Positions 1 to 64,000 are shown, numbered from the stretch's first letter. The stretch is DNA of 64,000 bases from Paracoccaceae bacterium (GCA_039969355.1 JBDVOA010000008.1:42874-106873), one strand, 5' to 3'. Numbers and translations: made by a program. Notes: a model not told the origin generated them from the sequence alone.

Positions 1-2
1 CT

Positions 3-1991
3 GCAGAGCTTACCCGCGTGCGCTCCACCCATGGCAACCGCGCGATTTATGCCGGGTCTTACGGCTGGGCCAGCGCAGGGCGGTTTCACCACGCGCAAAG
101 CCAGCTCAAGCGGTTTCTGAACTGTATCGGTGGATATACCGGTTCCAAAAACACGTATTCCTTCGCTGCGGCAGAGGTGCTCGTACCTCATGTCCTCGGC
201 ACCTTCCGCGGGCATTTGGATACAACCACAAGCTGGGAAAGCATTGCATCAGATTGTGACCTGTTCGTCGCTTTCGGCGGTGTGCCTCTGAAGAACGGGC
301 AAATCAGCCAGGGTGGGACCGGCGCACACGTACAGAAAGGCGGATTGCTTGCGGCACACAAGGCAGGCGTCAAGTTCGTCAATATCTCCCCTCTCAGGGC
401 GGACCTGCTGGACCGGGTCAACGCAGATTGGCTGCCCATCCGGCCCAATACAGACGTGGCACTGATGCTGTCGCTGGCCCATGTGTTGCTCAACGAAGAC
501 CTGCACGATCAAGCGTTCCTTGACCGCTACACCGTCGGTTTTGCGCGTTTTGCTGACTATCTGTTGGGCAAAACGGATGGCATTCCCAAATCACCTGAAT
601 GGGCCGCAGACATTTGCGAGATTCCTGCCGACACCATCCGTGATTTGGCCCGTCGCATGGCGCGCAGCCGGACCATGATCTCAACAGCTTGGGCTTTGAC
701 ACGTCAGGATCACGGCGAACAACCGTTTTGGGCGGCCATCGCACTTGCGGCGATGCTGGGGCAGATCGGCCTGCCGGGGACGGGCCTGGGTTTTGGCTAT
801 TCGGCGATGAACAACACCGGATTGAACCGCACGCCAATCCACTATGCGTCCTTTCCGCAAGGCCATAATCCTGTGCCGGATTTCATCCCCGTGGCGCGCG
901 TGACAGACATGCTGGAGACCCCGGGCGGGAAATTCGACTATGACGGCGCGTCTTACGAGTATCCCGACATCCGGCTCGTCTGGTGGGCCGGTGGCAACCC
1001 CTTCCACCACCATCAGGATCTGAACCGTATGCGGCGGGCCTGGGCCAAGCCCGAGACCATCATCGCCAATGAATGGTGCTGGAACGCACTGGCCAAACAT
1101 GCCGATATAGTGCTGCCCTGCACCACGCCACTGGAGCGCAGCGACATCGCACTGACGCCCAAAGACCCCTATCAAGTGGTGATGGACCGCGCCATCGAAC
1201 CCGTGGGACAGGCGCGTGATGATCACGAAATCCTACGTGGCATTGCCGCTGAAATGGGGGTAGAAGAGGCGTTTACCGAAGGGCGCAGCCCGCAGGATTG
1301 GCAACGCTGGATCTGGGAGGTTTCGCGCCAACAGGCCGCAGGACAACGTGTTGAGCTGCCCGGTTGGGAGAGTTTGCAGCGCGACGGCTGGGTCAAGGTA
1401 CCGGTGCCGGACAAGCCCACTGTCATGCTGCACGCTTTTCGCACCGACCCAGAGGCCAACCCGCTCGCCACACCGTCGGGCAGGATCGAAATCTTTTCGC
1501 AGACCATCGCAGACTTCGGCTATGACGATTGTCCCGGCCACCCCGCGTGGATGGAACCGACCGAATGGCTGGGCCGCGCAGCCCCAGATGACCTGCACAT
1601 GATATCCAACCAGCCCCACAACAAGCTGCACAGCCAGTTAGATCACGGCGCGGTCAGCCAGGCTGACCGGCCAAAGGGCGTTGAACCGATGACGATGCAC
1701 CCGAGAGACGCTGCGGTGCGCGGGCTGATCGAAGGTCAGATTGTCAAAATTCACAACGCCCGCGGCGCATGCCTTGCTGAACTGCGGATCAGCGACATGA
1801 TCCGACCCGGCGTTATCCAGATTGCGACCGGCGCATGGCTCTATTCTGACGGCGACCTCTGCCGCCGTGGCAACCCGAACGTGCTGACCCGTGACAAAGG
1901 CACATCAAGACTGGCCCAGGGTCCCGTGGCGCATTCTTGCCTTGTCAAAGTAGAGACTATTGCAGGCAAAGTGCCTCAACAAAAAAGGTGA
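3..1991 (+). CDS. Molybdopterin-dependent oxidoreductase, DMSO/TMAO/biotin-sulfoxide reductase branch (5'-partial)
   Basis: The frame is open from the window edge, and the track start at 18 is an internal GTG. The translation (..IYAGSYGWASAGRFHHAQSQLKRFLNCIGGY.., ..RLVWWAGGNPFHHHQD..) and the length fit this family. Roughly 100 N-terminal residues lie outside the window. Confidence 0.85.
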   Translation, partial: AELTRVRSTHGNRAIYAGSYGWASAGRFHHAQSQLKRFLNCIGGYTGSKNTYSFAAAEVLVPHVLGTFRGHLDTTTSWESIASDCDLFVAFGGVPLKNGQISQGGTGAHVQKGGLLAAHKAGVKFVNISPLRADLLDRVNADWLPIRPNTDVALMLSLAHVLLNEDLHDQAFLDRYTVGFARFADYLLGKTDGIPKSPEWAADICEIPADTIRDLARRMARSRTMISTAWALTRQDHGEQPFWAAIALAAMLGQIGLPGTGLGFGYSAMNNTGLNRTPIHYASFPQGHNPVPDFIPVARVTDMLETPGGKFDYDGASYEYPDIRLVWWAGGNPFHHHQDLNRMRRAWAKPETIIANEWCWNALAKHADIVLPCTTPLERSDIALTPKDPYQVVMDRAIEPVGQARDDHEILRGIAAEMGVEEAFTEGRSPQDWQRWIWEVSRQQAAGQRVELPGWESLQRDGWVKVPVPDKPTVMLHAFRTDPEANPLATPSGRIEIFSQTIADFGYDDCPGHPAWMEPTEWLGRAAPDDLHMISNQPHNKLHSQLDHGAVSQADRPKGVEPMTMHPRDAAVRGLIEGQIVKIHNARGACLAELRISDMIRPGVIQIATGAWLYSDGDLCRRGNPNVLTRDKGTSRLAQGPVAHSCLVKVETIAGKVPQQKR

Positions 1992-2463
1992 ACTGAACGC
2001 TGAACAGCAAAACAAGACTTCAAAATTCGCGTGGGATGACCATAGTACTTGTCCGGCTGGGCGGACCTATTTGCATTGGCTGACGCGCGCCACAAGCAAA
2101 AAAGCTGTCCAAGTCCACTCGGACACGCGTCTCTCTTGTCCGGACATCATGCGACGAAGTGCAGTTTGAATGGTGACGCCGAGACCGGCTGGGGATGACC
2201 GCTTCGACGATTTGAATTGCGACGCCGCATGAACGCCGCTGCATGTGTTGGCTAATGCTGCGTGAGCAACCGCTGCACCAGCAAAGGCAACTTTTGTCCG
2301 CTTAGCACCAGTTCCCCCAACTGCCGGTTCTGCACTTGCAGCGAAAGTCCGGTCCGAGGAGTTGCACTGAAGCGACATCGGGTGCTTGTGGAAGTCCAAT
2401 TGGCAGCGATCCACACCTAACTTCGGGGTCACCCGGGGCGGGCTACCCGCCCCGGCACCGCAG

Positions 2464-2661
2464 TCATTCGGTGACTGGATCGTCATCGCGGCGCGGGAAG
2501 GCGACCATTTCGACGTCGGGGAACATGCTGTGTTTGACGTTGATCGAAGTGATGTTGCCGCGGTCATCGGTGTTGACGAAGAGTACGCCGCAGCGGTCCC
2601 AGAAGTTCTTGCCGTCTTTTTCGCCGGATTTGACGTTCAGTTTCAGAGTTTGAGTAGCCAT
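2464..2661 (-). CDS. Small hypothetical protein (65 aa)
   Basis: A GAGGA Shine-Dalgarno lies 7-8 nt upstream of the ATG, and the composition is balanced and charged. I recognise no family. Confidence 0.5.
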   Translation of the reverse strand: MATQTLKLNVKSGEKDGKNFWDRCGVLFVNTDDRGNITSINVKHSMFPDVEMVAFPRRDDDPVTE

Positions 2662-2982
2662 TTTTTGATCCTCACTTTGAGTGTTTCGATGAACATGACC
2701 AAAGCTGGCACCAAGGGGCTGTCAGCGAGAAACTTGCTTCGCGAGGAATGCGCTGGCGCAGGGGAATTTTCTTGTTGAAGTGGGGTTTGTCCCGCGTCTG
2801 ACACGGCTGCCCGCTTATGTTCAGCAATCAGAAACACGCCGTTGAGGATCTGAGTTTGGCCATCAATCTCTGGGCTGGCCCGTCAAAGCTGGCCTGAAAC
2901 GCTGCAACTACTTTGCTGGGCCTGCAGATTGCGCGCAGTAAATATGATCTACCGACCATAAAACGGAAATATGATCTGCGGA

Positions 2983-4275
2983 TCATACGGCATGAAAGGC
3001 AGCCGCCCGACGTCGTATTCCAGCAACAATGGCTTCCGCCAATAGCTGCGGAAACCCATCCGGCAGGTCGGCTAGTGTCTTGTCCAAGGCGGGTTCAAGC
3101 TCCGTCGCGACGCCCGACAAGACCTCTTCCGCCAGCGCCACACCAAAACCTGCCACCTTCGCAGCCTGCAGGAAATGACGCGGCACCACCTCGTTGATCC
3201 GGTAGTGTCCGTCGACGGCCATCGCGAGGCGCATCCGGTTCTGGCGGATTTGACCGTCATCCACGGCTTTCTGAGCGCTCAGCACATCGTAGAGCGGGGT
3301 CATGCGGAACCCGCCAGGGCGCAATGCGATGCTGAAATTCTTAGCGTGCCCGTCTGTCGCCCCTAAAAGCCAAAACAGCACTTGCGCGCGGAAGAACACG
3401 CGCTGATCCGCCTCGGGGTCATCACTGCCTGTCAGCAACCCGATCCCTTCGGTGATCCCCGGCCCGCCATCCATTTGATATTTTTGGCTGGGTGGGACTG
3501 AGAGCGCCTGACAAAAATCCTCCTGCGGGAGGCGGATCAAGCGGCCATCTTTGGTCCAGCGCCGATCAAACCGCGTCACGACAAGGCTTCGTACGTCTTC
3601 GAAGTCAGTAATTTCTACCTCTGCTACATCCAAACCCATGGCGCGACAGAAGCTCATGCAGAAAAACTCGTTCTCAACACTGTCAGACAAATCAATCCCC
3701 GCTGGTAAAACACCTAGCTGGGTCTTGAAGATATGGGTCGTAGGAGTGAGCCCCGATGGACGGATCCACGCGCCCTCGTGGCGCAGCAGCGCTGTTTTCT
3801 CCTGCGCCCCGGCGATGGAAATGCGGAAGTCGTCTTCCTCATCCAAGCCTAGCGGAGCGCTTGCGAGGTTGCGTAACATATCCGCAATCTGTGCCTCAGA
3901 TACGGGCTCTCCCTCGAGCACGGCAAACTCTGGAATCTCACCCGAGACGAATTGCAAGGCCCCCACGCAATCGCGCCCGATTTTCTCCAGCATGTGCCAC
4001 GCGTCCGTGCCGCCCGCACGCACCCGTGCAGCGACGCGCTCTCGTATCGCCTGATTGTCCGGCAGCAGGTTTTCCAAGTAGGCGATAACAGGGCCGCCCT
4101 GGTGTGCCTCTTCACGCAAAGGCAGTGACTGCGAGATGGGCATGGCATGTACCCATGCCAACCATTCCGGGTCATATGTAAAGCTGATCGCGCCTGAACC
4201 AGCGAGACGCAAAGCCCCCACCGACCGCCCGTTCAGAAGCACTTGCATCGTGCCGCTACGCCCGTGTTTGGCCAT
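2983..4275 (-). CDS. hipA: HipA-family type II toxin kinase
   Basis: The 430-aa product has a typical HipA N-terminus (VLLNGRSVGALRL..FTYDPEWL) and kinase core (..GATDGHAKNFS..). Its start overlaps the upstream antitoxin stop (TGATG). Confidence 0.85.
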   Translation of the reverse strand: MAKHGRSGTMQVLLNGRSVGALRLAGSGAISFTYDPEWLAWVHAMPISQSLPLREEAHQGGPVIAYLENLLPDNQAIRERVAARVRAGGTDAWHMLEKIGRDCVGALQFVSGEIPEFAVLEGEPVSEAQIADMLRNLASAPLGLDEEDDFRISIAGAQEKTALLRHEGAWIRPSGLTPTTHIFKTQLGVLPAGIDLSDSVENEFFCMSFCRAMGLDVAEVEITDFEDVRSLVVTRFDRRWTKDGRLIRLPQEDFCQALSVPPSQKYQMDGGPGITEGIGLLTGSDDPEADQRVFFRAQVLFWLLGATDGHAKNFSIALRPGGFRMTPLYDVLSAQKAVDDGQIRQNRMRLAMAVDGHYRINEVVPRHFLQAAKVAGFGVALAEEVLSGVATELEPALDKTLADLPDGFPQLLAEAIVAGIRRRAAAFHAV

Positions 4276-4520
4276 CAGAAGATATCCTCAATCTCAAGCG
4301 AGCCACCGCGCTCCACCAATCGGAACTCAAGCCCAAGTGCCGCCATGACAGCGAGCACTGTGGCGAGCTTCGCTCCCGCGTCGCCATTCTCGAGCGACGA
4401 AATTGTCGCGACGCGCAAATTCGTACGCGCGCTGATATCGCTTTGGGTCCAGCCGCGCGCTTTGCGCGTCCGGCGGAGTGCCTCGCCGATCTGCTCGGCC
4501 GTTCGTGCTGTGAGGTCCAT
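4275..4520 (-). CDS. hipB: HipB-like XRE-family antitoxin / transcriptional regulator
   Basis: The 81-aa product has an XRE HTH (RKARGWTQSDISARTNLRVATISSLENG). It sits immediately upstream of hipA and is translationally coupled to it. Confidence 0.8.
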   Translation of the reverse strand: MDLTARTAEQIGEALRRTRKARGWTQSDISARTNLRVATISSLENGDAGAKLATVLAVMAALGLEFRLVERGGSLEIEDIF

Positions 4521-4533
4521 GACGTGGCTCCTT

Positions 4534-4603
4534 TTACGGCACAGCGTAAATCAAAACAAATTACGCTGCAACGTAAATATTCAATTTTTACGCCATAGCG
4601 TAA
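4534..4603. promoter_or_regulatory. Three 16-bp palindromic sites (TTACGS-N4-RCGTAA) spaced 27 bp apart; candidate HipB operators
   Basis: The sites are TTACGGCACAGCGTAA (4534-4549), TTACGCTGCAACGTAA (4561-4576) and TTACGCCATAGCGTAA (4588-4603). They lie directly upstream of the hipB start. Confidence 0.5.
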
Positions 4604-4617
4604 CAATCGAGCCGCAC

Positions 4618-5481
4618 TCATGCCTGCAGCCCCGCAGCTCGAACCTGCTCAGGCGTCACCAGCTTCGATGCAATTAAGTCCTCGACCTGCCGGTTGGTGA
4701 TGTGACGACACAGGGGATGGCGCTCGTGGATCCACTCGGTGAGGCTGGCACGACCTTTGGCTTCGGCCTCTCGTGCCTTCTCGCGGTCCGCCTGTATCTG
4801 GGCAAGGCCCTTCTCCCATCGGCGCATCTTGAACCAGTTGTCTGAGAAACAAACCTTGCTGCGCGTGTAGCCGTCACTTTCCTTCGCATAGGCCTTGACC
4901 GCCTGCAGCAGATCATCGGGCTTTACCCCGGCTTTCACGGCGGCTGCGATCAAGCGCAGACTGGTTCGCCGGTCTCGGACCCTGTCCTCGGGATAGGCCG
5001 CCAGGATCTCCTCAGATTCAAGATCTTCAACCTCCTCCACCGCCTCGCGCCTGCGCGTAGGTGGTTTATGGATGGTTTTAGGATGGTTTGGGGTCCACCG
5101 TGAACCCCGTACCCCGTTCACCGTGGACCCGGTACCGGGTTCAGACTGGACGGGGTTCACGGTGACCCCCGTCTCAATGTCGGGCTCAACCGTGGGTTCG
5201 AGCGCGGCCACGCGCTCCAGAACGATGCGGTAGATGACGGTGTAGCCGTTCTTGCATTGTCGCCGCCCGGTCTCGATCAAGATGCCTTCGCGTAGGAAGT
5301 CGATGATGGTGCGCTTGACCGTGCTCTCACTAAGCTCTGTGTGACGCTGGATGGTCCCCTTCGAGCACCAGATGCCTGAGCCGTCATCGCTCGCCTTGTC
5401 GGCCAGGAACATGATGATCTGCTTGCGTGCAGCGCTGCCAAAGCGGCGCTCGGCGCATTCGTTTGCGATGCGCCAACTCAT
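4618..5481 (-). CDS. Island-borne helix-turn-helix protein (winged-helix N-terminus, Pro/Thr-rich linker)
   Basis: The N-terminus of the 287-aa product (..CSKGTIQRHTELSESTVKRTIIDFLREGILIE..) is HTH-like. A decayed paralogue of its C-terminus lies at 20312-20640. Confidence 0.7.
   Translation of the reverse strand: MSWRIANECAERRFGSAARKQIIMFLADKASDDGSGIWCSKGTIQRHTELSESTVKRTIIDFLREGILIETGRRQCKNGYTVIYRIVLERVAALEPTVEPDIETGVTVNPVQSEPGTGSTVNGVRGSRWTPNHPKTIHKPPTRRREAVEEVEDLESEEILAAYPEDRVRDRRTSLRLIAAAVKAGVKPDDLLQAVKAYAKESDGYTRSKVCFSDNWFKMRRWEKGLAQIQADREKAREAEAKGRASLTEWIHERHPLCRHITNRQVEDLIASKLVTPEQVRAAGLQA
5060..5092. repeat. Three tandem 11-bp direct repeats (GRTGGTTT core) inside the HTH gene
   Basis: The units are ggtggtttatg / gatggttttag / gatggtttggg. 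An 11-nt period means each unit is translated in a different frame (NHP / TIH / KPP). Confidence 0.7.
5096..5164. repeat. 14-bp perfect inverted repeat flanking a 14-bp palindrome inside the HTH gene
   Basis: caccgtgaaccccg (5096-5109) is the reverse complement of cggggttcacggtg (5151-5164). The palindrome acccggtaccgggt lies between them at 5127-5140. Confidence 0.75.
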
Positions 5482-5587
5482 TGGATCACCTCACCGGTCA
5501 GAGGCCAGGAAAAAGCCGACTGAGCATTTGCGATACGGCACTGGCCCATGCTAATGTGCAGTGAAAGCTGACAGGCTTTTTCTATTT

Positions 5588-5632
5588 GGCCCCGGTTCAC
5601 AGTTGCCGCTGTGACGGGGCCTTTTTCATTTT
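5588..5632 (+). terminator. Intrinsic-terminator-like hairpin with T-tract (plus strand)
   Basis: The stem ggccccg(gt)tcacag / ctgtgacggggcc has a 6-nt loop and is followed by tttttcatttt. No plus-strand ORF lies upstream. Confidence 0.5.
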
Positions 5633-5731
5633 GAACCGGCGAAATTGGCTTTGAAACTTTCGCTTTTTGTTCACTTTTTGTCAGGGGGTGTTTTGCACCC
5701 TTAAGTCGTTGTTTTCGCTTGCGCTCTTTCT

Positions 5732-5778
5732 GGATTGCAAATCCGTGTACACCGGTTCGATTCCGGTACTCGCCTCCA
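5732..5778 (+). repeat. tRNA-Cys(GCA) 3'-half fragment, att-type direct repeat copy 1
   Basis: The 47-nt sequence ggattgcaaatccgtgtacaccggttcgattccggtactcgcctcca comprises part of the anticodon stem/loop (GCA), a T arm, a 3' acceptor strand and CCA. No complementary 5' acceptor strand (ggcgagt) lies upstream. Confidence 0.8.
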
Positions 5779-6022
5779 ATAAAATCAATAACTTACGTGA
5801 TTTATGGCCGCTGTTTGATTGTAAAACGGCAAGTCGAAGATCCGGCAAAATGATTAATTCCATTTAAAAACAGTTATTTACGAATACTATTGAATAAACT
5901 CAATAGCGGATTTTTCAGTCCATCTCATTCACGATCGGCTCAAAATGAAGCACGAGTCTGGGACTTCATACAGATTTTAAACTATACTGAACGAGCAACT
6001 TCTAACCGAGGCGAACCATTCC

Positions 6023-6637
6023 ATGAACCAGCTCTATTCTAGTCTTATCCACCGGTGCCCCCTACGGACTTCACTTCTCGTGGCTGCGGTTTTTGCGCTT
6101 TGTCTTATTGGGCAAGGCCATGCACAGGCACAAATGTCTGGCGGCGGCATGAAACATGGAATGCATGGTCACGGTTCGGATGGCACCGGACATGACGAGA
6201 TGAACATGCCCGGTCTGCGGGGCCTGAATGCGACGCCCGCAGAAAGCTCCGAGCTCGCGGTGATGTTTCGTAACTTTGATACCATCACCCGCGAAGTAAC
6301 AAACCTCCCGAATGGCATCCGTACTATTACCAACTCCTCGGATGAAGATGTGATGGAAGTTCTGGTCAGCCATGTGATCGGGATGATCGACCGTGTCGAA
6401 TATGGCGATGACCCAATGATCATGATACAAAGCCCGACACTCGATATTTTCTTCTCTCGTGGCGAAGCGATTATGACTGAGATCGATGTAACTGACGAAG
6501 GAATAATTGTAATTCAAACGTCTGGCGACCCCGATCTTGTTGATGCATTGCAGATACATGCAGCCGAAGTCACTGACATGGCCGACCGTGGAATGCACGC
6601 TGTCCATGAAATGATGATGAAGCGCGCGGGGAACTGA
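6023..6637 (+). CDS. Secreted Met/His-rich protein (possible metal-binding), hypothetical
   Basis: A signal peptide (..LLVAAVFALCLIGQGHAQAQ) is followed by MSGGGMKHGMHGHGSDGTGHDEMNMPG, and the C-terminus is HAVHEMMMK. The surrounding DNA is visibly AT-rich. Confidence 0.7.
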   Translation: MNQLYSSLIHRCPLRTSLLVAAVFALCLIGQGHAQAQMSGGGMKHGMHGHGSDGTGHDEMNMPGLRGLNATPAESSELAVMFRNFDTITREVTNLPNGIRTITNSSDEDVMEVLVSHVIGMIDRVEYGDDPMIMIQSPTLDIFFSRGEAIMTEIDVTDEGIIVIQTSGDPDLVDALQIHAAEVTDMADRGMHAVHEMMMKRAGN

Positions 6638-6920
6638 CCCGTATTAGCTTTCTGTTTTGATCTTCGCGCCCAATATTCCGCTTCCAAAAGCGTCGCTCTG
6701 CAATCTTAACTCTAATTACTTACGCGTCCAACTTGCAGGCAGTCCTCCGACAAATACAGGTCGCAAACAGTAGGGGCAGATTGCCTCATTCTTGCTAGTG
6801 CCGGTGTGAAAGCTGACATCTTCAAGAGCATTTTACATTCAACAGCTAACCCACTGATGTCCCACAGTAGTCCTGCGGTTCATTTTATAATAAAACTCAA
6901 TGTTTTCAATGCAATCCTTA

Positions 6921-6967
6921 GGATTGCAAATCCGTGTACACCGGTTCGATTCCGGTACTCGCCTCCA
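6921..6967 (+). repeat. tRNA-Cys(GCA) 3'-half fragment, att-type direct repeat copy 2
   Basis: This copy is identical over 47 nt to 5732-5778 and again lacks a 5' half. Both copies are followed by a related aaatcaatRactta motif. Confidence 0.8.
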
Positions 6968-7034
6968 TTTACCTCTAAATCAATGACTTAGCTTTTGAAG
7001 CATCAAGTGTGACACAAAGTGGGACACACGACCA

Positions 7035-7376
7035 ATGATGCTGTCATCCTATCTAAGCCCTTCAAGACATGGGATTTACTACTTCCGTTGGCCTCTCCCT
7101 AGAACGGAAGGCCATCCAAGAACAACAATCCGGTTGTCCTTAAGAACACGATGCCCAGATCGGGCTGGTGATCTTGCCCGACATCTTGCATCTTGCGGGC
7201 GAATTATTCGGGATTACAGAGACTTGACGCGACTTAGGCAGGACGAAATTAGGTTATTGGTTCAGCGATACTTCAAATCATCGCTCGATCAATACTTGGA
7301 GCGGCTGAACGATACTGGCTTTCCTGATCACTCGTTTGACGCGATGAGACAAGAAATATCGGTCACGCGTTCGTAA
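7035..7376 (+). pseudogene. Tyrosine integrase, N-terminal stump only
   Basis: The 113-aa ORF has the integrase N-terminal arm-domain pattern (..RHGIYYFRWPLPR..RLSLRTR..). No catalytic domain follows. It lies 68 nt downstream of the second tRNA fragment. Confidence 0.6.
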
Positions 7377-7629
7377 GGGTGAGCCCATTACCTTGTTTCT
7401 GCCTAGTGCGCGTAGCCGCTCTCTGTAGGTGCAAAGTGAATTTCGCAACCGCACTGGGTAGCGATGGGAGTTGGAACAGGACATTCGCAGTGTTACCGCA
7501 TGAAACCACGGAGCGATTGAGGGAACAGATGTTCTGCATGCATGTATTCCCGGAACTTTTCTGGCGGTTCCCTGGGGCACATATTGGCCATGGAGCACGA
7601 TAAGTTGCTTTTACCTTCAGTTACTGCAC

Positions 7630-9360
7630 CTAACTCGCCAGACCAGCTTTACGCAGCCCATCCATGAAGAGCTCCAGAACGTCGTCTTGTATCTGGTTTA
7701 CCGCGTACCAATCGCGCGCCCGAGCGTCGAAGGACGGATCAAGACGCCGGCAGTTCTCGAGCGAGCGCTGCGCCTCTTTCACCCGTCCAAGCTGCGCATA
7801 TATCATGGCGCGCAAACCTTCGACGAATGCCAGGTCGGGTGTTCCCATGATTTCGGCGTGACGCAACGCTTCTTCGTAGTTGCCGACGCGGTAGTATTCC
7901 GCGGCGAGTACCCAGTTGTACCACGGAGGATAGACAGGGCTCTCGTCCATGGCGCGTTTGACGATTTCGGTTCCCTTCGCGTAGTCGCCAGATAGCCAAT
8001 GGCGATACCCAAGTTGCCACAGCGCTTCCTTGTTGTGGGGGTTCAGATCGACAGCAGTTTGGGCGGATTTCAGAGCATCGTCGATTGAACCGGAGATGAA
8101 CTGAGCGACCGATAGGGCCTGAAAACTGTACGGATCTTTCGGGTCGAGCCTGACAGCGGTCTCAGCCGCTTGCATCGCTCTGGCGACCGCGTTTGGCCTT
8201 GTATTATAGAACACGCGGGCTTCGTCGATGACTACGTATGCCAGCAAAGCCCATGCCCGGGCGTAATCCGGCTCTTGCGCGGTGGCCGTCTCGAGACACT
8301 CCCGAACCTTAAGGTGTTTGTTTTCCGAGAAGGTCTGGCGGTACTCGTACCCTGCCAGCACACATTTATAGGGACCCAAACCTGGGTCGTAACGTTCCCG
8401 CAATTCGATGCGAATGGTGTCAATCAGCACGCCATAGGGCTCTGCAAGTTTCCGTGAGACAGAAATCGAGATGCTGTCCTGTATGTCGAAAACACGCGCT
8501 GGCGCATAGTCGGCCTCGTACAGTTCTGACCAGATCTGACGTCCATCGTTGGCATCCCGCAGGGTCGCACGGATCCTGACTCGGTCTTCGACGATCCGCA
8601 CATTTCCTAAAAGCACGTAGTTTGCGACCTTCACGTGCAGCGGGTCTTCGGACGCACCGAGCGCGTCGACAAATCCGGCGGGCACTGAAAAAACATCGAT
8701 CTCCTTGAATTGGGAAATCACAGCAGCGACTTCCTGCGTGAGGCCCCGAGCGAGAGCGTCGGATTCCGGATTCGGCGCGAACGTCTCGAACGGCGCGACG
8801 AAGAGCGTCGATTGTCTGGTCGCCGCGCCGTTCTCGGACACGAACGCGCCAGGCCCCGATGTCTCCCCAAGACGACTGGACGTAAGGGCGCCGACAATTG
8901 CGCCCAGGACTACGGCGAAGACCAGAGCCAAGCCTACCTGCCAGTATTGAACGCGTAATATGCGCGACGGCTGCATTGCCTCTGTGCGAACCGGCTCAGG
9001 CGGATCGTCGTTTGGGCGTTCGCGGTGCCTGACCGTCGGCACGTAACTGCCCTTTGGAATCTCGAAGACAACATCGTCCTGTGCCCCGGCCTTGAGGTAA
9101 TAATGTTCAAGATCTCGCCTCAGCCGCCCAGCTTCGAGCCTCACCAAGGGGTCATTTTGCGGATCGAAGTCCTTGGAGCGCCCGTATACGTCGACACCGA
9201 CGGTGTACCCCTTGATGTTGGAGGCGCGGCCCTCGAGGGTTTCCTGAACCACGTATGTCAGGAATGCCTTCCGCTTGTCTGTGCCTCGGAAATCCGGGTT
9301 GGACAGTAAGGCCGAAAGGGCACTGTGAACGGTTTCCGGGTCTAAGTCTTCAGGTATCAT
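7630..9360 (-). CDS. Membrane-anchored TPR protein with N-terminal regulatory-type domain and TolB-N-like segment
   Basis: The 576-aa product has an N-terminal FLTYVVQETLEGR..IKGYTVGVDVYGR..FDPQNDPLVRLEAGRLRRDLEHYY motif, one TM helix, an LFVAPFETF..GLTQEV segment and C-terminal TPR repeats. Confidence 0.75.
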   Translation of the reverse strand: MIPEDLDPETVHSALSALLSNPDFRGTDKRKAFLTYVVQETLEGRASNIKGYTVGVDVYGRSKDFDPQNDPLVRLEAGRLRRDLEHYYLKAGAQDDVVFEIPKGSYVPTVRHRERPNDDPPEPVRTEAMQPSRILRVQYWQVGLALVFAVVLGAIVGALTSSRLGETSGPGAFVSENGAATRQSTLFVAPFETFAPNPESDALARGLTQEVAAVISQFKEIDVFSVPAGFVDALGASEDPLHVKVANYVLLGNVRIVEDRVRIRATLRDANDGRQIWSELYEADYAPARVFDIQDSISISVSRKLAEPYGVLIDTIRIELRERYDPGLGPYKCVLAGYEYRQTFSENKHLKVRECLETATAQEPDYARAWALLAYVVIDEARVFYNTRPNAVARAMQAAETAVRLDPKDPYSFQALSVAQFISGSIDDALKSAQTAVDLNPHNKEALWQLGYRHWLSGDYAKGTEIVKRAMDESPVYPPWYNWVLAAEYYRVGNYEEALRHAEIMGTPDLAFVEGLRAMIYAQLGRVKEAQRSLENCRRLDPSFDARARDWYAVNQIQDDVLELFMDGLRKAGLAS

Positions 9361-9676
9361 TTTTATGACCTAGCCCATTGGCATCGGAGGAAAAACCCCA
9401 AGGTTCTTCGGCTCCGATTGTGCAGTACGGTACGGTAAGTACCCTACCAAATCCAAGGACACGAGGGGAAGCTGATCAAAAGGGGGTTATTGGCACCGCG
9501 CAGCGTAGCGGATTCTGCGCGAAAGGCGGCATTTGGAACGTCCAAGACATCGGCACGATGTGACCAACTAGCTGATAGCTACGGACATAGATGCCAATGC
9601 ACACAGATTCGTCGTTTCACATGGGGAAGGTTGGTCAAATTCGAAATCCAAAATCAACAGTGAGGAAAACAAAAAA

Positions 9677-11212
9677 ATGAAGCGACTTCTAACACTGGTA
9701 TTAGCAATGGCGGCCTTGGGGGCGGCCAGTGCACAAGCGCAAGACAAACCCAATATTCTGGTGATCTGGGGGGACGACGTCGGGTTTTGGAACCTCAGCC
9801 ACATCAACCGTGGCATGATGCGTTATCGCACCCCAAATATCGACCGCATTGCCAACGAAGGCATTTGGTTCACTGACTATTACGGCGATCAGAGCTGCAC
9901 CGCGGGCCGGGCGAGCTTTATCACCGGGCAGCATCCGGTACGCACTGGCCTGACCAAGGTCGGCATGCCCGGCGCCGCGCAAGGCATTTCGGAACTCGAC
10001 CCGACCATTGCGGGGCTGCTGAAAAACCACGGATACATGACCGGTCAGTTTGGCAAGAACCACCTTGGGGATCGGGACGAACATCTGCCCACCAACCATG
10101 GCTTCGACGAGTTCTTCGGCAATCTTTACCACCTCAACATTGAGGAAGAGCCGGAACTGCCGGACTATCCTACAGGCGAGATGGCTGAAAAGATCCGCCC
10201 GCGCGGCGTGATCAAGTCCACCGCCGATGGCACGATTGAAGACTCCGGCCCGTTGACCAGCAAGCGGATGGAAACGGTAGACGAGGAATTCGTTGCCTCG
10301 AGTATTGACTTTATGAACCGCGCGCATGAGCAGGAAAAGCCGTTCTTCATCTGGTTTGCCGCCACGCGGATGCACGTTTACACACGCCTGAAACCCGAAA
10401 GCGAGAACGTCACCGGCGTTGGCCTCTATGCGGACGGCCTGGTGGAACATGACGGCCATGTCGGCCAGTTGCTGGATCACCTTGAAGAGCTTGGCATCGC
10501 CGACAACACCATCGTGATGTATTCGACCGACAACGGCGTCGAGAAGTTCACATGGCCGGATGGCGGCAACGCGCCGTTCTACAGCGAAAAGGGAACGACC
10601 TGGGAAGGTGGCGTGCGGGTACCCGCAGCCGTGCGCTGGCCGGGACAGATCCCAGCCGGTGAGGTCGTGAACGGCATCGTGTCTCATCAAGACTGGATGC
10701 CGACGCTGCTGGCCGCTGCCGGTGAGCCGGACGTCAAGGAGAAGCTGCTTGAAGGCCACACGGCGATGGGCCGTGACTACAATGTGCATCTGGATGGGTA
10801 CAACATGCTCGACTATTTCAAGTCGGGTGGCGAAGGCGACGGACCACGTGAGGAGTTCTACTACTTCACCGATGGCGGTGAGTTCTCGGCGGTCCGCCAT
10901 GGCGACGTCAAGGTTATGTTCACCAAGCAGGAAGCGCATGGTTTCGATATCTGGAAAAAGCCTTATACGCCGCTGCGCTGGCCGGAAATCATCAACCTGC
11001 GGGCCGATCCATTCGAATCCGCGCCGCATGATTCCATCGACTGGCCTGCCTGGGCTCTGCGTCGGATGTATGCCATCAGCGCTGGCGCTCTGGTTGCGAC
11101 GGACTTCGTCAAGACGTTTGTCGAGTACCCGCCGCGTCAGACGCCGGGATCGTTCAGCCTGGATGCGATTCTCGACAATCTGACAGAGGTGGTCGAGTCG
11201 GCGCCGAATTAA
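9677..11212 (+). CDS. Arylsulfatase (formylglycine-dependent sulfatase family), secreted
   Basis: A signal peptide is present. NILVIWGDDVG is followed by SCTAGRASFITG, which matches the C-x-A-x-R formylglycine motif. Confidence 0.9.
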   Translation: MKRLLTLVLAMAALGAASAQAQDKPNILVIWGDDVGFWNLSHINRGMMRYRTPNIDRIANEGIWFTDYYGDQSCTAGRASFITGQHPVRTGLTKVGMPGAAQGISELDPTIAGLLKNHGYMTGQFGKNHLGDRDEHLPTNHGFDEFFGNLYHLNIEEEPELPDYPTGEMAEKIRPRGVIKSTADGTIEDSGPLTSKRMETVDEEFVASSIDFMNRAHEQEKPFFIWFAATRMHVYTRLKPESENVTGVGLYADGLVEHDGHVGQLLDHLEELGIADNTIVMYSTDNGVEKFTWPDGGNAPFYSEKGTTWEGGVRVPAAVRWPGQIPAGEVVNGIVSHQDWMPTLLAAAGEPDVKEKLLEGHTAMGRDYNVHLDGYNMLDYFKSGGEGDGPREEFYYFTDGGEFSAVRHGDVKVMFTKQEAHGFDIWKKPYTPLRWPEIINLRADPFESAPHDSIDWPAWALRRMYAISAGALVATDFVKTFVEYPPRQTPGSFSLDAILDNLTEVVESAPN

Positions 11213-11488
11213 GGCAAAACGCGGCGCCCGGAAAGCGAGACGCACCGGCACCGGCACCTATGCGCAGGTAGCGGTCGGCTGCCTAGTCGAGGCGACCAGC
11301 AGCAATGTCCCGCATTGCTGTCGCTGGTGCAGGCTGCAGCGAATGACCGCATTGAGCCCAAAGTGAAGGATGCTGCATGAGTGATAAATGTCGGCTTCTT
11401 GGAGGACACCAGTTTCGTGTTGCGGGCATCTGACGCCCGCAGAGACGCACCATTCTTAGTGCAAACATGGAATGGAAATTGGCAAGTT

Positions 11489-12409
11489 TCAAAGATTAGG
11501 CATCTCGATGGACGTACTTGATTTGGCTAATATTGCTGCATGAGACTTGAGTACATCAACAAATTGGCAACAGGCGTCGGTGGGTGTGGCATTCATAGGG
11601 AAAAGTAGTCCGAAAGACATCCAGCGTTCGGGCGTAATGGGTATGGCCCGAATGCGCCTTTGATCCACATTTGCCGCGACAAGCTCATCTGCAATTGTCA
11701 CCCCGCCTCCGTCAGCAACCAATGCACACGCTAGCGAAGATGAAGCCACTTCACATTGCTGTCTCGGTACTACACCCGCAGATCGGAACATATCGTCAAG
11801 CTGGTCGCGTAGTAACAAACCGTGCATCAGGCGAATGATTGGTACATCTACTAGCTCATCTACCGACAGATCTTTGGCATTCGCCAAAGCGTGATCGGCG
11901 GGAACGATAGCTTGCGCCTTAACTCTCAACAAAAGCTCTGTGCGAATGTCGGGGTGATCGACAGGCAAAGCGCCAATACCAATGTCGTATTCGCGACCGG
12001 CAAGCCATTTCCCGGCCTCACGACGCGCACGCACATCGAGGCTTATTGAGGTATCTGGATTGCGTCTTACAAACTTGCCAACGGCGGGGGAGGCTAAAGC
12101 ACGCGCAACGCGTGGCATGGCAACAATGCGAAGGCTCTCAGTCCTACCAGCGCGGATTTCGGCGGCAATGTTTGGAATTTCATCGAGATTATCCAGAATG
12201 CGACCTGCTTCGCGGTAAAACGCCAATCCTTCTGGCGTCGGAGTTAAGTTACGCCCACTTCGATCAAACAAATCCAGACGCAGCTCACCCTCAAGTCCTG
12301 AAATTAATCGGCTCACTGCAGGCTGAGATAAATGGAGAACATGACCTGCGGCCGCGAGCGACCCTTCCGATAAGGTAGCTCTAAATGCACGGAGTGATTT
12401 AATGTTCAT
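11489..12409 (-). CDS. LysR-family transcriptional regulator
   Basis: The N-terminal HTH (LRAFRATLSEGSLAAAGHVLHLSQPAVSRLI) and the 306-aa length fit the family. The gene is divergent from the tctCBA cluster. Confidence 0.9.
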   Translation of the reverse strand: MNIKSLRAFRATLSEGSLAAAGHVLHLSQPAVSRLISGLEGELRLDLFDRSGRNLTPTPEGLAFYREAGRILDNLDEIPNIAAEIRAGRTESLRIVAMPRVARALASPAVGKFVRRNPDTSISLDVRARREAGKWLAGREYDIGIGALPVDHPDIRTELLLRVKAQAIVPADHALANAKDLSVDELVDVPIIRLMHGLLLRDQLDDMFRSAGVVPRQQCEVASSSLACALVADGGGVTIADELVAANVDQRRIRAIPITPERWMSFGLLFPMNATPTDACCQFVDVLKSHAAILAKSSTSIEMPNL

Positions 12410-12424
12410 TGCTACCAGCCTTTA

Positions 12425-12472
12425 TTTGCCTTTTTTGCAAGCAAACTAAACATCTTTGCATTTTTGGCAAAC
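12425..12472. promoter_or_regulatory. Dyad-symmetric region in the LysR/tctC divergent promoter
   Basis: tttgcc..ggcaaa and tgcaag..ctttgca arms lie in atttgccttttttgcaagcaaactaaacatctttgcatttttggcaaac. This is a plausible LysR-type site. Confidence 0.3.
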
Positions 12473-12519
12473 ATAAACATCTGCTAACACGGGGCATCAA
12501 TCGTTTTTGGGAGAACAAA

Positions 12520-13479
12520 ATGAAACGGAGATCACTCATTTCTGCCGCACTGGCGGGTATCGCTGTCATTGCAACAGCAACAGCCAGCTTCGCAGATGAT
12601 TGGCCAAAACGGCCCATCAATCTTGTCGTGCCATACAAGGCAGGTGGCGGCACCGACGCCTATGCGCGCGCAATTTCTGCGGCAGCATCTGACGTGCTCG
12701 ATGTACCAGTTGTAGTCGTGAACAAACCAGGTTCAGGTGGACTGAACGGGGCAAACTCGGTTCTTGGCGCACGCCCTGACGGGTACACAATGATGATGAC
12801 GTCTGCGGGGTCATTTCTTCTTTCGACCATGACACGTGATACGGACATCGACGCGTTGGAGTCCTTTGAATTTGTGGCACAGATTGGTCAATTGCGGACA
12901 TCGCTGATGGTTCCGAAGGACAGCCCGTTTCAAACCGTGCAAGATGTGATCGACGCTGCCAAAGCAGACCCAGGGTCGCTTCGTTGGGCGCATTCAGGGC
13001 GCGGGGGCTTCCATCACGTAGGTGGTCTTGGGTTCCTTGCAGAAAATGGCCTCGACGCGCAAGACGTGCCATTCAAAGGGGGGGGGCCGACACGCGCTGC
13101 TTTGATCGGATCGCAAGCAGATTTCGGCTTCTTGGGCGTGCAGCAACTTGCGGGCTTTGAAGACAACTTGCGTGCATTGGCAGTTAACAGTTCTGAGCGC
13201 GACAGCATCATGACAGAAGTTGCGTCATTTGGTGAGTTGGATATTTCATTTGCCGATGTTTCATCGCCTGTCATCGTGTTTGCCCCAAAGGGTACTCCTG
13301 CCGAAGTTATCGCCGCAATGGAAGCTGCGTTGGCCGAGATTGCAGCGAAACCGGAATTTGCTGAGCTGCTTGCTGAACGCGGAACTGGACCTGTTTATGC
13401 AAATGGTGCCGATGCAAAGGCTGCACTTGCAGCCATGAAAACTGATGCAGAACCGTTGGTCGCCACTCTGGCAAACTAA
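12520..13479 (+). CDS. tctC: Tripartite tricarboxylate transporter substrate-binding protein (TctC/Bug family)
   Basis: I chose the internal ATG at 12520, which has a GGGAGA RBS. A signal peptide is followed by DDWPKRPINLVVPYKAGGGTDAYAR. Confidence 0.9.
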   Translation: MKRRSLISAALAGIAVIATATASFADDWPKRPINLVVPYKAGGGTDAYARAISAAASDVLDVPVVVVNKPGSGGLNGANSVLGARPDGYTMMMTSAGSFLLSTMTRDTDIDALESFEFVAQIGQLRTSLMVPKDSPFQTVQDVIDAAKADPGSLRWAHSGRGGFHHVGGLGFLAENGLDAQDVPFKGGGPTRAALIGSQADFGFLGVQQLAGFEDNLRALAVNSSERDSIMTEVASFGELDISFADVSSPVIVFAPKGTPAEVIAAMEAALAEIAAKPEFAELLAERGTGPVYANGADAKAALAAMKTDAEPLVATLAN

Positions 13480-13535
13480 GACAATTGGGCCGCCAAAAGA
13501 TCGGCGGCCCATCTTACCATTCAGGGGAGGATTGG

Positions 13536-14009
13536 ATGATGCGTACTATGTCAGAGGGTGTCGCCCTCTTAGCCATTAGCCTTTTCGCGATCATCGGCGT
13601 GTGGAATGTACCTGCGGCCAGTGACAACGAAACATGGGCTGGAGTTGTGCCTTTTGGGGCTGGCCTCGGGTTGCTCATCATTTCTGGAATGATGATCTTT
13701 GGCGCTTTCAGAAACGCATCAGACGATCAGGAAAATACGTCTGCTGAAGCTTCCGTCACGCTTGAAGTGCTGACCCTCTTTGCAATTGCATTGCTTTACC
13801 AGCAATCAATGCGTTGGTTCGGGTACGTGCTGCCAACTGCCATTGCCGCTCCCGTGGTGCTTTACATTTTTGGGGTCCGCAACTGGATTGGGTTGGCAAT
13901 ATCCGTCGTTGTTTGCCCTCTCATTTATCACGTCATTTTCTTTGAGCTTCTGGGGGTTTTTCCGCCTTTCGGAGAAGTCTTCGACTTGCTTGATACGATC
14001 AAAGGATAA
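13536..14009 (+). CDS. tctB: TctB-family small membrane subunit
   Basis: A GGGGAGG RBS lies 5 nt upstream of the ATG. The product is a four-TM small protein encoded between tctC and tctA. Confidence 0.75.
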   Translation: MMRTMSEGVALLAISLFAIIGVWNVPAASDNETWAGVVPFGAGLGLLIISGMMIFGAFRNASDDQENTSAEASVTLEVLTLFAIALLYQQSMRWFGYVLPTAIAAPVVLYIFGVRNWIGLAISVVVCPLIYHVIFFELLGVFPPFGEVFDLLDTIKG

Positions 14010-14014
14010 CTGAC

Positions 14015-15532
14015 ATGGAAATCTTCCCCGCACTGCTTTCTGTCGTAACAGATCCGATGTTGTTGTTTGCAATCGTGCTGGCCGCAGCCGTAGGTATGAT
14101 CGTCGGCGCAATCCCAGGTCTGACTGCCTCGGCCGCAATCGCCATGCTTCTGCCCATCACATTTTATATGGAACCTCTCTTTGCACTCGCATTTCTGTAT
14201 GTAATCGGAAAATCGGGTAGGTATGGTGGATCTATCGCGGCCATCCTGTTCAACACTCCTGGCACCGCCGCCTCCGCCGCAACTCAGCTGGACGGATACC
14301 CGTTGGCGAAGTCTGGTAAGGCAGGCAAAGCCATGAAGGTTGCAACAATTTCTTCCGTGATCGGTGACTTCATGGGTGACATACTCTTGGTGATCGGCGT
14401 CGGATTCATAGCGGCACTTGCTCTCAAACTCGGTCCACCAGAGACGTTTGCGATCTACTTTGCCGCCTTTGTTGTCATTGGCTCGGTAATCGGCAAGTCC
14501 ATCTTGAAAGGTTTGGCATCGGCGTTCATTGGCATCCTCGTGGCAATGGTCGGGTTAGATCCAATTTCTAGCCAAGAACGTTACACCTTTGGCTCATTTG
14601 ACCTCTCAAATGGCATCGGACTTGTCCCATTGATGATCGGTGTCTTCGTTTTGGGAGAAGTTTTTGCTCAACTGGAGGAACGGAAAAGCAGCAAAGAGGC
14701 GGATGTTGAAACCAATGATAGCGAAGGTGACGACAACAATCTCAGCTGGGCGGAATACAAACCATGTCTTCCACATGCACTTCGCGGCGGTTTTATCGGG
14801 GCGTTCATTGGTGTTTTGCCGGGACTTGGCTCGGCAATTGCAGCTTTCATATCTTACGGCGAAGGCAAGCGTCGCGCTCATAACCCAGAAAAATGGGGAA
14901 AAGGTGCGCTGGAAGGGGTGGCGGCTCCTGAAGCTGCAAACAACGCTGTATCTGGACCATCAATGGCTCCGCTTTTGACCCTCGGCATCCCAGGCTCCAC
15001 CATCGGTGCGATCTTGTTGGGCGTTTTTCTGATCCATGGCATACAGGTTGGGCCGACGTTGTTTCTGACCGACAAGGAACTGGTTTATCGCCTGTTTGCC
15101 TGTGGAATGTTCGGCATCGCCGCCTACGGGTTGATCGGATATTATGGCGCAACTCAGGTCGCGCGATTGATCCTGAAAATTCCAACAAATGTTCTCTATC
15201 CGCTGATCTTTTTGACATCATTTGTCGCGGCTTATTCTGCACGCGGTTCCATGTTCGATGTCACCGTAATGACCATTGCCGGGTTCGTAGGATGGTTGAT
15301 GCGCAAATACGAGTTCAATATTGCGGCTTTCGTGATTTCTTTTGTCTTGGCCAAAGGCGCAGAAGAAACTTTCCGTCAGTCAATGTTGATGTCCGATGGT
15401 GGCGCGTTAGTCTTTGTTGAACGTCCGATTGCAGCACTCTTCCTTGCCATTGGGATTGCAGCAATGGCCTTTCGGGTGCGCTCCATTCTACGCGAACAGA
15501 AAATCACCAAAGGAGGGCTGGGTGATGCTTGA
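14015..15532 (+). CDS. tctA: TctA-family large permease
   Basis: The 505-aa polytopic membrane protein has a typical TctA N-terminus (..GMIVGAIPGLTASAAIAMLLPITF..). Confidence 0.9.
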   Translation: MEIFPALLSVVTDPMLLFAIVLAAAVGMIVGAIPGLTASAAIAMLLPITFYMEPLFALAFLYVIGKSGRYGGSIAAILFNTPGTAASAATQLDGYPLAKSGKAGKAMKVATISSVIGDFMGDILLVIGVGFIAALALKLGPPETFAIYFAAFVVIGSVIGKSILKGLASAFIGILVAMVGLDPISSQERYTFGSFDLSNGIGLVPLMIGVFVLGEVFAQLEERKSSKEADVETNDSEGDDNNLSWAEYKPCLPHALRGGFIGAFIGVLPGLGSAIAAFISYGEGKRRAHNPEKWGKGALEGVAAPEAANNAVSGPSMAPLLTLGIPGSTIGAILLGVFLIHGIQVGPTLFLTDKELVYRLFACGMFGIAAYGLIGYYGATQVARLILKIPTNVLYPLIFLTSFVAAYSARGSMFDVTVMTIAGFVGWLMRKYEFNIAAFVISFVLAKGAEETFRQSMLMSDGGALVFVERPIAALFLAIGIAAMAFRVRSILREQKITKGGLGDA

Positions 15533-16607
15533 TTGGCACCTGATGAAAGACAGCTATTCAAGTATCGAGATGCGTCGCATCTGGTCCGAGTCCTCTACCA
15601 TCTCGGCGTGGATCAAGGTTGAACAAGCCCTAGCACACGTACAGGCACTGGCAGGGCTCATACCAAATGAAGCTGCTGCTGCTCTAGAGACTTTCACTGT
15701 CGGAAATTTGGATCAAGATCGTTTGCGCACCAGTTTGGGATTGGTCGGACGACCCATTGTTGGGCTGGTTGAACAGATGCGTGAGAATGTCGGTGATGAA
15801 CACGCGCCATATGTACACTACAAAAGCACAACACAGGATATTCTGGATACGGCGTTGGCGATGCAAATGAAGCTGGGGTTGTCGGCGGTTGCCGACGACA
15901 CAAACAAGCTGATTACCTCTCTGGCGAGTCATATCGACGCTCATCCAACAACAAGAGTCATAGGCCGAACCAACGGTCAACATGCCGTGCCGATGCTGCT
16001 AAAAACCAAACTGGAAGTATGGCGCGCAGAACTAACGCGGCGCATAGCCGTCGTGAAAGAAGCTGGTATTCGCGGATCATTGGTACAAGTCGGTGGGCCA
16101 TTGGGTGATTTGTCCAACTACGACGATCAGGGAAATGTGGTCAAAGCGGGTATGGCGAAGGCGCTTGATCTTGGGAGTGTCGATCCTCACTGGCAAAATG
16201 CGCGAGACGGGGTAGCAGATATTGTCTGCGCACTTGGAGCGCTGTGCGCCACGCTTTGTAAGATCGCTTACAACATCAATTTGTTGTCATCGAGCGACAT
16301 TAGCGAGATCCACGAATGCCACGAAAACGGAAAGGGAGCGTCCTCATCAATGCACCACAAGAGGAACCAGCGGGCGAGCGAATTTGCCGAAGCGGTTGCA
16401 AGGCTGGGACGGCAACGGTCCGAACAGATAGGCGAGCTCACATTACACCAGCACGAACGCTCTGGTGGTGTATGGGTTGCCGAATGGTTGGTGGTACCCG
16501 AGGTCTTTTTGCTAACGTCAGGCGCTTTGGCATGGTCGAACAAGATGCTTGCTGATCTGACGGTTGACACGGATCGGATGGAACAGAAACTAACTCTTCC
16601 GAGTTAG
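15525..16607 (+). CDS. Fumarase/adenylosuccinate-lyase superfamily protein (3-carboxy-cis,cis-muconate cycloisomerase-like), C-terminally short
   Basis: An AGGAGGG RBS precedes the start, which overlaps the tctA stop. The signature GASSSMHHKRNQ matches SSxMPxKxN. The protein ends about 60-80 aa earlier than usual (see finding). Confidence 0.75.
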   Translation: MLDWHLMKDSYSSIEMRRIWSESSTISAWIKVEQALAHVQALAGLIPNEAAAALETFTVGNLDQDRLRTSLGLVGRPIVGLVEQMRENVGDEHAPYVHYKSTTQDILDTALAMQMKLGLSAVADDTNKLITSLASHIDAHPTTRVIGRTNGQHAVPMLLKTKLEVWRAELTRRIAVVKEAGIRGSLVQVGGPLGDLSNYDDQGNVVKAGMAKALDLGSVDPHWQNARDGVADIVCALGALCATLCKIAYNINLLSSSDISEIHECHENGKGASSSMHHKRNQRASEFAEAVARLGRQRSEQIGELTLHQHERSGGVWVAEWLVVPEVFLLTSGALAWSNKMLADLTVDTDRMEQKLTLPS

Positions 16608-16785
16608 CGGCACTGATCCAGATTATTTTTGCCCTCTCAGACGAAACTACACACTCGGCCGCTTTTGGCATCATGGCCATCTACTTCAACAACATTTCTT
16701 TGGCTCCGCTGTTGCCTGATACATCTAACGCCCAAAAAGTTGTGAACATCCTTACCTGCCCATTGAAAGAAGAGTAACAATCAAA

Positions 16786-17046
16786 ATGAATGCGCGCACC
16801 CTGAATTACATCACCTTTGTCGCACTTATGGCTTCAACCACGCTTGGATACCAATTTCTGTGGGGGTTATTATTTTTGTATTGGACAATTCCGAACTTCT
16901 ACTCGGGGCATGCTTTCCTGTTGTCTGACGTTACCCGTGGCGAAGACCCCGTCTTGTTTTGGGCGGTCCAAATTGCATGGGTTGTTCTTGGAGCGTTGCT
17001 TGTAGTGATCGACTTTTTCCCGCAGATCTTAGGGGATGCCAGATGA
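16786..17046 (+). CDS. Small two-TM membrane protein, hypothetical
   Basis: The 86-aa product has two hydrophobic helices. Its stop overlaps the Rieske gene start (ATGA). Confidence 0.55.
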   Translation: MNARTLNYITFVALMASTTLGYQFLWGLLFLYWTIPNFYSGHAFLLSDVTRGEDPVLFWAVQIAWVVLGALLVVIDFFPQILGDAR

Positions 17047-18197
17047 ACCGGATGCTGCACCACCTGCCTGTCGAAGCTTACACCTCGCAAGATTGGTTCG
17101 ACCGGGAACAACGACAGATATTTTCCAACACCTGGCGTTATGCAGGCTTCATGGAAGATGTCAGCGAACCCGGTCAGTACATCAGCGTGCAAGCTGGCCT
17201 GAACAATATTTTTATTGTCATGGGTCGGGACCGGCGGCTGAGGGCATTCCACAACATTTGTCGTCATCGTGGAACTCAGCTGATCCGCGCCGTGGGTAAA
17301 GCACAAAAAGCGCTGACATGTCCCTATCATGACTGGACCTATGATCTGGAAGGCAACCTGATTTCGGTGCCCGAAGAAGACCGAGAGTTTCAAGGCATAG
17401 ACAAGTCTTGCTTGGGCCTAAAACCTGCCAGCGTGGACATCTGGAAAAGCATGTTGTTTGTGCATCCTGATCCAAATGCGGGTTCGATCATGGATTGGTT
17501 CGGAGACATCGATATGCAAGTTGGCCCGCACGTGCCGGAAGAACTGCCCGAATATGAAGAGGCGCAAATTTCTTACGAGATCAAAGCCAATTGGAAAATC
17601 ATCGTCGAGAACTACATAGACGTCTATCATCTTGCGCATCTCCACTCCGGCACATTGCAGATGTATGATCACGCCAATGCCGAATATGGTTTTGTTGGAC
17701 CACATTATATGTTCTGGGAGCCACCCGTTGCTGAATATGCAGACAATCAGGACAAAAAATTACCCGCACCGCGTGTGATACCAAACGACCAGGACGGGGC
17801 TTGGGTGCCCATGCTTTTTCCAGGTATTGGCCTTGGTGCAGCTGAAGACGGCTGGAACATATTTATAATCGAACCAATTGCGCCTGACCTGACCCGAGTA
17901 ACCAATCGCAGTCGGGTTGCAAACGCCAGCGCATGGGAGTTCTCCAAGCAATCAATGCGATCAACGGGGTTTTGGTCGAACTTCGGATTGAGTGGCAAGT
18001 ACGAGGGGAACGACGCGCAATCCGAAGATGATCCAATGGCCAGCGGGGATTTCACAGCCGAGGATATCTATGCCTGTGAGCAACAACAAAAGTCCCTCTA
18101 TTCGCCCCACTATGAGGTAGGGCCCGCCGCCAAGGGCGAAAGCCCGGTTCTGGACCACCAGAAGGTTGTTCTAAGTTGGCTGGAGGGATCGAAATGA
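17043..18197 (+). CDS. Rieske [2Fe-2S] non-heme iron oxygenase, alpha-type subunit
   Basis: The Rieske motif CRHRGTQL..CPYHDWTY is present. I trimmed the ORF to the ATG at 17043. No beta subunit gene is present. Confidence 0.9.
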   Translation: MNRMLHHLPVEAYTSQDWFDREQRQIFSNTWRYAGFMEDVSEPGQYISVQAGLNNIFIVMGRDRRLRAFHNICRHRGTQLIRAVGKAQKALTCPYHDWTYDLEGNLISVPEEDREFQGIDKSCLGLKPASVDIWKSMLFVHPDPNAGSIMDWFGDIDMQVGPHVPEELPEYEEAQISYEIKANWKIIVENYIDVYHLAHLHSGTLQMYDHANAEYGFVGPHYMFWEPPVAEYADNQDKKLPAPRVIPNDQDGAWVPMLFPGIGLGAAEDGWNIFIIEPIAPDLTRVTNRSRVANASAWEFSKQSMRSTGFWSNFGLSGKYEGNDAQSEDDPMASGDFTAEDIYACEQQQKSLYSPHYEVGPAAKGESPVLDHQKVVLSWLEGSK

Positions 18198-19258
18198 GCC
18201 GCGATTTCTTTCCTCTGACCGTGCTCGATACGAAAGATGAAATTGGTGGCCTGGCCAAAACGGTCATGTTTGATGTGCCCGAGGATTTGGCTGAAAAATT
18301 CGCTTGGCGTGCAGGCCAACACCTTTCCCTTCGCGTCCAATTGAAAGAGGGGGAGGTGCGACGCAGCTATTCCATTTCATCGTCACCTGTCTCAGGCGAT
18401 CCATTGCGAATCACGGTCAAGCGAGTGAATGACGGGCTAGTGAGTAACTACATCAACGACAATGTTGCAAAGGGCGATGTTATCGACGTGATGCCTCCAT
18501 TTGGCGGCTTCTGTCTGGATACAGCCCAGAACTTTCGCCGAACGCATTACTTTTTCGGGGCAGGATCAGGGATCACGCCGCTATTCTCCATGCTGCACTC
18601 GGTAATGTGTAATGAGCCACACTCCGTTGCCTATCTGGCCTATGGTAACAAAAACGCTGAGAGCATTCTCTTCAAGGATGCGCTATCCAAAATATCAGAT
18701 GATTTTGGCCGCCGGGTTGGCGTCAAGCACGTGCTATCTGCACCTTCAATGTGGTCGGGATTTAAATATTGGCGCAAGGGGATCGTGGATGAAGGCGCGA
18801 TCAAAGCTTTGATTGAAGAACACCCGCCTTACGCTCAAGACGCACAATACTACGTTTGCGGCCCGGGTGGGATGAACAAGGCTGTAAAAGTCGCATTGAT
18901 GTCCTTGGATGTACCGCAAGACAGAATCCACATGGAAAACTATGGCGGGGCGGATGAGATAGACGATACCGTCAAAGGCATAAAAGCGACCGCCGAAATC
19001 ACGTTGAATGGCGAGCAGCAAAACGTTTCAATCGGTGCCGGTCAAACCGTGCTCGAGGCCGTAAGGCTGGCTGGATTGAGACCACCTTTTTCGTGCCAAT
19101 CTGGTGTCTGCGGCGCATGCCGAGCCAATCTGACCGTAGGAACTGTACATATGCGCGCCCGAATGGCACTGGAGGACAATGACATCAAAAAGGGGCGTGT
19201 TTTGACCTGCCAGTCCGTACCAACATCAGAAGCACTCTCGATCAGTTATGACGGCTAA
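18194..19258 (+). CDS. Oxygenase reductase: FNR-like flavin/NAD domain + C-terminal plant-type [2Fe-2S] ferredoxin
   Basis: The flavin-binding RSYSISS motif and the C-terminal CQSGVCGACRA..C cluster are present. The start overlaps the Rieske stop, with a GGAGGG RBS. Confidence 0.9.
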   Translation: MSRDFFPLTVLDTKDEIGGLAKTVMFDVPEDLAEKFAWRAGQHLSLRVQLKEGEVRRSYSISSSPVSGDPLRITVKRVNDGLVSNYINDNVAKGDVIDVMPPFGGFCLDTAQNFRRTHYFFGAGSGITPLFSMLHSVMCNEPHSVAYLAYGNKNAESILFKDALSKISDDFGRRVGVKHVLSAPSMWSGFKYWRKGIVDEGAIKALIEEHPPYAQDAQYYVCGPGGMNKAVKVALMSLDVPQDRIHMENYGGADEIDDTVKGIKATAEITLNGEQQNVSIGAGQTVLEAVRLAGLRPPFSCQSGVCGACRANLTVGTVHMRARMALEDNDIKKGRVLTCQSVPTSEALSISYDG

Positions 19259-19466
19259 GTCAAACAGCGGCGAAGTTGGGATTTTTTGTTGCTGCAATTG
19301 CACCGTCTATCGCGACATGGTCCTATAGCCTGCCTTCAAAACATGAAACGCGCTGCTAGTGAGGTCGAAACATCCGTTATTCATCAACAATTTCTCAAGT
19401 CAAGACTGGTGAACCTTGCGAAGAGCGTTGCACGCAAGCGTTGTATTGCAAACACCTAAACCGCAG

Positions 19467-19796
19467 CTATGCGCGAAATTCAGTATTCTGAGTGATTGAA
19501 AAAGACATGCCCTCGCGCTTCTTCAAACGCGAAACCATGGCGAGCAAATTGTCAGCACGCGGATTACCTTTCGCACTGAGCATCCGCATCAGGCTCTTGG
19601 GGTCCTTATCCATGTCTTGCGCCAATGCCTCGAACCCCACCGTGGCGTTCACATAATCGCGCAGGAGCACCTTGCCGGTCTCCAGATCGTCGCTGAGCAT
19701 CGCCTCAATTGCCTCACGGAACAGGCCCGCCCGGAACTCAGGATCGCGCTCAGCGCGTGCCTTGATCGTGTCTTTGAAATCTTTCGTCAGGGGCAT
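19467..19796 (-). CDS. Addiction-module antidote protein (HigA-like antitoxin)
   Basis: The 109-aa product starts MPLTKDFKDTIKARAERDPEFRAGLFREAIEAML, typical of this antidote family. It lies directly downstream of the toxin gene. Confidence 0.8.
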   Translation of the reverse strand: MPLTKDFKDTIKARAERDPEFRAGLFREAIEAMLSDDLETGKVLLRDYVNATVGFEALAQDMDKDPKSLMRMLSAKGNPRADNLLAMVSRLKKREGMSFSITQNTEFRA

Positions 19797-19797
19797 A

Positions 19798-20157
19798 TCA
19801 GTCTCCTTTCCGTTTACGGGCCTTGTAATCTTCCCAAAATTCCTTGGCCTGCTTGATGTCTTTCAACTGGCGCTTTTTCGTGCCGCCACACAGCAGGATC
19901 ACAAGCGTATCGCCGTCTTGCCCAAAATAGACGCTGTAGCCGGGGCCGAATGTGATACACCGCTCTGACATGCCTTGGCCCACTGGCTTCACGTCGCCAA
20001 GGTTTCCGGTCTCGATCCGTGCAAGCGCAGTTCGCACCTTCAATGCTGCCGCCGTATCCAGACCATTGAACCAATCATCAAACGGCGTTTTCCCCGCCTC
20101 GGTGACATAGACAACAAGCTTATTCACTGGAGCCTTTGGTGACACATACGTTACCAA
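19798..20157 (-). CDS. RelE/ParE-superfamily addiction-module killer protein
   Basis: The pattern ..GKTPFDDWFNGLD..ALKVRTALARIETGNLGDVKPVG.GMSERCITFGPGYSVYF fits the family, and the gene order is toxin first. The true start may be internal. Confidence 0.8.
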   Translation of the reverse strand: MVTYVSPKAPVNKLVVYVTEAGKTPFDDWFNGLDTAAALKVRTALARIETGNLGDVKPVGQGMSERCITFGPGYSVYFGQDGDTLVILLCGGTKKRQLKDIKQAKEFWEDYKARKRKGD

Positions 20158-20311
20158 TTGTCAATCGGTTCTGCCACCTCAATGCGTCAACCCCCGGTCC
20201 ATCTCAACCTCCCGCGTCTCTAGTTCTGCTTCAACTGCCCCTCGGCAGACTTCACTAATTTCAAACTGATCTCTAGTTGCGTGCGCAGCCTCCCGTAGTT
20301 CGAGTCCTCGC

Positions 20312-20640
20312 TCAACAAGCCGTGCAACGCAGCCACGGACGCCGTTTGCGATTGAATGAGCACCGACACGCAGGCGGCCAATCCATCCATCTGGCTCTGC
20401 ATCCTGCCGCTTGGATTTGGGCTTGCGTCACCAGCTCTGAAGCGAGCAACGCCGTGACTTGATGAGCCGTAATGTGTTTGCACATCGGACTGCGATCACT
20501 GATCCAGCAGGCCAGCCGCGATTGATGATCGGCCTCCAACGCCTTTGCCTTCACTCGGTCTTCTGCCTGCTTCTCGACATAGGCCTGCCAGCGCCGCGAC
20601 TGAAACCAGTTGTCGGAAAACAGACATTGGAGCGGGTGAA
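20312..20640 (-). pseudogene. C-terminal stump of a paralogue of the 4618-5481 HTH protein
   Basis: The minus-strand translation ..CLFSDNWFQSRRWQAYVEKQAEDRVKAKALE..MCKHITAHQVTALLASELVTQAQIQAAG parallels ..CFSDNWFKMRRWEKGLAQIQADREKAREAE..LCRHITNRQVEDLIASKLVTPEQVRAAG. The N-terminal two thirds are absent. Confidence 0.55.
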
Positions 20641-20649
20641 ACCTGCGCT

Positions 20650-20907
20650 TTCGGTCGCGTACCCGAAATCAAAATGCGCCGCGAACGTATTCTTATTCCT
20701 GCACGCAGCGGGTATCGGATTGTGACGGCAGGTGGCGCGTCAGCTTGGGGCGATCTGGTGCTTTATCTGATCGGGCGGATGGCGGGCCAGGACGAGGCCC
20801 GCCATATTGCCAAGATCTCCTTGCTTCAACCGCACGGTGAAGAACAGCTGCACTATTGTTGGTGCCTGTCGATTCCGAAAGGCATTAGCTTAACCGACGC
20901 CTATTGA
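20650..20907 (+). pseudogene. Internal fragment of a GlxA-like (DJ-1/PfpI + AraC) regulator
   Basis: ..RILIPARSGYRIVTAGGASAWGDLVLYLIGRMAGQDEARHIAKISLLQPHGEEQLHY resembles the end of the DJ-1 domain. No N-terminal part and no AraC HTH are present. Confidence 0.45.
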
Positions 20908-21108
20908 TTGGTTGTATGACCATTCCATCTCCGTCAACCAATACCGAAGAGGCGAGGTCTGAACGCATTTGGACTGGCAAAGTCTAAATCGCCCGTCTTT
21001 TGGCCAATTTTCGCAATAGGGTAACAGCACGCGTGCCTTTCACAATTCACGCGACTGCTGGTCCCCGAAAACCCGATCAGGTACTAAAAAAGGTTCCGGC
21101 AGATGGCT

Positions 21109-21993
21109 CTAGCGCGTGTTCACGATCGCAGGATCATCACATCGGCCTAAGCAATAGTGAATGCCACCGATGTCACCCGGTGCCAATGTACTTGGGACGG
21201 TTGAAGGGAACATCATATCAATGCAAGAATCACGATCAGCAATATCAAAATAATCCCTTATTCTTTTTGGTGTCCCGTTTTGACCTTTGACGTACTTCTT
21301 CCAGTTTGGGCTGTTCACACTGGATTTCGCATTCGCTTCCCAATAGTTCACAATCTTGATGTTACTTCCCCAGGCATAAAGTTTGTACATAAACCCACTT
21401 GCAGTGGCTTCGCTGACTTTCAGCTTAGTTTTGTCGAATGCTTGCGGGAACACACCTTTATTGGGATATCCTGGATAACTTAGGTTTTTTTTGTCGACAC
21501 TCGCTGATGTCGCCTCGACATGAAAATACTGGTAGCGAACCTTGTTATTTCCGTTCTTGGGGTTTTTGAGTTGCGTCGTCATAAAAACGCAAAGACGCAC
21601 GGTTTTGCGACGCTTGTCAAAATAGTAGCCTTCAAGACTCTTGTCGTGCAGGCATTTCTCAAGAATCTTCCCTTTGACAGTTACACCTCTCTTACCCTTG
21701 CCATTATTGCTCTCTGCTACCCTCACAAATGCTCGGCTGGTTATGCCAGATACGCCCTTAAATTTTTTGGGACTGAGCCTACCACGAGTTTTCCTGAACT
21801 CTTCGTCCGTAAAGTCTTCAACTGGCTTGAGTTTGCCACTGCCAGAACTGTCATCCGCGACAAATTTTTGAACGGGAACGGCGGAAATCTTGAACACTTC
21901 GCCCGTATCAAGATCGCGAGGCCCTGAAGTACACGCTGATAACAGCAGCGCAGCAGATACAATCAAGGGCAGATTAAATAGGTACTTTTGCAT
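21109..21993 (-). CDS. Lipoprotein, Lys-rich, hypothetical
   Basis: The lipobox is LLLSAC at residues 16-21. The C-terminal Cys pair is ..IHYCLGRCDDPAIVNTR. I recognise no family. Confidence 0.75.
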   Translation of the reverse strand: MQKYLFNLPLIVSAALLLSACTSGPRDLDTGEVFKISAVPVQKFVADDSSGSGKLKPVEDFTDEEFRKTRGRLSPKKFKGVSGITSRAFVRVAESNNGKGKRGVTVKGKILEKCLHDKSLEGYYFDKRRKTVRLCVFMTTQLKNPKNGNNKVRYQYFHVEATSASVDKKNLSYPGYPNKGVFPQAFDKTKLKVSEATASGFMYKLYAWGSNIKIVNYWEANAKSSVNSPNWKKYVKGQNGTPKRIRDYFDIADRDSCIDMMFPSTVPSTLAPGDIGGIHYCLGRCDDPAIVNTR

Positions 21994-22120
21994 ACTAGTC
22001 TCCGAAAAATATTAGATAATGCGTCTTAATACCACAAATTGGGTCAAATATCGAAACAATTTCCCAATTTCAGCTGATCTCGAGCTTTTGTTCTGTTGAC
22101 CATTTGATCCAATCCGAGGG

Positions 22121-25100
22121 TCATTTCTTGACGGGTGGGGCGTGCGCCTCGATCTTTTGGGCGACGTGCTCGGTCATGCGATCATGAAACCCAATCGCTG
22201 AATTATTAAGGATGTCGCGGGCTTCAGCCATCTGGGCGGCGGCTTCTTCCACTTCGTTTTCGCACAGGTAGGCATCTGCCAAAAGAGTCTTTGAAAATGC
22301 AATGATCTGGGCCGAACCAGTGGCAATATAGCGTTCTAGCCCTGCTGTCAGAGTAGTGATGCCACTGGCTGGTTGGCCGCACCGCGCCTCGGCCCAGCCG
22401 AGAACAACACTTGACCATGCGTCCCAGTACTGAAACTCGATCTTCTTGCTGATTACGTGTGCCTTCCGGGCATAGATACGGGCTTGTTCCGGATCGTCCA
22501 GCGTGCAGTAGATCGTCGCTATTATGCTCAGAGCAAAGCATCGGGAAAACTCACTTTTTTGCGCCTCTGCCGTTGCGATGGCCTGGTCGAGTTCCTTTCG
22601 GGTTTTTTCGTGATCTTGTTGCTGCAGCGCGCCAGCCCAGCACCGCATTGCGATATCGACAGTTTCCGGGTCGGCAGGATAATATCGGTTGATCTCGCTC
22701 AGATCCGACTGTGCACGAAACACCAGCGCCCGGTCGAAATGCGCAATGGCCCGATCAAACTCTCCCAACAGCAAGGATGCCATTGCGCTGTTGTGCTCGC
22801 TCAGTGTCTGCATCGCAGGGTTGGCATCATCGACCAACAGATCCCTCATGCGTTCGCAATATTCCCATGCAACGTCAGGCCGACCCGCAATCAGGTTTTC
22901 TCCTACAAGTTGGTCCAGTACCGAAAACGCAATGCTGTGTTCGCCAATTTTTTCGTTTAGTAGAATCAATCGTTCCAGGTTTTTGGCGATGTCAGGCGAG
23001 CCCCAGGCGCGAATTTCCAATGCAACGCTCAAATTCTGGCGCATTTCGATCTCAACGATGTCAGAGGTTTCGTCGGGTGTCAGGCGCTCGTGGGCATCAA
23101 GTGCGGCAGTCAGATGTGCGATTGCTTCCTGACTTGCATAATCGCGCATTGCGATACTGGTGGCTTCTCGCCATTTTTCCCGTGCTTCGATGAACTGATC
23201 GGCACCTTGATGGTGTAGCGCCAGAATTTCAGGATTCCGTTTGCAGAGGTTAGGGAAATCCCGCGCCATTGTCTCGGCGATACGACGGTGCAGTTGCTTG
23301 GCCCGCTGCGGCAGAATTGCTTCGTAGGCGACATCGCGAATCATCGCGTGCCGGAATGAATATCTGGTTTCTCCGCCATGTGATTGCAAAACAAGTATTT
23401 GAGACCCGACAAGACTATTCAATTCCGAGTGTATTTCGTTGATTTCCCGTTCTGCGACTGCCGCGACGAGCGCCGTTGAAAAGCTGCGGCCAAGAACTGC
23501 ACAGATCGAAACGGTGTCGGGCGTCGTCGTGAGGTGATCGAGGCGCGCGCGGAGCAGGTCCTTTAAGTTTGAAGGAAGCAGCAATTCATGCTCAGCATGT
23601 GCGTCTGTCCATCCGCTTCCCGGAATGCGCGCAAGCATATTTACCATTTCTTCGACGAACAGAGGGACCCCCTCGGCACGGTTGACTATGGTGCGCACCA
23701 AACCATTCAGGATTTCGTCGCTCCTGTTCAGTGATTTAATGAGTTCTTCGGTCTGACGCGGGCCCAACCCCGGCAGGGATAAGGTGGTAACTTGAGATTT
23801 GCCCCACCAGCGCGGCTGGTATTCCGGTCGATAGGTCCCCAACACCATGACGCTTGTCTCATCAAACCTCTCGATCAGGATATTCAGCAACTCCTCTGTC
23901 GAAGGATCTATCCAGTGCAGATCTTCGAACAGGATCATGATCGGCTGTTTTTCAGAAGAACTTTCGATGTATCGGATCAAAGTCTCAATGGTGCGCGCCT
24001 TAACTTCCTCTGGCGACCCGACACCCGAGTCTTCTGGTCCTCCAGCAGACAGGAAGTTGGCATAGACTGATGCAATTTTACTTGAAACCCCGCCGCCGGA
24101 TTCGAGAAATGCCGCCAGCTTGTCGCTGCGTTCGGCTGGTGTATCGCTTTCGGTCAATCCAACGGCATGATCGAGATGTGATTTGATGGGGTAGAAGGCG
24201 CTGTTCTGGTGATACGGTGAACATTGAAAGCTAAAGCGGCGGCCGTTAGGCAAAACGAGTTGTTCATAGACCTCTTCCGCGAGGCGTGACTTTCCCAACC
24301 CCGCTTCGCCGGACAGGAAAACTGCTTGTCCTTCACCTCTGCAGGCCGCATTCCAGCGCCCCTCTAGCAGGCCAAACTCATCCTCACGCCCGATTAGCGG
24401 CCCCAGTGTTGTCTGTCGCCTTTTGTCGAACCGCCGTTCTGCGCTCTCAGCTCCTTCAACCAACCATACATTGACTGGCTCTACAAAACCCTTCAATGCG
24501 TGCTGGCCAATTGAAGTGCACTTAAAATTGCGACCTAACAGGCGCCGCGTGCGCCCGCTTACTGCGACTTGACCGGGGTCTGCCAGGCTTTGCAGGCGAG
24601 AAGCCAAGTTGGGGATGTTGCCTAGTGCAAAATGATCCGCCTGCTGGGCACCATGCATGAGATCATCGATAAGAACATCACCGGTTGCAATACCGACGCG
24701 CACAGACAGTCTTTTCCCTGCGAGCGTCGTGATTGAGCTTACATCCCGAATGATTTGCAGAGCTGTGAGAACCGCCCGCTCCGCGTCATCCTCATTGGCG
24801 ATGGGAAAACCGTAATAGGCCACAACTCCATCACCAATGAACTGGGAGAAATAGCCAAAGTTTTTCCGGATGGCCTCGATATTACAATTCTGGAAGGCCT
24901 TGAGTGTGTCCCGATAGTTCTCAAAGCCCAGTTCCTGAACCATCCCGGTTGAATTCACCAAATCGACAAACATCATTGTCATCTGGCGTAATTCGCCAAT
25001 TGGCTTTTCGCTGCCGCTCTTAGTTTCGGAAATGTCTGGCACCGCATGGCGTAAGCCATCGTTAGCAGAACTGGAGCTTTCGCTTTTCAGACGGCCTGCT

Positions 25101-25261
25101 GCGCTGAGTAAACGCTTGCGATCACCGAGCGAGATGCCCAGTTCAGCCATATTGGCTTCAGTCAATTGTGGCATTATGTCGAGATCAACGGAATTGGACA
25201 CTAGCACGTCCAGATACTTTTCCATCTTTATTGACGCCAACCAGGGCTTAAGCGCGCTCAT
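22121..25261 (-). CDS. SAM domain / class III adenylate-guanylate cyclase / P-loop STAND ATPase / TPR protein
   Basis: The SAM pattern spans aa 1-60. The cyclase motifs are MMFVDLVNST, FIGDGVVAYYG and GNIPNLASRLQ. Walker A is GEAGLGKS and Walker B-like is ILFEDLHWID. The C-terminus holds long helical TPR-like repeats. Confidence 0.9.
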   Translation of the reverse strand: MSALKPWLASIKMEKYLDVLVSNSVDLDIMPQLTEANMAELGISLGDRKRLLSAAGRLKSESSSSANDGLRHAVPDISETKSGSEKPIGELRQMTMMFVDLVNSTGMVQELGFENYRDTLKAFQNCNIEAIRKNFGYFSQFIGDGVVAYYGFPIANEDDAERAVLTALQIIRDVSSITTLAGKRLSVRVGIATGDVLIDDLMHGAQQADHFALGNIPNLASRLQSLADPGQVAVSGRTRRLLGRNFKCTSIGQHALKGFVEPVNVWLVEGAESAERRFDKRRQTTLGPLIGREDEFGLLEGRWNAACRGEGQAVFLSGEAGLGKSRLAEEVYEQLVLPNGRRFSFQCSPYHQNSAFYPIKSHLDHAVGLTESDTPAERSDKLAAFLESGGGVSSKIASVYANFLSAGGPEDSGVGSPEEVKARTIETLIRYIESSSEKQPIMILFEDLHWIDPSTEELLNILIERFDETSVMVLGTYRPEYQPRWWGKSQVTTLSLPGLGPRQTEELIKSLNRSDEILNGLVRTIVNRAEGVPLFVEEMVNMLARIPGSGWTDAHAEHELLLPSNLKDLLRARLDHLTTTPDTVSICAVLGRSFSTALVAAVAEREINEIHSELNSLVGSQILVLQSHGGETRYSFRHAMIRDVAYEAILPQRAKQLHRRIAETMARDFPNLCKRNPEILALHHQGADQFIEAREKWREATSIAMRDYASQEAIAHLTAALDAHERLTPDETSDIVEIEMRQNLSVALEIRAWGSPDIAKNLERLILLNEKIGEHSIAFSVLDQLVGENLIAGRPDVAWEYCERMRDLLVDDANPAMQTLSEHNSAMASLLLGEFDRAIAHFDRALVFRAQSDLSEINRYYPADPETVDIAMRCWAGALQQQDHEKTRKELDQAIATAEAQKSEFSRCFALSIIATIYCTLDDPEQARIYARKAHVISKKIEFQYWDAWSSVVLGWAEARCGQPASGITTLTAGLERYIATGSAQIIAFSKTLLADAYLCENEVEEAAAQMAEARDILNNSAIGFHDRMTEHVAQKIEAHAPPVKK

Positions 25262-25311
25262 GCGACTTCGACTCCCGAGTGTTGAAACGGCTACAAAAGC
25301 CGAAAATCAAA

Positions 25312-26155
25312 TTAAGTTACCTTATCAATAACGGAAGCCTTTCTGAACTCGAAGCGAATGTCAAAGTCTGTTGCATCGCAAGACCACCGTAATGTCTCTT
25401 TGATTCGGTTTTGCGTTAATGAGTTTGAACTTAAACTGGAACCTTTTTCGCCATCACCAAAACGTCGCCTGTGTTGTACGCTGTATTTCGCACTTTTGCG
25501 TTGTCCCATTCCGGGCCGGTGTGGGTCTGGTTCAACACTGGATTTGCCTCAATCCCATCGCAGACAAGGGTCGCCGCATCGGCAACGACCGCGTTGCCTT
25601 TGCTTGTCACAATGCCGACAACCTGACTGTCTACTTTCGCCAGATCACCGTCGGACTCTTCGTAACTGATTTCGCCACCCAAGCGCTTAAACGCGGTTAA
25701 TTCCTCATCAAAGATGACCTACGCCTTCAATCTCTGCTGCCAATGTGAGTCCAGAACAAAACCCTTGGTGACCGTATTTTTCGAAGCTTTGATGGGCATG
25801 GTGGCTTCAAATGTCACGCCATGAAATCCCACCAGTCCGGCATACCATGTATTCGGAAATCAGGGACACGCGTTAAACACTCAAAAGCCTTCCATTATTG
25901 GATCCCAAATTGTTTACCGCGAATATCTCGGTCGTGTAGTTGCCAAAACCAGCCTTGGCGAGACGTGGATTGCCGGAGTTCCTAAGCAGGGCACCAAGTC
26001 TTCACACGACATGTATGCAAACCGCTTCGTGCCGGAGGTTTATTTCGTATTGCCTCCGGCCTGTTCCTCATCCACTTTTTCAAGCATCATTACGTCTGCT
26101 CCTTTTTCCAAAGGAGCGATGCCAGAGTCCGAAATAGCTAAGAGTGTAAAGTTGG
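25312..26155 (-). pseudogene. Decayed FAD-dependent tricarballylate-dehydrogenase-like (TcuA-like) gene, N-terminal ~60% only
   Basis: The minus-strand pieces lie in three frames separated by stops: ..GADVMMLEKVDEEQAGGNTK*, ..FEATMPIKASKNTVTKGFVLD.., ..LVCDGIEANPVLNQTHTGPEWDNAKVRNTAYNTGDVLVMA.., ..WSCDATDFD... They resemble the GGFEANxEW..AKVRGTxYNTGDG region of this flavoprotein family. This is from my recollection, not a search. Confidence 0.5.
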
Positions 26156-27124
26156 GGTACTCCATACTTCTGGGTTGATCATGTGGGTGGGCGCACCCAT
26201 CGCATAGGCGTTAATCTGGTCGAATATGTCCGAGAATTGCAGATCAAACTCATCCTCGGTGACGTAACCGATGTGCGGTGTGGCCAACACGTGCGGCGAC
26301 GTTAGCAGCGGATGGTTTTGATCCTTCAGCGGTTCTTCGTCGAAGACATCTATTGCTGCAAAGATGCGACCATTGGCAATCTCAGCCTCCAAAGCACCGG
26401 TTTCAACCAGCCCCGAGCGCGAGGTGTTTACAAACAAGGATCGCGGCTGCATAGCCGCCAAATCTGCCGCAGTAATTATCCTGCGCGTCGCAGGTTTCAG
26501 GCGCACATGGATGCTTACAATGTCAGACTCTTCAAAAAATGCCACGCGAGAGCTGGCTACTGTTTCGCCATTCGCGGCGGCGCGCGCACGGCCCTCCTCT
26601 GACGACCACCATTGCACCTCCATTCCCATGGCCTTGGCGTAACCCGCGACTGCCCCAGCGATCCGGCCATATCCGTAAAGCCCCAGGGTTCGTCCGCGCA
26701 GAGTGCGCCCTACCCCGCTTTGCCAAGTCCCGGCTTTTAGCGAAGTGATCTGCTGAGAAACCTGGCGATAACTGGCAAGGATCAGGGCAAGTGTCAGTTC
26801 CGCTGCGGCATAAGATGGCGTGTCCGAATGCATATTGGAACACAGCAGTACATTATTACGGGTGCAGGCCTCGACGTCGATATGCGGATACACACTTCGC
26901 TGCGAGATGAGTTTGAGATTTGGTAGTCTCTCTAAAAGGTCTACTTCGATCTTTGTGCGTTCGCGAAACAATACTAGGCATTCGGCGTCGCGGACACGTT
27001 CTGCAAGTATCGCGGGATCCTGTTCGTGATCTGTCCAAACCGTGACGTCATGCCCGTCCATCTTTTTGAAACTCGACAGGTTTCGAAGCGTGTCAAACCA
27101 GTCGTCCAGAATGTGAACATTCAT
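26138..27124 (-). CDS. D-isomer-specific 2-hydroxyacid dehydrogenase family protein
   Basis: The NAD-binding motif is LGLYGYGRIAGAVAGYA, and the catalytic region is ..ATPHIGYVTEDEF. Confidence 0.9.
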   Translation of the reverse strand: MNVHILDDWFDTLRNLSSFKKMDGHDVTVWTDHEQDPAILAERVRDAECLVLFRERTKIEVDLLERLPNLKLISQRSVYPHIDVEACTRNNVLLCSNMHSDTPSYAAAELTLALILASYRQVSQQITSLKAGTWQSGVGRTLRGRTLGLYGYGRIAGAVAGYAKAMGMEVQWWSSEEGRARAAANGETVASSRVAFFEESDIVSIHVRLKPATRRIITAADLAAMQPRSLFVNTSRSGLVETGALEAEIANGRIFAAIDVFDEEPLKDQNHPLLTSPHVLATPHIGYVTEDEFDLQFSDIFDQINAYAMGAPTHMINPEVWSTPTLHS

Positions 27125-27375
27125 CGACTTTCAACACCCGTTTCCGGGGTCGGCGAGCGCGGCGTGGGTACAAAGACGAACTCTTCCAGAGACTGGATCG
27201 CCGCAAGAACCTTTTGGCGTTGTCCAATCATGTGGTTGAACTGGGCGTCGCATCCGGAGATCGGAACCGGATAATTCGAAATCTCTTCGTGGAGAAGATG
27301 GCGCGCGACCGCGAGCTCAGACCGCGCGGCGAGAATGCAGTCTTCGAAAGTTTCAGCCATGGAGAACCTCATCAC
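27121..27375 (-). CDS. Small hypothetical protein (about 80 aa)
   Basis: The stop overlaps the dehydrogenase start (ATGA). The start may be the internal Met at 27360. I recognise no family. Confidence 0.5.
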   Translation of the reverse strand: MMRFSMAETFEDCILAARSELAVARHLLHEEISNYPVPISGCDAQFNHMIGQRQKVLAAIQSLEEFVFVPTPRSPTPETGVESR

Positions 27376-27379
27376 AATC

Positions 27380-27397
27380 TGTATACCATTGTATACA
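27380..27397. promoter_or_regulatory. Perfect palindrome TGTATAC-CATT-GTATACA
   Basis: The 7-4-7 inverted repeat lies between the prpF-like stop (27412) and the small ORF start. Its GT-N-AC half-sites are reminiscent of GntR-type operators. Confidence 0.4.
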
Positions 27398-27411
27398 CTA
27401 TGAATGAGACG

Positions 27412-28503
27412 TCAATTCCCATCCCAAACCGTTATAGGAACAAACACCTCACCCGCGGCGAGTTTACGGGCTGTGCGGACTAACCCAGCCGACTTGATCA
27501 CCATACCGATGTCCCGCGTTTCATAATCAACGAGGACATCTATTGTGCCTGATGCGTGTTCAAGGACGATAGCTGCAGGATTTGCATTTGGTAGGCGCGC
27601 CATGCCATCGGCCACAGTTCCCGGTGTTAAAACGCAAGACGCAAGGCACTGAGCACCAGTAACGGCCATAGTAGGATGGGTGCTCCATGGCATGAAATAA
27701 CGCGTCGCGATCGTGCCGCCGTTCTTGGCCAAAGCCAGCAGGCCAAATTTTGGAATAACGGATTCAGAAACATCTCCAAGACCCATCAGAGCGCCTGCTT
27801 TTAGCCTTACGGCTTCCATTTTCGCGAAGAAATCCGTGTTTTCGTCCAACTCGGAAACGCTTTCATGCCCGCTCAGACCAAAGCTCTCTGCCTTTGCAAT
27901 CACCATTGGCATGGCAACATCCATGCAGGTAACCTGGATGCGATCAATCTCGTCAATGAGATTTCCGGTTGGCAATAATGCCCCTGTTGCACCGCCGACG
28001 GTCTCCATAAACTGCAACGCCACTGGCGCTGCAGATCCCGGCACGCCATCAATCTGAGTATCACCCTCGTAGCTGACCCGCCGGTTTGGGGTCTGTACAC
28101 GCGCCGCCACTTTCGCGCCGGTGTTTACGGCTCGAATGTTGATCGGCGTCTCGCCATCTTGCGCCTCAATCAACCCCATCTCAATAGCTGCGGGTCCAAC
28201 GCCCGACAAGATGTTTCCGCAGGTCGGTTTGAAGTCGACCAAGCAGTTCTCGACACTGACTTGTGCGAAGAAATAGTCGACATCTGCCCACAAGTCGTTC
28301 GACCTTGAGAGCATCGCGACCTTGGTCGTCACCGCAGCGCCCCCACCAATCCCGTCGATGTTGAGCGGATGACCGGACCCAACCATCGCGATCAGGACTT
28401 GCGCGAGCGCGTTTTCATCTTCAGGCAAGTCAGCGCGGTTGAGATAGGGTCCGCGCGACGTTCCGCCCCGCATGAACAGGAATGGAATTGCCGTTTGGCT
28501 CAT
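27412..28503 (-). CDS. PrpF / 4-oxalomesaconate tautomerase family isomerase
   Basis: The N-terminus IPFLFMRGGTSRGPYL..VGSGHPLNIDGIGGG is characteristic of the PrpF family. Confidence 0.85.
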   Translation of the reverse strand: MSQTAIPFLFMRGGTSRGPYLNRADLPEDENALAQVLIAMVGSGHPLNIDGIGGGAAVTTKVAMLSRSNDLWADVDYFFAQVSVENCLVDFKPTCGNILSGVGPAAIEMGLIEAQDGETPINIRAVNTGAKVAARVQTPNRRVSYEGDTQIDGVPGSAAPVALQFMETVGGATGALLPTGNLIDEIDRIQVTCMDVAMPMVIAKAESFGLSGHESVSELDENTDFFAKMEAVRLKAGALMGLGDVSESVIPKFGLLALAKNGGTIATRYFMPWSTHPTMAVTGAQCLASCVLTPGTVADGMARLPNANPAAIVLEHASGTIDVLVDYETRDIGMVIKSAGLVRTARKLAAGEVFVPITVWDGN

Positions 28504-30527
28504 GTCAATGGCCAGGGCAAATCAGCGTATTCCTGCAACAGACCCGGTGGAAAATCACGGTTCAGAAGCCAAGCCATACCGCACATGAACGCAATCCCCG
28601 CGACTGAATAGGCGGCAGCGAATGCAGTGCTAAGACCGGCGCGGATTTTCAGAAAGCTGAACAAGAAGAGCGCCAAAGCAATGATAAAGCCAAATAGAGA
28701 GGTCAGTATCAGTAGGGCTGCAAACCATCCCAGGGTCGGCCAGAGACTGTGGGTCGCGTCCGCGTCATCGCCATTCACCTCGCGATCTGCAAAGATCGTG
28801 TCGGTTTCCGGCTTCAGCATCATGCGCACGATCAGTGCGACGCAGCCAAACAGACAAACGCCGGCAACAAACATCGGAAAGGTCCGATCACGACTGAAGC
28901 TTGGGATCGAAGCCGCATCGTAGAATGCGTAGGCTATATAACCTGTCACTACGAGCAAAAAGATAAGCGGCGCGCGCTTGCTGCCTGATTGCACGTCACC
29001 TTCTGCCATAATGTTCTTGGCCTGCCGCAGACCTACGACAACCGAGATTACGGTGATGATCAACAACACAATGACGATAGGCGAAAAAATATAGTCGAGT
29101 CCGTCCTCAAACCCCTTGCGGAACCGGGACTGCGCGATCTGCAGTGCTTGGTTTGCATAAGTTTCCGCCGGGTTCGACAATACGAAACCGATTAGAAAGG
29201 CAGGACGCGACCAATCAAATCGGCGCATCATGATGCCTAGAAAACCAATGGCAAACAACGCCACGAGGTCCATCAGGTTCTGACCAGACTGGAACGCCGC
29301 AAAGCTGATAATCATGAACAGGAATGGCGCGAGCAGGGCAAATCGGATGGTGGTCAACTTCGCGATGCCACCCGACGCCGCAATGCAGATTACTGTACCC
29401 ACAACATTAGCAAGCGCCAGTAGCCAGACGATGGAGTATGTGATGTCGAGGTTGTTCTTGAGCATTGCCGGACCAACCTCGATCTGACCAGACCCAAGAA
29501 GCGCTATCGCGCCAATGAAGATCGCCATGGATCCCGAACCCGGAATGCCAAAGAGCAGTGTTGGGACCAGCCCCCCCCCTTCTTTTGCATTATTGGAACT
29601 TTCTGGCCCAATGATGCCGCGTACTTCGCCTTTGCCGAAGTTCGCCTTATCCTTCGTGGTTTGCACCGCGTGCCCGTAAGCGATCCAATCAACAACAGAG
29701 CCGCCAAGACCGGGAATTACCCCAACAACAACACCGATTATTGAACATCTTACGGATAGCCAAATGTTGGCAAACCAGTCCTGCACCCCGTCTAGCCAGC
29801 CGCCTCCTAAGGCCTGTTCCTTGGCGATGGCGCGGTCCTGACGTAGCAACGAAATAATCTCGGGAATGGCAAAGATACCAAGCCCGACTATGACCAATTT
29901 CAACCCGTCTGTCAGATAAGGAAAATCATACGACGACATACGCAGATCACCCGAAGACGCTCCTTCACCGATGGTACCAATGAGCATCCCAAGCCCTGCA
30001 GCAACGATGCCTTTTATTGCAACGCGACCCGCTAGGATGCCGACCATTGACAGGCCAAAAATCGTAATCATCAGTAGCTCTGGCGTGCGGAATTCCAAAA
30101 CGATTGGGCGTGCAATCAAAATAAAAACTGTCAGGAAACTCGCGCCAACTAGCCCACCAAAAAGCGATGATGCAAATGCAGCGGAGAGCGCCCGCGCTGC
30201 CTGACCATTCTTGGCCATCGGGAACCCGTCAAGCACAGTGGCCTGCGAAGCTGACGACCCGGGGATACCCATCAAGACGGAGGCGAACGTGTCAGACGTT
30301 GGCACCACCGCAACCATGCCGACCATCAAGGCAAGCCCCAAAATCGGATCCATGCCGAACATGAACGGTAACAATAGGGACAAACCTGCGATGCCGCCCA
30401 AACCAGGGAAAACACCGATGCAGAGACCCATTACAACACCCAAGACCAAGTAGCCTAACACCACAGGCTGGAGGATCAAGGCCCAGGCGTCCCCGAGCGC
30501 AGGCAAAGCTGTTGCGATGACATCCAT
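28500..30527 (-). CDS. Fused TctA-TctB-like tripartite tricarboxylate transporter permease
   Basis: The 675-aa product has a TctA-like first ~500 aa (..GVFPGLGGIAGLSLLLPFMF..) plus an extra C-terminal multi-TM module about the size of TctB. Confidence 0.85.
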   Translation of the reverse strand: MDVIATALPALGDAWALILQPVVLGYLVLGVVMGLCIGVFPGLGGIAGLSLLLPFMFGMDPILGLALMVGMVAVVPTSDTFASVLMGIPGSSASQATVLDGFPMAKNGQAARALSAAFASSLFGGLVGASFLTVFILIARPIVLEFRTPELLMITIFGLSMVGILAGRVAIKGIVAAGLGMLIGTIGEGASSGDLRMSSYDFPYLTDGLKLVIVGLGIFAIPEIISLLRQDRAIAKEQALGGGWLDGVQDWFANIWLSVRCSIIGVVVGVIPGLGGSVVDWIAYGHAVQTTKDKANFGKGEVRGIIGPESSNNAKEGGGLVPTLLFGIPGSGSMAIFIGAIALLGSGQIEVGPAMLKNNLDITYSIVWLLALANVVGTVICIAASGGIAKLTTIRFALLAPFLFMIISFAAFQSGQNLMDLVALFAIGFLGIMMRRFDWSRPAFLIGFVLSNPAETYANQALQIAQSRFRKGFEDGLDYIFSPIVIVLLIITVISVVVGLRQAKNIMAEGDVQSGSKRAPLIFLLVVTGYIAYAFYDAASIPSFSRDRTFPMFVAGVCLFGCVALIVRMMLKPETDTIFADREVNGDDADATHSLWPTLGWFAALLILTSLFGFIIALALFLFSFLKIRAGLSTAFAAAYSVAGIAFMCGMAWLLNRDFPPGLLQEYADLPWPLT

Positions 30528-30560
30528 GATTGTCCTCCCGGGTGGTCACTTATCTTCGCT

Positions 30561-30592
30561 TGAGAAAACGCCTCGCCTTTATGGCGAGGCGT
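30561..30592 (-). terminator. Hairpin + U-tract between the binding-protein gene and the permease gene (attenuator/terminator)
   Basis: The 10-bp perfect stem is acgcctcgcc / ggcgaggcgt with loop tttat. On the minus strand it is followed by ttttctc. Confidence 0.55.
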
Positions 30593-30605
30593 CCAGAAAG
30601 CAAAG

Positions 30606-31718
30606 TTATTTGAGAGTTACGCCGTAGCGCTCTTCCAGCCAACCGGCGACAAAGTCTTTGGCAGCTTGAGGCACTTCGGTGCCGCTCTTCAGAGCACCTT
30701 TGGCTTCTTCACCAGTCATTTGTGGGTATTTGCCCAAGCGACCTGTAGAGATTTCTGCGAAATCAGCGCGCGCCTTCACAGCTTCGAACGCAGCGGTATA
30801 GGTCACGATCGCATCATCAGATGCGCCAGCCGGTAGGAAAACCATCTTCTGTGCCGGGAATCCGGCGATGAAAAATGCCTTCCATGCGTCCCATTGCTCA
30901 CCGGAGGTTTCACACCCGTCCGTCGCTTCGCAGACTTCCTTGAAAGTTGGCATGTCAGGGAAAGTCGGATCACGCACGATGTTACCTTCAGCGTCCAAAG
31001 CACCCCAGCTCATCATCGGAACTGCAGTGCCTGCATCGACCAGAGGTGTCACGCCCTTAAGATACGACGAGGATGTCTGATAATCGATGTTTGCCTCGCC
31101 ACGCTCGAACATAAGACGGCCGTCGCCCCGACCTTTGATGCCAAACACAGGTTCGACATTCAGACCCAACATTTCCCAAGCCAAAAGGGGCACCAGATCA
31201 AGGCGCGTGGCACCCTGGCTGCCGTAGATGAAGTCTTCGCCCTGCAGCGGAGTCGCATTCAACCCGTCCATTTTTCCCGCCAGATCAGGTGGGAGATAGG
31301 CAACACCACCGGTACCGGACGCCAGAACGACGTTCCAGTCTGCATAGTTGTATTTTACCCGAGGATCGCCCAGCAGGAACGGGAATTGTGTTGAACCGGA
31401 AGACCCGAATATCAAGGTGCCTTCGCTGTCCTCGTAGTCTTGCTCTTGGAAAAAGTTAGCCCCTTTTGTCGAACCCGCACCTGGCATGAATTTCACAACA
31501 ACGGTCGGCTGACCTGGAAGTGCTTCGGACAGGAGAGGTGCATAGAAATTGGCCCATTTGGCCGAGCCCCCTGTTTCGGAGAATGGAATGATCCATTCAA
31601 CTGTCTTACCAGTCAGATCGATACCGTGACCGCCAGCATGCGCTTGAAAAGAGAACGTTGCGGCTGCGGCAGCAATAAGGCTGCAGGCCACACGACGTGT
31701 GGTGTTGAATAAGGACAT
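30606..31718 (-). CDS. Periplasmic substrate-binding protein associated with the TTT permease (atypical, not classic Bug-like)
   Basis: I trimmed to the ATG at 31718, which has a GGGAGGA RBS. The signal peptide is ..AAAATFSFQAHA. The product is 371 aa. Confidence 0.7.
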   Translation of the reverse strand: MSLFNTTRRVACSLIAAAAATFSFQAHAGGHGIDLTGKTVEWIIPFSETGGSAKWANFYAPLLSEALPGQPTVVVKFMPGAGSTKGANFFQEQDYEDSEGTLIFGSSGSTQFPFLLGDPRVKYNYADWNVVLASGTGGVAYLPPDLAGKMDGLNATPLQGEDFIYGSQGATRLDLVPLLAWEMLGLNVEPVFGIKGRGDGRLMFERGEANIDYQTSSSYLKGVTPLVDAGTAVPMMSWGALDAEGNIVRDPTFPDMPTFKEVCEATDGCETSGEQWDAWKAFFIAGFPAQKMVFLPAGASDDAIVTYTAAFEAVKARADFAEISTGRLGKYPQMTGEEAKGALKSGTEVPQAAKDFVAGWLEERYGVTLK

Positions 31719-31849
31719 ATGTTCCTCCCTAGGATGCAACCGCTCCCTCACAGAAGCGGTCAGAACTGATTCACCGGGCTGTCCATGCCCGGTTGATGTC
31801 CCAAAGGTTACCTGCGAACCTTGCATGAAACTTTCAGACGCGAAAAAAG

Positions 31850-32524
31850 ATGCGGATCACACTCGTTGAAGATAATGTCGGCCTTGCCAAAGGCATAGCA
31901 TATAGCCTCGAGGATGCGGGCCATGCCGTCGACCTATTGCACGATGGCAATGAGGCGGATGTCTTTTTGAAGGACGACGAATCCGATCTGATCATTCTCG
32001 ACATTAACTTGCCCGGCACGGATGGTTTGAGCCTGCTCAAAGCCCTGCGTGCCCGGAATGATCCACGTCCTGTGATCCTCTTGACCGCGCGCGCCAAAAC
32101 CGAAGACCGCGTCGTCGGTCTTGATGCGGGTGCGGATGACTACCTGATCAAGCCTTTTGAAATGGCCGAGTTGGAGGCGCGCGTGAGAGCACTGTCGCGA
32201 CGCCGCGCTGTCCCACAGCGACAGATGCAAGAGATTGGTCATCTCAGGTTTGATCCCGCAGCGCGACAGCTCTTTGCCGGCGAAGTGGCGATTGAATTGC
32301 CGCGCCGGGAACTTGCCGTCTTCGAATGCCTTCTGGCCGCTAACGGGCGTCTGGTCAGCAAAACAGCCCTTCTGGACTACGCTTACGGAGTCGGTGCAGA
32401 TGTCGAAGAAAAAGTCGTCGAGGTTTATGTCTCGCGCATTCGGGCGCGCCTTAAATCCCACGGCGTATTGATCAAATCGCAACGCGGATTGGGTTATCAA
32501 TTGCAAGTTGAGGCAGACGCGTAA
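31850..32524 (+). CDS. OmpR-family response regulator (TctD-like)
   Basis: A receiver domain (..LIILDINLPGTDG..) and a winged-helix output (..VYVSRIRARL..RGLGYQL) are present. The gene is divergent from the TTT operon. Confidence 0.9.
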   Translation: MRITLVEDNVGLAKGIAYSLEDAGHAVDLLHDGNEADVFLKDDESDLIILDINLPGTDGLSLLKALRARNDPRPVILLTARAKTEDRVVGLDAGADDYLIKPFEMAELEARVRALSRRRAVPQRQMQEIGHLRFDPAARQLFAGEVAIELPRRELAVFECLLAANGRLVSKTALLDYAYGVGADVEEKVVEVYVSRIRARLKSHGVLIKSQRGLGYQLQVEADA

Positions 32525-33879
32525 TGGCCCAGTCTCTGCGAACACGACTCATCGTGATCATCCTCGCGCCGTTGCTTTTGGTCTCAATCATAGCGACAGC
32601 ATGGCAATTCCGAAACACGACCATCCGAGCCGAGGAGATTTTTGATCGCGGACTTCTCTCCGCCGCGCTCGCGATTTCACGCGACGTCGCGTTGTCGGGT
32701 GGTGACGCACTAAGCCCCGCCACGCGTGGATTGATCAGTGACACGTCAGGTGGCGAGTTGTTTTACCATGTCTACGCACCTGATGGTGTCTTTGTGACAG
32801 GGTACGCAACGCCTCCAACACCACCGACAGTGACACCAGGCGATCTTGCAGCACCGTTGTTTTACAATGCAACATATCAACGAAAGGGTGTGCGGGTCTT
32901 GAGATATCAGGATGCTACGACTGTCGACGGCGTCTCTGGCTTGTTTACGATCTCTGTCTGGCAAGACATGCGCGTCCGAACGTCATTTGTGCGCGATGTC
33001 GTGACGCGAGCGATTGCAGTTATCGGATTGCTCCTGCTCTCTGCCGGGCTGATTGTCTGGTTCGGCGTCCGGTTAGGACTGCGACCGCTGTTGGATTTGC
33101 GTGCGGCGATTGCACGACGTACACCAAGTGATCTCGAACCGATCCGCCGAAATGTGCCTGTCGAAGTGCAGCCTATTGTCTCGACCTTGAACGCATTGCT
33201 GGACCGGGTTTCAAGACGCATTAGCTCAAAAGATGAATTCATATCGAGTGCAGCGCATCAGCTACGCAATCCAATTGCAGGAGTATTGGCGCTGGCCGAA
33301 GCAGTTGAAACCGCACCATCACCAGAAGCTGCGAAAAAAAGAAGCGCCGAGTTGGTTCTCGCCGCCAGAGATGCCACACATCTGACCAATCAACTCTTGT
33401 CCTTTGAGCGCGCCAAGGAATCTGACATTGAACGCAGCGGAGAGAAACTCGACCTTTGCGCCTTGGTTCGGCATGTCATCAACCGTTTCGAAATACAGAA
33501 TGCCAATAAAAAAGTTGAGGTAGCGACCGAGTTACCAGAGCGGCCCGTACCGCTGATTGGCGATCGCGTGATGCTGAGCGAAGCGCTGCTCAATGTATTG
33601 AATAATTCCGTGGTGCATGGTGGCCCGGACATCTCGAGAATAGACATAACCTTGGAAGTATTTGCCAACATCGCCAAACTGAGGGTCGTAGACAATGGCA
33701 TCGGCATCGCACCCGACGATCGTGTCGTTGCGATCGGGCGTTTCAGCCAGGCCAACGACGGCCCAGGAAGCGGATTGGGTTTGCCAATTGCTGTGCGCGT
33801 AATGGAGAACCATGGCGGACGTCTAATCATCGACGAAAGCTCTGCAGGAGCAGCGTTGATCTTTGAATTCCAGCTGTAA
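32524..33879 (+). CDS. Sensor histidine kinase (TctE-like)
   Basis: The product has two TM segments, the H-box FISSAAHQLRNP and the ATPase G-box GSGLGLPIA. The start overlaps the regulator stop. Confidence 0.9.
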   Translation: MAQSLRTRLIVIILAPLLLVSIIATAWQFRNTTIRAEEIFDRGLLSAALAISRDVALSGGDALSPATRGLISDTSGGELFYHVYAPDGVFVTGYATPPTPPTVTPGDLAAPLFYNATYQRKGVRVLRYQDATTVDGVSGLFTISVWQDMRVRTSFVRDVVTRAIAVIGLLLLSAGLIVWFGVRLGLRPLLDLRAAIARRTPSDLEPIRRNVPVEVQPIVSTLNALLDRVSRRISSKDEFISSAAHQLRNPIAGVLALAEAVETAPSPEAAKKRSAELVLAARDATHLTNQLLSFERAKESDIERSGEKLDLCALVRHVINRFEIQNANKKVEVATELPERPVPLIGDRVMLSEALLNVLNNSVVHGGPDISRIDITLEVFANIAKLRVVDNGIGIAPDDRVVAIGRFSQANDGPGSGLGLPIAVRVMENHGGRLIIDESSAGAALIFEFQL

Positions 33880-34266
33880 TCAGAACGAGTGACGTGCCCT
33901 GGATCGTGACGCTCCAACATCGAATTCGCCGTTATTAGAGTTTGACTGACCCGGAGCAAAACTCGGCTCTGCATCTTGGGTTAATCATTCTTGCAGGCTT
34001 CGGCAAACAACCCAGACGACCCATTCTGTTATAAAACAACGTGTTGCGAGCACTGATTGTGGAGAAAATATGAACACGCGGACCCTTTGCTGTTTCACGC
34101 AGAGCAGCATTCGGGAGATTCAAATGTTGCGAGATTGATGCGTTTTTGCTTTTTTGAGTTCTGTGTTGCAGTGTCGGATCATTGCCTTAAGGCCTTGCTG
34201 GAGAGACTTTTCTCGCCAATGCTTGGAGGAAAGGAACTTCTGACTAACGCCCAAACTGATTGCAGT

Positions 34267-35172
34267 TCAACCACCAAGCCGTGAAAGGTGGCGGGCAAAT
34301 TCCTGGGTCGCCATGAGCGCCTTGCAGCGCTCAAATCGACCGTCTGCATAGGCGCGAAAGTCATCCGCCGGATTCTTGTTCGCATGCTGTATCAAACCCC
34401 AAAGAGTCCACAGAAGATCACACATTGCCTTATGAATCACCATTCTGGCGTGATCCTGCTGGGTTGGTTCACCACCAAAATAGGCAGTTAGCATCTCGGC
34501 ATCCTGCTCATCGTCAAATTCGCCTTCGACGGATAAGTCACCGAGATCCCACATGGGATCGTTCATGCCCGAATACTCCCAGTCGACGATCCACATACGT
34601 TCAGCGGTGTCCAGGAAATTTTCACACAAGGGATCACAATGGCAGGCAACGGCAATGACAGAACTGCGATCAAGCGCATTTCTGATCACCGCAGCTTCGC
34701 TTACTACGTCATGATATCCCGATGGCAGTTCGACATCCTTAGTAGCCAGTATGCGCAGATAGTCTTCGATCATGGCAAAAAGCTCGAATCTGGCCGGAAA
34801 CTCCGCGCCAGAGGAATGGAGGCGCGCAAAGGCTTGTCCCGCGCGGGCGGGCGCACCTGCAATGTTTCGAAAGCTGCTCGGAGACATGGTTACAGCATCC
34901 GCAACAAAGCGCGAAACCATGATCCCGCTAACCGGATCGGCGTAAATCACCTCTGGGTTGACCCCGGCCTTTGCAGCTTCCTTCGCCGCCGTGGCCTCGT
35001 TAATACGATCAATATACTCTTCCGTCCCCTCCCCGGGCAGGCGAAGAACATAGTCACCAACTTGGAATACGACATTCGTGAGCCCGCCCAATCGGATCAA
35101 TTGACTGGTTTCGCCCTTTAATTCTGGAATGGCGGCGATAGCAGCGCGTGCACGTTCTTCTTCCGTGGCCAT
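34267..35172 (-). CDS. Choline/ethanolamine-kinase-like phosphotransferase (APH superfamily)
   Basis: I trimmed to the ATG at 35172, which has an AAGGA RBS. The motifs are HCDPLCENF and IVDWEYSGMNDPMWDLG. Confidence 0.8.
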   Translation of the reverse strand: MATEEERARAAIAAIPELKGETSQLIRLGGLTNVVFQVGDYVLRLPGEGTEEYIDRINEATAAKEAAKAGVNPEVIYADPVSGIMVSRFVADAVTMSPSSFRNIAGAPARAGQAFARLHSSGAEFPARFELFAMIEDYLRILATKDVELPSGYHDVVSEAAVIRNALDRSSVIAVACHCDPLCENFLDTAERMWIVDWEYSGMNDPMWDLGDLSVEGEFDDEQDAEMLTAYFGGEPTQQDHARMVIHKAMCDLLWTLWGLIQHANKNPADDFRAYADGRFERCKALMATQEFARHLSRLGG

Positions 35173-35265
35173 CGGTTTGTCCTTAATGTTATCGCAACGT
35201 GTGAAAAGACTTTCACAATTGCTGCCGCTTGGCCAGCATCGGGCACCAGACAGATGGAGATCACT

Positions 35266-35889
35266 ATGGCGGATCAAGAGCACGGCGGACCTTTGGCCGA
35301 AGTTTATTCGTCGAAGAGCGCCGACGAAATCGCTTCGCATTATGATGCATGGGCTCAGCGATATGATGTAGATATGGCCCAAGCAGGGTATCGTCATCCG
35401 TCGATCGCTGTGGCGCTAATGGCGCGACATCTTCCGGCAGGTTCGACACCGGTTTTGGATGCGGGAGCAGGAACCGGGCTGGTGGGTGCATGGCTGGGCA
35501 TTCTTGGTTATCCAGACGTGGATGGTCTGGATGTCAGCAAAGGTATGCTGAACGTTGCAGCGACCAAAGGCGGGTATCGGCGCCTGCATCACCTGTCGCT
35601 AGGGGATACGCTGCCCTTTGACGACGGCGCCTTTCTCGGAATAATTTCAGCCGGAGTATTTACAACCGGTCATGTGGGGGAAGAGGCACTGCCAGAGCTG
35701 CTGCGGATCACCGCGCCCGACGGTGTACTGGTCATCACTGTTAAAGAAACGCTTTGGGGGGATGGTTTTGCGTCGGCCGTTGCCGAGATGGATAAAATCT
35801 CGATGGTTGAAACAACTAAGCCGTATGTCTCTATGCCGGGCGAGGCCGCTACGTCACCAAGCCGAGCCTTGGTTCTGCGACGCACCTGA
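35266..35889 (+). CDS. Class I SAM-dependent methyltransferase
   Basis: SAM motif I is VLDAGAGTGLVG. I preferred the ATG at 35266 (GGAG 6 nt upstream) over 35254. Confidence 0.8.
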   Translation: MADQEHGGPLAEVYSSKSADEIASHYDAWAQRYDVDMAQAGYRHPSIAVALMARHLPAGSTPVLDAGAGTGLVGAWLGILGYPDVDGLDVSKGMLNVAATKGGYRRLHHLSLGDTLPFDDGAFLGIISAGVFTTGHVGEEALPELLRITAPDGVLVITVKETLWGDGFASAVAEMDKISMVETTKPYVSMPGEAATSPSRALVLRRT

Positions 35890-35913
35890 CACCCATTCGC
35901 TTAGGCGCACGTC

Positions 35914-38367
35914 TCAACTGCGAACACGCAGACCTTCTGGATCGTAGAAGGGTTTCATTTCCAGCGTTGCGGGAATGGTTACTCCTGCCACGACAAGTTC
36001 ATACTCGCCGGCTTGTAACCAAGCATCAGAAACACCGCCGGGATTTCTTACGTAGCCATAGCCCAATCCCATGCCCAGCGTATGGCCAAATCCCCCCGAC
36101 GAAAGATAGCCGACGGCCTTGCCATTGCGCAAAACCGTCTCGCGTCCCAAAAGCACAGCTCCAGTATCCGAAACAGCGAAACCTGCAAGTCGCTTGGTGA
36201 GGGGCGCAGTGCGCTTTTCTTCGAGAGCATCGCGACCAAGAAAGGGGCGATTAGTGTGCAGTTTTACTGCCCAGCCCAGTCCGGCCTCGAACGGAGTGTC
36301 GTTTGGTGTGATGTCAGAGGACCATGCGCGATAGCCTTTTTCCAAACGCAAGGAGTCGATTGCCCGGTAACCGATGGGGCGCAAACCGTCTCCCGCCCCT
36401 GCAGTCATCAAAGCGTCAAATACCGCGCCGGTTGCCGCTAGCGGCACATGAAGCTCCCACCCTAATTCTCCGACATATGTAATACGCAGCGCGCGCGTTC
36501 TGGCACCAGCAATGTCAAACTCCCGGATTTGGGCAAACGGAAAAGAGTCGGCACTTATATCAGCCTGTGTGACACGAGCGAGCACGTCACGGGCCCTTGG
36601 CCCCATCAGAGACAAAGTTCCCCATTGTTCTGTTACGTCACGAATGGTCACGTCACCAGATGGAAGGTGATCCCTGATCCAGTTCAAATCATGGGTGCGG
36701 AATCCTGTGCCGGTGACGATGTAAAAATGATCTTTGGCTAGGCGCGCGACGGTCAGGTCTGCCTCAATTCCACCTCGCGTATTTAGCAATTGGGTATATG
36801 TAAGACAGCCGGGCTTTTTTGTCAGGTCGTTCGCACAGATCCAGTCCAGCGCCGTAGCGGCATCAGAGCCGGTCACCTCATATTTCGCAAACGACGACTG
36901 ATCAAAAATACCGACGGCGTTGCGCACGTGTTTGTGTTCGGCAGCCACCGCGCCAAACCAGTTCTGCCGACCCATTGATAGTATGTCGCGCCTTTCGACG
37001 CTTTCGGATGCGAACCAGTTGGGACGTTCCCAGCCCAGCTTAGACCCAAAAACGGCACCATATTTTTTTAATCGCTCGTACAAGGGCGATGTTATCCTAG
37101 GCCGACCTGTTTCCATCTCTGCATGAGGGAAAGCAACTGTGTAGTGATGGCCATATGCCTCGCACGTTCGATCACAGACCCATTGGCGATCCCGGTGTAG
37201 GTCTGAGAACCGGTTAATATCCACCACCCAAAGATCAAGCGGTGCTTCGCCTGACACAACCCATTCGGCAAGCACCCAACCAGCACCGCCGCCGGACGCA
37301 ATGCCAAAGGCATTGAATCCCGCGCCGACGTACATATTCGTGCATTCCGGCGCACGCCCCAAAATGAAATTGCCGTCCGGGGTAAAGCTTTCCGGTCCGT
37401 TTATCATCTGCTTGACACCAGCAGATTCGAGCGCAGGTACCCTAGCGATGGCGGCGGACATGTGTTGCTCAAAATGATCGAAATCATCGTCAAATAGCCT
37501 GAACTCCCAATCATCTGGCACATCGCCCGTTGTCCACGGTTGCGGATTCGGTTCGTAACCTCCCATCACAAGCCCACCAACTTCTTCCTTGAAGTACGTA
37601 AGCTTATCAGGATCGCGGATTGTTGCCGCGTCCGATAGCAGCCCATCAATCTTATCTGTTACAATATATTGATGTTTGATCGGTTGCAGAGGTACAGAAA
37701 TGCCAACCTTTTCACCGAGTTGACGTGCCCATTGTCCCCCGCAGTTCACGACCTTTTCGCAGGCAATCGGACCATGGTCGGTCTCGACATGAGTAACCCG
37801 CTTGCCGTTCATCAGAAAACCCGTGACGCGGACGCCTTCGAAAAGTCGCGCGCCATGCATCCGTGCCCCTTTTGCAAGCGACTGAGTGATATCATAGGGG
37901 TTGGCCTGTCCGTCCGTGGGCAGCCAAGATGCGCCGACCAGATCGGAAGTATCCATCAACGGCCACATGGATTTGACCGCGTCGGGCGAGACCAGATCCA
38001 TATCCATCCCAAAACTACGGGCCGTGGTTGCCAATCGTCGATATTCGGTCCAGCGGTCTTCGGTTGTGGCAAGACGCAGACATCCGGTCATTTTCCAACC
38101 AGTCGACAGCCCGGTTTCATCGCTCAATCGTTTGTAGAGCTCTACAGAATACTTAAGAACTTGCGTGATAGAAGCTGATGATCGAAGCTGACCAACCAAC
38201 CCCGCCGCGTGCCAGGTGGACCCAGAAGTCAGCTTTCCCTGCTCAAGAAGAATTACATCCGCCTTGTGATCGCGAGCAAGATGGTAGGCGGTCGAGCAAC
38301 CGACAATACCGCCACCGATCACAACTATCTGAGCCTGATCGGGGACAGTCACAATGCGGTCTCCCAA
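35914..38367 (-). CDS. FAD oxidoreductase + GcvT folate-binding domain protein (dimethylglycine/sarcosine dehydrogenase-like)
   Basis: The 817-aa product has an N-terminal VVIGGGIVGCSTAYHL dinucleotide fold and a C-terminal aminomethyltransferase-like half. Confidence 0.9.
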   Translation of the reverse strand: MGDRIVTVPDQAQIVVIGGGIVGCSTAYHLARDHKADVILLEQGKLTSGSTWHAAGLVGQLRSSASITQVLKYSVELYKRLSDETGLSTGWKMTGCLRLATTEDRWTEYRRLATTARSFGMDMDLVSPDAVKSMWPLMDTSDLVGASWLPTDGQANPYDITQSLAKGARMHGARLFEGVRVTGFLMNGKRVTHVETDHGPIACEKVVNCGGQWARQLGEKVGISVPLQPIKHQYIVTDKIDGLLSDAATIRDPDKLTYFKEEVGGLVMGGYEPNPQPWTTGDVPDDWEFRLFDDDFDHFEQHMSAAIARVPALESAGVKQMINGPESFTPDGNFILGRAPECTNMYVGAGFNAFGIASGGGAGWVLAEWVVSGEAPLDLWVVDINRFSDLHRDRQWVCDRTCEAYGHHYTVAFPHAEMETGRPRITSPLYERLKKYGAVFGSKLGWERPNWFASESVERRDILSMGRQNWFGAVAAEHKHVRNAVGIFDQSSFAKYEVTGSDAATALDWICANDLTKKPGCLTYTQLLNTRGGIEADLTVARLAKDHFYIVTGTGFRTHDLNWIRDHLPSGDVTIRDVTEQWGTLSLMGPRARDVLARVTQADISADSFPFAQIREFDIAGARTRALRITYVGELGWELHVPLAATGAVFDALMTAGAGDGLRPIGYRAIDSLRLEKGYRAWSSDITPNDTPFEAGLGWAVKLHTNRPFLGRDALEEKRTAPLTKRLAGFAVSDTGAVLLGRETVLRNGKAVGYLSSGGFGHTLGMGLGYGYVRNPGGVSDAWLQAGEYELVVAGVTIPATLEMKPFYDPEGLRVRS

Positions 38368-39227
38368 CGACTTCTGTATGCATCGACTGCGACGTTCAGG
38401 CGCTCACGGTTTTCAACCGCGTATGCCTCATAGTCAGCACCAGGCGCGGCCAGATGAATGCTTGACACCATAGCCCACAAAGTTTCTCGCAGCAGCGAGG
38501 CAACTTGCATGGCATCAAAGGCTCGCATCAACGGTGTGTCCGGCATTGATCCAAAGTACGCGGCCATGAGCGCCTCGGCCTCGTCAGGGGACATCCCGGC
38601 ATTGGAGGCCGCCCCAGCAAGATCAAAAAGAGCTGTACCAAAACCTGCATATTCGTAGTCGATCAGCCATAGCCGATCTCCGTCATCCAGAAAGTTTGCA
38701 GGCAAAAGATCGTGGTGCCCAAAGATGATCGGCAGCGGTATCTGCACAGCCTCCATTTCCGCAGACAGGATCAGAAGGCTTGAAAGACCAGTAGCATAGC
38801 TGGTGCCTTTCAAAGTGTGAGCGTAGTCGCGGATCACGTGGAATGGCCAAAACAGAAAAGCTTCGCCAGTGATTTGAGCAGGCATTGTCTGGTGGAAGCG
38901 TGCCAAAAGGCGCCCCACCCGTTCAGGATTGTCGAGCAGGTCCTGCTCTGCCCAAGTTCGAGCATCCACGAAATCAGTGACCATAATACCGGGTTCGGTG
39001 TGTTGAACGGCAGGGCCAAATCCAGCCGCATAGGCTGCTCGGGCTGTCATCGCCTCGCGTGTTCTATCAACATGATGAAACGGATAGTTGTCTCCGAGCC
39101 GGACGACATATTCACCAATGGCATCAGTGACTTTCCAGATTTCATTGGACAGGCCGCCTGACAGTGGCTGTGCTTTCAGTGCGCCCTGCCAGCATGGCAA
39201 GTTGCTAACCTTTTTAGGAAGTCTCAT
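38349..39227 (-). CDS. Choline/ethanolamine-kinase-like phosphotransferase (second copy)
   Basis: I trimmed to the ATG at 39227, which has a GGAGAG RBS. The motifs are HHDLLPANF and LIDYEYAGFGTALFDLA. The gene overlaps both neighbours. Confidence 0.8.
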   Translation of the reverse strand: MRLPKKVSNLPCWQGALKAQPLSGGLSNEIWKVTDAIGEYVVRLGDNYPFHHVDRTREAMTARAAYAAGFGPAVQHTEPGIMVTDFVDARTWAEQDLLDNPERVGRLLARFHQTMPAQITGEAFLFWPFHVIRDYAHTLKGTSYATGLSSLLILSAEMEAVQIPLPIIFGHHDLLPANFLDDGDRLWLIDYEYAGFGTALFDLAGAASNAGMSPDEAEALMAAYFGSMPDTPLMRAFDAMQVASLLRETLWAMVSSIHLAAPGADYEAYAVENRERLNVAVDAYRSRWETAL

Positions 39228-41229
39228 GCGCGCCCTCTCCGGCCAGACCCAATCGCACCCGTGTTCTATGCGCCGCGGCATGAATCAAACGATCCGCGAT
39301 AATAGCGATGAATGCCACTGAAAGCCCTGCAACCAGACCTCGGCCCGGATCAGCTTTCGTCAGTGCGATATAAACCTCTTGCCCAAGATCGCGGGTCCCG
39401 ACGAGAGCAGTAATAACCAGCATCGACAGTGCGAACATAATTGTTTGATTGAGACCCAGCATGATTTCGGGCAGCGCCAGCTTCAATCGAATGCGCCTGA
39501 GTATCTGAAAAGGAGTACAACCCATGGCCTGCCCTGCTTCGATTAGCTGAGAATCCACCCCCCGCAGACCCAGTACTGTGTATCGGATCGCAGGTGCGAG
39601 TGCGTAGGCCACCACTGCTAACATGGCCGTAAAATCACCAACGCGGAATAGCATAACAGCGGGCATTAAGTACACAAAAGACGGCAGAGTTTGAAGTGTA
39701 TCAATTACAAGTCTGGCACCCCGCCACAGGCTATCACGCGATGCCACCGCAACGCCAATGGGGAGGCCAATCAACATTGCAATGGCCACCGAGATCCCAC
39801 AAAGATAGACGGTGATCATCGCTTCTTCCCAAAGGCCAGTACTTGCAATCAGAATTGTGAGGCCACTCGCGAGCACCGCCAATCGCAACCCGCCGAGGCG
39901 CCACCCCAGCAATCCGAGCAACACTGAAACGCCCACCCAAGGCAAGCTGATCAGGAACCGTTTCACGGGAATCAAAAGATTCAACAGAAGCGTATTCTTG
40001 ATACCTTCGAGCAGATCGAAATAACTGACATTGATATGGCGAACGAGATCGGACCAATAGGTGCCAGTCGAAAGGCCCCAAGCCTCAGGATAGACTTGCA
40101 TGGCGGGAACCACTAGGCCGATCATGGACGAAATTACGATCGTCGCTAAACCACCTAACAAATAGGGATGGCGCGCGACAAAACCACTTGAAACTGGCGC
40201 GGATGCAGCGGTTCGGTCTGCAAATGCTTGCGAGAGTCTGTCAAGCACGATGGCCAGGGCGACGATCGCGAAACCAGCCTCAATTCCAGCACCGAAATCA
40301 AGACGGCGCAGAGCCGAGAGCACGTCAAAACCAAGCCCACCTGCGCCAATCATAGACGCGATGATCACCATATTGAGCGACAGCATTATGACCTGGTTAA
40401 CCCCTACCATAAGCGGTTCCTTGGCCGAAGGAATTAAAACTCTCCACGTCATCTGGCGCGGGGTGCAGCCAATCATGTGGCCAAGATCCGTGAATTCTCC
40501 GGGCACGCGTTTCATCGCAAGCATTGTGATGCGGGTCATTGGCGGAGTTGCATAAATCAATGTTGCAATTACCGCCGAGGTCGGTCCAAAGCCAAACAAA
40601 ATCAGGATTGGCACTAGATAAGCAAAGACCGGAATAGTTTGCATAAGATCTAGCAGCGGAATTAACGCTCGACCTACTGCAGGCCAACGATGACCTGCAA
40701 GTCCCATTAACAAACCTCCGACAATACCCAATGGTACCGCGATCAGGATCGATGCCAAGGTAACCATAGCGGACGTCCACTGTCCAAACGCAGCAATGAA
40801 ACAAAAGCAAATCATGACAAGCGTAGTCAGCCGCCATCCTCCGGCAACATAGCCAAGAAGTCCCATCACCAGAGTAACTCCAACCCAACCGATCGGCGCG
40901 ATCGAAATACCCGCAACACTGGCGCCGCCCGACAACAGATTAAGGACGAGCGAGTAGGGAATGTTGATTGCTGCGGCGATAGCCCGGGTCAATTCGCGGA
41001 ATGAAAACAAGCCAAAGCTTGCGTCATTCATCAACCATTTCATCCCGTCCGAAATCCAGACGCGGACTGGCGGAGTCCATTCTCGTGGAAAGTCAAACGC
41101 CCAGGGGGCGATGTCGCGCCCCCAAAGCCAAAGCACAACAAACCCAGCAAATGCAGCAAACCAAAGCAATTTACCCCCGCTGGGGAACATGCGGAAAGCG
41201 GAAGTTGCGGGTGTCTGTGCGATTGACAT
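39214..41229 (-). CDS. Betaine/proline-type ABC transporter permease, duplicated (fused) ProW-like
   Basis: The 671-aa product contains two permease modules. Confidence 0.9.
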   Translation of the reverse strand: MSIAQTPATSAFRMFPSGGKLLWFAAFAGFVVLWLWGRDIAPWAFDFPREWTPPVRVWISDGMKWLMNDASFGLFSFRELTRAIAAAINIPYSLVLNLLSGGASVAGISIAPIGWVGVTLVMGLLGYVAGGWRLTTLVMICFCFIAAFGQWTSAMVTLASILIAVPLGIVGGLLMGLAGHRWPAVGRALIPLLDLMQTIPVFAYLVPILILFGFGPTSAVIATLIYATPPMTRITMLAMKRVPGEFTDLGHMIGCTPRQMTWRVLIPSAKEPLMVGVNQVIMLSLNMVIIASMIGAGGLGFDVLSALRRLDFGAGIEAGFAIVALAIVLDRLSQAFADRTAASAPVSSGFVARHPYLLGGLATIVISSMIGLVVPAMQVYPEAWGLSTGTYWSDLVRHINVSYFDLLEGIKNTLLLNLLIPVKRFLISLPWVGVSVLLGLLGWRLGGLRLAVLASGLTILIASTGLWEEAMITVYLCGISVAIAMLIGLPIGVAVASRDSLWRGARLVIDTLQTLPSFVYLMPAVMLFRVGDFTAMLAVVAYALAPAIRYTVLGLRGVDSQLIEAGQAMGCTPFQILRRIRLKLALPEIMLGLNQTIMFALSMLVITALVGTRDLGQEVYIALTKADPGRGLVAGLSVAFIAIIADRLIHAAAHRTRVRLGLAGEGAHETS

Positions 41230-41232
41230 GAG

Positions 41233-42267
41233 CTAACCCTGCAACATCATGTCGACGACCGGTGCGCGCGACAAGTGACCAACTACTTGGCCACTAGCAT
41301 CAGTGACCGCAACACACTGAGTACCGTCGCTAAACTCATGAGCAGCGCCTGCAACAGACAAATTTTGCATAACTGATTTTGTTGGCTCTGCTCCAGCTAC
41401 TGGTCCCATCAAACTGCTAACCTTTACCACCTTTGCACGGGTGACGGCGCCCGTGAATTCGCGGACATAATCTGTCGCAGGATTCAGGACGATATCTTCA
41501 GGTGTGCCAACCTGCACGACGGAACCGGATTTCATGATAGCAATGCGATCAGCGAGGCGGATTGCCTCATCAAAATCGTGGGTAATAAAAACAATGGTCT
41601 TTTTCAGGACCGATTGCAGCCGAATAAATTCGTCCTGCATTTCCCGGCGGATCAACGGGTCAAGAGCGGAAAACGGCTCGTCCAGAAACCATAGCTCGGG
41701 ATTGGTTGCAAGCGATCGGGCGATACCTACGCGCTGCTGTTGGCCACCTGAAAGCTCGCGGGGGTAAGCGAGTTCACGACCAGCTAGCCCTACCAGTTCG
41801 ATCATCCGGGCCGCACGTTCGCCACGTTCTGACGCTTCAACACCCTGAACTTCCAACGGAAACGCCACGTTGTCGATCACCGTCATATGGGGCAAAAGCG
41901 CAAAGTGCTGAAAAACCATGCCCATCTTGTGCCGTCTCAACTCGATCATTTCAGCGGTGGACGCAGCCAGCAAGTTTTGCCCGTTGAACAAGATCTCGCC
42001 GGCGGTTGGCTCAACAAGTCGAGAAAGGCACCGAACCAAGGTGGATTTGCCGGACCCGGACAAACCCATGATCACAAAAATCTCCCCCTCGCCTACCTCT
42101 ATGTCAACCTTGCGGACCGCAGGGACCAACCCCGCTTCGATCAATGCGTCGTGTGACGGGTTCGAACCCAGTTCACGAAGGGTCTCGGCCGCACGCTTGC
42201 CAAAGATTTTCCAGACACCACGGCAGACCAGTTTGGGCTCTGTCATAGACATGAAATTAATGGCCAC
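41233..42267 (-). CDS. Betaine/proline-type ABC transporter ATP-binding protein (ProV-like) with C-terminal CBS-like extension
   Basis: Walker A is GLSGSGKST, the signature is LSGGQQQRV and Walker B is LFLDEPFSALD. Confidence 0.9.
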   Translation of the reverse strand: MAINFMSMTEPKLVCRGVWKIFGKRAAETLRELGSNPSHDALIEAGLVPAVRKVDIEVGEGEIFVIMGLSGSGKSTLVRCLSRLVEPTAGEILFNGQNLLAASTAEMIELRRHKMGMVFQHFALLPHMTVIDNVAFPLEVQGVEASERGERAARMIELVGLAGRELAYPRELSGGQQQRVGIARSLATNPELWFLDEPFSALDPLIRREMQDEFIRLQSVLKKTIVFITHDFDEAIRLADRIAIMKSGSVVQVGTPEDIVLNPATDYVREFTGAVTRAKVVKVSSLMGPVAGAEPTKSVMQNLSVAGAAHEFSDGTQCVAVTDASGQVVGHLSRAPVVDMMLQG

Positions 42268-42306
42268 GGCAGGCGCAAATTAATCTACCTGTTGTGGCCA
42301 TTTGCC

Positions 42307-43248
42307 TTAGTTAATCCAAGTCTTCCATGTTTCTTCATTGGTGGCCATCCAATCCGCGACAACTTGTTCGACGGTGTTGCCGTTCAAATCGACTTCGGTG
42401 ATCATCGCACCCATATCGTCGTTCGAAATCGTGAATGCCTCAATAGCGGAATATGCCGTCGGCCATTTCTCCTCTACTCCGGCCCAGGCAACCTTCCAGA
42501 TTTCGCCGAACGGTTTCCCGCAATCATATGCCATATCAGGGTTTAATCCCGTAGACGGGTCACTATAGCATTCTGCTGTGTATTCCGGGAACTCGACCCA
42601 TTCCCCTTCATATTTCGCCGGGGCCCAGTGTGGAGCATAGACCCAAAGCAATACCGGAGCTTTGCGTTGGACGGCGCTTTCGAGTTCTGCAAACAGGGCT
42701 GCGTCAGTGCCCGCATGAATGACCTCAAATGGCAAATCGAGCGCTTCTACACGCTCATCGTCAAACCCGCCCCATGTGACAGGCCCCCCGAGATACCGGC
42801 CTTTAGGCGCAGTCTCGGCAGTCGAAAACGCTTCGGCACAGGCGGGTTCTTTCAAAGCTTCCCAATTGGGCAAGCCAGGGCAAAGTTCTTTCATATATAT
42901 GGGATACCACCACTCTTCCTTGGCTTTCATCCCCGTCGGTCCCACATTGACGACCTTGCCAGTGGCAGTGGCTGCGTCCATGGCTTCGCGACCGGTCGTT
43001 TCCCACATCTCCATCGCTACATCAAGATCTCCGGTCTCTAATCCGGCAAACTGTGCCAGATAGTCGGCCTGAACATAGTCGACGTTCAATCCCGCCTGTT
43101 CCAGAACCTCACCCATCAGCTGCGTTGTGATAAGCTGACCGGTCCAGTCATGCAGCGTCAATTTGATCGGATCAGTGGAATCCTGTGCGAATACAGCGCT
43201 GCAGGTGGAAAGCGCAAGAATAGATGCTGTTATTCTAATTGCAGACAT
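42307..43248 (-). CDS. Betaine-type ABC substrate-binding protein (ProX/OpuAC-like)
   Basis: I trimmed to the ATG at 43248, which has an AAGGGGG RBS. The signal peptide is ..LALSTCSAVFAQ. Confidence 0.85.
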   Translation of the reverse strand: MSAIRITASILALSTCSAVFAQDSTDPIKLTLHDWTGQLITTQLMGEVLEQAGLNVDYVQADYLAQFAGLETGDLDVAMEMWETTGREAMDAATATGKVVNVGPTGMKAKEEWWYPIYMKELCPGLPNWEALKEPACAEAFSTAETAPKGRYLGGPVTWGGFDDERVEALDLPFEVIHAGTDAALFAELESAVQRKAPVLLWVYAPHWAPAKYEGEWVEFPEYTAECYSDPSTGLNPDMAYDCGKPFGEIWKVAWAGVEEKWPTAYSAIEAFTISNDDMGAMITEVDLNGNTVEQVVADWMATNEETWKTWIN

Positions 43249-43425
43249 GGTGCCCCCCCTTGGGATCATTAATAAGGTGCCGCTTGGCTGAATAATCTTA
43301 ATCCAAAACCAGCCAACCCAGCTTGGATAGTCAAAGCTAACGGTGGCTAAGGGCGGCATGTCAATTGATTTATGTGGTTTTTTGTGCTTTTTCTGACCAC
43401 ATCTGACCGAATTCCGGTTTTTTGA

Positions 43426-44205
43426 TTGAAACGGGGGCGGGCCGTGGCCGTTAATTCCAAAAGACATGGCGAAATTCTGAGCATTCTGAGCGATGAAGGA
43501 ACTGTTACCGTTCTGGACTTGGCTGACCGCCTGCGCGTGTCCACCGAAACCGTGCGGCGTGACATAAGGCCGTTGGTTGACAGAGGCACTATTGTAAAGA
43601 TGCACGGCGCCGTGGGGCTTGCTAGATGGGTTGGTGAAGCACCTTTTGAGCGCCGTATGCGCGAAAACGCGGAGGCCAAGCAAAAGATTGCGCGAGCGAT
43701 GGCCGAAACGGTACGCAATGGCGACACGCTAATGATAGATACCGGCACCACCACAAGCTTTTTTGCCCGCGCCCTGGCACAGCACGAACGCTTAACTGTG
43801 ATTACCAACTCAACCGATATTTCACGCACTCTTGCAGGACGTGGTGGCAGCAAGGTAATTCTGACTGGGGGAGCCGTTAACGGCGATTCCGGTGCTGTTT
43901 TGGGTCACGAGGCGTTGTCATTTGCTCGGCACTATCGTGTGGATCATGCAGTCATTTCGGCGGGTGCTATCGGCGGCGACGGAGTGATGGATCACGAGCC
44001 CGACGAGGCAGCGTTTGCACGCGAGGTACTTGGATTGGGACGCCGCTGTGTCGTGATATCTGATTCGACCAAATTCGTGCGAACAGCATTGGTCAAAGTA
44101 TGTGATCTGAGTGACGTACACGAGCTTTTTACCGAAGCTGCGCCTGAAGTGGGGTTTGCCAATCTCCTCGCAGATGCGGGTGTTCAAATTCGAGAGTGTG
44201 GGTAG
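43426..44205 (+). CDS. DeoR-family transcriptional regulator
   Basis: The pattern RHGEILSILSDEGTVTVLDLADRLRVSTETVRRDI fits the family. The gene is divergent from the ABC operon. The start is TTG at 43426 or GTG at 43444. Confidence 0.9.
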   Translation: MKRGRAVAVNSKRHGEILSILSDEGTVTVLDLADRLRVSTETVRRDIRPLVDRGTIVKMHGAVGLARWVGEAPFERRMRENAEAKQKIARAMAETVRNGDTLMIDTGTTTSFFARALAQHERLTVITNSTDISRTLAGRGGSKVILTGGAVNGDSGAVLGHEALSFARHYRVDHAVISAGAIGGDGVMDHEPDEAAFAREVLGLGRRCVVISDSTKFVRTALVKVCDLSDVHELFTEAAPEVGFANLLADAGVQIRECG

Positions 44206-44353
44206 GCAACCAGAATACTATCGTCCAGTTATAGTTATGGAGCGAGACTGCTCCAAGTGCTTTAAATTCGCGGATTCTGTCAACTCTTTCGACCGCCACA
44301 AATAATGATTACAATCATTAGGTGCATTTCTGTGATGCCGAGGTACGCTTCGT

Positions 44354-44719
44354 CTACGCTTCTTGCACGCCGCCACCTGCCGCGTTCACGCTTTCAGGCA
44401 GGACAAAACCAACTTCGCCCGGCTTAGCTTTCACGTCATCGTGGATGCCATCTTCATAATGCTGCAAGATGTAACCACTAAGTTCGACGTCAGTGGACCC
44501 GACAAACTGAAGCGATTGGATGAACAGACCGGTCATGATCTGATGTTCTGAGACTGGCCAGTTCTCTTTTAGATATTCCAGCACCGCAGCTTCATCGGGT
44601 AGCTGGATTGGATCGTTTTCCTGTTGGTTGTTGTCGATCCAAGGTTCAAACAAAAAGAAGATTAAAACCAGCGACACAATCCCAGAAATCAACCAGATCG
44701 CACGTTCACTTAGTTTCAT
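44354..44719 (-). CDS. Membrane-anchored hypothetical protein
   Basis: The 121-aa product has one N-terminal TM helix. I recognise no family, and the surroundings are AT-richer. Confidence 0.5.
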   Translation of the reverse strand: MKLSERAIWLISGIVSLVLIFFLFEPWIDNNQQENDPIQLPDEAAVLEYLKENWPVSEHQIMTGLFIQSLQFVGSTDVELSGYILQHYEDGIHDDVKAKPGEVGFVLPESVNAAGGGVQEA

Positions 44720-45139
44720 TCAAGCCATCCTCGAAAAGTCATCTGTGTTCTGCATCATTCCACCGCCTAATGTCCATTGAACGAGCGTCGGGCCGATTAA
44801 GAGTTGATAAAACACACCATAACTCAACCATAGGATTATATTAAGAAACAGCAAAAACCAACTAGCTGTATCAGAACAGTATTTGCCCTCTGAGCTAGTC
44901 GATGCGACGGTTGCGATGCAGGCATGGAGATCATGAAAACGGTCCTTTCAGATGTGAATGCTTTGCAATTCTCGGAAATTATCGTCGGGGAAATCAGGCA
45001 GAGCCAAAACAGTAAACTTGGAACTGCATTAGAATAGCGGTTAGCGTAATTCAGGTCTTGATTGATTCGAGATACCGAAACTAGACTGTAGAGGGGTTTG
45101 ACTTCGATTTACCCGAATTCATCATGAGGAATCATCGCC

Positions 45140-46117
45140 ATGATCCGCAGCTTAATACACGCCTCCTGCGCTTCATTCTTCCCCCTGATTGCGCTGGCCG
45201 ATCCACTTCCTTCTTGGAACGACACTAGCTCTAAAACGGCCATTATTGATTTTGTCGAAACGGTCAGCACCCCCGGATCAGGCGACTTCGTACCAGAGCG
45301 TGATCGAATTGCTGTCTTTGACAATGACGGTACGCTTTGGGGCGAACAACCTGTCTATTTTCAACTTCTTTACGCTATCGATGTCCTGAAAGAGAAAGCC
45401 GAGTCTGATCCGTCCGTCCTTTCCTCTGATGTGCTAAAAGCTGCGGCGGCCGGTGATATGGACGGCATGATGGCAAGTGGCCTGAAGGGGTTGCTGGAAG
45501 TTATTAATGTCTCGCATGGCAACATCTCAATAGAAGATTTCAAGTCCTCTGCCCGGGAATGGCTTACAACGACACCTCACCCGACAAGCGGTTTGACTTA
45601 TGGCGCGATGACATATCAACCTATGGTCGAACTGCTGACTTACTTGCGCGACGAAGATTTCACCACCTACATTGTCTCAGGTGGTGGCATCGACTTTATT
45701 CGCGCCATCGCAGATGACGCATATGGCATCCCTCCTTGGCAGGTCATCGGCAGCGAAGGCAACGCGTCCTATTCGGTTGAAGGCAATGTGCCAAAGGTCA
45801 TAAAAGATGGCGGCATCAGTTTTGTGGACGATAAGGAAGGCAAACCGGTCGGCATAATGCGCCACATTGGCCAGCGCCCGATCTTTGCCGGGGGCAATTC
45901 AGACGGGGATTTCGAGATGCTAGAGTGGACAACAGCGGGGGACGGTCCACGATTTGGTCTGCTGGTCCATCACACCGATAGAGAACGAGAGTTTGCCTAT
46001 GATCGCGAGGGACACATTGGTGTCCTGATCCGCGGCCTTGATGAAGCTGACACGCGGGGTTGGACAGTCGTGGACATGGCAAATGACTGGAACAGAATCT
46101 GGAGCGGCGCTAACTAG
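45140..46117 (+). CDS. Secreted HAD-superfamily hydrolase (phosphatase-like)
   Basis: A signal peptide, HAD motif I (VFDNDGTLW) and the distal GGNSDGD motif are present. Confidence 0.8.
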   Translation: MIRSLIHASCASFFPLIALADPLPSWNDTSSKTAIIDFVETVSTPGSGDFVPERDRIAVFDNDGTLWGEQPVYFQLLYAIDVLKEKAESDPSVLSSDVLKAAAAGDMDGMMASGLKGLLEVINVSHGNISIEDFKSSAREWLTTTPHPTSGLTYGAMTYQPMVELLTYLRDEDFTTYIVSGGGIDFIRAIADDAYGIPPWQVIGSEGNASYSVEGNVPKVIKDGGISFVDDKEGKPVGIMRHIGQRPIFAGGNSDGDFEMLEWTTAGDGPRFGLLVHHTDREREFAYDREGHIGVLIRGLDEADTRGWTVVDMANDWNRIWSGAN

Positions 46118-46193
46118 TCCCGCAGCCATCGTAAGGGCTTCTGCCTGCCAGCCCCAACCAGAATTCGCAAGGTCAGGCCCTGCGGATCTTTAG

Positions 46194-47234
46194 TCACCCC
46201 TGCATTTTGTCATCGACCAATCGTTCCTCAGCAATCATGGCCTCTAGTTGGCGACGAAATCGCAATTGCCCCCCATCGATTGGCAAGTCGATGTGCGGAG
46301 AGGACTTGGTACTCATTCCGACCTGTACCTCATTCAAAACCGCGCGGTCTTCTTCAAAAGCTTTTTGAACGTCATCGGACATCATTTGAGACAACGCCTT
46401 GTCGTCGGGACGAATATTGCGCAACTGGAACCAGTAGTAACGTGTCTCGCTGTCCGTTGTCGGCGTCATGAAATTGTAGCTGTCCATTATGAAAACATCC
46501 GGATGCAACGGCGCCTCAGGTCCACCCGTCCCAGCTGGCGTAAACACAGCCTTGATCAAAGCGTGCCCAGGAAAACGAACCTCGTAGTGCTGCAACCGAT
46601 CACAGTTTCCTGTAAATTCAACTACTTTTTGGTAGAAGGGCGCGGGTTCTACATCCATCATCCAACGGTGCACGATCACGCCATCATCGGTTTTCGTGAT
46701 CCGCAATGGTGCGTCCTTGGTCGCTGACTGGCCAAAGCTGTTTTCGTGCACCCAAGCGACATGAGTCGGATCGAGTAAATTGTCGCACATCAAAAGATAG
46801 TTGCACTGCAACTCCATCGCAGCGCCACGGTTAATGCCCCAGGTTGGATCGTCAAAATTTTGAATGTCGAATATATCGTCAGGGTCGGCCAATGCCGGAT
46901 TGCCCATCCAGATCCACACGAGATCGTATTTCTCGTGAATCGGGTAGGCATGTACGTTTGCGTTGGACGGAATGCGGCCCTGCCCTGGCGCCCAAACACA
47001 CTTTCCCGCGCAATCAAACGTCAGGCCGTGATACCCACACTCTACAGTATCTCCTTTGAGGCGGCCCCGCGACAATGGCAATTTTCGGTGCGGACACGCA
47101 TCTTCCAAAGCGATGATTTCTGCGTTTTCTGTTCGAAAAATGCAGATTTTCTCGCCCAAGACCAAAATCTGTTGGAGATCTCGGGTAATTTCATTCGCCC
47201 ATGCTGCGACGTACCACGCGTTTCTTAGAAACAT
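46194..47234 (-). CDS. Rieske oxygenase, VanA-like (O-/N-demethylase-type) oxygenase component
   Basis: The N-terminus is MFLRNAWYVAAW. The Rieske motif is CPHRKLPL..CGYHGLTF. Confidence 0.9.
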   Translation of the reverse strand: MFLRNAWYVAAWANEITRDLQQILVLGEKICIFRTENAEIIALEDACPHRKLPLSRGRLKGDTVECGYHGLTFDCAGKCVWAPGQGRIPSNANVHAYPIHEKYDLVWIWMGNPALADPDDIFDIQNFDDPTWGINRGAAMELQCNYLLMCDNLLDPTHVAWVHENSFGQSATKDAPLRITKTDDGVIVHRWMMDVEPAPFYQKVVEFTGNCDRLQHYEVRFPGHALIKAVFTPAGTGGPEAPLHPDVFIMDSYNFMTPTTDSETRYYWFQLRNIRPDDKALSQMMSDDVQKAFEEDRAVLNEVQVGMSTKSSPHIDLPIDGGQLRFRRQLEAMIAEERLVDDKMQG

Positions 47235-47890
47235 GAGTCAGTTCCCCTAATTTTCATTTAAATTCAGACCTCAAAGAATTACGCGCTCCGGCGTGATCGC
47301 AATATCTGCACCCTGCGCATTCATATTGGTTTTCGCAACAGGCATGGGATGCATTTTCGCAAGTATGCTACCTTGTTCACAGTCTGGCCGGCCCATCCAG
47401 CGCTTCGGCAATGGCGCAGCAAAAATCCCACCCCATCTCGCTACCAACTGTAAACCTTCCCTTAAGTGCTGTGGTTTAGTTAGGTCAGCGTCGACGTTGT
47501 CTCTCTAAAGTTTGCTCCACGGCCCACGCGCAGGCCGTGGGCAAATTTTCCTAAATTTGAGCATTTGTTGCCGGTTGGCCGTGCCAAGCTAGCTATGTCG
47601 GGTTACCAGTGTGAATGCCCATCTGCTTCAAGAGCGATAGCTATTCTTTTTTGAGCTCAGTCTTCCCGACTTCATCCGTCGATTCTCGAGGCCGTGTCTG
47701 AGTGTTGCGCGATTTTTTGAGCGGTCATACTATTGCAGGACTTTCCGAACGCGATGCCGAGGTCGGTTCACTTTTCAGTCGCGCGGTAGATGGACCCAAC
47801 CCAAGGGTTCGCATCCAATATACCTCAGGCTATCATCAGGTACTGTCGCTCTGAGTCGTCCGTCCAGAGCCTATCAATTGGAACCGACTG

Positions 47891-48694
47891 ATGCCTCATC
47901 CGCTAATTACTCAAGACGACATCAACATATTTCAGCAAGACGGTGTTGTGCTGATCAAAGGCCTATTTGCTGATCAAATTGAGGATATCAAACGCGGCAT
48001 TGCCCAAAACATGGAGGAACCCGGCCCCTATGCGGCCGAAAACCTAAAGGATGGTGAAGCTGGCCGGTTTTTTGATGACTATTGCAACTGGCAACGGATC
48101 GAGCCATTTCAAAGGGTCATTGAAACATCGCCCGCTGCAGAGGTCGCTGCAGACCTCATGCAATCCCAAACTGTACAGATGTTTCATGACCACGTCTTGG
48201 TGAAAGAGCCGGGCACGTCAAAAGCGACACCATGGCACAGCGATGGGCCCTACTATTTTGTTCGAGGCCAACAAACGATCAGCTTCTGGTCGCCAGTCGA
48301 TCCTGTCACCAACGCCAGTTTGCGTTGTGTAGCAGGCAGCCACAAATGGAAAAAACCTGTTCTTCCGACACGCTGGCTGTCAGAGACAAGTTTCTATCCC
48401 GATGAAGACAAATACATGCCTGTGCCAGACCCTGATGCTGAAGGCATGGATATTCGCGAATGGGAAATGCAACCGGGAGATGCGGTCGCTTTTCATTACC
48501 ACGTACTGCACGGGGCACGCGGAAATACCAGTGATACGCGGCGCCGTGCCTTTTCATTGCGCTTGATCGGGGATGATGCGCGCTACACTGAACGCCCAGG
48601 ACCCACATCGCCGCCGTTTCCGGGGCACGATATGAAAGAAGGCCAAAGGCTGCGCGAAGATTGGTTCCCTGTTCTCTATTCGCGGGAAGACTGA
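47891..48694 (+). CDS. Phytanoyl-CoA dioxygenase (PhyH) family Fe(II)/2-oxoglutarate oxygenase
   Basis: The 267-aa product has the HSD (WHSDGPY) .. H (HGARGN) pattern typical of the PhyH family. Confidence 0.85.
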   Translation: MPHPLITQDDINIFQQDGVVLIKGLFADQIEDIKRGIAQNMEEPGPYAAENLKDGEAGRFFDDYCNWQRIEPFQRVIETSPAAEVAADLMQSQTVQMFHDHVLVKEPGTSKATPWHSDGPYYFVRGQQTISFWSPVDPVTNASLRCVAGSHKWKKPVLPTRWLSETSFYPDEDKYMPVPDPDAEGMDIREWEMQPGDAVAFHYHVLHGARGNTSDTRRRAFSLRLIGDDARYTERPGPTSPPFPGHDMKEGQRLREDWFPVLYSRED

Positions 48695-48929
48695 GCTCTT
48701 TCTGATGGCCTGTCGGACCGCACTCGAGGTCTGGCAAATACTGACCCGCAGGCCGTTCCGTTCCCGATGTCCCCAACTGTTATCGACGCAATGGGAAAGT
48801 CCGATCTGCGACCTTTGCAACCGGTCAGGTTTAGGCGTCGGCGCCTTGCCGGTCGGTGAGTTCCAAGGGTTTACCTTTTCACACCCAATTTCCGTGTGGA
48901 AGTTAACAATGAACTGGCCAGGATCAGCC

Positions 48930-49200
48930 GGCGTTTGTTGAACTGTTTGGCAAAGAAAAAACCGTCGGTTTGATTCAGCGGGTTTGAGTTGTATTCATCA
49001 AGATAGGTCTGCCGCCTATTTGTGTCCCACGATGGGAAGCGACCAAAGGTAGGAGTGCTCAGCAAGATTGAAGTCGAGGTAGTCACAAAGACATCCCGAA
49101 GCCTCCTCAGTCGGGATGCCGTGGTCCAAGGTCAGCATCCCGATACGGGTATCAACCTCGTTCGGGTGCATCGGTTCATCTTTGTGCGAAGACGGACGCT
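48930..49200 (-). pseudogene. Frameshifted N-terminal stump paralogous to the adjacent DUF1254/DUF1214 gene
   Basis: The two frames read ..PNEVDTRIGMLTLDHGIPTEEASGCLCDYLDFNLAEHSYLWSLPIVGH and ..RQTYLDEYNSNPLNQ..FAKQFNKRRLIL. They parallel aa ~55-150 of the 49305-50819 product. Confidence 0.6.
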
Positions 49201-49304
49201 GTGAGCGAAGCAAAGGCGGTGGTGGTCAAAGTCGTTCTGAACATGCCCTCTCTCTTTCCTTAGAGACAGGCATGGCGCCGCGCCGAAACGCGGCTCCACC
49301 TCAG

Positions 49305-50819
49305 TTACTCCGGCAAGTCGGCGTAGTCGATTTCCTCGATCTGCGGCAGTTTCCAGCTCTGGTCAAAGTAGGGTTTCGAGGGTCCGTAGAAGCGGAAGTA
49401 CGGGAACCATGCTCGGCCCGGGATCGACTTGATCCAGTTGTTTTCCCAGCCCTCAGGCGGGGCCTCCGGGCCGACGAGGATCGGTGTCGACCCGTCCTCA
49501 AGTGTCCGGATGCCCTCGTGCCTCGAGCCGCGCTCTGCGCGTTCCTGATCGGTCCGAACCATGCCGCGGGTGTCCACGTCATAGACGGTGATCGCCCAGA
49601 AAATCTCCACCGGTGGGTCCTTGGGCACGTTGATCACATAGGACCGGTCGCCAGCCAACGCGCGTTCCTGCGCATCCAGAAACATGCCGGCATAGCCCAT
49701 GCCGTACCCCACCTTGGGATAGACGATCTTCGGCGAGGTCGTCGTTGCCTCGTAGGTATAGCGGGCCCGGGGATCAAACCGCCCAATCTCCCCGATTGTC
49801 TGGGTGTGGTCCATGGCATCGCCCGGCTCAGACCCTTCGACCCGACCGAGGATCAGCCGCCAACCATCGTCCCGCAAAACACCCGGCAGGCGCTCGCGGA
49901 AGACGAAGTTCTTGGCTGTTGCTTCGCCGACGACCGCGGCCTCTTCGAAGATCGCGCGCTGTCGGTCGGTCGGCTCGAAGGGCTTGCCCTTTTCGATCCC
50001 GAGTTCCTTAAGGAAGTACATGAAGAACTGATCGCGATCCTCCACGGGTTCTTCCTGCAAGATCATGTGCAGCATTTCCCAGTAACGCATACCGCGAGGC
50101 TGGAAGTTGCGGCCGACCTTGTTCTCGCCGTCGCGCAGTTGCGACCGTAGCTCCTCGCCGTGGAACCCGGACAGGATCCCCGCAGCAAGTGCGTCCCGTT
50201 CTTCCAGCGGCGCGTTAACCCGCATCAGCCACCACAGGTTGTTGGTGTTGGATTTAACGTATTCCGCGCCCTCTATGACGGGGATTTCAGCCACTGGCGT
50301 TTCGGGGCCATGGATCACCCATGTCCCTCCGCGACCCGCATTCGGACCAAAGACCCCGAGATCGGCAACACCACGCTGCCAGAAGTCAGTCATCAGACCA
50401 ATCAGCGGCCCCGGCGGCACCTCGATGACTGCAGCCTTGTCTTTCACGTTGAGCCAGCCGAACAGATACGGCGTCGACTCGTTGGCGGTCAGGATGAGTG
50501 AGCGTTCGTTGAACTGCTTTGCAAATATCAGCTCGTTGGGTTTGATGTCGTATTCATCCAGGTAAGTCTGCCGCCACTGGGTGTGTCCCACGATGGGCAG
50601 CGACCAGAGGTAGGACTGCACGGCACGATTGAAATCGAGGTTGTCATATAGAAGTTCCGAGGTCTCCTCGGTCGGTATGCCGTGATCGAAAGTCAGCGTC
50701 CCGAGGCGGGTCTCGACCTCGTTGGGGTACAATGGTTCGTCCTGCGCAAGTGCCGGGAGGGCCAGCGTGGCAGTCAGCGCATAAAGCAGTAGGTTTTTCA
50801 TTTTTGCGAATTTTCCCAT
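49305..50819 (-). CDS. Secreted DUF1254/DUF1214-type protein
   Basis: The signal peptide is MGKFAKMKNLLLYALTATLALPALAQ, with an alternative start at 50801. The family call is from my recollection of the sequence pattern. Confidence 0.75.
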   Translation of the reverse strand: MGKFAKMKNLLLYALTATLALPALAQDEPLYPNEVETRLGTLTFDHGIPTEETSELLYDNLDFNRAVQSYLWSLPIVGHTQWRQTYLDEYDIKPNELIFAKQFNERSLILTANESTPYLFGWLNVKDKAAVIEVPPGPLIGLMTDFWQRGVADLGVFGPNAGRGGTWVIHGPETPVAEIPVIEGAEYVKSNTNNLWWLMRVNAPLEERDALAAGILSGFHGEELRSQLRDGENKVGRNFQPRGMRYWEMLHMILQEEPVEDRDQFFMYFLKELGIEKGKPFEPTDRQRAIFEEAAVVGEATAKNFVFRERLPGVLRDDGWRLILGRVEGSEPGDAMDHTQTIGEIGRFDPRARYTYEATTTSPKIVYPKVGYGMGYAGMFLDAQERALAGDRSYVINVPKDPPVEIFWAITVYDVDTRGMVRTDQERAERGSRHEGIRTLEDGSTPILVGPEAPPEGWENNWIKSIPGRAWFPYFRFYGPSKPYFDQSWKLPQIEEIDYADLPE

Positions 50820-51101
50820 CTGATTGTTAACTCTCTTTCCTGTGTGCACTTGGCTGTCAGAAGAGGTCGTTGAAGCAGTCCCTCTCCAAGTCATTGCGGC
50901 GAATCTAATTTGATTTCTTCGCAAGCGCTATTGACCTTAAGTGCAACCAACAATCATTGGTCCCGAATTCTGTAGTATTCGAGACCCCAGAGATGTTCGC
51001 TGAGCTCCTCTGACTCGCGACGATGGCGTGATCGCATGTCCAATCGGACTCAGAGCAACCAGCCGACAGTCTCAGTTTGCCCGAGGCCTCACCAGATAAG
51101 T

Positions 51102-53372
51102 TCAGCCTTGTTGCCTCAAATAATTCATGACCGCCGGGCGAACCGACATTTCGCCCCTGTGACGCGCGTCTGCAATAACCTTGCGCACATCATCCAGATT
51201 GGAACGGCGAAAAAGGCTTTTGACCGGGCCAATCGACGCCGGGCGCATTGACAGGGTGCGAAGCCCGATAGCCGCCAGACACAGCGCTTCGATCGGGCGA
51301 CCGGCATCTTCGCCGCAAAACGATAGTGGGGTGTCACTGCGGGCGCACCGTTCCACGATCTTTTCAATGAGGCCGAGGAAGCTAACGTTCAGCGTATCAT
51401 AGCGTCGGCGTACTCTCTCATTCTCGCGGTCAGCAGCAAAGAAAAACTGTTTCAGGTCATTGCCACCAATCGACAAAAACTCGACCTCATCAAAGAACTT
51501 TTGCGGTGCAAAGGCCAGCGAGGGAGTTTCGAGCATTGCGCCGATTTCTATGGTTTTAGGCAGAGCGTGGCCCAGACGTTTTTCGCGCAGAATCGTTTTT
51601 TCCACCTCGGCACGGGCCGCTCGATATTCCTCAAACTGGGCGACAAAAGGAAACATCACCGTCAGCGGCCTTCCTTTTGCAGCACGCATCAGGGCCTGCA
51701 ACTGCATTCTCATGATGCCCGGTTTGTCCAACCCGACCCGTATCGCGCGCCAGCCGAGCGCGGGGTTCGGTTCCTCATTGGGTTTCATATAAGGCAGGAC
51801 TTTGTCTGATCCGATGTCGAGCGTGCGGAACACGACCCGCTTACCATGCCCCGCGTCCAGAACTCGCGAATACAATTCTGCCAGTTCGGTTCTGGTAGGC
51901 ATTTTGTTGCGTACCAGAAACTGAAGCTCGGTGCGAAACAACCCGACGCCCTCGGCGCCCGACCCATCCAGCGACGGCAGATCCGCCATCAGACCCGCAT
52001 TCATATGCAACGAAATGACCGAACCACACAACGTTTCGGCCCGTTTGTCTCTGATCGACGCATAGCGTTCCAGCGCATCCGCCTGCATCGAGATTTTTTC
52101 GCGGAATGCCGCGACAACTTTTTCGTCAGGACGCAGGTGGACAATGCCCTGATCCCCATCGACCATGATATGATCGCCGTTCAGGGCTTCTGTGATGATC
52201 CGGCCTGCACGCACGACAAGCGGAATGGCCAATGCCCGCGCCACGATCGCCGCGTGTGAGCCAACGGATCCTTCTTCCAAAACGATGCCGCGCAGTGAAC
52301 GGCCATAATCAAGCAGTTCTGCCGGGCCAATATTGCGTGCAATCAAGATTGGATCACGTGGCATTTCCGCACCCGTTTCCCGACCTTGCCCAGTCAAAAT
52401 CCGCAGCAACCGATTGCTGAGATCGTCGAGATCGCTCAGCCGCTCGCGCAGGTAATTGTCTTGCACCTGCCCCATCCTGCTGCGCGCAAGGGATTGTTCT
52501 TTCTCTACGGCGGCCTCGGCAGACAATCCTTGGGATATGTCTTCTTCTATCCGACGCATCCAACCTTTTGAATTGGCAAACATCCGGTATGCTTCAAGGA
52601 CCTCACGGTGCTCTTTGTCCGCTGTTTTTGCCATCTTGAGCATCTTGTCCACACCGACACGCAGTTCTTCAACCGCCTCGCTGAGGCGTCTCAATTCGCC
52701 GGCGGGGTCGTCGGCAATAGGGTTGGTGACCACAACACGGGGCTCATGGAGCCAGACATGGCCCTGGGCAGAGCCTTCCTGCCCGGTCGTCGCGCGGATT
52801 AGGACCGGCTGCTGATGCCGCGCGGCCAGCGCGGCACCTTCTCCGACAAATGCACCCAGTTCGGTCATTTCTGCGAGAACCATCGCGACGACTTCTAGCG
52901 CATAAACTTCGTCTGCCGAGAACTGTCTCGCTTCTCGCGACTGAACTACCAGAACACCCAGCGCTTCACCCAATCGTTGTACGGGAACACCCAGGAACGA
53001 CGAAAAGATTTCTTCGCCCGTTTCGGGCATGTATCGGAAACCTTTTTCGCCAGGCGCGTCGGGCGTATTGACCGTCAAGCGGCTTTTTGCGACGCGACCA
53101 ACAAGACCTTCGCCCAGTTTCATACGGGTTTGGTGTACCGATGTTTGATTCAGCCCCTCAGTGGCGCAGAGTTCAAGCGTGTCTTCATCCCGAAACAGAT
53201 AAATCGAACAGACCTCGGACTTCATCGAATCCGCAATCAAATGGGTAATCTTGTTGAGCCGCGCCTGACCAGCCTCGTCACTGGCCATAGCGTCGCGCAA
53301 ACGGCCCAGCAATCTTCGGCTTTGTGTTTCAGTCCGTTCCGACATGTCAGATATTACACCGCCCCGTCCCAC
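51102..53372 (-). CDS. ptsP: Phosphoenolpyruvate-protein phosphotransferase PtsP (EI-Ntr) with N-terminal GAF domain
   Basis: A GAF region, the phosphohistidine motif GSVGSHAAIVARALAIP and a C-terminal PEP-utilising domain are present. The start may be the Met at 53345. Confidence 0.9.
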   Translation of the reverse strand: MGRGGVISDMSERTETQSRRLLGRLRDAMASDEAGQARLNKITHLIADSMKSEVCSIYLFRDEDTLELCATEGLNQTSVHQTRMKLGEGLVGRVAKSRLTVNTPDAPGEKGFRYMPETGEEIFSSFLGVPVQRLGEALGVLVVQSREARQFSADEVYALEVVAMVLAEMTELGAFVGEGAALAARHQQPVLIRATTGQEGSAQGHVWLHEPRVVVTNPIADDPAGELRRLSEAVEELRVGVDKMLKMAKTADKEHREVLEAYRMFANSKGWMRRIEEDISQGLSAEAAVEKEQSLARSRMGQVQDNYLRERLSDLDDLSNRLLRILTGQGRETGAEMPRDPILIARNIGPAELLDYGRSLRGIVLEEGSVGSHAAIVARALAIPLVVRAGRIITEALNGDHIMVDGDQGIVHLRPDEKVVAAFREKISMQADALERYASIRDKRAETLCGSVISLHMNAGLMADLPSLDGSGAEGVGLFRTELQFLVRNKMPTRTELAELYSRVLDAGHGKRVVFRTLDIGSDKVLPYMKPNEEPNPALGWRAIRVGLDKPGIMRMQLQALMRAAKGRPLTVMFPFVAQFEEYRAARAEVEKTILREKRLGHALPKTIEIGAMLETPSLAFAPQKFFDEVEFLSIGGNDLKQFFFAADRENERVRRRYDTLNVSFLGLIEKIVERCARSDTPLSFCGEDAGRPIEALCLAAIGLRTLSMRPASIGPVKSLFRRSNLDDVRKVIADARHRGEMSVRPAVMNYLRQQG

Positions 53373-53393
53373 TAGCGGTCCGGGGATGGAATC

Positions 53394-54632
53394 TCAGGCC
53401 GCTTTTTCCAGTTCGAAGGCATCATGGAGCGACTGCACCGCAAGTTCCACGTATTTCCGGTCAATCAAGACAGAAATCTTTATTTCGGACGTTGTGATGA
53501 CCTTGATGTTGACACCCTCATTGCTGAGCACCTTGAACATTTTGGCTGCAACGCCGGTATGGCTGCGCATGCCAATACCAACGACCGACACCTTGGCAAC
53601 ATCCTGATCCGCAATCAGATCGTGGAAATTCAAGACACCGCCTTCCTTGGCCACAGCCAACGCATCCTGCGCGCGTGCAACTTGATTGGTCGGGCAGGAA
53701 AAAGTCATGTCCGTCCGCCCCTCTTCCGAAATATTCTGAATGATCATATCGACATTAACGCCAGCGTCGCTAAGGGCCGTAAAGATCAGGGCAGCGATCC
53801 CGGGCCGGTCAGCCACCGAAACCAGTGTCATTTTTGCCTCATCGCGGGAATAGGCCACACCGGCAACTATATTGCTTTCCATGATTTCTTCCTCATCACA
53901 AACCAGCGTTCCAGCTGTGTCAGATTGTTCCTCAAAACTGCTTAGCACCCGCAACTTGACCTTATAGCGCATTGCCAGCTCAACTGACCTCGTCTGGAGT
54001 ACTTTCGCCCCAAGAGAGGCGAGTTCCAACATCTCTTCGAACGCTATTTTGTCCAGTTTGCGCGCCTTGGGTGAGATGCGCGGATCCGTCGTATAAACCC
54101 CATCGACGTCAGTATAGATATCGCAGCGTTCCGCATCAAACGCCGCAGCAAATGCAACTGCTGTTGTGTCAGACCCGCCTCGTCCCAAAGTCGTAATCCG
54201 GCCCTCGGGACTGATCCCCTGAAATCCTGCCACTACGGCCACGCGCATTCCTTCGGCGAATTTTGTCAGGATGTTCGTGGTGGGTATTTCTTCAATGCGG
54301 GCGCTGGAATGTGCAGAGGTTGTTAACACGGGAACCTGCCAACCCTGCCAACTGCGGGCAGGGACATCCATTTCCTGTAATGTCAGCGCCATTAGACCTG
54401 CCGTGACGTTTTCGCCAGAACTCACCACTGCGTCATATTCTCGCGCGTCAAACAGCGGAGAAGTTTCCTGCACCCAGCCCACCATTTCGTTGGTCTTGCC
54501 CGACATAGCTGAGACGATAACCACGACGTCGTAGCCCTTGGCGACTTCGACTCCAACGCGTTTGGCAGCCCGTTTAATCCGGTCCACTGTCGCCACCGAT
54601 GTGCCACCGAATTTCATTACCAGAACAGGCAT
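53394..54632 (-). CDS. lysC: Aspartate kinase
   Basis: The product starts MPVLVMKFGGTSVA and has C-terminal tandem ACT domains. I trimmed to the ATG at 54632. Confidence 0.95.
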   Translation of the reverse strand: MPVLVMKFGGTSVATVDRIKRAAKRVGVEVAKGYDVVVIVSAMSGKTNEMVGWVQETSPLFDAREYDAVVSSGENVTAGLMALTLQEMDVPARSWQGWQVPVLTTSAHSSARIEEIPTTNILTKFAEGMRVAVVAGFQGISPEGRITTLGRGGSDTTAVAFAAAFDAERCDIYTDVDGVYTTDPRISPKARKLDKIAFEEMLELASLGAKVLQTRSVELAMRYKVKLRVLSSFEEQSDTAGTLVCDEEEIMESNIVAGVAYSRDEAKMTLVSVADRPGIAALIFTALSDAGVNVDMIIQNISEEGRTDMTFSCPTNQVARAQDALAVAKEGGVLNFHDLIADQDVAKVSVVGIGMRSHTGVAAKMFKVLSNEGVNIKVITTSEIKISVLIDRKYVELAVQSLHDAFELEKAA

Positions 54633-54769
54633 TGTTGTTCCCTCAAGCCCCAAGATCGCGCAGGGTTTACGCCGGTGTTGATCTAAGGGCAAGTGGCGCC
54701 ACCGGCTCTATCTTGAAACCATGCTCATCCGATCGCCCTCGGTTGGGGATACGCCGCGCTCCGTCCCGC

Positions 54770-55573
54770 TCAAGGCGATGGACTAGCATTAAAAATAAAC
54801 AGAGTTTCTCCGCCGACTTCGTATCCATTGATCAGGTCGGCCGCTCGCGCTGACGTCAGCCAGTCTTCCAGTCTTAATGCAAGCTCCGATTTGACATGAG
54901 AGTGACGTTCCACGCTGATCGGCAAATAGGCATATTGGTTGAAGAGCGCAGGGTCACCGGAATACAGCAATGCCAGATCCGACTTGTTGGCAAAATTCAG
55001 CCAGCTGGCACGGTCGGCGATGATATAGGCGTTCATACCAGCAGCGGTATTAAGGGCGGTTCCCATGCCTGCCCCAACGGCCCGATACCAACCATCAAAC
55101 GCGACGGGGTCCAACGCCGCGGCCGTCCAGAGAGACAACTCCTTCTTATGGGTACCGCTGTCATCGCCACGGCTGACAAAAACAGCTTTGCTGCGCTCAA
55201 TTCGGATCAACGCCTCTGCCGCTGAGTCGGCCCCTTTCACATCAGCTGGATCTGCAACTGGTCCGATGAAAATGAAATCATTGTACATGATCTCGCGGCG
55301 ATGAGGTGCGAAGCCAGCTTCTAGAAATGCATCCTCAGAAGGGCGCGAGTGCACCAAGATGGCATCGACATCGCCCGCTTTGCCCAACCGAAGCGCCTGG
55401 CCGGTCCCCACAACCAGTAGCTGAACTTCAATACCTGTATCATGGGTGATCGCGGGAATCAGAATGTCTGATAGCCCTGAGTTATGGAACGACGTGGTTA
55501 CGGCCAGCTTCATTTCCTCAGCGTGAGCGAATGAACCAAAAAGAACCAACAGCGCAGCCAAAAAGCGTGTCAT
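54770..55573 (-). CDS. TupA-like oxyanion (tungstate/molybdate-type) ABC substrate-binding protein
   Basis: A signal peptide is followed by KLAVTTSFHNSGLSDIL, matching the TTTS..SGL pattern of TupA-like proteins. Confidence 0.7.
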   Translation of the reverse strand: MTRFLAALLVLFGSFAHAEEMKLAVTTSFHNSGLSDILIPAITHDTGIEVQLLVVGTGQALRLGKAGDVDAILVHSRPSEDAFLEAGFAPHRREIMYNDFIFIGPVADPADVKGADSAAEALIRIERSKAVFVSRGDDSGTHKKELSLWTAAALDPVAFDGWYRAVGAGMGTALNTAAGMNAYIIADRASWLNFANKSDLALLYSGDPALFNQYAYLPISVERHSHVKSELALRLEDWLTSARAADLINGYEVGGETLFIFNASPSP

Positions 55574-56286
55574 TCGACAATATCTCCATTCAAAAGGGCA
55601 ATGGCCTGATGCGTCCTTGGGGCACTAAAGAATTCTTCTGACGGGCCACTTTCTATGACTTTGCCCCCCATTAGAAAAACAACATCGCTGGCCAGCCGCC
55701 GCGCCTGGCCGATGTCATGCGTCGACATCAATATCCGGGTTCCATCGGCTTGCGCATTTTTCAGGATTTCTTCGATTTCGCGTGTCGCGCGCCCGTCAAG
55801 ATTGGCGCAGGGTTCGTCCAGAAACAACACTTCCGGCCCACGGATCAATGCGCGCGCCAACGCCAGTTTCTGTTTCTCACCACCTGACAGCAAAGGGGCC
55901 TGCTGGTTAAGTGCTTCACCCAAACCGATTTTCTTGGCCCAGACTTCCGCTTTCGCGTGCGCTTCTGATTTAGGGACACCATGCAAGGTCAAAGGATAAG
56001 CAAGATTTTCACGCACAGAGCGACGCATCATGATCGGGGACTGAAATACAAAGGCCTGGCGAGGTCTGGCTTCCAAAATAGAAACCTGCCAGCGCACATC
56101 GCCGCCAGCCAGCTTTTCCAGCCCGTGCAGCGCGCGCAAGAGCGTGGTTTTCCCTGCCCCGTTTGGTCCTAGAACAATCGTGAAGTCGCCTGCCGAGATG
56201 GTCATATCCACAGGCCCCAGCAACGTCTTGCCGCGCCTTTTTACAACCGCTTGGGTCATTGTGAGTGGCAAAATCGTGCTCACCAT
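55570..56286 (-). CDS. ABC transporter ATP-binding protein
   Basis: Walker A is GPNGAGKTT, the signature is LSGGEKQKL and Walker B is LFLDEP. Confidence 0.9.
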   Translation of the reverse strand: MVSTILPLTMTQAVVKRRGKTLLGPVDMTISAGDFTIVLGPNGAGKTTLLRALHGLEKLAGGDVRWQVSILEARPRQAFVFQSPIMMRRSVRENLAYPLTLHGVPKSEAHAKAEVWAKKIGLGEALNQQAPLLSGGEKQKLALARALIRGPEVLFLDEPCANLDGRATREIEEILKNAQADGTRILMSTHDIGQARRLASDVVFLMGGKVIESGPSEEFFSAPRTHQAIALLNGDIVE

Positions 56287-56984
56287 TTTCCCTCACTTTC
56301 TGTGCGTCCAATCATGTGGATCGTGACATTAACCAAGATGGCAAGCGCTATGAGAACAAACCCCAAGCCCAACGCCAATGCAAAGTCTCCCTTGCCGGTC
56401 TCAAGAGCTATGGCAGTGGTCAGAACCCGTGTCGCATGATCTATATTTCCACCCACAATCATAATGGCGCCTACTTCGCCGATAGCTCGACCAAAGCCTG
56501 CAAGCGACGCCGTGATCAACGCGCGGCGGCCATCCCACAAAAGCGCGGCGATCCGTTGGCGTTTGGTGGTGTTAAGGGAAATCAAAAGATCATGATAATC
56601 CGCCCAAATATCGCGTATGGCCTGATGTGCTATCGACGCAATCAGCGGCGTGATGATAATGATCTGGGCAATAATCATCGCAGTTGGTGTGAACAGCAGA
56701 TTAAACACCCCAAACGGGCCAGAGCGAGATAGCAACAGATAGACGATAAGGCCAACGACAACGGGCGGAAGCCCCATCAGCGCATTCAGAACCGCAATAG
56801 TTGCGCGCCGATGTCGAAATCGTCGTACGGCAAGCCACGCCCCAAACGGCAGTGCCAATGCTGATGCGATGGCGACCGCGGACAAGGTAACCTGCAAAGA
56901 ACGCAAGGTAATCTCAACCAGATCGGAATCCAACGAAACGACAAGCAAAAATGCAGCTTTCAGTCCCTCAAAGATTTCGTTCAT
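56280..56984 (-). CDS. ABC transporter permease (TupB-like)
   Basis: This is a polytopic permease, trimmed to the ATG at 56984. It overlaps the ATPase gene start. Confidence 0.8.
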   Translation of the reverse strand: MNEIFEGLKAAFLLVVSLDSDLVEITLRSLQVTLSAVAIASALALPFGAWLAVRRFRHRRATIAVLNALMGLPPVVVGLIVYLLLSRSGPFGVFNLLFTPTAMIIAQIIIITPLIASIAHQAIRDIWADYHDLLISLNTTKRQRIAALLWDGRRALITASLAGFGRAIGEVGAIMIVGGNIDHATRVLTTAIALETGKGDFALALGLGFVLIALAILVNVTIHMIGRTESEGKW

Positions 56985-57127
56985 TGCAGTTGCTCGTCTG
57001 GTTTGTCCAGCCAAGGTCTGACCCGGCTGTTTCGCGAAGGACCGTTTCATGTGGCTGGCGCATGTTCAATCCGGAAAAACCATAGCTGCCAGATTGGGGA
57101 CATTGCGCCCGTTTTAAACCAAGCGCC

Positions 57128-58051
57128 TCATCCCGGAGCGTACAAATTGTCCAACTGATCAAACGGCACAAGCGCGCCTTTGACGCAGACGACTAGTGCC
57201 GCGCATTTCTGGGCGACTGCGATAGCCTCTTGCGGTGGTCTGCCTTTCAAAACTTCGGACAGATAAGCACCATTGAACGAGTCCCCCGCTGCGGTAGTAT
57301 CGACAACGCCTGACGTGTGCCTGACCGGATAGCTGCTGATCTCACCATTATTGAGAAGAATTGTTGGGTTTTCTCCATCCTTCACGACAATCTGTGATGC
57401 GCCCAAAGACTGATATCGAAGGGCGGTATCTTGCGGCGATATGTCACCAAAACTGATTTTTTCATCATCAAAACTCGGCAAAACGATGTCGGATAAAGCA
57501 CCTGCATCAGAAATGACTTGTTTCATTCGCTCGGCATCATCCCAAAGGTGAGGGCGGATATTGGGGTCGAAAACTATTTGAGCGTTTGGTTTCATGTGAC
57601 CTCGCAGACCTGACAGCAATGCCTCGGCATCGTCCGGGGAAAGAATTGCGAGAGTAATTCCTGAAAAATAGATCAGATCAGAGGCCGCGATTCTGGCCCA
57701 AAGTTGCTGCGGGTATTGCATCATCAAACGTGCTGCAGAAGAATCGCGCCAGTAACTGAAGCTGCGCTCCGCACCATTAAGCTGAATTGAATATAAACCG
57801 GGAACACGCCCTTCAATGCGCGGCACATCTCGACACGAGATACCTGCCGCCTCCACGAAATCCAGCATCTGCTCGGATATCTGATCGGTACCAACGGCCG
57901 TATGAAACCCTACATTAACCTCGCCATGGGCCAAGGCTCGTGCGTACCACAACGCATTAAAAACATCTCCGGCAAATCCTTGTCGCCAAAGGTTCTCCCC
58001 TGCCGAAGACAATTCGATCATGCACTCGCCAATTCCCAATATGGTTTTCAT
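57128..58051 (-). CDS. kdgK: PfkB-family sugar kinase, 2-dehydro-3-deoxygluconokinase-like
   Basis: The N-terminus ILGIGECMIEL and the C-terminal DTTAAGDSFNGAYL motif are present. Confidence 0.8.
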   Translation of the reverse strand: MKTILGIGECMIELSSAGENLWRQGFAGDVFNALWYARALAHGEVNVGFHTAVGTDQISEQMLDFVEAAGISCRDVPRIEGRVPGLYSIQLNGAERSFSYWRDSSAARLMMQYPQQLWARIAASDLIYFSGITLAILSPDDAEALLSGLRGHMKPNAQIVFDPNIRPHLWDDAERMKQVISDAGALSDIVLPSFDDEKISFGDISPQDTALRYQSLGASQIVVKDGENPTILLNNGEISSYPVRHTSGVVDTTAAGDSFNGAYLSEVLKGRPPQEAIAVAQKCAALVVCVKGALVPFDQLDNLYAPG

Positions 58052-58115
58052 TTCTGTTCTCTTTTGATGGAAATTTCAAATTCCGCGCCTAACGACTTTG
58101 ATAAACGCGATCTGC

Positions 58116-59135
58116 CTATGGCACACGATCTAACAGCGAGGCCCGCTTGATAAAGTCTGTTGTGAGTTCAAGGCTATTTACTTCGTTTTGTCCCGAAAGG
58201 CGGGCGAGGAGCACTTTTGCGGCAGCACGTCCCATTTCGATCTGAGGCACCCGCACGGTCGTCAGAGGTGGCGTCAACACGGATGCCAGACCAATATCAT
58301 CAAATCCAACAATCGAGATTTCTTCGGGTATTTTAATGCCCCGATCACGCGCACCCATCATGGCCCCTGCCGCCAATACATCGTTACCGCAGATGATCAC
58401 CGACACTGGATCTTTCCCTGAAACAATAGCTGCGAAGGCGGACCGACCATGTTCGAGCAGGTATTTTTCCTCAACCACACTAATCAAACGGGCGCCATCG
58501 CCAAAATCACCGACCGCTGATCTGACGCCTTCCTGCCGATCCTGGGCACGATCATTACCTCGCGTAACGCCAGAGATCATTGCGATCTTTCGGTGACCGC
58601 AACCCAGAATCTTGATGGTGGCGTTGTAGGCCGCTTTGAAATTGTCAAATCCGACAAAGATTTGCGCGGGATCATTCGCGTAGCACCACGATATCACATA
58701 CGGTACGTTCCGCTTTTTCAGAAACGATTGGGTTTCTTCAGGGCGTTCCTTCCCAATCAAAAGCAACCCACCTGCCCCATTTGCCAAAAGAGACTTGATT
58801 TGCTGCAGTTCGCGCGCAGGATCATAACCTGTACTCGCGATCAATAAAGTCACACCCGCCTCTGCCAGCACCTCCTGAAAGGCCTGAATGCCACTGGAGA
58901 ACATAGCATTTGCCATCGTCGGGATGATCGCACCAACTGTCGTAGTTTTGCTTGACGCAAGCGCTCGACCGCCAAAGTTAGGAGTATATCCCAAAGTATC
59001 AATGGCCCCCTGAACTTTCTCTCGCGTCTTTGCGATAACTTTGTCAGGATCATTCAGGACACGCGATATTGTCGCGGTTGAGACCCCCGCCAACTGCGCC
59101 ACATCTTCGAGCGTAGGCGCTTTGGGTCCGCTCAT
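58116..59135 (-). CDS. LacI-family transcriptional regulator
   Basis: The HTH is TLEDVAQLAGVSTATISRVLN. I trimmed to the ATG at 59135. Confidence 0.9.
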   Translation of the reverse strand: MSGPKAPTLEDVAQLAGVSTATISRVLNDPDKVIAKTREKVQGAIDTLGYTPNFGGRALASSKTTTVGAIIPTMANAMFSSGIQAFQEVLAEAGVTLLIASTGYDPARELQQIKSLLANGAGGLLLIGKERPEETQSFLKKRNVPYVISWCYANDPAQIFVGFDNFKAAYNATIKILGCGHRKIAMISGVTRGNDRAQDRQEGVRSAVGDFGDGARLISVVEEKYLLEHGRSAFAAIVSGKDPVSVIICGNDVLAAGAMMGARDRGIKIPEEISIVGFDDIGLASVLTPPLTTVRVPQIEMGRAAAKVLLARLSGQNEVNSLELTTDFIKRASLLDRVP

Positions 59136-59560
59136 CTCAATGTCGACTCCCCTATGCCGCTGCATCGCTGGCACGCGTGAAACAAGCATTCAAAGGCCAC
59201 CCGGTCACCGAACAGACCATCCTCTTGCAACCCAAAAATGAAAGCGTCCGCTTGATAGGTTGAGAATGGTGGTTTTGCAAGAGACATAGATGTAGATTGC
59301 GCGATTGAGCAGCGTAATTGGCCAGATAAGTTTCCTATTTTGAGGTCGAAAATTACTTGGCTTACGCGGCAAAAACTGATTGCTGGCGATCGTGTTTTTA
59401 CTGGAGTTTCTGAACGATCACTTCGGACACAACACCAAAAATGGGTTGCGCATTCCGGTTCTTGTTGCTCCGCTAAGGTCATTGTGTAAAACAGTTATCT
59501 AAGCATTACTAAGATTCTTACGGAATCAAGTGGCGGAAAATCGTCCAAGGGGGGAACGAG

Positions 59561-60040
59561 GTGCGCGCATTATCGACAGCTCTGCTGCTGTTAGTTGTGT
59601 GGCTCTTGTTGTCAGGGCTCTACAAACCGCTGATAATTGGCCTCGGCCTCGCATCCATTGTCATCACAGTCTGGGTTTTGAGCCGAATGGACCAGGTTGA
59701 TGGCGATCAGATCAAGTTCCCAATCCGACCATTCAAAATGGCCAGCTATGCGATTTGGCTGCTGGTTGAGATTGCGAAATCGAATTGGCGTGTCGCCAAC
59801 ATCATACTTGACAAAAACCTGCCGGACCAACAGCACCTGTTTCGCATCCCCAACACTCAAAAATCGGATTTGGGTCAAGTTGTTTTTGCGAACTCGATTA
59901 CGCTGACGCCCGCCACCATTTCGGTCGAAATAGAAGACGGCACATTTCTGGTACACGCGTTGAAGTATGAGAGCACTGATCTTGATGCGCTTGCCGACAT
60001 GGACCAGCGCGTAACCGCAACAGAAACAGGAAGGGCATAG
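59561..60040 (+). CDS. mnhE: Mrp/Mnh-type cation:proton antiporter subunit E
   Basis: The start is GTG. The motif ..ANSITLTPATISVEIEDGTFLVHAL is typical of MnhE. Confidence 0.85.
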   Translation: MRALSTALLLLVVWLLLSGLYKPLIIGLGLASIVITVWVLSRMDQVDGDQIKFPIRPFKMASYAIWLLVEIAKSNWRVANIILDKNLPDQQHLFRIPNTQKSDLGQVVFANSITLTPATISVEIEDGTFLVHALKYESTDLDALADMDQRVTATETGRA

Positions 60041-60042
60041 CG

Positions 60043-60336
60043 ATGTTTCTTGTCGCAGCAATTGCGCTTTTCATTGCCATGGCCTTGGTTCTGGTGCGAT
60101 TGTTTGTTGGCCCTACGCTTTACGACCGGGTGCTGGCGTTGAATGTTTTTGGAACACATACTGTGCTGTTCATTGGCATATTGGGATTTCTGACAGGTAG
60201 GCCGGACTTTCTGGACATCGCGCTGCTTTACGCGCTGATTAACTTTGTCGGAACCATCGCGATCCTCAAGTACTTCAGATATCGCGCAATCGGGGATGTA
60301 CCGGAGTATAGCGGTGAACAGGAGGTCGAAAATTGA
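60043..60336 (+). CDS. mnhF: Mrp/Mnh antiporter subunit F
   Basis: The 97-aa product has three TM segments and the pattern ..GPTLYDRVLALN.. Confidence 0.85.
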   Translation: MFLVAAIALFIAMALVLVRLFVGPTLYDRVLALNVFGTHTVLFIGILGFLTGRPDFLDIALLYALINFVGTIAILKYFRYRAIGDVPEYSGEQEVEN

Positions 60337-60719
60337 CTTTAGCTGAAGCCATTATTGAGGGGCTAAGTTGGGGCCTTATTCTTTCTGGATCTGCATTTGC
60401 AATCATTGGATCGTACGGAACTGTTCGTTTTTCATATTTCTGGTCCCGCCTTCACGCAGCCTCCATCACCGATTCTGGCGGTATGATCTTGTTGATACTG
60501 GGAATGTGTCTCCAGTCCGGTCTGACGCTTATTACCGTAAAACTATTGTTCATCGGATTGTTCATGTTCATCACCGGGCCGACTGCGACCCATGCTGTAG
60601 CAAATGCTGCAATCGTCTCTGGTTTGCTCCCAACCGAAGGCAAAGGATTGACCGATGCGACACCCAAACCTCCAAGCCGTACAAATCCCGTGCTACGCGG
60701 CAAACTAAACAAGAATTAG
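60333..60719 (+). CDS. mnhG: Mrp/Mnh antiporter subunit G
   Basis: The pattern ..AIIGSYGTVRFSYFWSRLHAASITDSGG.. is typical of MnhG. Confidence 0.85.
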   Translation: MTLAEAIIEGLSWGLILSGSAFAIIGSYGTVRFSYFWSRLHAASITDSGGMILLILGMCLQSGLTLITVKLLFIGLFMFITGPTATHAVANAAIVSGLLPTEGKGLTDATPKPPSRTNPVLRGKLNKN

Positions 60720-60730
60720 ATCGCAAAAAA

Positions 60731-61297
60731 TTGACTGTAACCCTTATAAATATAACACTTTTTTCGATGCTGGTCCTGACAGCGCTGGCGATCGTTCGGA
60801 ATGACCGACTCTTTGCAGTTGTCATGCTATCGGGTGTTTTCAGCCTATTATCAGCTTTATTGTTTGTCACGTTGGATGCTGTCGATGTCGCATTTACCGA
60901 AGCAGCAGTTGGTGCAGGCATCTCTACGATATTATTGCTGGGCACGATGGCGCTAACCTCGCGCACCGCCAAGCCCTCGACACGCTCATCTGCCATTCCC
61001 CTTACGGTTGTCTTCGTAACCGGCGCAGTGCTGATCTATGGCACGTTGGATATGCCAAACTTTGGAGATCCGAACGCCCCGGTACATACGCACGTTGGGC
61101 CGGATTATCTGGAGCGTAGCGTGGAAGAAATTGATGTGCCGAACGTGGTGACCGCAATTTTGGCCAGCTATCGGGGCTTTGACACACTGGGGGAAGTTGC
61201 GGTTGTTTTTACCGCCGGTATTGGCGTTTTGTTGTTGATCAGTGGCCTGCGCCGACGCGGCGAGGATGAACCTGATGATGAAAGCGCGGAGACCTGA
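60731..61297 (+). CDS. DUF4040/MnhB-N-like membrane subunit (MbhD-like)
   Basis: The start is TTG at 60731, or ATG at 60767. The motif ..LLSALLFVTLDAVDVAFTEAAVGAGIST.. is present. The track ORF's first ~120 aa overlap mnhG out of frame and were discarded. Confidence 0.7.
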   Translation: MTVTLINITLFSMLVLTALAIVRNDRLFAVVMLSGVFSLLSALLFVTLDAVDVAFTEAAVGAGISTILLLGTMALTSRTAKPSTRSSAIPLTVVFVTGAVLIYGTLDMPNFGDPNAPVHTHVGPDYLERSVEEIDVPNVVTAILASYRGFDTLGEVAVVFTAGIGVLLLISGLRRRGEDEPDDESAET

Positions 61298-61737
61298 TGC
61301 GACATCACCTGATATTGCGCGTCGTGACCAAACTCCTGGTCGGTTATATCATCCTTTTTGCGTTTTATGTGCAGTTTCACGGTGATTATTCACCCGGCGG
61401 CGGGTTTCAGGCCGGGGTGATCATGGCTGTAGCCTTCGTGCTTTACGGTGTCGTCTTTGGACTGCGCAAAGTGCAAAAAGTCTTTCCAGCCTGGCTGGTC
61501 CACAAACTTGTCGCGCTGGGTTTGCTGATATATGCGGGGACCGGTGTTGCCAGCCTATTCCTAGGATACAACTATTTGGACTACGGCGCATTTAATCCGC
61601 ATCACCCCTCTCATGGTCAACATTGGGGTATTCTCGTGATCGAATTGGGGGTCGGTGTGACCGTTACCGGTGTGATGGTGGCAGTTTACTATGCCTTTGC
61701 TGGTCGCCCACCCCGCCTAAGCGATGAGGAGTGGTAA
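61297..61737 (+). CDS. mnhB: Mrp/Mnh antiporter subunit B
   Basis: The ..HGDYSPGGGFQAGVI.. motif is present. Confidence 0.85.
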   Translation: MRHHLILRVVTKLLVGYIILFAFYVQFHGDYSPGGGFQAGVIMAVAFVLYGVVFGLRKVQKVFPAWLVHKLVALGLLIYAGTGVASLFLGYNYLDYGAFNPHHPSHGQHWGILVIELGVGVTVTGVMVAVYYAFAGRPPRLSDEEW

Positions 61738-62165
61738 TGGAAACCGGTAGCTTCTTTGTTGGGCACATAAACTATTGGCTGTTCATCGTACTGATGATGA
61801 CAGGGCTATATATTGTCGTGGCTAAGGGCAATCTGATTAAGAAGATCGTCGGCCTCAATATGTTCCAGACGGCCGTATTCATGCTTTACATCTCTATCGG
61901 CAAGATCGAAGGCGGAACGGCCCCGATCTTTCCTCTTGATATGAATGTTGATCCGTCGGTCGCCTATTCTAACCCGCTGCCGCATGTTCTGATCCTTACC
62001 GCGATTGTTGTTGGCGTCGCAACGACGGCGCTTGGCTTGGCTCTCATCGTTCGGATTCGTGAGGAATTTGATACGATTGAAGAAGATGAAATTCTGGAGA
62101 TCGAACAAAGGCTCGCTCGCGAAGACAACATTATTCACGGTGAATCGATGGGCGGACGGGCGTAA
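61731..62165 (+). CDS. mnhC: Mrp/Mnh antiporter subunit C (NuoK-like)
   Basis: The product has three TM segments and the pattern ..LIKKIVGLNMFQTAVFMLYI.. Confidence 0.85.
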   Translation: MVMETGSFFVGHINYWLFIVLMMTGLYIVVAKGNLIKKIVGLNMFQTAVFMLYISIGKIEGGTAPIFPLDMNVDPSVAYSNPLPHVLILTAIVVGVATTALGLALIVRIREEFDTIEEDEILEIEQRLAREDNIIHGESMGGRA

Positions 62166-63691
62166 TGGCGGCTGACACAACTCAGCACGTTGCAAAAACG
62201 CTGATCGATCACCTCCCGGTTCTGCCGATTTTGATCCCCCTCATCGCAGCGCCTCTGTGCGTTCTGCTTGGTAGCCGCCGGCTGGCATGGCCGATTGCTT
62301 TTGGGGCAAGCGTGTTGTCCTTTATCGCGTCCAGCCTGTTGTTGGGGCAGGTCATTGATGGCGGGTTCCTATCCTACTGGCTGGGCGGATGGGCGCCTCC
62401 ATTAGGTATCGAATATCGAGTTGACGCGGCAAACGCCTTTGTTCTTTTCCTCATTTCCGGCATCAGTTCGGTCGTTCTGATCTATGCCTCCGAGAGCCTG
62501 AAAAGCGAGATTCCCGAGGCCAGTCACACCCTGTTCTACTCTTGTTTTTTGCTTTGTTTTACTGGGCTTATGGGTGTCGCGGTAACAGGCGACGCCTTTA
62601 ACGTCTTTGTGTTTCTTGAGGTGTCTTCCCTGTCGACCTACGTGCTGGTTGCACAAGGGGCGCATCGGGACAAACGCGCGCTGACGGCCGCTTATGACTA
62701 CTTGATCATGGGAACCATTGGCGCCACTTTTTTTGTGATCGGCATTGGCTTTCTTTACATGGCGACCGGAACGCTCAACATGGCTGATCTGGCCGACAGG
62801 ATCGCGGATCAGGGGGCAAGCCGAACGGTGCAGGCCGCGTTTGCCTTTATCGTCGTTGGCATGGGGCTAAAGCTCGCGATCTATCCGCTGCACTTATGGC
62901 TGCCAAATGCCTATACATTTGCGCCCTCCGCGGTAACTGCTTTTCTAGCGGCGACCGCCACCAAGGTGGCGGTATACGTCATGATCCGCTTCATGTTTTC
63001 GGTGTTTACACCCGATTTTGATTTCGAAGTGGCCGTGCTCTACTATGTTATCCTTCCATTTGGATTAATTGCGATGTTCCTGGCCTCCTTCGTCGCGATT
63101 TTCCAGAATGATTTCAAACGGATGCTGGCCTATTCCAGCATCGCCCAGATCGGGTATATGCTGCTGGGTATCGGTCTGGTTTCATCAACGGGCTTGACCG
63201 CCGCAATTGTCCATCTTTTCAACCATGGCATCACCAAAGCCGCCTTGTTCATGGGCGTCGGCGCATTGGTCCTCAAATGCGGCAGTTCTTTTTATGACCG
63301 CATTCCGGGCATGGGAAAGACGATGCCATGGACAAGCGCCGCAATCGTCATTGGCGGCGTCAGCCTGATCGGTGTACCTGGCACAGCCGGTTTCGTCAGC
63401 AAATGGGTATTGGTACAGGCCGCGCTTGAAAAAGGCTGGTGGCCAATAGCAATTCTGATTGTTCTGTCTTCGCTTTTGGCCGTGATTTACGTCTGGCGGG
63501 TGGTTGAAGTGCTTTATGTCAAGCAATCCACCAAGGGTGATACGCTGGACGAAGTACCACTGAGCATGCTGATCCCCATGTGGGCGATGGCGCTGGCCTG
63601 CATTTACTTTGGTCTGAACACCGACATTACGCTGGCTGCAGCGCGCGCCGCAGCAGATGGCCTGATGGCTGGTCCGGTCGGGTTGCAGTAG
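62165..63691 (+). CDS. mnhD: Mrp/Mnh antiporter subunit D (NuoN/M-like proton-conducting subunit)
   Basis: This is a 508-aa polytopic protein of the NuoL/M/N family. Confidence 0.9.
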   Translation: MAADTTQHVAKTLIDHLPVLPILIPLIAAPLCVLLGSRRLAWPIAFGASVLSFIASSLLLGQVIDGGFLSYWLGGWAPPLGIEYRVDAANAFVLFLISGISSVVLIYASESLKSEIPEASHTLFYSCFLLCFTGLMGVAVTGDAFNVFVFLEVSSLSTYVLVAQGAHRDKRALTAAYDYLIMGTIGATFFVIGIGFLYMATGTLNMADLADRIADQGASRTVQAAFAFIVVGMGLKLAIYPLHLWLPNAYTFAPSAVTAFLAATATKVAVYVMIRFMFSVFTPDFDFEVAVLYYVILPFGLIAMFLASFVAIFQNDFKRMLAYSSIAQIGYMLLGIGLVSSTGLTAAIVHLFNHGITKAALFMGVGALVLKCGSSFYDRIPGMGKTMPWTSAAIVIGGVSLIGVPGTAGFVSKWVLVQAALEKGWWPIAILIVLSSLLAVIYVWRVVEVLYVKQSTKGDTLDEVPLSMLIPMWAMALACIYFGLNTDITLAAARAAADGLMAGPVGLQ

Positions 63692-63692
63692 G

Positions 63693-64000
63693 ATGGGGGG
63701 CCTTTTGGATACAAATACTGCCATAGTGCTCAGCATGTTGATCCCCGCAGCTGCAACTGTGTCCAACATGGTGCTGCGCAACAGTCCGGATTTGCGTGAT
63801 GCCGTGACGTTTGCTGCATCTCTTGCAACTTTTGGCGTCGTTCTGACGATACTCTCAAACGTTGGGAGCGGTACAACAGAACCTTACGTGTTGTGGGCAG
63901 TGATGCCGGGACTTGACCTCGCATTTAATGTTGAGCCGCTGGGCCTGCTATTTGCCATCGTCGCTTCTGGCCTATGGATCCTGACGCATATTTACGCCAT
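63693..64000 (+). CDS. Second MnhD/NuoM-like proton-conducting subunit (3'-partial)
   Basis: The ATG lies 2 nt after the previous stop, and the frame is open to the window end (..LAFNVEPLGLLFAIVASGLWILTHIYA). It is absent from the ORF track because no stop lies in the window. Confidence 0.7.
   Translation, partial: MGGLLDTNTAIVLSMLIPAAATVSNMVLRNSPDLRDAVTFAASLATFGVVLTILSNVGSGTTEPYVLWAVMPGLDLAFNVEPLGLLFAIVASGLWILTHIYA

Follow-up and report, generated by a model that had tools for sequence, protein, structure and literature searches.

What is the function of a large protein that combines a nucleotide cyclase with a STAND NTPase, and what does the exported lipoprotein encoded beside it have to do with it? 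Both genes lie in a stretch of 64,000 nucleotides from a Paracoccaceae bacterium (GCA_039969355.1 JBDVOA010000008.1:42874-106873), here called the window. A first-pass annotation of the window had suggested a conflict or defence sensor whose output is a cyclic nucleotide, with the caveat that proteins of this architecture are abundant and may serve ordinary signalling. We weigh these readings, and others, against the domains of the protein, its conserved residues and the genomic company that the gene keeps.

Architecture of the cyclase-STAND protein

The 1046-aa ORF of the first-pass annotation is present, and its translation contains every motif quoted there. The protein runs from a SAM domain through a class III cyclase and an AAA_16/MalT-type STAND NTPase to a TPR-like solenoid (Table 1); Pfam bears out the SAM and cyclase domains that had been placed at aa 1-60 and ~92-270, and the last ~350 aa, described as TPR-like, belong to an all-helical solenoid of ~390 aa in the AF2 model. 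This model (pLDDT 84.2) shows the nucleotide-binding domain (NBD), helical domain (HD), winged-helix domain (WHD) and solenoid in that order. No signal peptide was found, and the sole hydrophobic stretch (KD19 1.76, residue 584) falls within a helix of the modelled WHD. The window contains no paralogue, and an identical protein is encoded on 9 public contigs, e.g. GCA_039969695.1.

Table 1. Coordinates in the window of the two genes, their parts and the flanking features.
Feature	Position	Strand	Basis
SAM/class III cyclase/STAND NTPase/TPR-like protein gene	22121..25261	-	1046 aa, ATG start; ORF, translation, Pfam, AF2, Foldseek
SAM domain, aa 7-59	25085..25243	-	Pfam SAM_1 2.6e-10, SAM_2 5.1e-9
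Class III nucleotide cyclase domain, aa 92-267	24461..24988	-	Pfam Guanylate_cyc 1.1e-19
STAND nucleotide-binding domain, aa 288-473	23843..24400	-	Pfam AAA_16 2.2e-20
NOD helical and winged-helix domains, aa 501-647	23321..23761	-	AF2 model, conservation, Foldseek
TPR-like alpha-solenoid, aa 651-1040	22142..23311	-	AF2 model; weak Pfam TPR matches
Partner gene, 294-aa exported lipoprotein	21109..21993	-	Predicted signal peptide and LSAC lipobox; adjoins cyclase gene
Promoter-like block 5' of partner gene	22024..22061	-	AATTGTTTCGAT ... TTTGTGGTATTAAGA, extended -10 type; sequence pattern
TcuA fragment (FAD-dependent tricarballylate dehydrogenase), gene stump	25431..25682	-	NCBIfam NF006130, E 1.7e-11, profile 145-226 of 467
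RelE/ParE-family toxin and probable antitoxin, other islet flank	19467..20157	-	Toxin 19798-20157, probable antitoxin 19467-19796

In the model the SAM region forms a bundle of five helices (aa 1-64), and the linker after it is disordered (aa 62-86, pLDDT <50); a PDB profile search matches the SAM domain to those of caskin and Eph proteins. SAM domains are self-association modules.

Judged by its sequence, the next domain belongs to the class III cyclases and has intact catalytic residues. Across 121 relatives the metal ligands Asp100 and Asp144 are kept in 121 and 120 sequences, and the transition-state residues Asn218 and Arg222 in 116 and 121; all of them align with their counterparts in CyaB (PDB 3r5g), which the family profile matches with E 4.3e-41. 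The fold agrees, with target-normalised Foldseek TM scores of 0.8-0.93 to CyaC, CyaB, RhGC and Rv1900c. As had been noticed, the purine-selecting Lys is replaced by Gln: in the alignment Gln140 takes the place of the substrate Lys of CyaB, a position that holds 64 Q, 31 K and 13 R in the family. The Asp/Thr position is Phe211 here and hydrophobic across the family (A, L, S, F, I). The domain thus lacks a canonical pair (Lys/Asp or Lys/Thr for ATP, Glu/Cys-type for GTP), and its cNMP product is not assignable from Gln140 and Phe211.

By P-loop, NOD signature and fold alike, the central part is a STAND NTPase of the AAA_16/MalT-PH0952 type. Walker A (GEAGLGKS) is present, at aa 318-325 rather than the 317-324 first given, and the Walker B reported as ILFEDLHWID begins with ILFEDLHW at aa 443-450 (ILFED 443-447). 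They fit the patterns GxxxxGK[ST] and hhhh[DE]D, and K324, S325, E446 and D447 vary hardly or not at all among the 121 relatives. In a set of 65 sequences, R292, G321, G323, K324, S325, E446, D447, W450, D452 and R478 are invariant. These include the Arg of a LIGREDE motif, of the pattern hhGRxxE, before the P-loop (Arg292 and Glu295, invariant or at least 90% conserved) and the sensor-1 Arg478 just downstream of the NBD. The same set keeps G531 and P533 of a GxP motif (G531-V-P533) in the HD, and F636 and H638 of F636-x-H638, with its "MHD-like" His, in the WHD, which is modelled with a beta hairpin at aa 623-636. The assignment of these signature residues to NBD, HD and WHD is taken from the AF2 model; the motif names reportedly follow Leipe et al. 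2004 and Danot et al. 2009.

The top Foldseek match of the whole model is PH0952 (6mfv; E 7.5e-13, 737 columns), and Avs3 (8dgc, 2.1e-9) and Apaf-1 (2.5e-9) are also matched, in line with the MalT-like layout of effector, STAND NTPase and repeat sensor that had been proposed. The solenoid has ~22 successive helices, mostly with pLDDT >85; Pfam TPR_2/TPR_12 matches at aa 825-935 are weak, at or under threshold. With a mean pairwise identity of 0.376 (SAM 0.391, cyclase domain 0.504), it ranks with the most variable parts of the protein. Pfam finds no C-terminal LuxR-type HTH, GerE or other DNA-binding domain, and the protein ends in the solenoid.

A conserved pairing with an exported lipoprotein

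The two genes had been described as a compositionally foreign insert between gene stumps. AT-richness is confined to the partner gene (GC 0.458, GC3 0.485) and the spacers: the cyclase gene (GC 0.534, GC3 0.571) is native in composition, its neighbours having GC 0.515-0.555 and GC3 0.55-0.69. A stump on one side is identified by NCBIfam as TcuA; on the other, 20545-20907 resembles a DJ-1/GlxA-type regulator fragment, as judged by eye. The toxin gene beyond it matches TIGR02683 (1.6e-29, above cutoff) and phrog_3445 "toxin" (5.9e-27), and its neighbour is probably the antitoxin by position. The ends of the insert are marked neither by repeats, direct or inverted, nor by a tRNA or an integrase, and the window neighbours of the module are catabolic and transport genes.

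The partner belongs to an unannotated family of 287 clusters (exhaustive HMMER). The mature lipoprotein has five Cys, a set conserved in the family, together with the motifs SCIDMMF and, at the extreme C-terminus, YCLGRCxxPxIVNT; family members always end 1-2 residues past the NT of the latter. The partner has no match in Pfam, NCBIfam, PHROGs or PADLOC, and 51 further family members are likewise without Pfam domains. Searches of PDB and BFVD with its AF2 model (pLDDT 89.6, pTM 0.85) found no relative. The gene appears, from sequence patterns, to have its own promoter: the promoter-like block of the window also lies 5' of the partner gene in two other loci (L003 and L005), its ATTGTTTCGAT part recurs in L018, and convergent loci have TTGACT-N15-GTGTGnGAnAnT in its place.

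In the window, 127 bp lie between the two genes, which share a strand. The neighbourhood survey that had been proposed as a check finds homologues co-occurring with this lipoprotein family in variable contexts: the partner adjoins a SAM-cyclase-STAND gene in ~35 of the 39 informative loci, the two genes lying in tandem or tail-to-tail. The pairing occurs in 6 different genomes with wholly different flanks, is kept with partner homologues only ~25% identical, including those in convergent orientation, and is present in the cultured Mesorhizobium albiziae, with IS elements on the flanks, and on a Ruegeria plasmid. Among metagenome loci retrieved by a partner-only motif, the cyclase is next door in 23 of 26 informative cases. 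Over 24 complete pairs the two genes co-diverge (Mantel r = 0.68, reached by 0 of 5000 permutations), and the partner evolves faster, with a mean identity of 27.5% against 40.6% for the cyclase. The context of the module differs in every genome and is often rich in mobile elements. Cyclase-STAND and exported partner form a fixed two-gene unit across many bacteria, a module that is conserved, co-diverging and laterally mobile. We did not find this pairing in the literature or annotation libraries searched.

Neither gene is confined to the pair. About 10% of partner genes are orphans (loci L015, L034, L039 and L046), and many cyclase-STAND relatives have no partner, including those of S. meliloti pRmeGR4a and R. 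mesoamericanum, indicating that the STAND-cyclase can work alone. As the caveat had anticipated, the architecture is abundant, with more than 3173 matches. Relatives are found in 598 plasmid records, mostly from Rhizobium and Sinorhizobium, in up to 8 places per replicon, rhizobial megaplasmids included, a pattern typical of signalling paralogues. A partner homologue is encoded in 0 of 72,556 plasmid records.

A probable signalling module and its alternatives

In our judgement the locus is probably an accessory signalling module, in which a ligand-gated STAND-switch cyclase is coupled to an envelope protein. The cyclase-STAND protein would be cytoplasmic and probably makes a cyclic-nucleotide signal once its sensor is triggered. 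By analogy with MalT, PH0952 and Apaf-1, the NOD would hold ADP at rest and the TPR-like solenoid would keep the protein monomeric; a putative ligand on the solenoid would then bring about ADP/ATP exchange and oligomerisation, which the N-terminal SAM domain probably strengthens. Since a class III cyclase works only as a head-to-tail dimer, oligomerisation would juxtapose the cyclase domains and so start 3',5'-cNMP synthesis. The most likely product, on the example of Rv0386, is cAMP with or without cGMP.

The coupling of a cytoplasmic enzyme to a periplasmic partner is one that we infer from genomic linkage alone, and it could take either of two forms. The STAND-cyclase may sense what state the partner is in, or a ligand that the partner makes or binds; or it may control the partner by way of cNMP receptors already present in the cell, a receptor gene being nearby in one locus only (L014). 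Either way, the cNMP would feed into general Crp-type regulation. A periplasmic partner without a cNMP-binding domain points to envelope-linked signalling rather than to a Pycsar-like suicide system. STAND proteins with TPR sensors serve non-immune functions in MalT and PH0952 (PMC6468293, PMC4381067) and in AfsR (PMC10936776).

The defence role of the first-pass annotation finds no direct support and is in our view unlikely. An anti-phage or anti-plasmid sensor would recognise an invader protein through its TPR region, oligomerise through the STAND domain and raise a cNMP alarm that arrests or kills the cell, with the lipoprotein as effector or surface-exclusion factor. The Avs/NLR-like layout, with its Foldseek matches to Avs3 and Apaf-1, suits this reading, and so do variable contexts rich in mobile elements and the faster divergence of the partner, both compatible with a conflict system. 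The module lies near integrases, a relaxase, IS elements, RepB, ParB (plasmid replication/partition) or a TA pair, and there is a full-length match to phrog_25255. Yet known defence genes are near the module in only one of ~11 genome and long-contig contexts (BrxL, close by in L007), and in the window it is surrounded by catabolic and transport genes. PycC models of PADLOC match the cyclase domain (best E 1.1e-15), but no better than the generic Pfam cyclase model, and beyond these generic matches neither protein is matched by an Avs or other defence HMM at E up to 0.01. An adjacent effector with a cNMP-binding domain is absent, the partner being exported and without such a domain. No match occurs in 50,697 phage genomes and only 11 distant relatives in 2.9 million viral contigs (IMG/VR), and the several relatives per rhizobial replicon look like signalling paralogues. 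A 2026 preprint predicts an immune clade of cyclase-STAND NTPase fusions (10.64898/2026.08.12.744502), but describes it with NACHT and AP-ATPase fusions, whereas the NTPase here is of the AAA_16/MalT type, a group rich in non-immune regulators.

It is improbable that the protein is simply a stand-alone cAMP/cGMP cyclase with the lipoprotein gene hitch-hiking beside it in a small islet. The abundance of the architecture, the many members without a partner and the native composition of the cyclase gene are all as this reading would have them, but the adjacency survives ~25% partner identity, two orientations and many unrelated flanks, the co-divergence is significant, and two genes this rare would be expected side by side by chance at a rate far under 1%.

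A surveillance or immune variant, which we rate as very improbable, has the STAND-cyclase guarding the exported lipoprotein or its export and maturation route: export blocked by a phage or toxin, or a cytoplasmic build-up of the partner's precursor or C-terminus, would lead to TPR binding, oligomerisation and a cNMP alarm. If this were true, bacterial immunity would gain a STAND that makes cNMP and the logic of a "guarded envelope decoy".

The faintest of the readings is an RRNPP-like quorum-sensing circuit, in which the partner is a secreted pro-protein whose C-terminal YCLGRCxxPxIVNT segment is released extracellularly, re-imported and bound by the TPR sensor to trigger cNMP synthesis. A cytoplasmic TPR sensor does adjoin the gene, with its apparent own promoter, for a secreted protein, and conservation in that protein is highest at the extreme C-terminus. 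TIGR03903, which is the nearest NCBIfam model, takes its name from an association with TOMM peptide clusters. But the partner is a 300-aa folded domain whose C-terminal strands belong to a predicted sheet (block pLDDT 83-89), the motif is invariant in a family otherwise ~25% identical, the opposite of pherotype diversification, and the locus has neither a linked oligopeptide permease nor a processing protease.

Comparison with known systems

The signalling module that we favour shares parts with several described systems. TIGR03903, the TOMM kinase/cyclase fusion, matches aa 75-1013 (cyclase, NOD and solenoid core) with 401.1 bits, where the cutoff is 705.75. Profile position 270, after the kinase, is where the match begins, and an N-terminal kinase domain is lacking in the window protein. 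No TOMM-type gene is seen among the annotated neighbours of the window module.

Pycsar and Pucsar systems likewise have a class III cyclase domain in a two-gene unit, and PycC models match the window cyclase at 1.1e-15 to 9e-3, though the generic Pfam model does better at 1.1e-19. In contrast to Pycsar partners, the lipoprotein is exported and lacks a cNMP-binding domain, TIR or multi-pass TM region. Most Pycsar-1 cyclases are described as stand-alone proteins; the one in the window is joined to a STAND switch, and its specificity residues differ from the published PycC sets (PMC11224242).

Avs proteins have the same order of N-terminal effector, STAND NTPase and C-terminal TPR-like sensor (Foldseek to Avs3, 8dgc, ~2e-9), but no PADLOC Avs model matches the window protein, nor is Avs characterised by a periplasmic partner. 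We know of no defence phenotype for the cyclase-STAND type. Cyclases go unmentioned in the main text of a 2026 survey of defence STANDs (PMC13581612).

In Rv0386 of M. tuberculosis (also Rv1358 and Rv2488c), a class IIIc adenylyl cyclase is followed by a MalT-type ATPase, TPRs and a LuxR HTH. Rv0386 shares with the window protein the N-terminal class III cyclase, the AAA_16/MalT-type NTPase and the TPR region; the window protein differs in its N-terminal SAM domain, the missing LuxR HTH and its exported lipoprotein partner. Castro et al. 2005 reportedly found in Rv0386 a Gln-Asn pair and adenylyl cyclase activity with a guanylyl side activity. Both proteins have Gln for the substrate-defining Lys, a likeness drawn from the description of Rv0386, and the second specificity position is Phe in the window protein but Asn in Rv0386. 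The pair and both activities of Rv0386 are also described in 10.1101/2024.03.06.583649.

The cyclase-STAND architecture itself is common, and what is new here is its pairing with a lipoprotein. As a switch, the protein resembles MalT, PH0952 (its best structural match) and AfsR, with their TPR or SUPR sensors: the NBD-HD-WHD order is the same, a helical repeat sensor follows, and all switch motifs are kept, but the output is a nucleotide cyclase instead of a DNA-binding domain, with a SAM domain added N-terminally. Proteins of the MalT/PH0952 type work by inducer-driven ADP/ATP exchange and multimerisation (PMC6468293, PMC4381067).

Architecture of the cyclase protein

The cyclase gene is a single unbroken ORF of 1046 codons with an ATG start, and its translation contains every motif quoted in the first-pass annotation. 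Pfam places a SAM domain, a nucleotide cyclase domain, an AAA_16 ATPase and weakly matching TPRs along the protein, and an AlphaFold2 model built from 65 homologues (pLDDT 84.2, pTM 0.63) resolves the same layout into a continuous series of domains. In a Foldseek search of the PDB, the top match to this model is the TPR-sensor STAND protein PH0952 (6mfv, E 7.5e-13, 737 aligned columns), followed by class III cyclases with target-normalised TM scores of 0.8-0.93, and, lower in the list, by Avs3 and Apaf-1 at about 2e-9. Since Pfam, AlphaFold2 and Foldseek agree far beyond chance, the SAM/cyclase/STAND ATPase/TPR-like reading of the first-pass annotation is confirmed, with two adjustments: the Walker A motif is present at aa 318-325 rather than 317-324, and the C-terminal repeats span about 390 aa instead of the roughly 350 first estimated. 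The protein lacks a signal peptide, and its single hydrophobic stretch falls inside the modelled winged-helix domain.

Features of the window, of the cyclase protein and of the comparison loci (L-numbers, loci in other genomes or metagenomes, with coordinates within each locus)
Feature	Position	Strand	Basis or remark
Cyclase gene	22121-25261	-	
Partner lipoprotein gene	21109-21993	-	
Promoter-like block	22024-22061	-	conserved, upstream of partner gene
TcuA (tricarballylate dehydrogenase) fragment	25431-25682	-	profile positions 145-226 of 467
Remnant ORF with …GGASAWGDLVLYLIGRMAGQDEARHIAK…	20545-20907	+	DJ-1/PfpI part of GlxA-type AraC regulator, by eye; no HMM match
RelE/ParE-family toxin	19798-20157	-	TIGR02683 1.6e-29; phrog_3445 'toxin'
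Probable antitoxin, 109 aa	19467-19796	-	adjoins RelE/ParE toxin
SAM_1	aa 7-59		Pfam E 2.6e-10
Guanylate_cyc	aa 92-267		Pfam E 1.1e-19
AAA_16	aa 288-473		Pfam E 2.2e-20
TPR_2/TPR_12	aa 825-935		Pfam, weak matches
SAM five-helix bundle	aa 1-64		AlphaFold2 model
Disordered linker	aa 62-86		AlphaFold2 model
Cyclase-homology domain	aa 90-271		AlphaFold2 model
P-loop nucleotide-binding domain	about aa 293-500		AlphaFold2 model
Helical domain	aa 501-576		AlphaFold2 model
Winged-helix domain with beta hairpin	aa 581-647		AlphaFold2 model
Solenoid, helices only	aa 651-1040		AlphaFold2 model
SAM-less cyclase paralogue with PF05014 gene	L007 and L008 16514-20371		paralogue of 1029 aa
Orphan partner-family gene with Tle1-like gene	L015 6770-8918		GCA_013035845.1
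Two motif-bearing partner-like ORFs	L058 11315-13141		
Orphan partner with ORF just upstream	L039 8302-10367		upstream ORF of 317 aa, no Pfam match
Phosphoesterase-type or regulator genes	L014 4030-6858		
Phosphoesterase-type or regulator genes	L064 1637-2842		
Phosphoesterase-type or regulator genes	L005 5703-9436		
Phosphoesterase-type or regulator genes	L007/L008 8260-9092 and 14905-16332		

We assessed catalytic and Walker residues in an alignment of the protein with 120 relatives (n=121). The metal-binding residues Asp100 and Asp144 are kept in 121 and 120 sequences, the transition-state residues Asn218 and Arg222 in 116 and 121, and Walker A Lys324/Ser325 and Walker B Glu446/Asp447 in 119-121. 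Across a 65-sequence alignment, Arg292 and Glu295, Arg478, Gly531 and Pro533, and His638 are either invariant or conserved to at least 90%; we take these to be the hhGRxxE, sensor-1 Arg, GxP and winged-helix His signatures of STAND proteins. Together, these residues show that both the predicted class III catalytic set and the predicted STAND switch are intact. Gln140 aligns with the Lys that selects purines in CyaB (3r5g), in agreement with the earlier caution that the product should not be assumed from this site. All 13 close relatives have Gln at position 140; family-wide, 64 sequences carry Gln there, 31 Lys and 13 Arg. Phe211 occupies the second specificity position, where the family has hydrophobic or small residues. 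This Gln/Phe pair differs from the canonical purine pairs and is not among the published PycC specificity determinants (PMC11224242), so we dropped any product call from the specificity residues.

The cyclase-STAND protein alone is a member of a known, largely uncharacterised family. As the first-pass annotation had cautioned, such proteins abound: the SAM-cyclase-AAA_16-TPR architecture occurs in more than 3173 database proteins (closest match 68% identical). They come from many metagenomes as well as from Roseobacter, Ruegeria, Mesorhizobium and Rhizobium, and their only names are 'adenylate/guanylate cyclase domain-containing protein' or 'AAA family ATPase'. Relatives of at most 38% identity are present on 598 plasmid records, mostly Rhizobium and Sinorhizobium megaplasmids, at up to 8 places per replicon. 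Two module-carrying Ruegeria genomes (L007, L008) encode a second cyclase-AAA_16-TPR paralogue without the SAM domain, 25 bp upstream of a PF05014 nucleoside 2-deoxyribosyltransferase-like gene, forming another 'cyclase-STAND plus small partner' pair whose partner is of a nucleotide-processing type.

Pairing with an exported partner

In six genomes with 52-100% identical cyclases, the cyclase gene is always followed on the same strand, with a start 85-130 bp past it, by a gene for a 292-344-aa protein without a Pfam match, while the flanking genes differ in each genome. These downstream proteins are homologous to the window's partner, with 45-55% identity. Homologues about 25% identical also adjoin a SAM-cyclase-AAA_16 gene in L013 and L014, tail-to-tail and with 4-22 bp between the genes. 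For a reverse search, we designed a degenerate DNA motif by hand for the partner C-terminus, which retrieved 34 metagenome loci, 23 of them with a cyclase-STAND gene next door (tblastn). Because a convergent cyclase gene would lie downstream of the partner gene, we set aside 8 negatives with less than 0.6 kb of downstream sequence, leaving 3 informative negatives. A convergent pair lies between IS elements in cultured Mesorhizobium albiziae, and a tandem pair whose partner is very remotely related (hhalign E 4e-5) lies on a Ruegeria plasmid. In total, the two genes are paired in about 35 of 39 informative loci.

The 24 complete pairs comprise 10 tandem and 14 convergent arrangements, the latter with stop-to-stop gaps mostly of 7-31 bp. 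Across these pairs, the two proteins diverge together (Mantel r = 0.68, a value reached by 0/5000 permutations), the partner evolving faster (mean identity 27.5% vs 40.6% for the cyclase). The co-occurrence and co-divergence statistics rule out coincidental adjacency, and the cyclase and partner genes are inherited as a unit, bearing out the suspected link to the neighbouring lipoprotein. In a rough NJ tree, the window's tandem clade is nested among convergent pairs, and the rhizobial copies that lack a partner (S. meliloti pRmeGR4a, R. mesoamericanum) group together beside a paired lineage, which suggests that the partner was lost there. Two tblastn searches of 72,556 plasmids, with a close and a distant partner as queries, returned no partner homologue. 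What is new here is the conserved pairing with an unannotated exported-protein family, which is not described in the papers (full-text search) or annotation libraries that we searched.

The partner carries a signal peptide and a lipobox (LSAC in the window), which mark it as a predicted exported protein, as well as conserved cysteines. An exhaustive HMMER search yields 287 clusters, each of single-domain proteins of about 300 aa, sharing the motifs GQI, FP, KLYAxG and SCIDMMF and, at the extreme C-terminus, YCLGRCxxPxIVNT; diverse alignments contain no conserved stretch of 7-10 columns. The family has no match in Pfam, NCBIfam, PHROGs or PADLOC, and its profile finds nothing below E 0.017 among PDB sequences. 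The AlphaFold2 model is confident (pLDDT 89.6, pTM 0.85), and Foldseek finds no relative of the fold in the PDB (best E 0.11) or BFVD (best E 0.05), with TM scores of about 0.1. Weak matches to TULIP, YceB and VirB8-like proteins were rejected as non-significant. We therefore flag about 290 clusters of exported proteins as an unannotated family with a fold lacking relatives in PDB or BFVD.

Some loci depart from the simple pair. In L015 a partner-family gene stands alone, and no cyclase lies within 8 kb of it; about 150 bp upstream is a gene with a T6SS Tle1-like phospholipase domain (PF09994, 1.2e-61), a layout reminiscent of an effector with a periplasmic immunity protein. Other loci have two partner-like genes next to each other: in L058, two motif-bearing ORFs are flanked by a full cyclase-STAND gene on one side and by another ORF matching the cyclase domain on the other, and in L039 an ORF of 317 aa directly precedes an orphan partner.

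Transcription and genomic setting

We compared the regions upstream of partner genes in the window, L003, L005, L018, L013, L037, L047 and L057. Tandem loci share the block AATTGTTTCGAT…TTTGTGnTA and convergent loci TTGACT-N15-GTGTGnGAnAnT, which suggests independent transcription of the partner from a putative extended -10 promoter. These regions contain sigma-70-like extended -10 promoter patterns only, with no convincing CRP/Clr-type palindrome, and no terminator was found on the coding strand between the cyclase and partner genes.

The neighbourhood survey places the module in variable, often mobile-element contexts, with integrases (L003, L006), a relaxase and ParB (L006), IS or transposase genes (L007, L014, L064) or the plasmid replication and partition genes RepB and ParB (L018) nearby. 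A known defence gene, BrxL, occurs in one context only (L007). Phosphoesterase-type genes recur (PAP2/VCPO-like, TPM_phosphatase, Exo_endo_phos, Metallophos/5'-nucleotidase), and in L014 a regulator of the cNMP_binding + HTH_Crp type lies 1.1 kb away from the partner; such genes may serve signal turnover or act as receptors, or their presence may be coincidental.

In the window, which comes from a Paracoccaceae (Roseobacter-group) MAG, genes for tricarboxylate transport and catabolism and for a Rieske oxygenase surround the module, and a toxin-antitoxin pair lies about 1 kb away. The first-pass annotation had described a compositionally foreign two-gene insert between gene stumps, which holds in part. 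A higher AT content is confined to the partner gene (GC 0.458, GC3 0.485) and the spacers; the cyclase gene (GC 0.534, GC3 0.571) matches its neighbours (GC 0.515-0.555, GC3 0.55-0.69). Most pairs in other genomes show the same trend, with a GC content up to about 9 points lower in the partner gene than in the cyclase gene. The TcuA stump is verified, while the GlxA-like stump is a resemblance by eye. Direct and inverted repeats within 19000-26500 are short and at chance level; no terminal repeats, integrase or recognisable mobile-element ends were found at the insert ends, and the window contains no tRNA.

Possible function and comparison with known systems

By analogy with MalT, PH0952 and Apaf-1 (PMC6468293, PMC4381067), ligand binding to the solenoid would lift autoinhibition, and the STAND switch would then exchange ADP for ATP and multimerise with help from the SAM domain. 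Class III cyclases are obligate dimers, and multimerisation would let the cyclase domains pair and make a cyclic nucleotide. We consider the pair to be, quite probably, an accessory envelope-linked signalling module in which the partner may serve as input or output. Should the link turn out to be sensory, the pair would illustrate how an NLR-like switch in the cytoplasm can be wired to the cell envelope. Cyclase-STAND fusions are plentiful in alphaproteobacteria, and recent preprints have newly raised the question of signalling versus immunity; for a large subfamily, the co-evolving, obligate-looking partner opens the first concrete way to study input or output by experiment, in a two-gene unit that can be tested in cultured hosts (Ruegeria spp., among them HKCCD7303 and HKCCA5763, Roseobacter sp. 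YSTF-M11 and Mesorhizobium albiziae).

The first-pass annotation had instead proposed a conflict or defence sensor, and the NLR-like layout, the variable genomic contexts, the rapid evolution of the partner and a 2026 preprint predicting that STAND-linked cyclases are immune proteins (10.64898/2026.08.12.744502) would agree with the pair acting as an immune system. This proposal was not borne out and appears improbable to us, as PADLOC gave no match to an Avs model, no Pycsar-type effector with a cNMP-binding domain is adjacent and support from phages or defence islands was absent in the contexts examined, in 50,697 GenBank phage genomes, where tblastn found no match to the cyclase protein, and in IMG/VR, which holds only 11 distant ones. 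The protein does match phrog_25255 ('unknown function') over aa 4-1020 (E 4e-142), a family that we could not trace to phage and whose members may come from prophage-border calls; a phage origin is thus not supported. RRNPP-like peptide signalling is unlikely, since the conserved C-terminus of the partner is invariant and belongs to the predicted fold.

Among curated families, TIGR03903 (TOMM kinase/cyclase fusion) comes closest, matching the cyclase-NOD-solenoid core (NOD, the STAND switch part) with a score below cutoff. To our knowledge, Rv0386 is the sole related protein that has been studied experimentally; its specificity pair is Gln-Asn, whereas the cyclase protein here has Gln-Phe. The protein matches no Avs model in PADLOC, and the pair does not fit the logic of Pycsar because its partner is predicted to be periplasmic and has no cNMP-binding domain.
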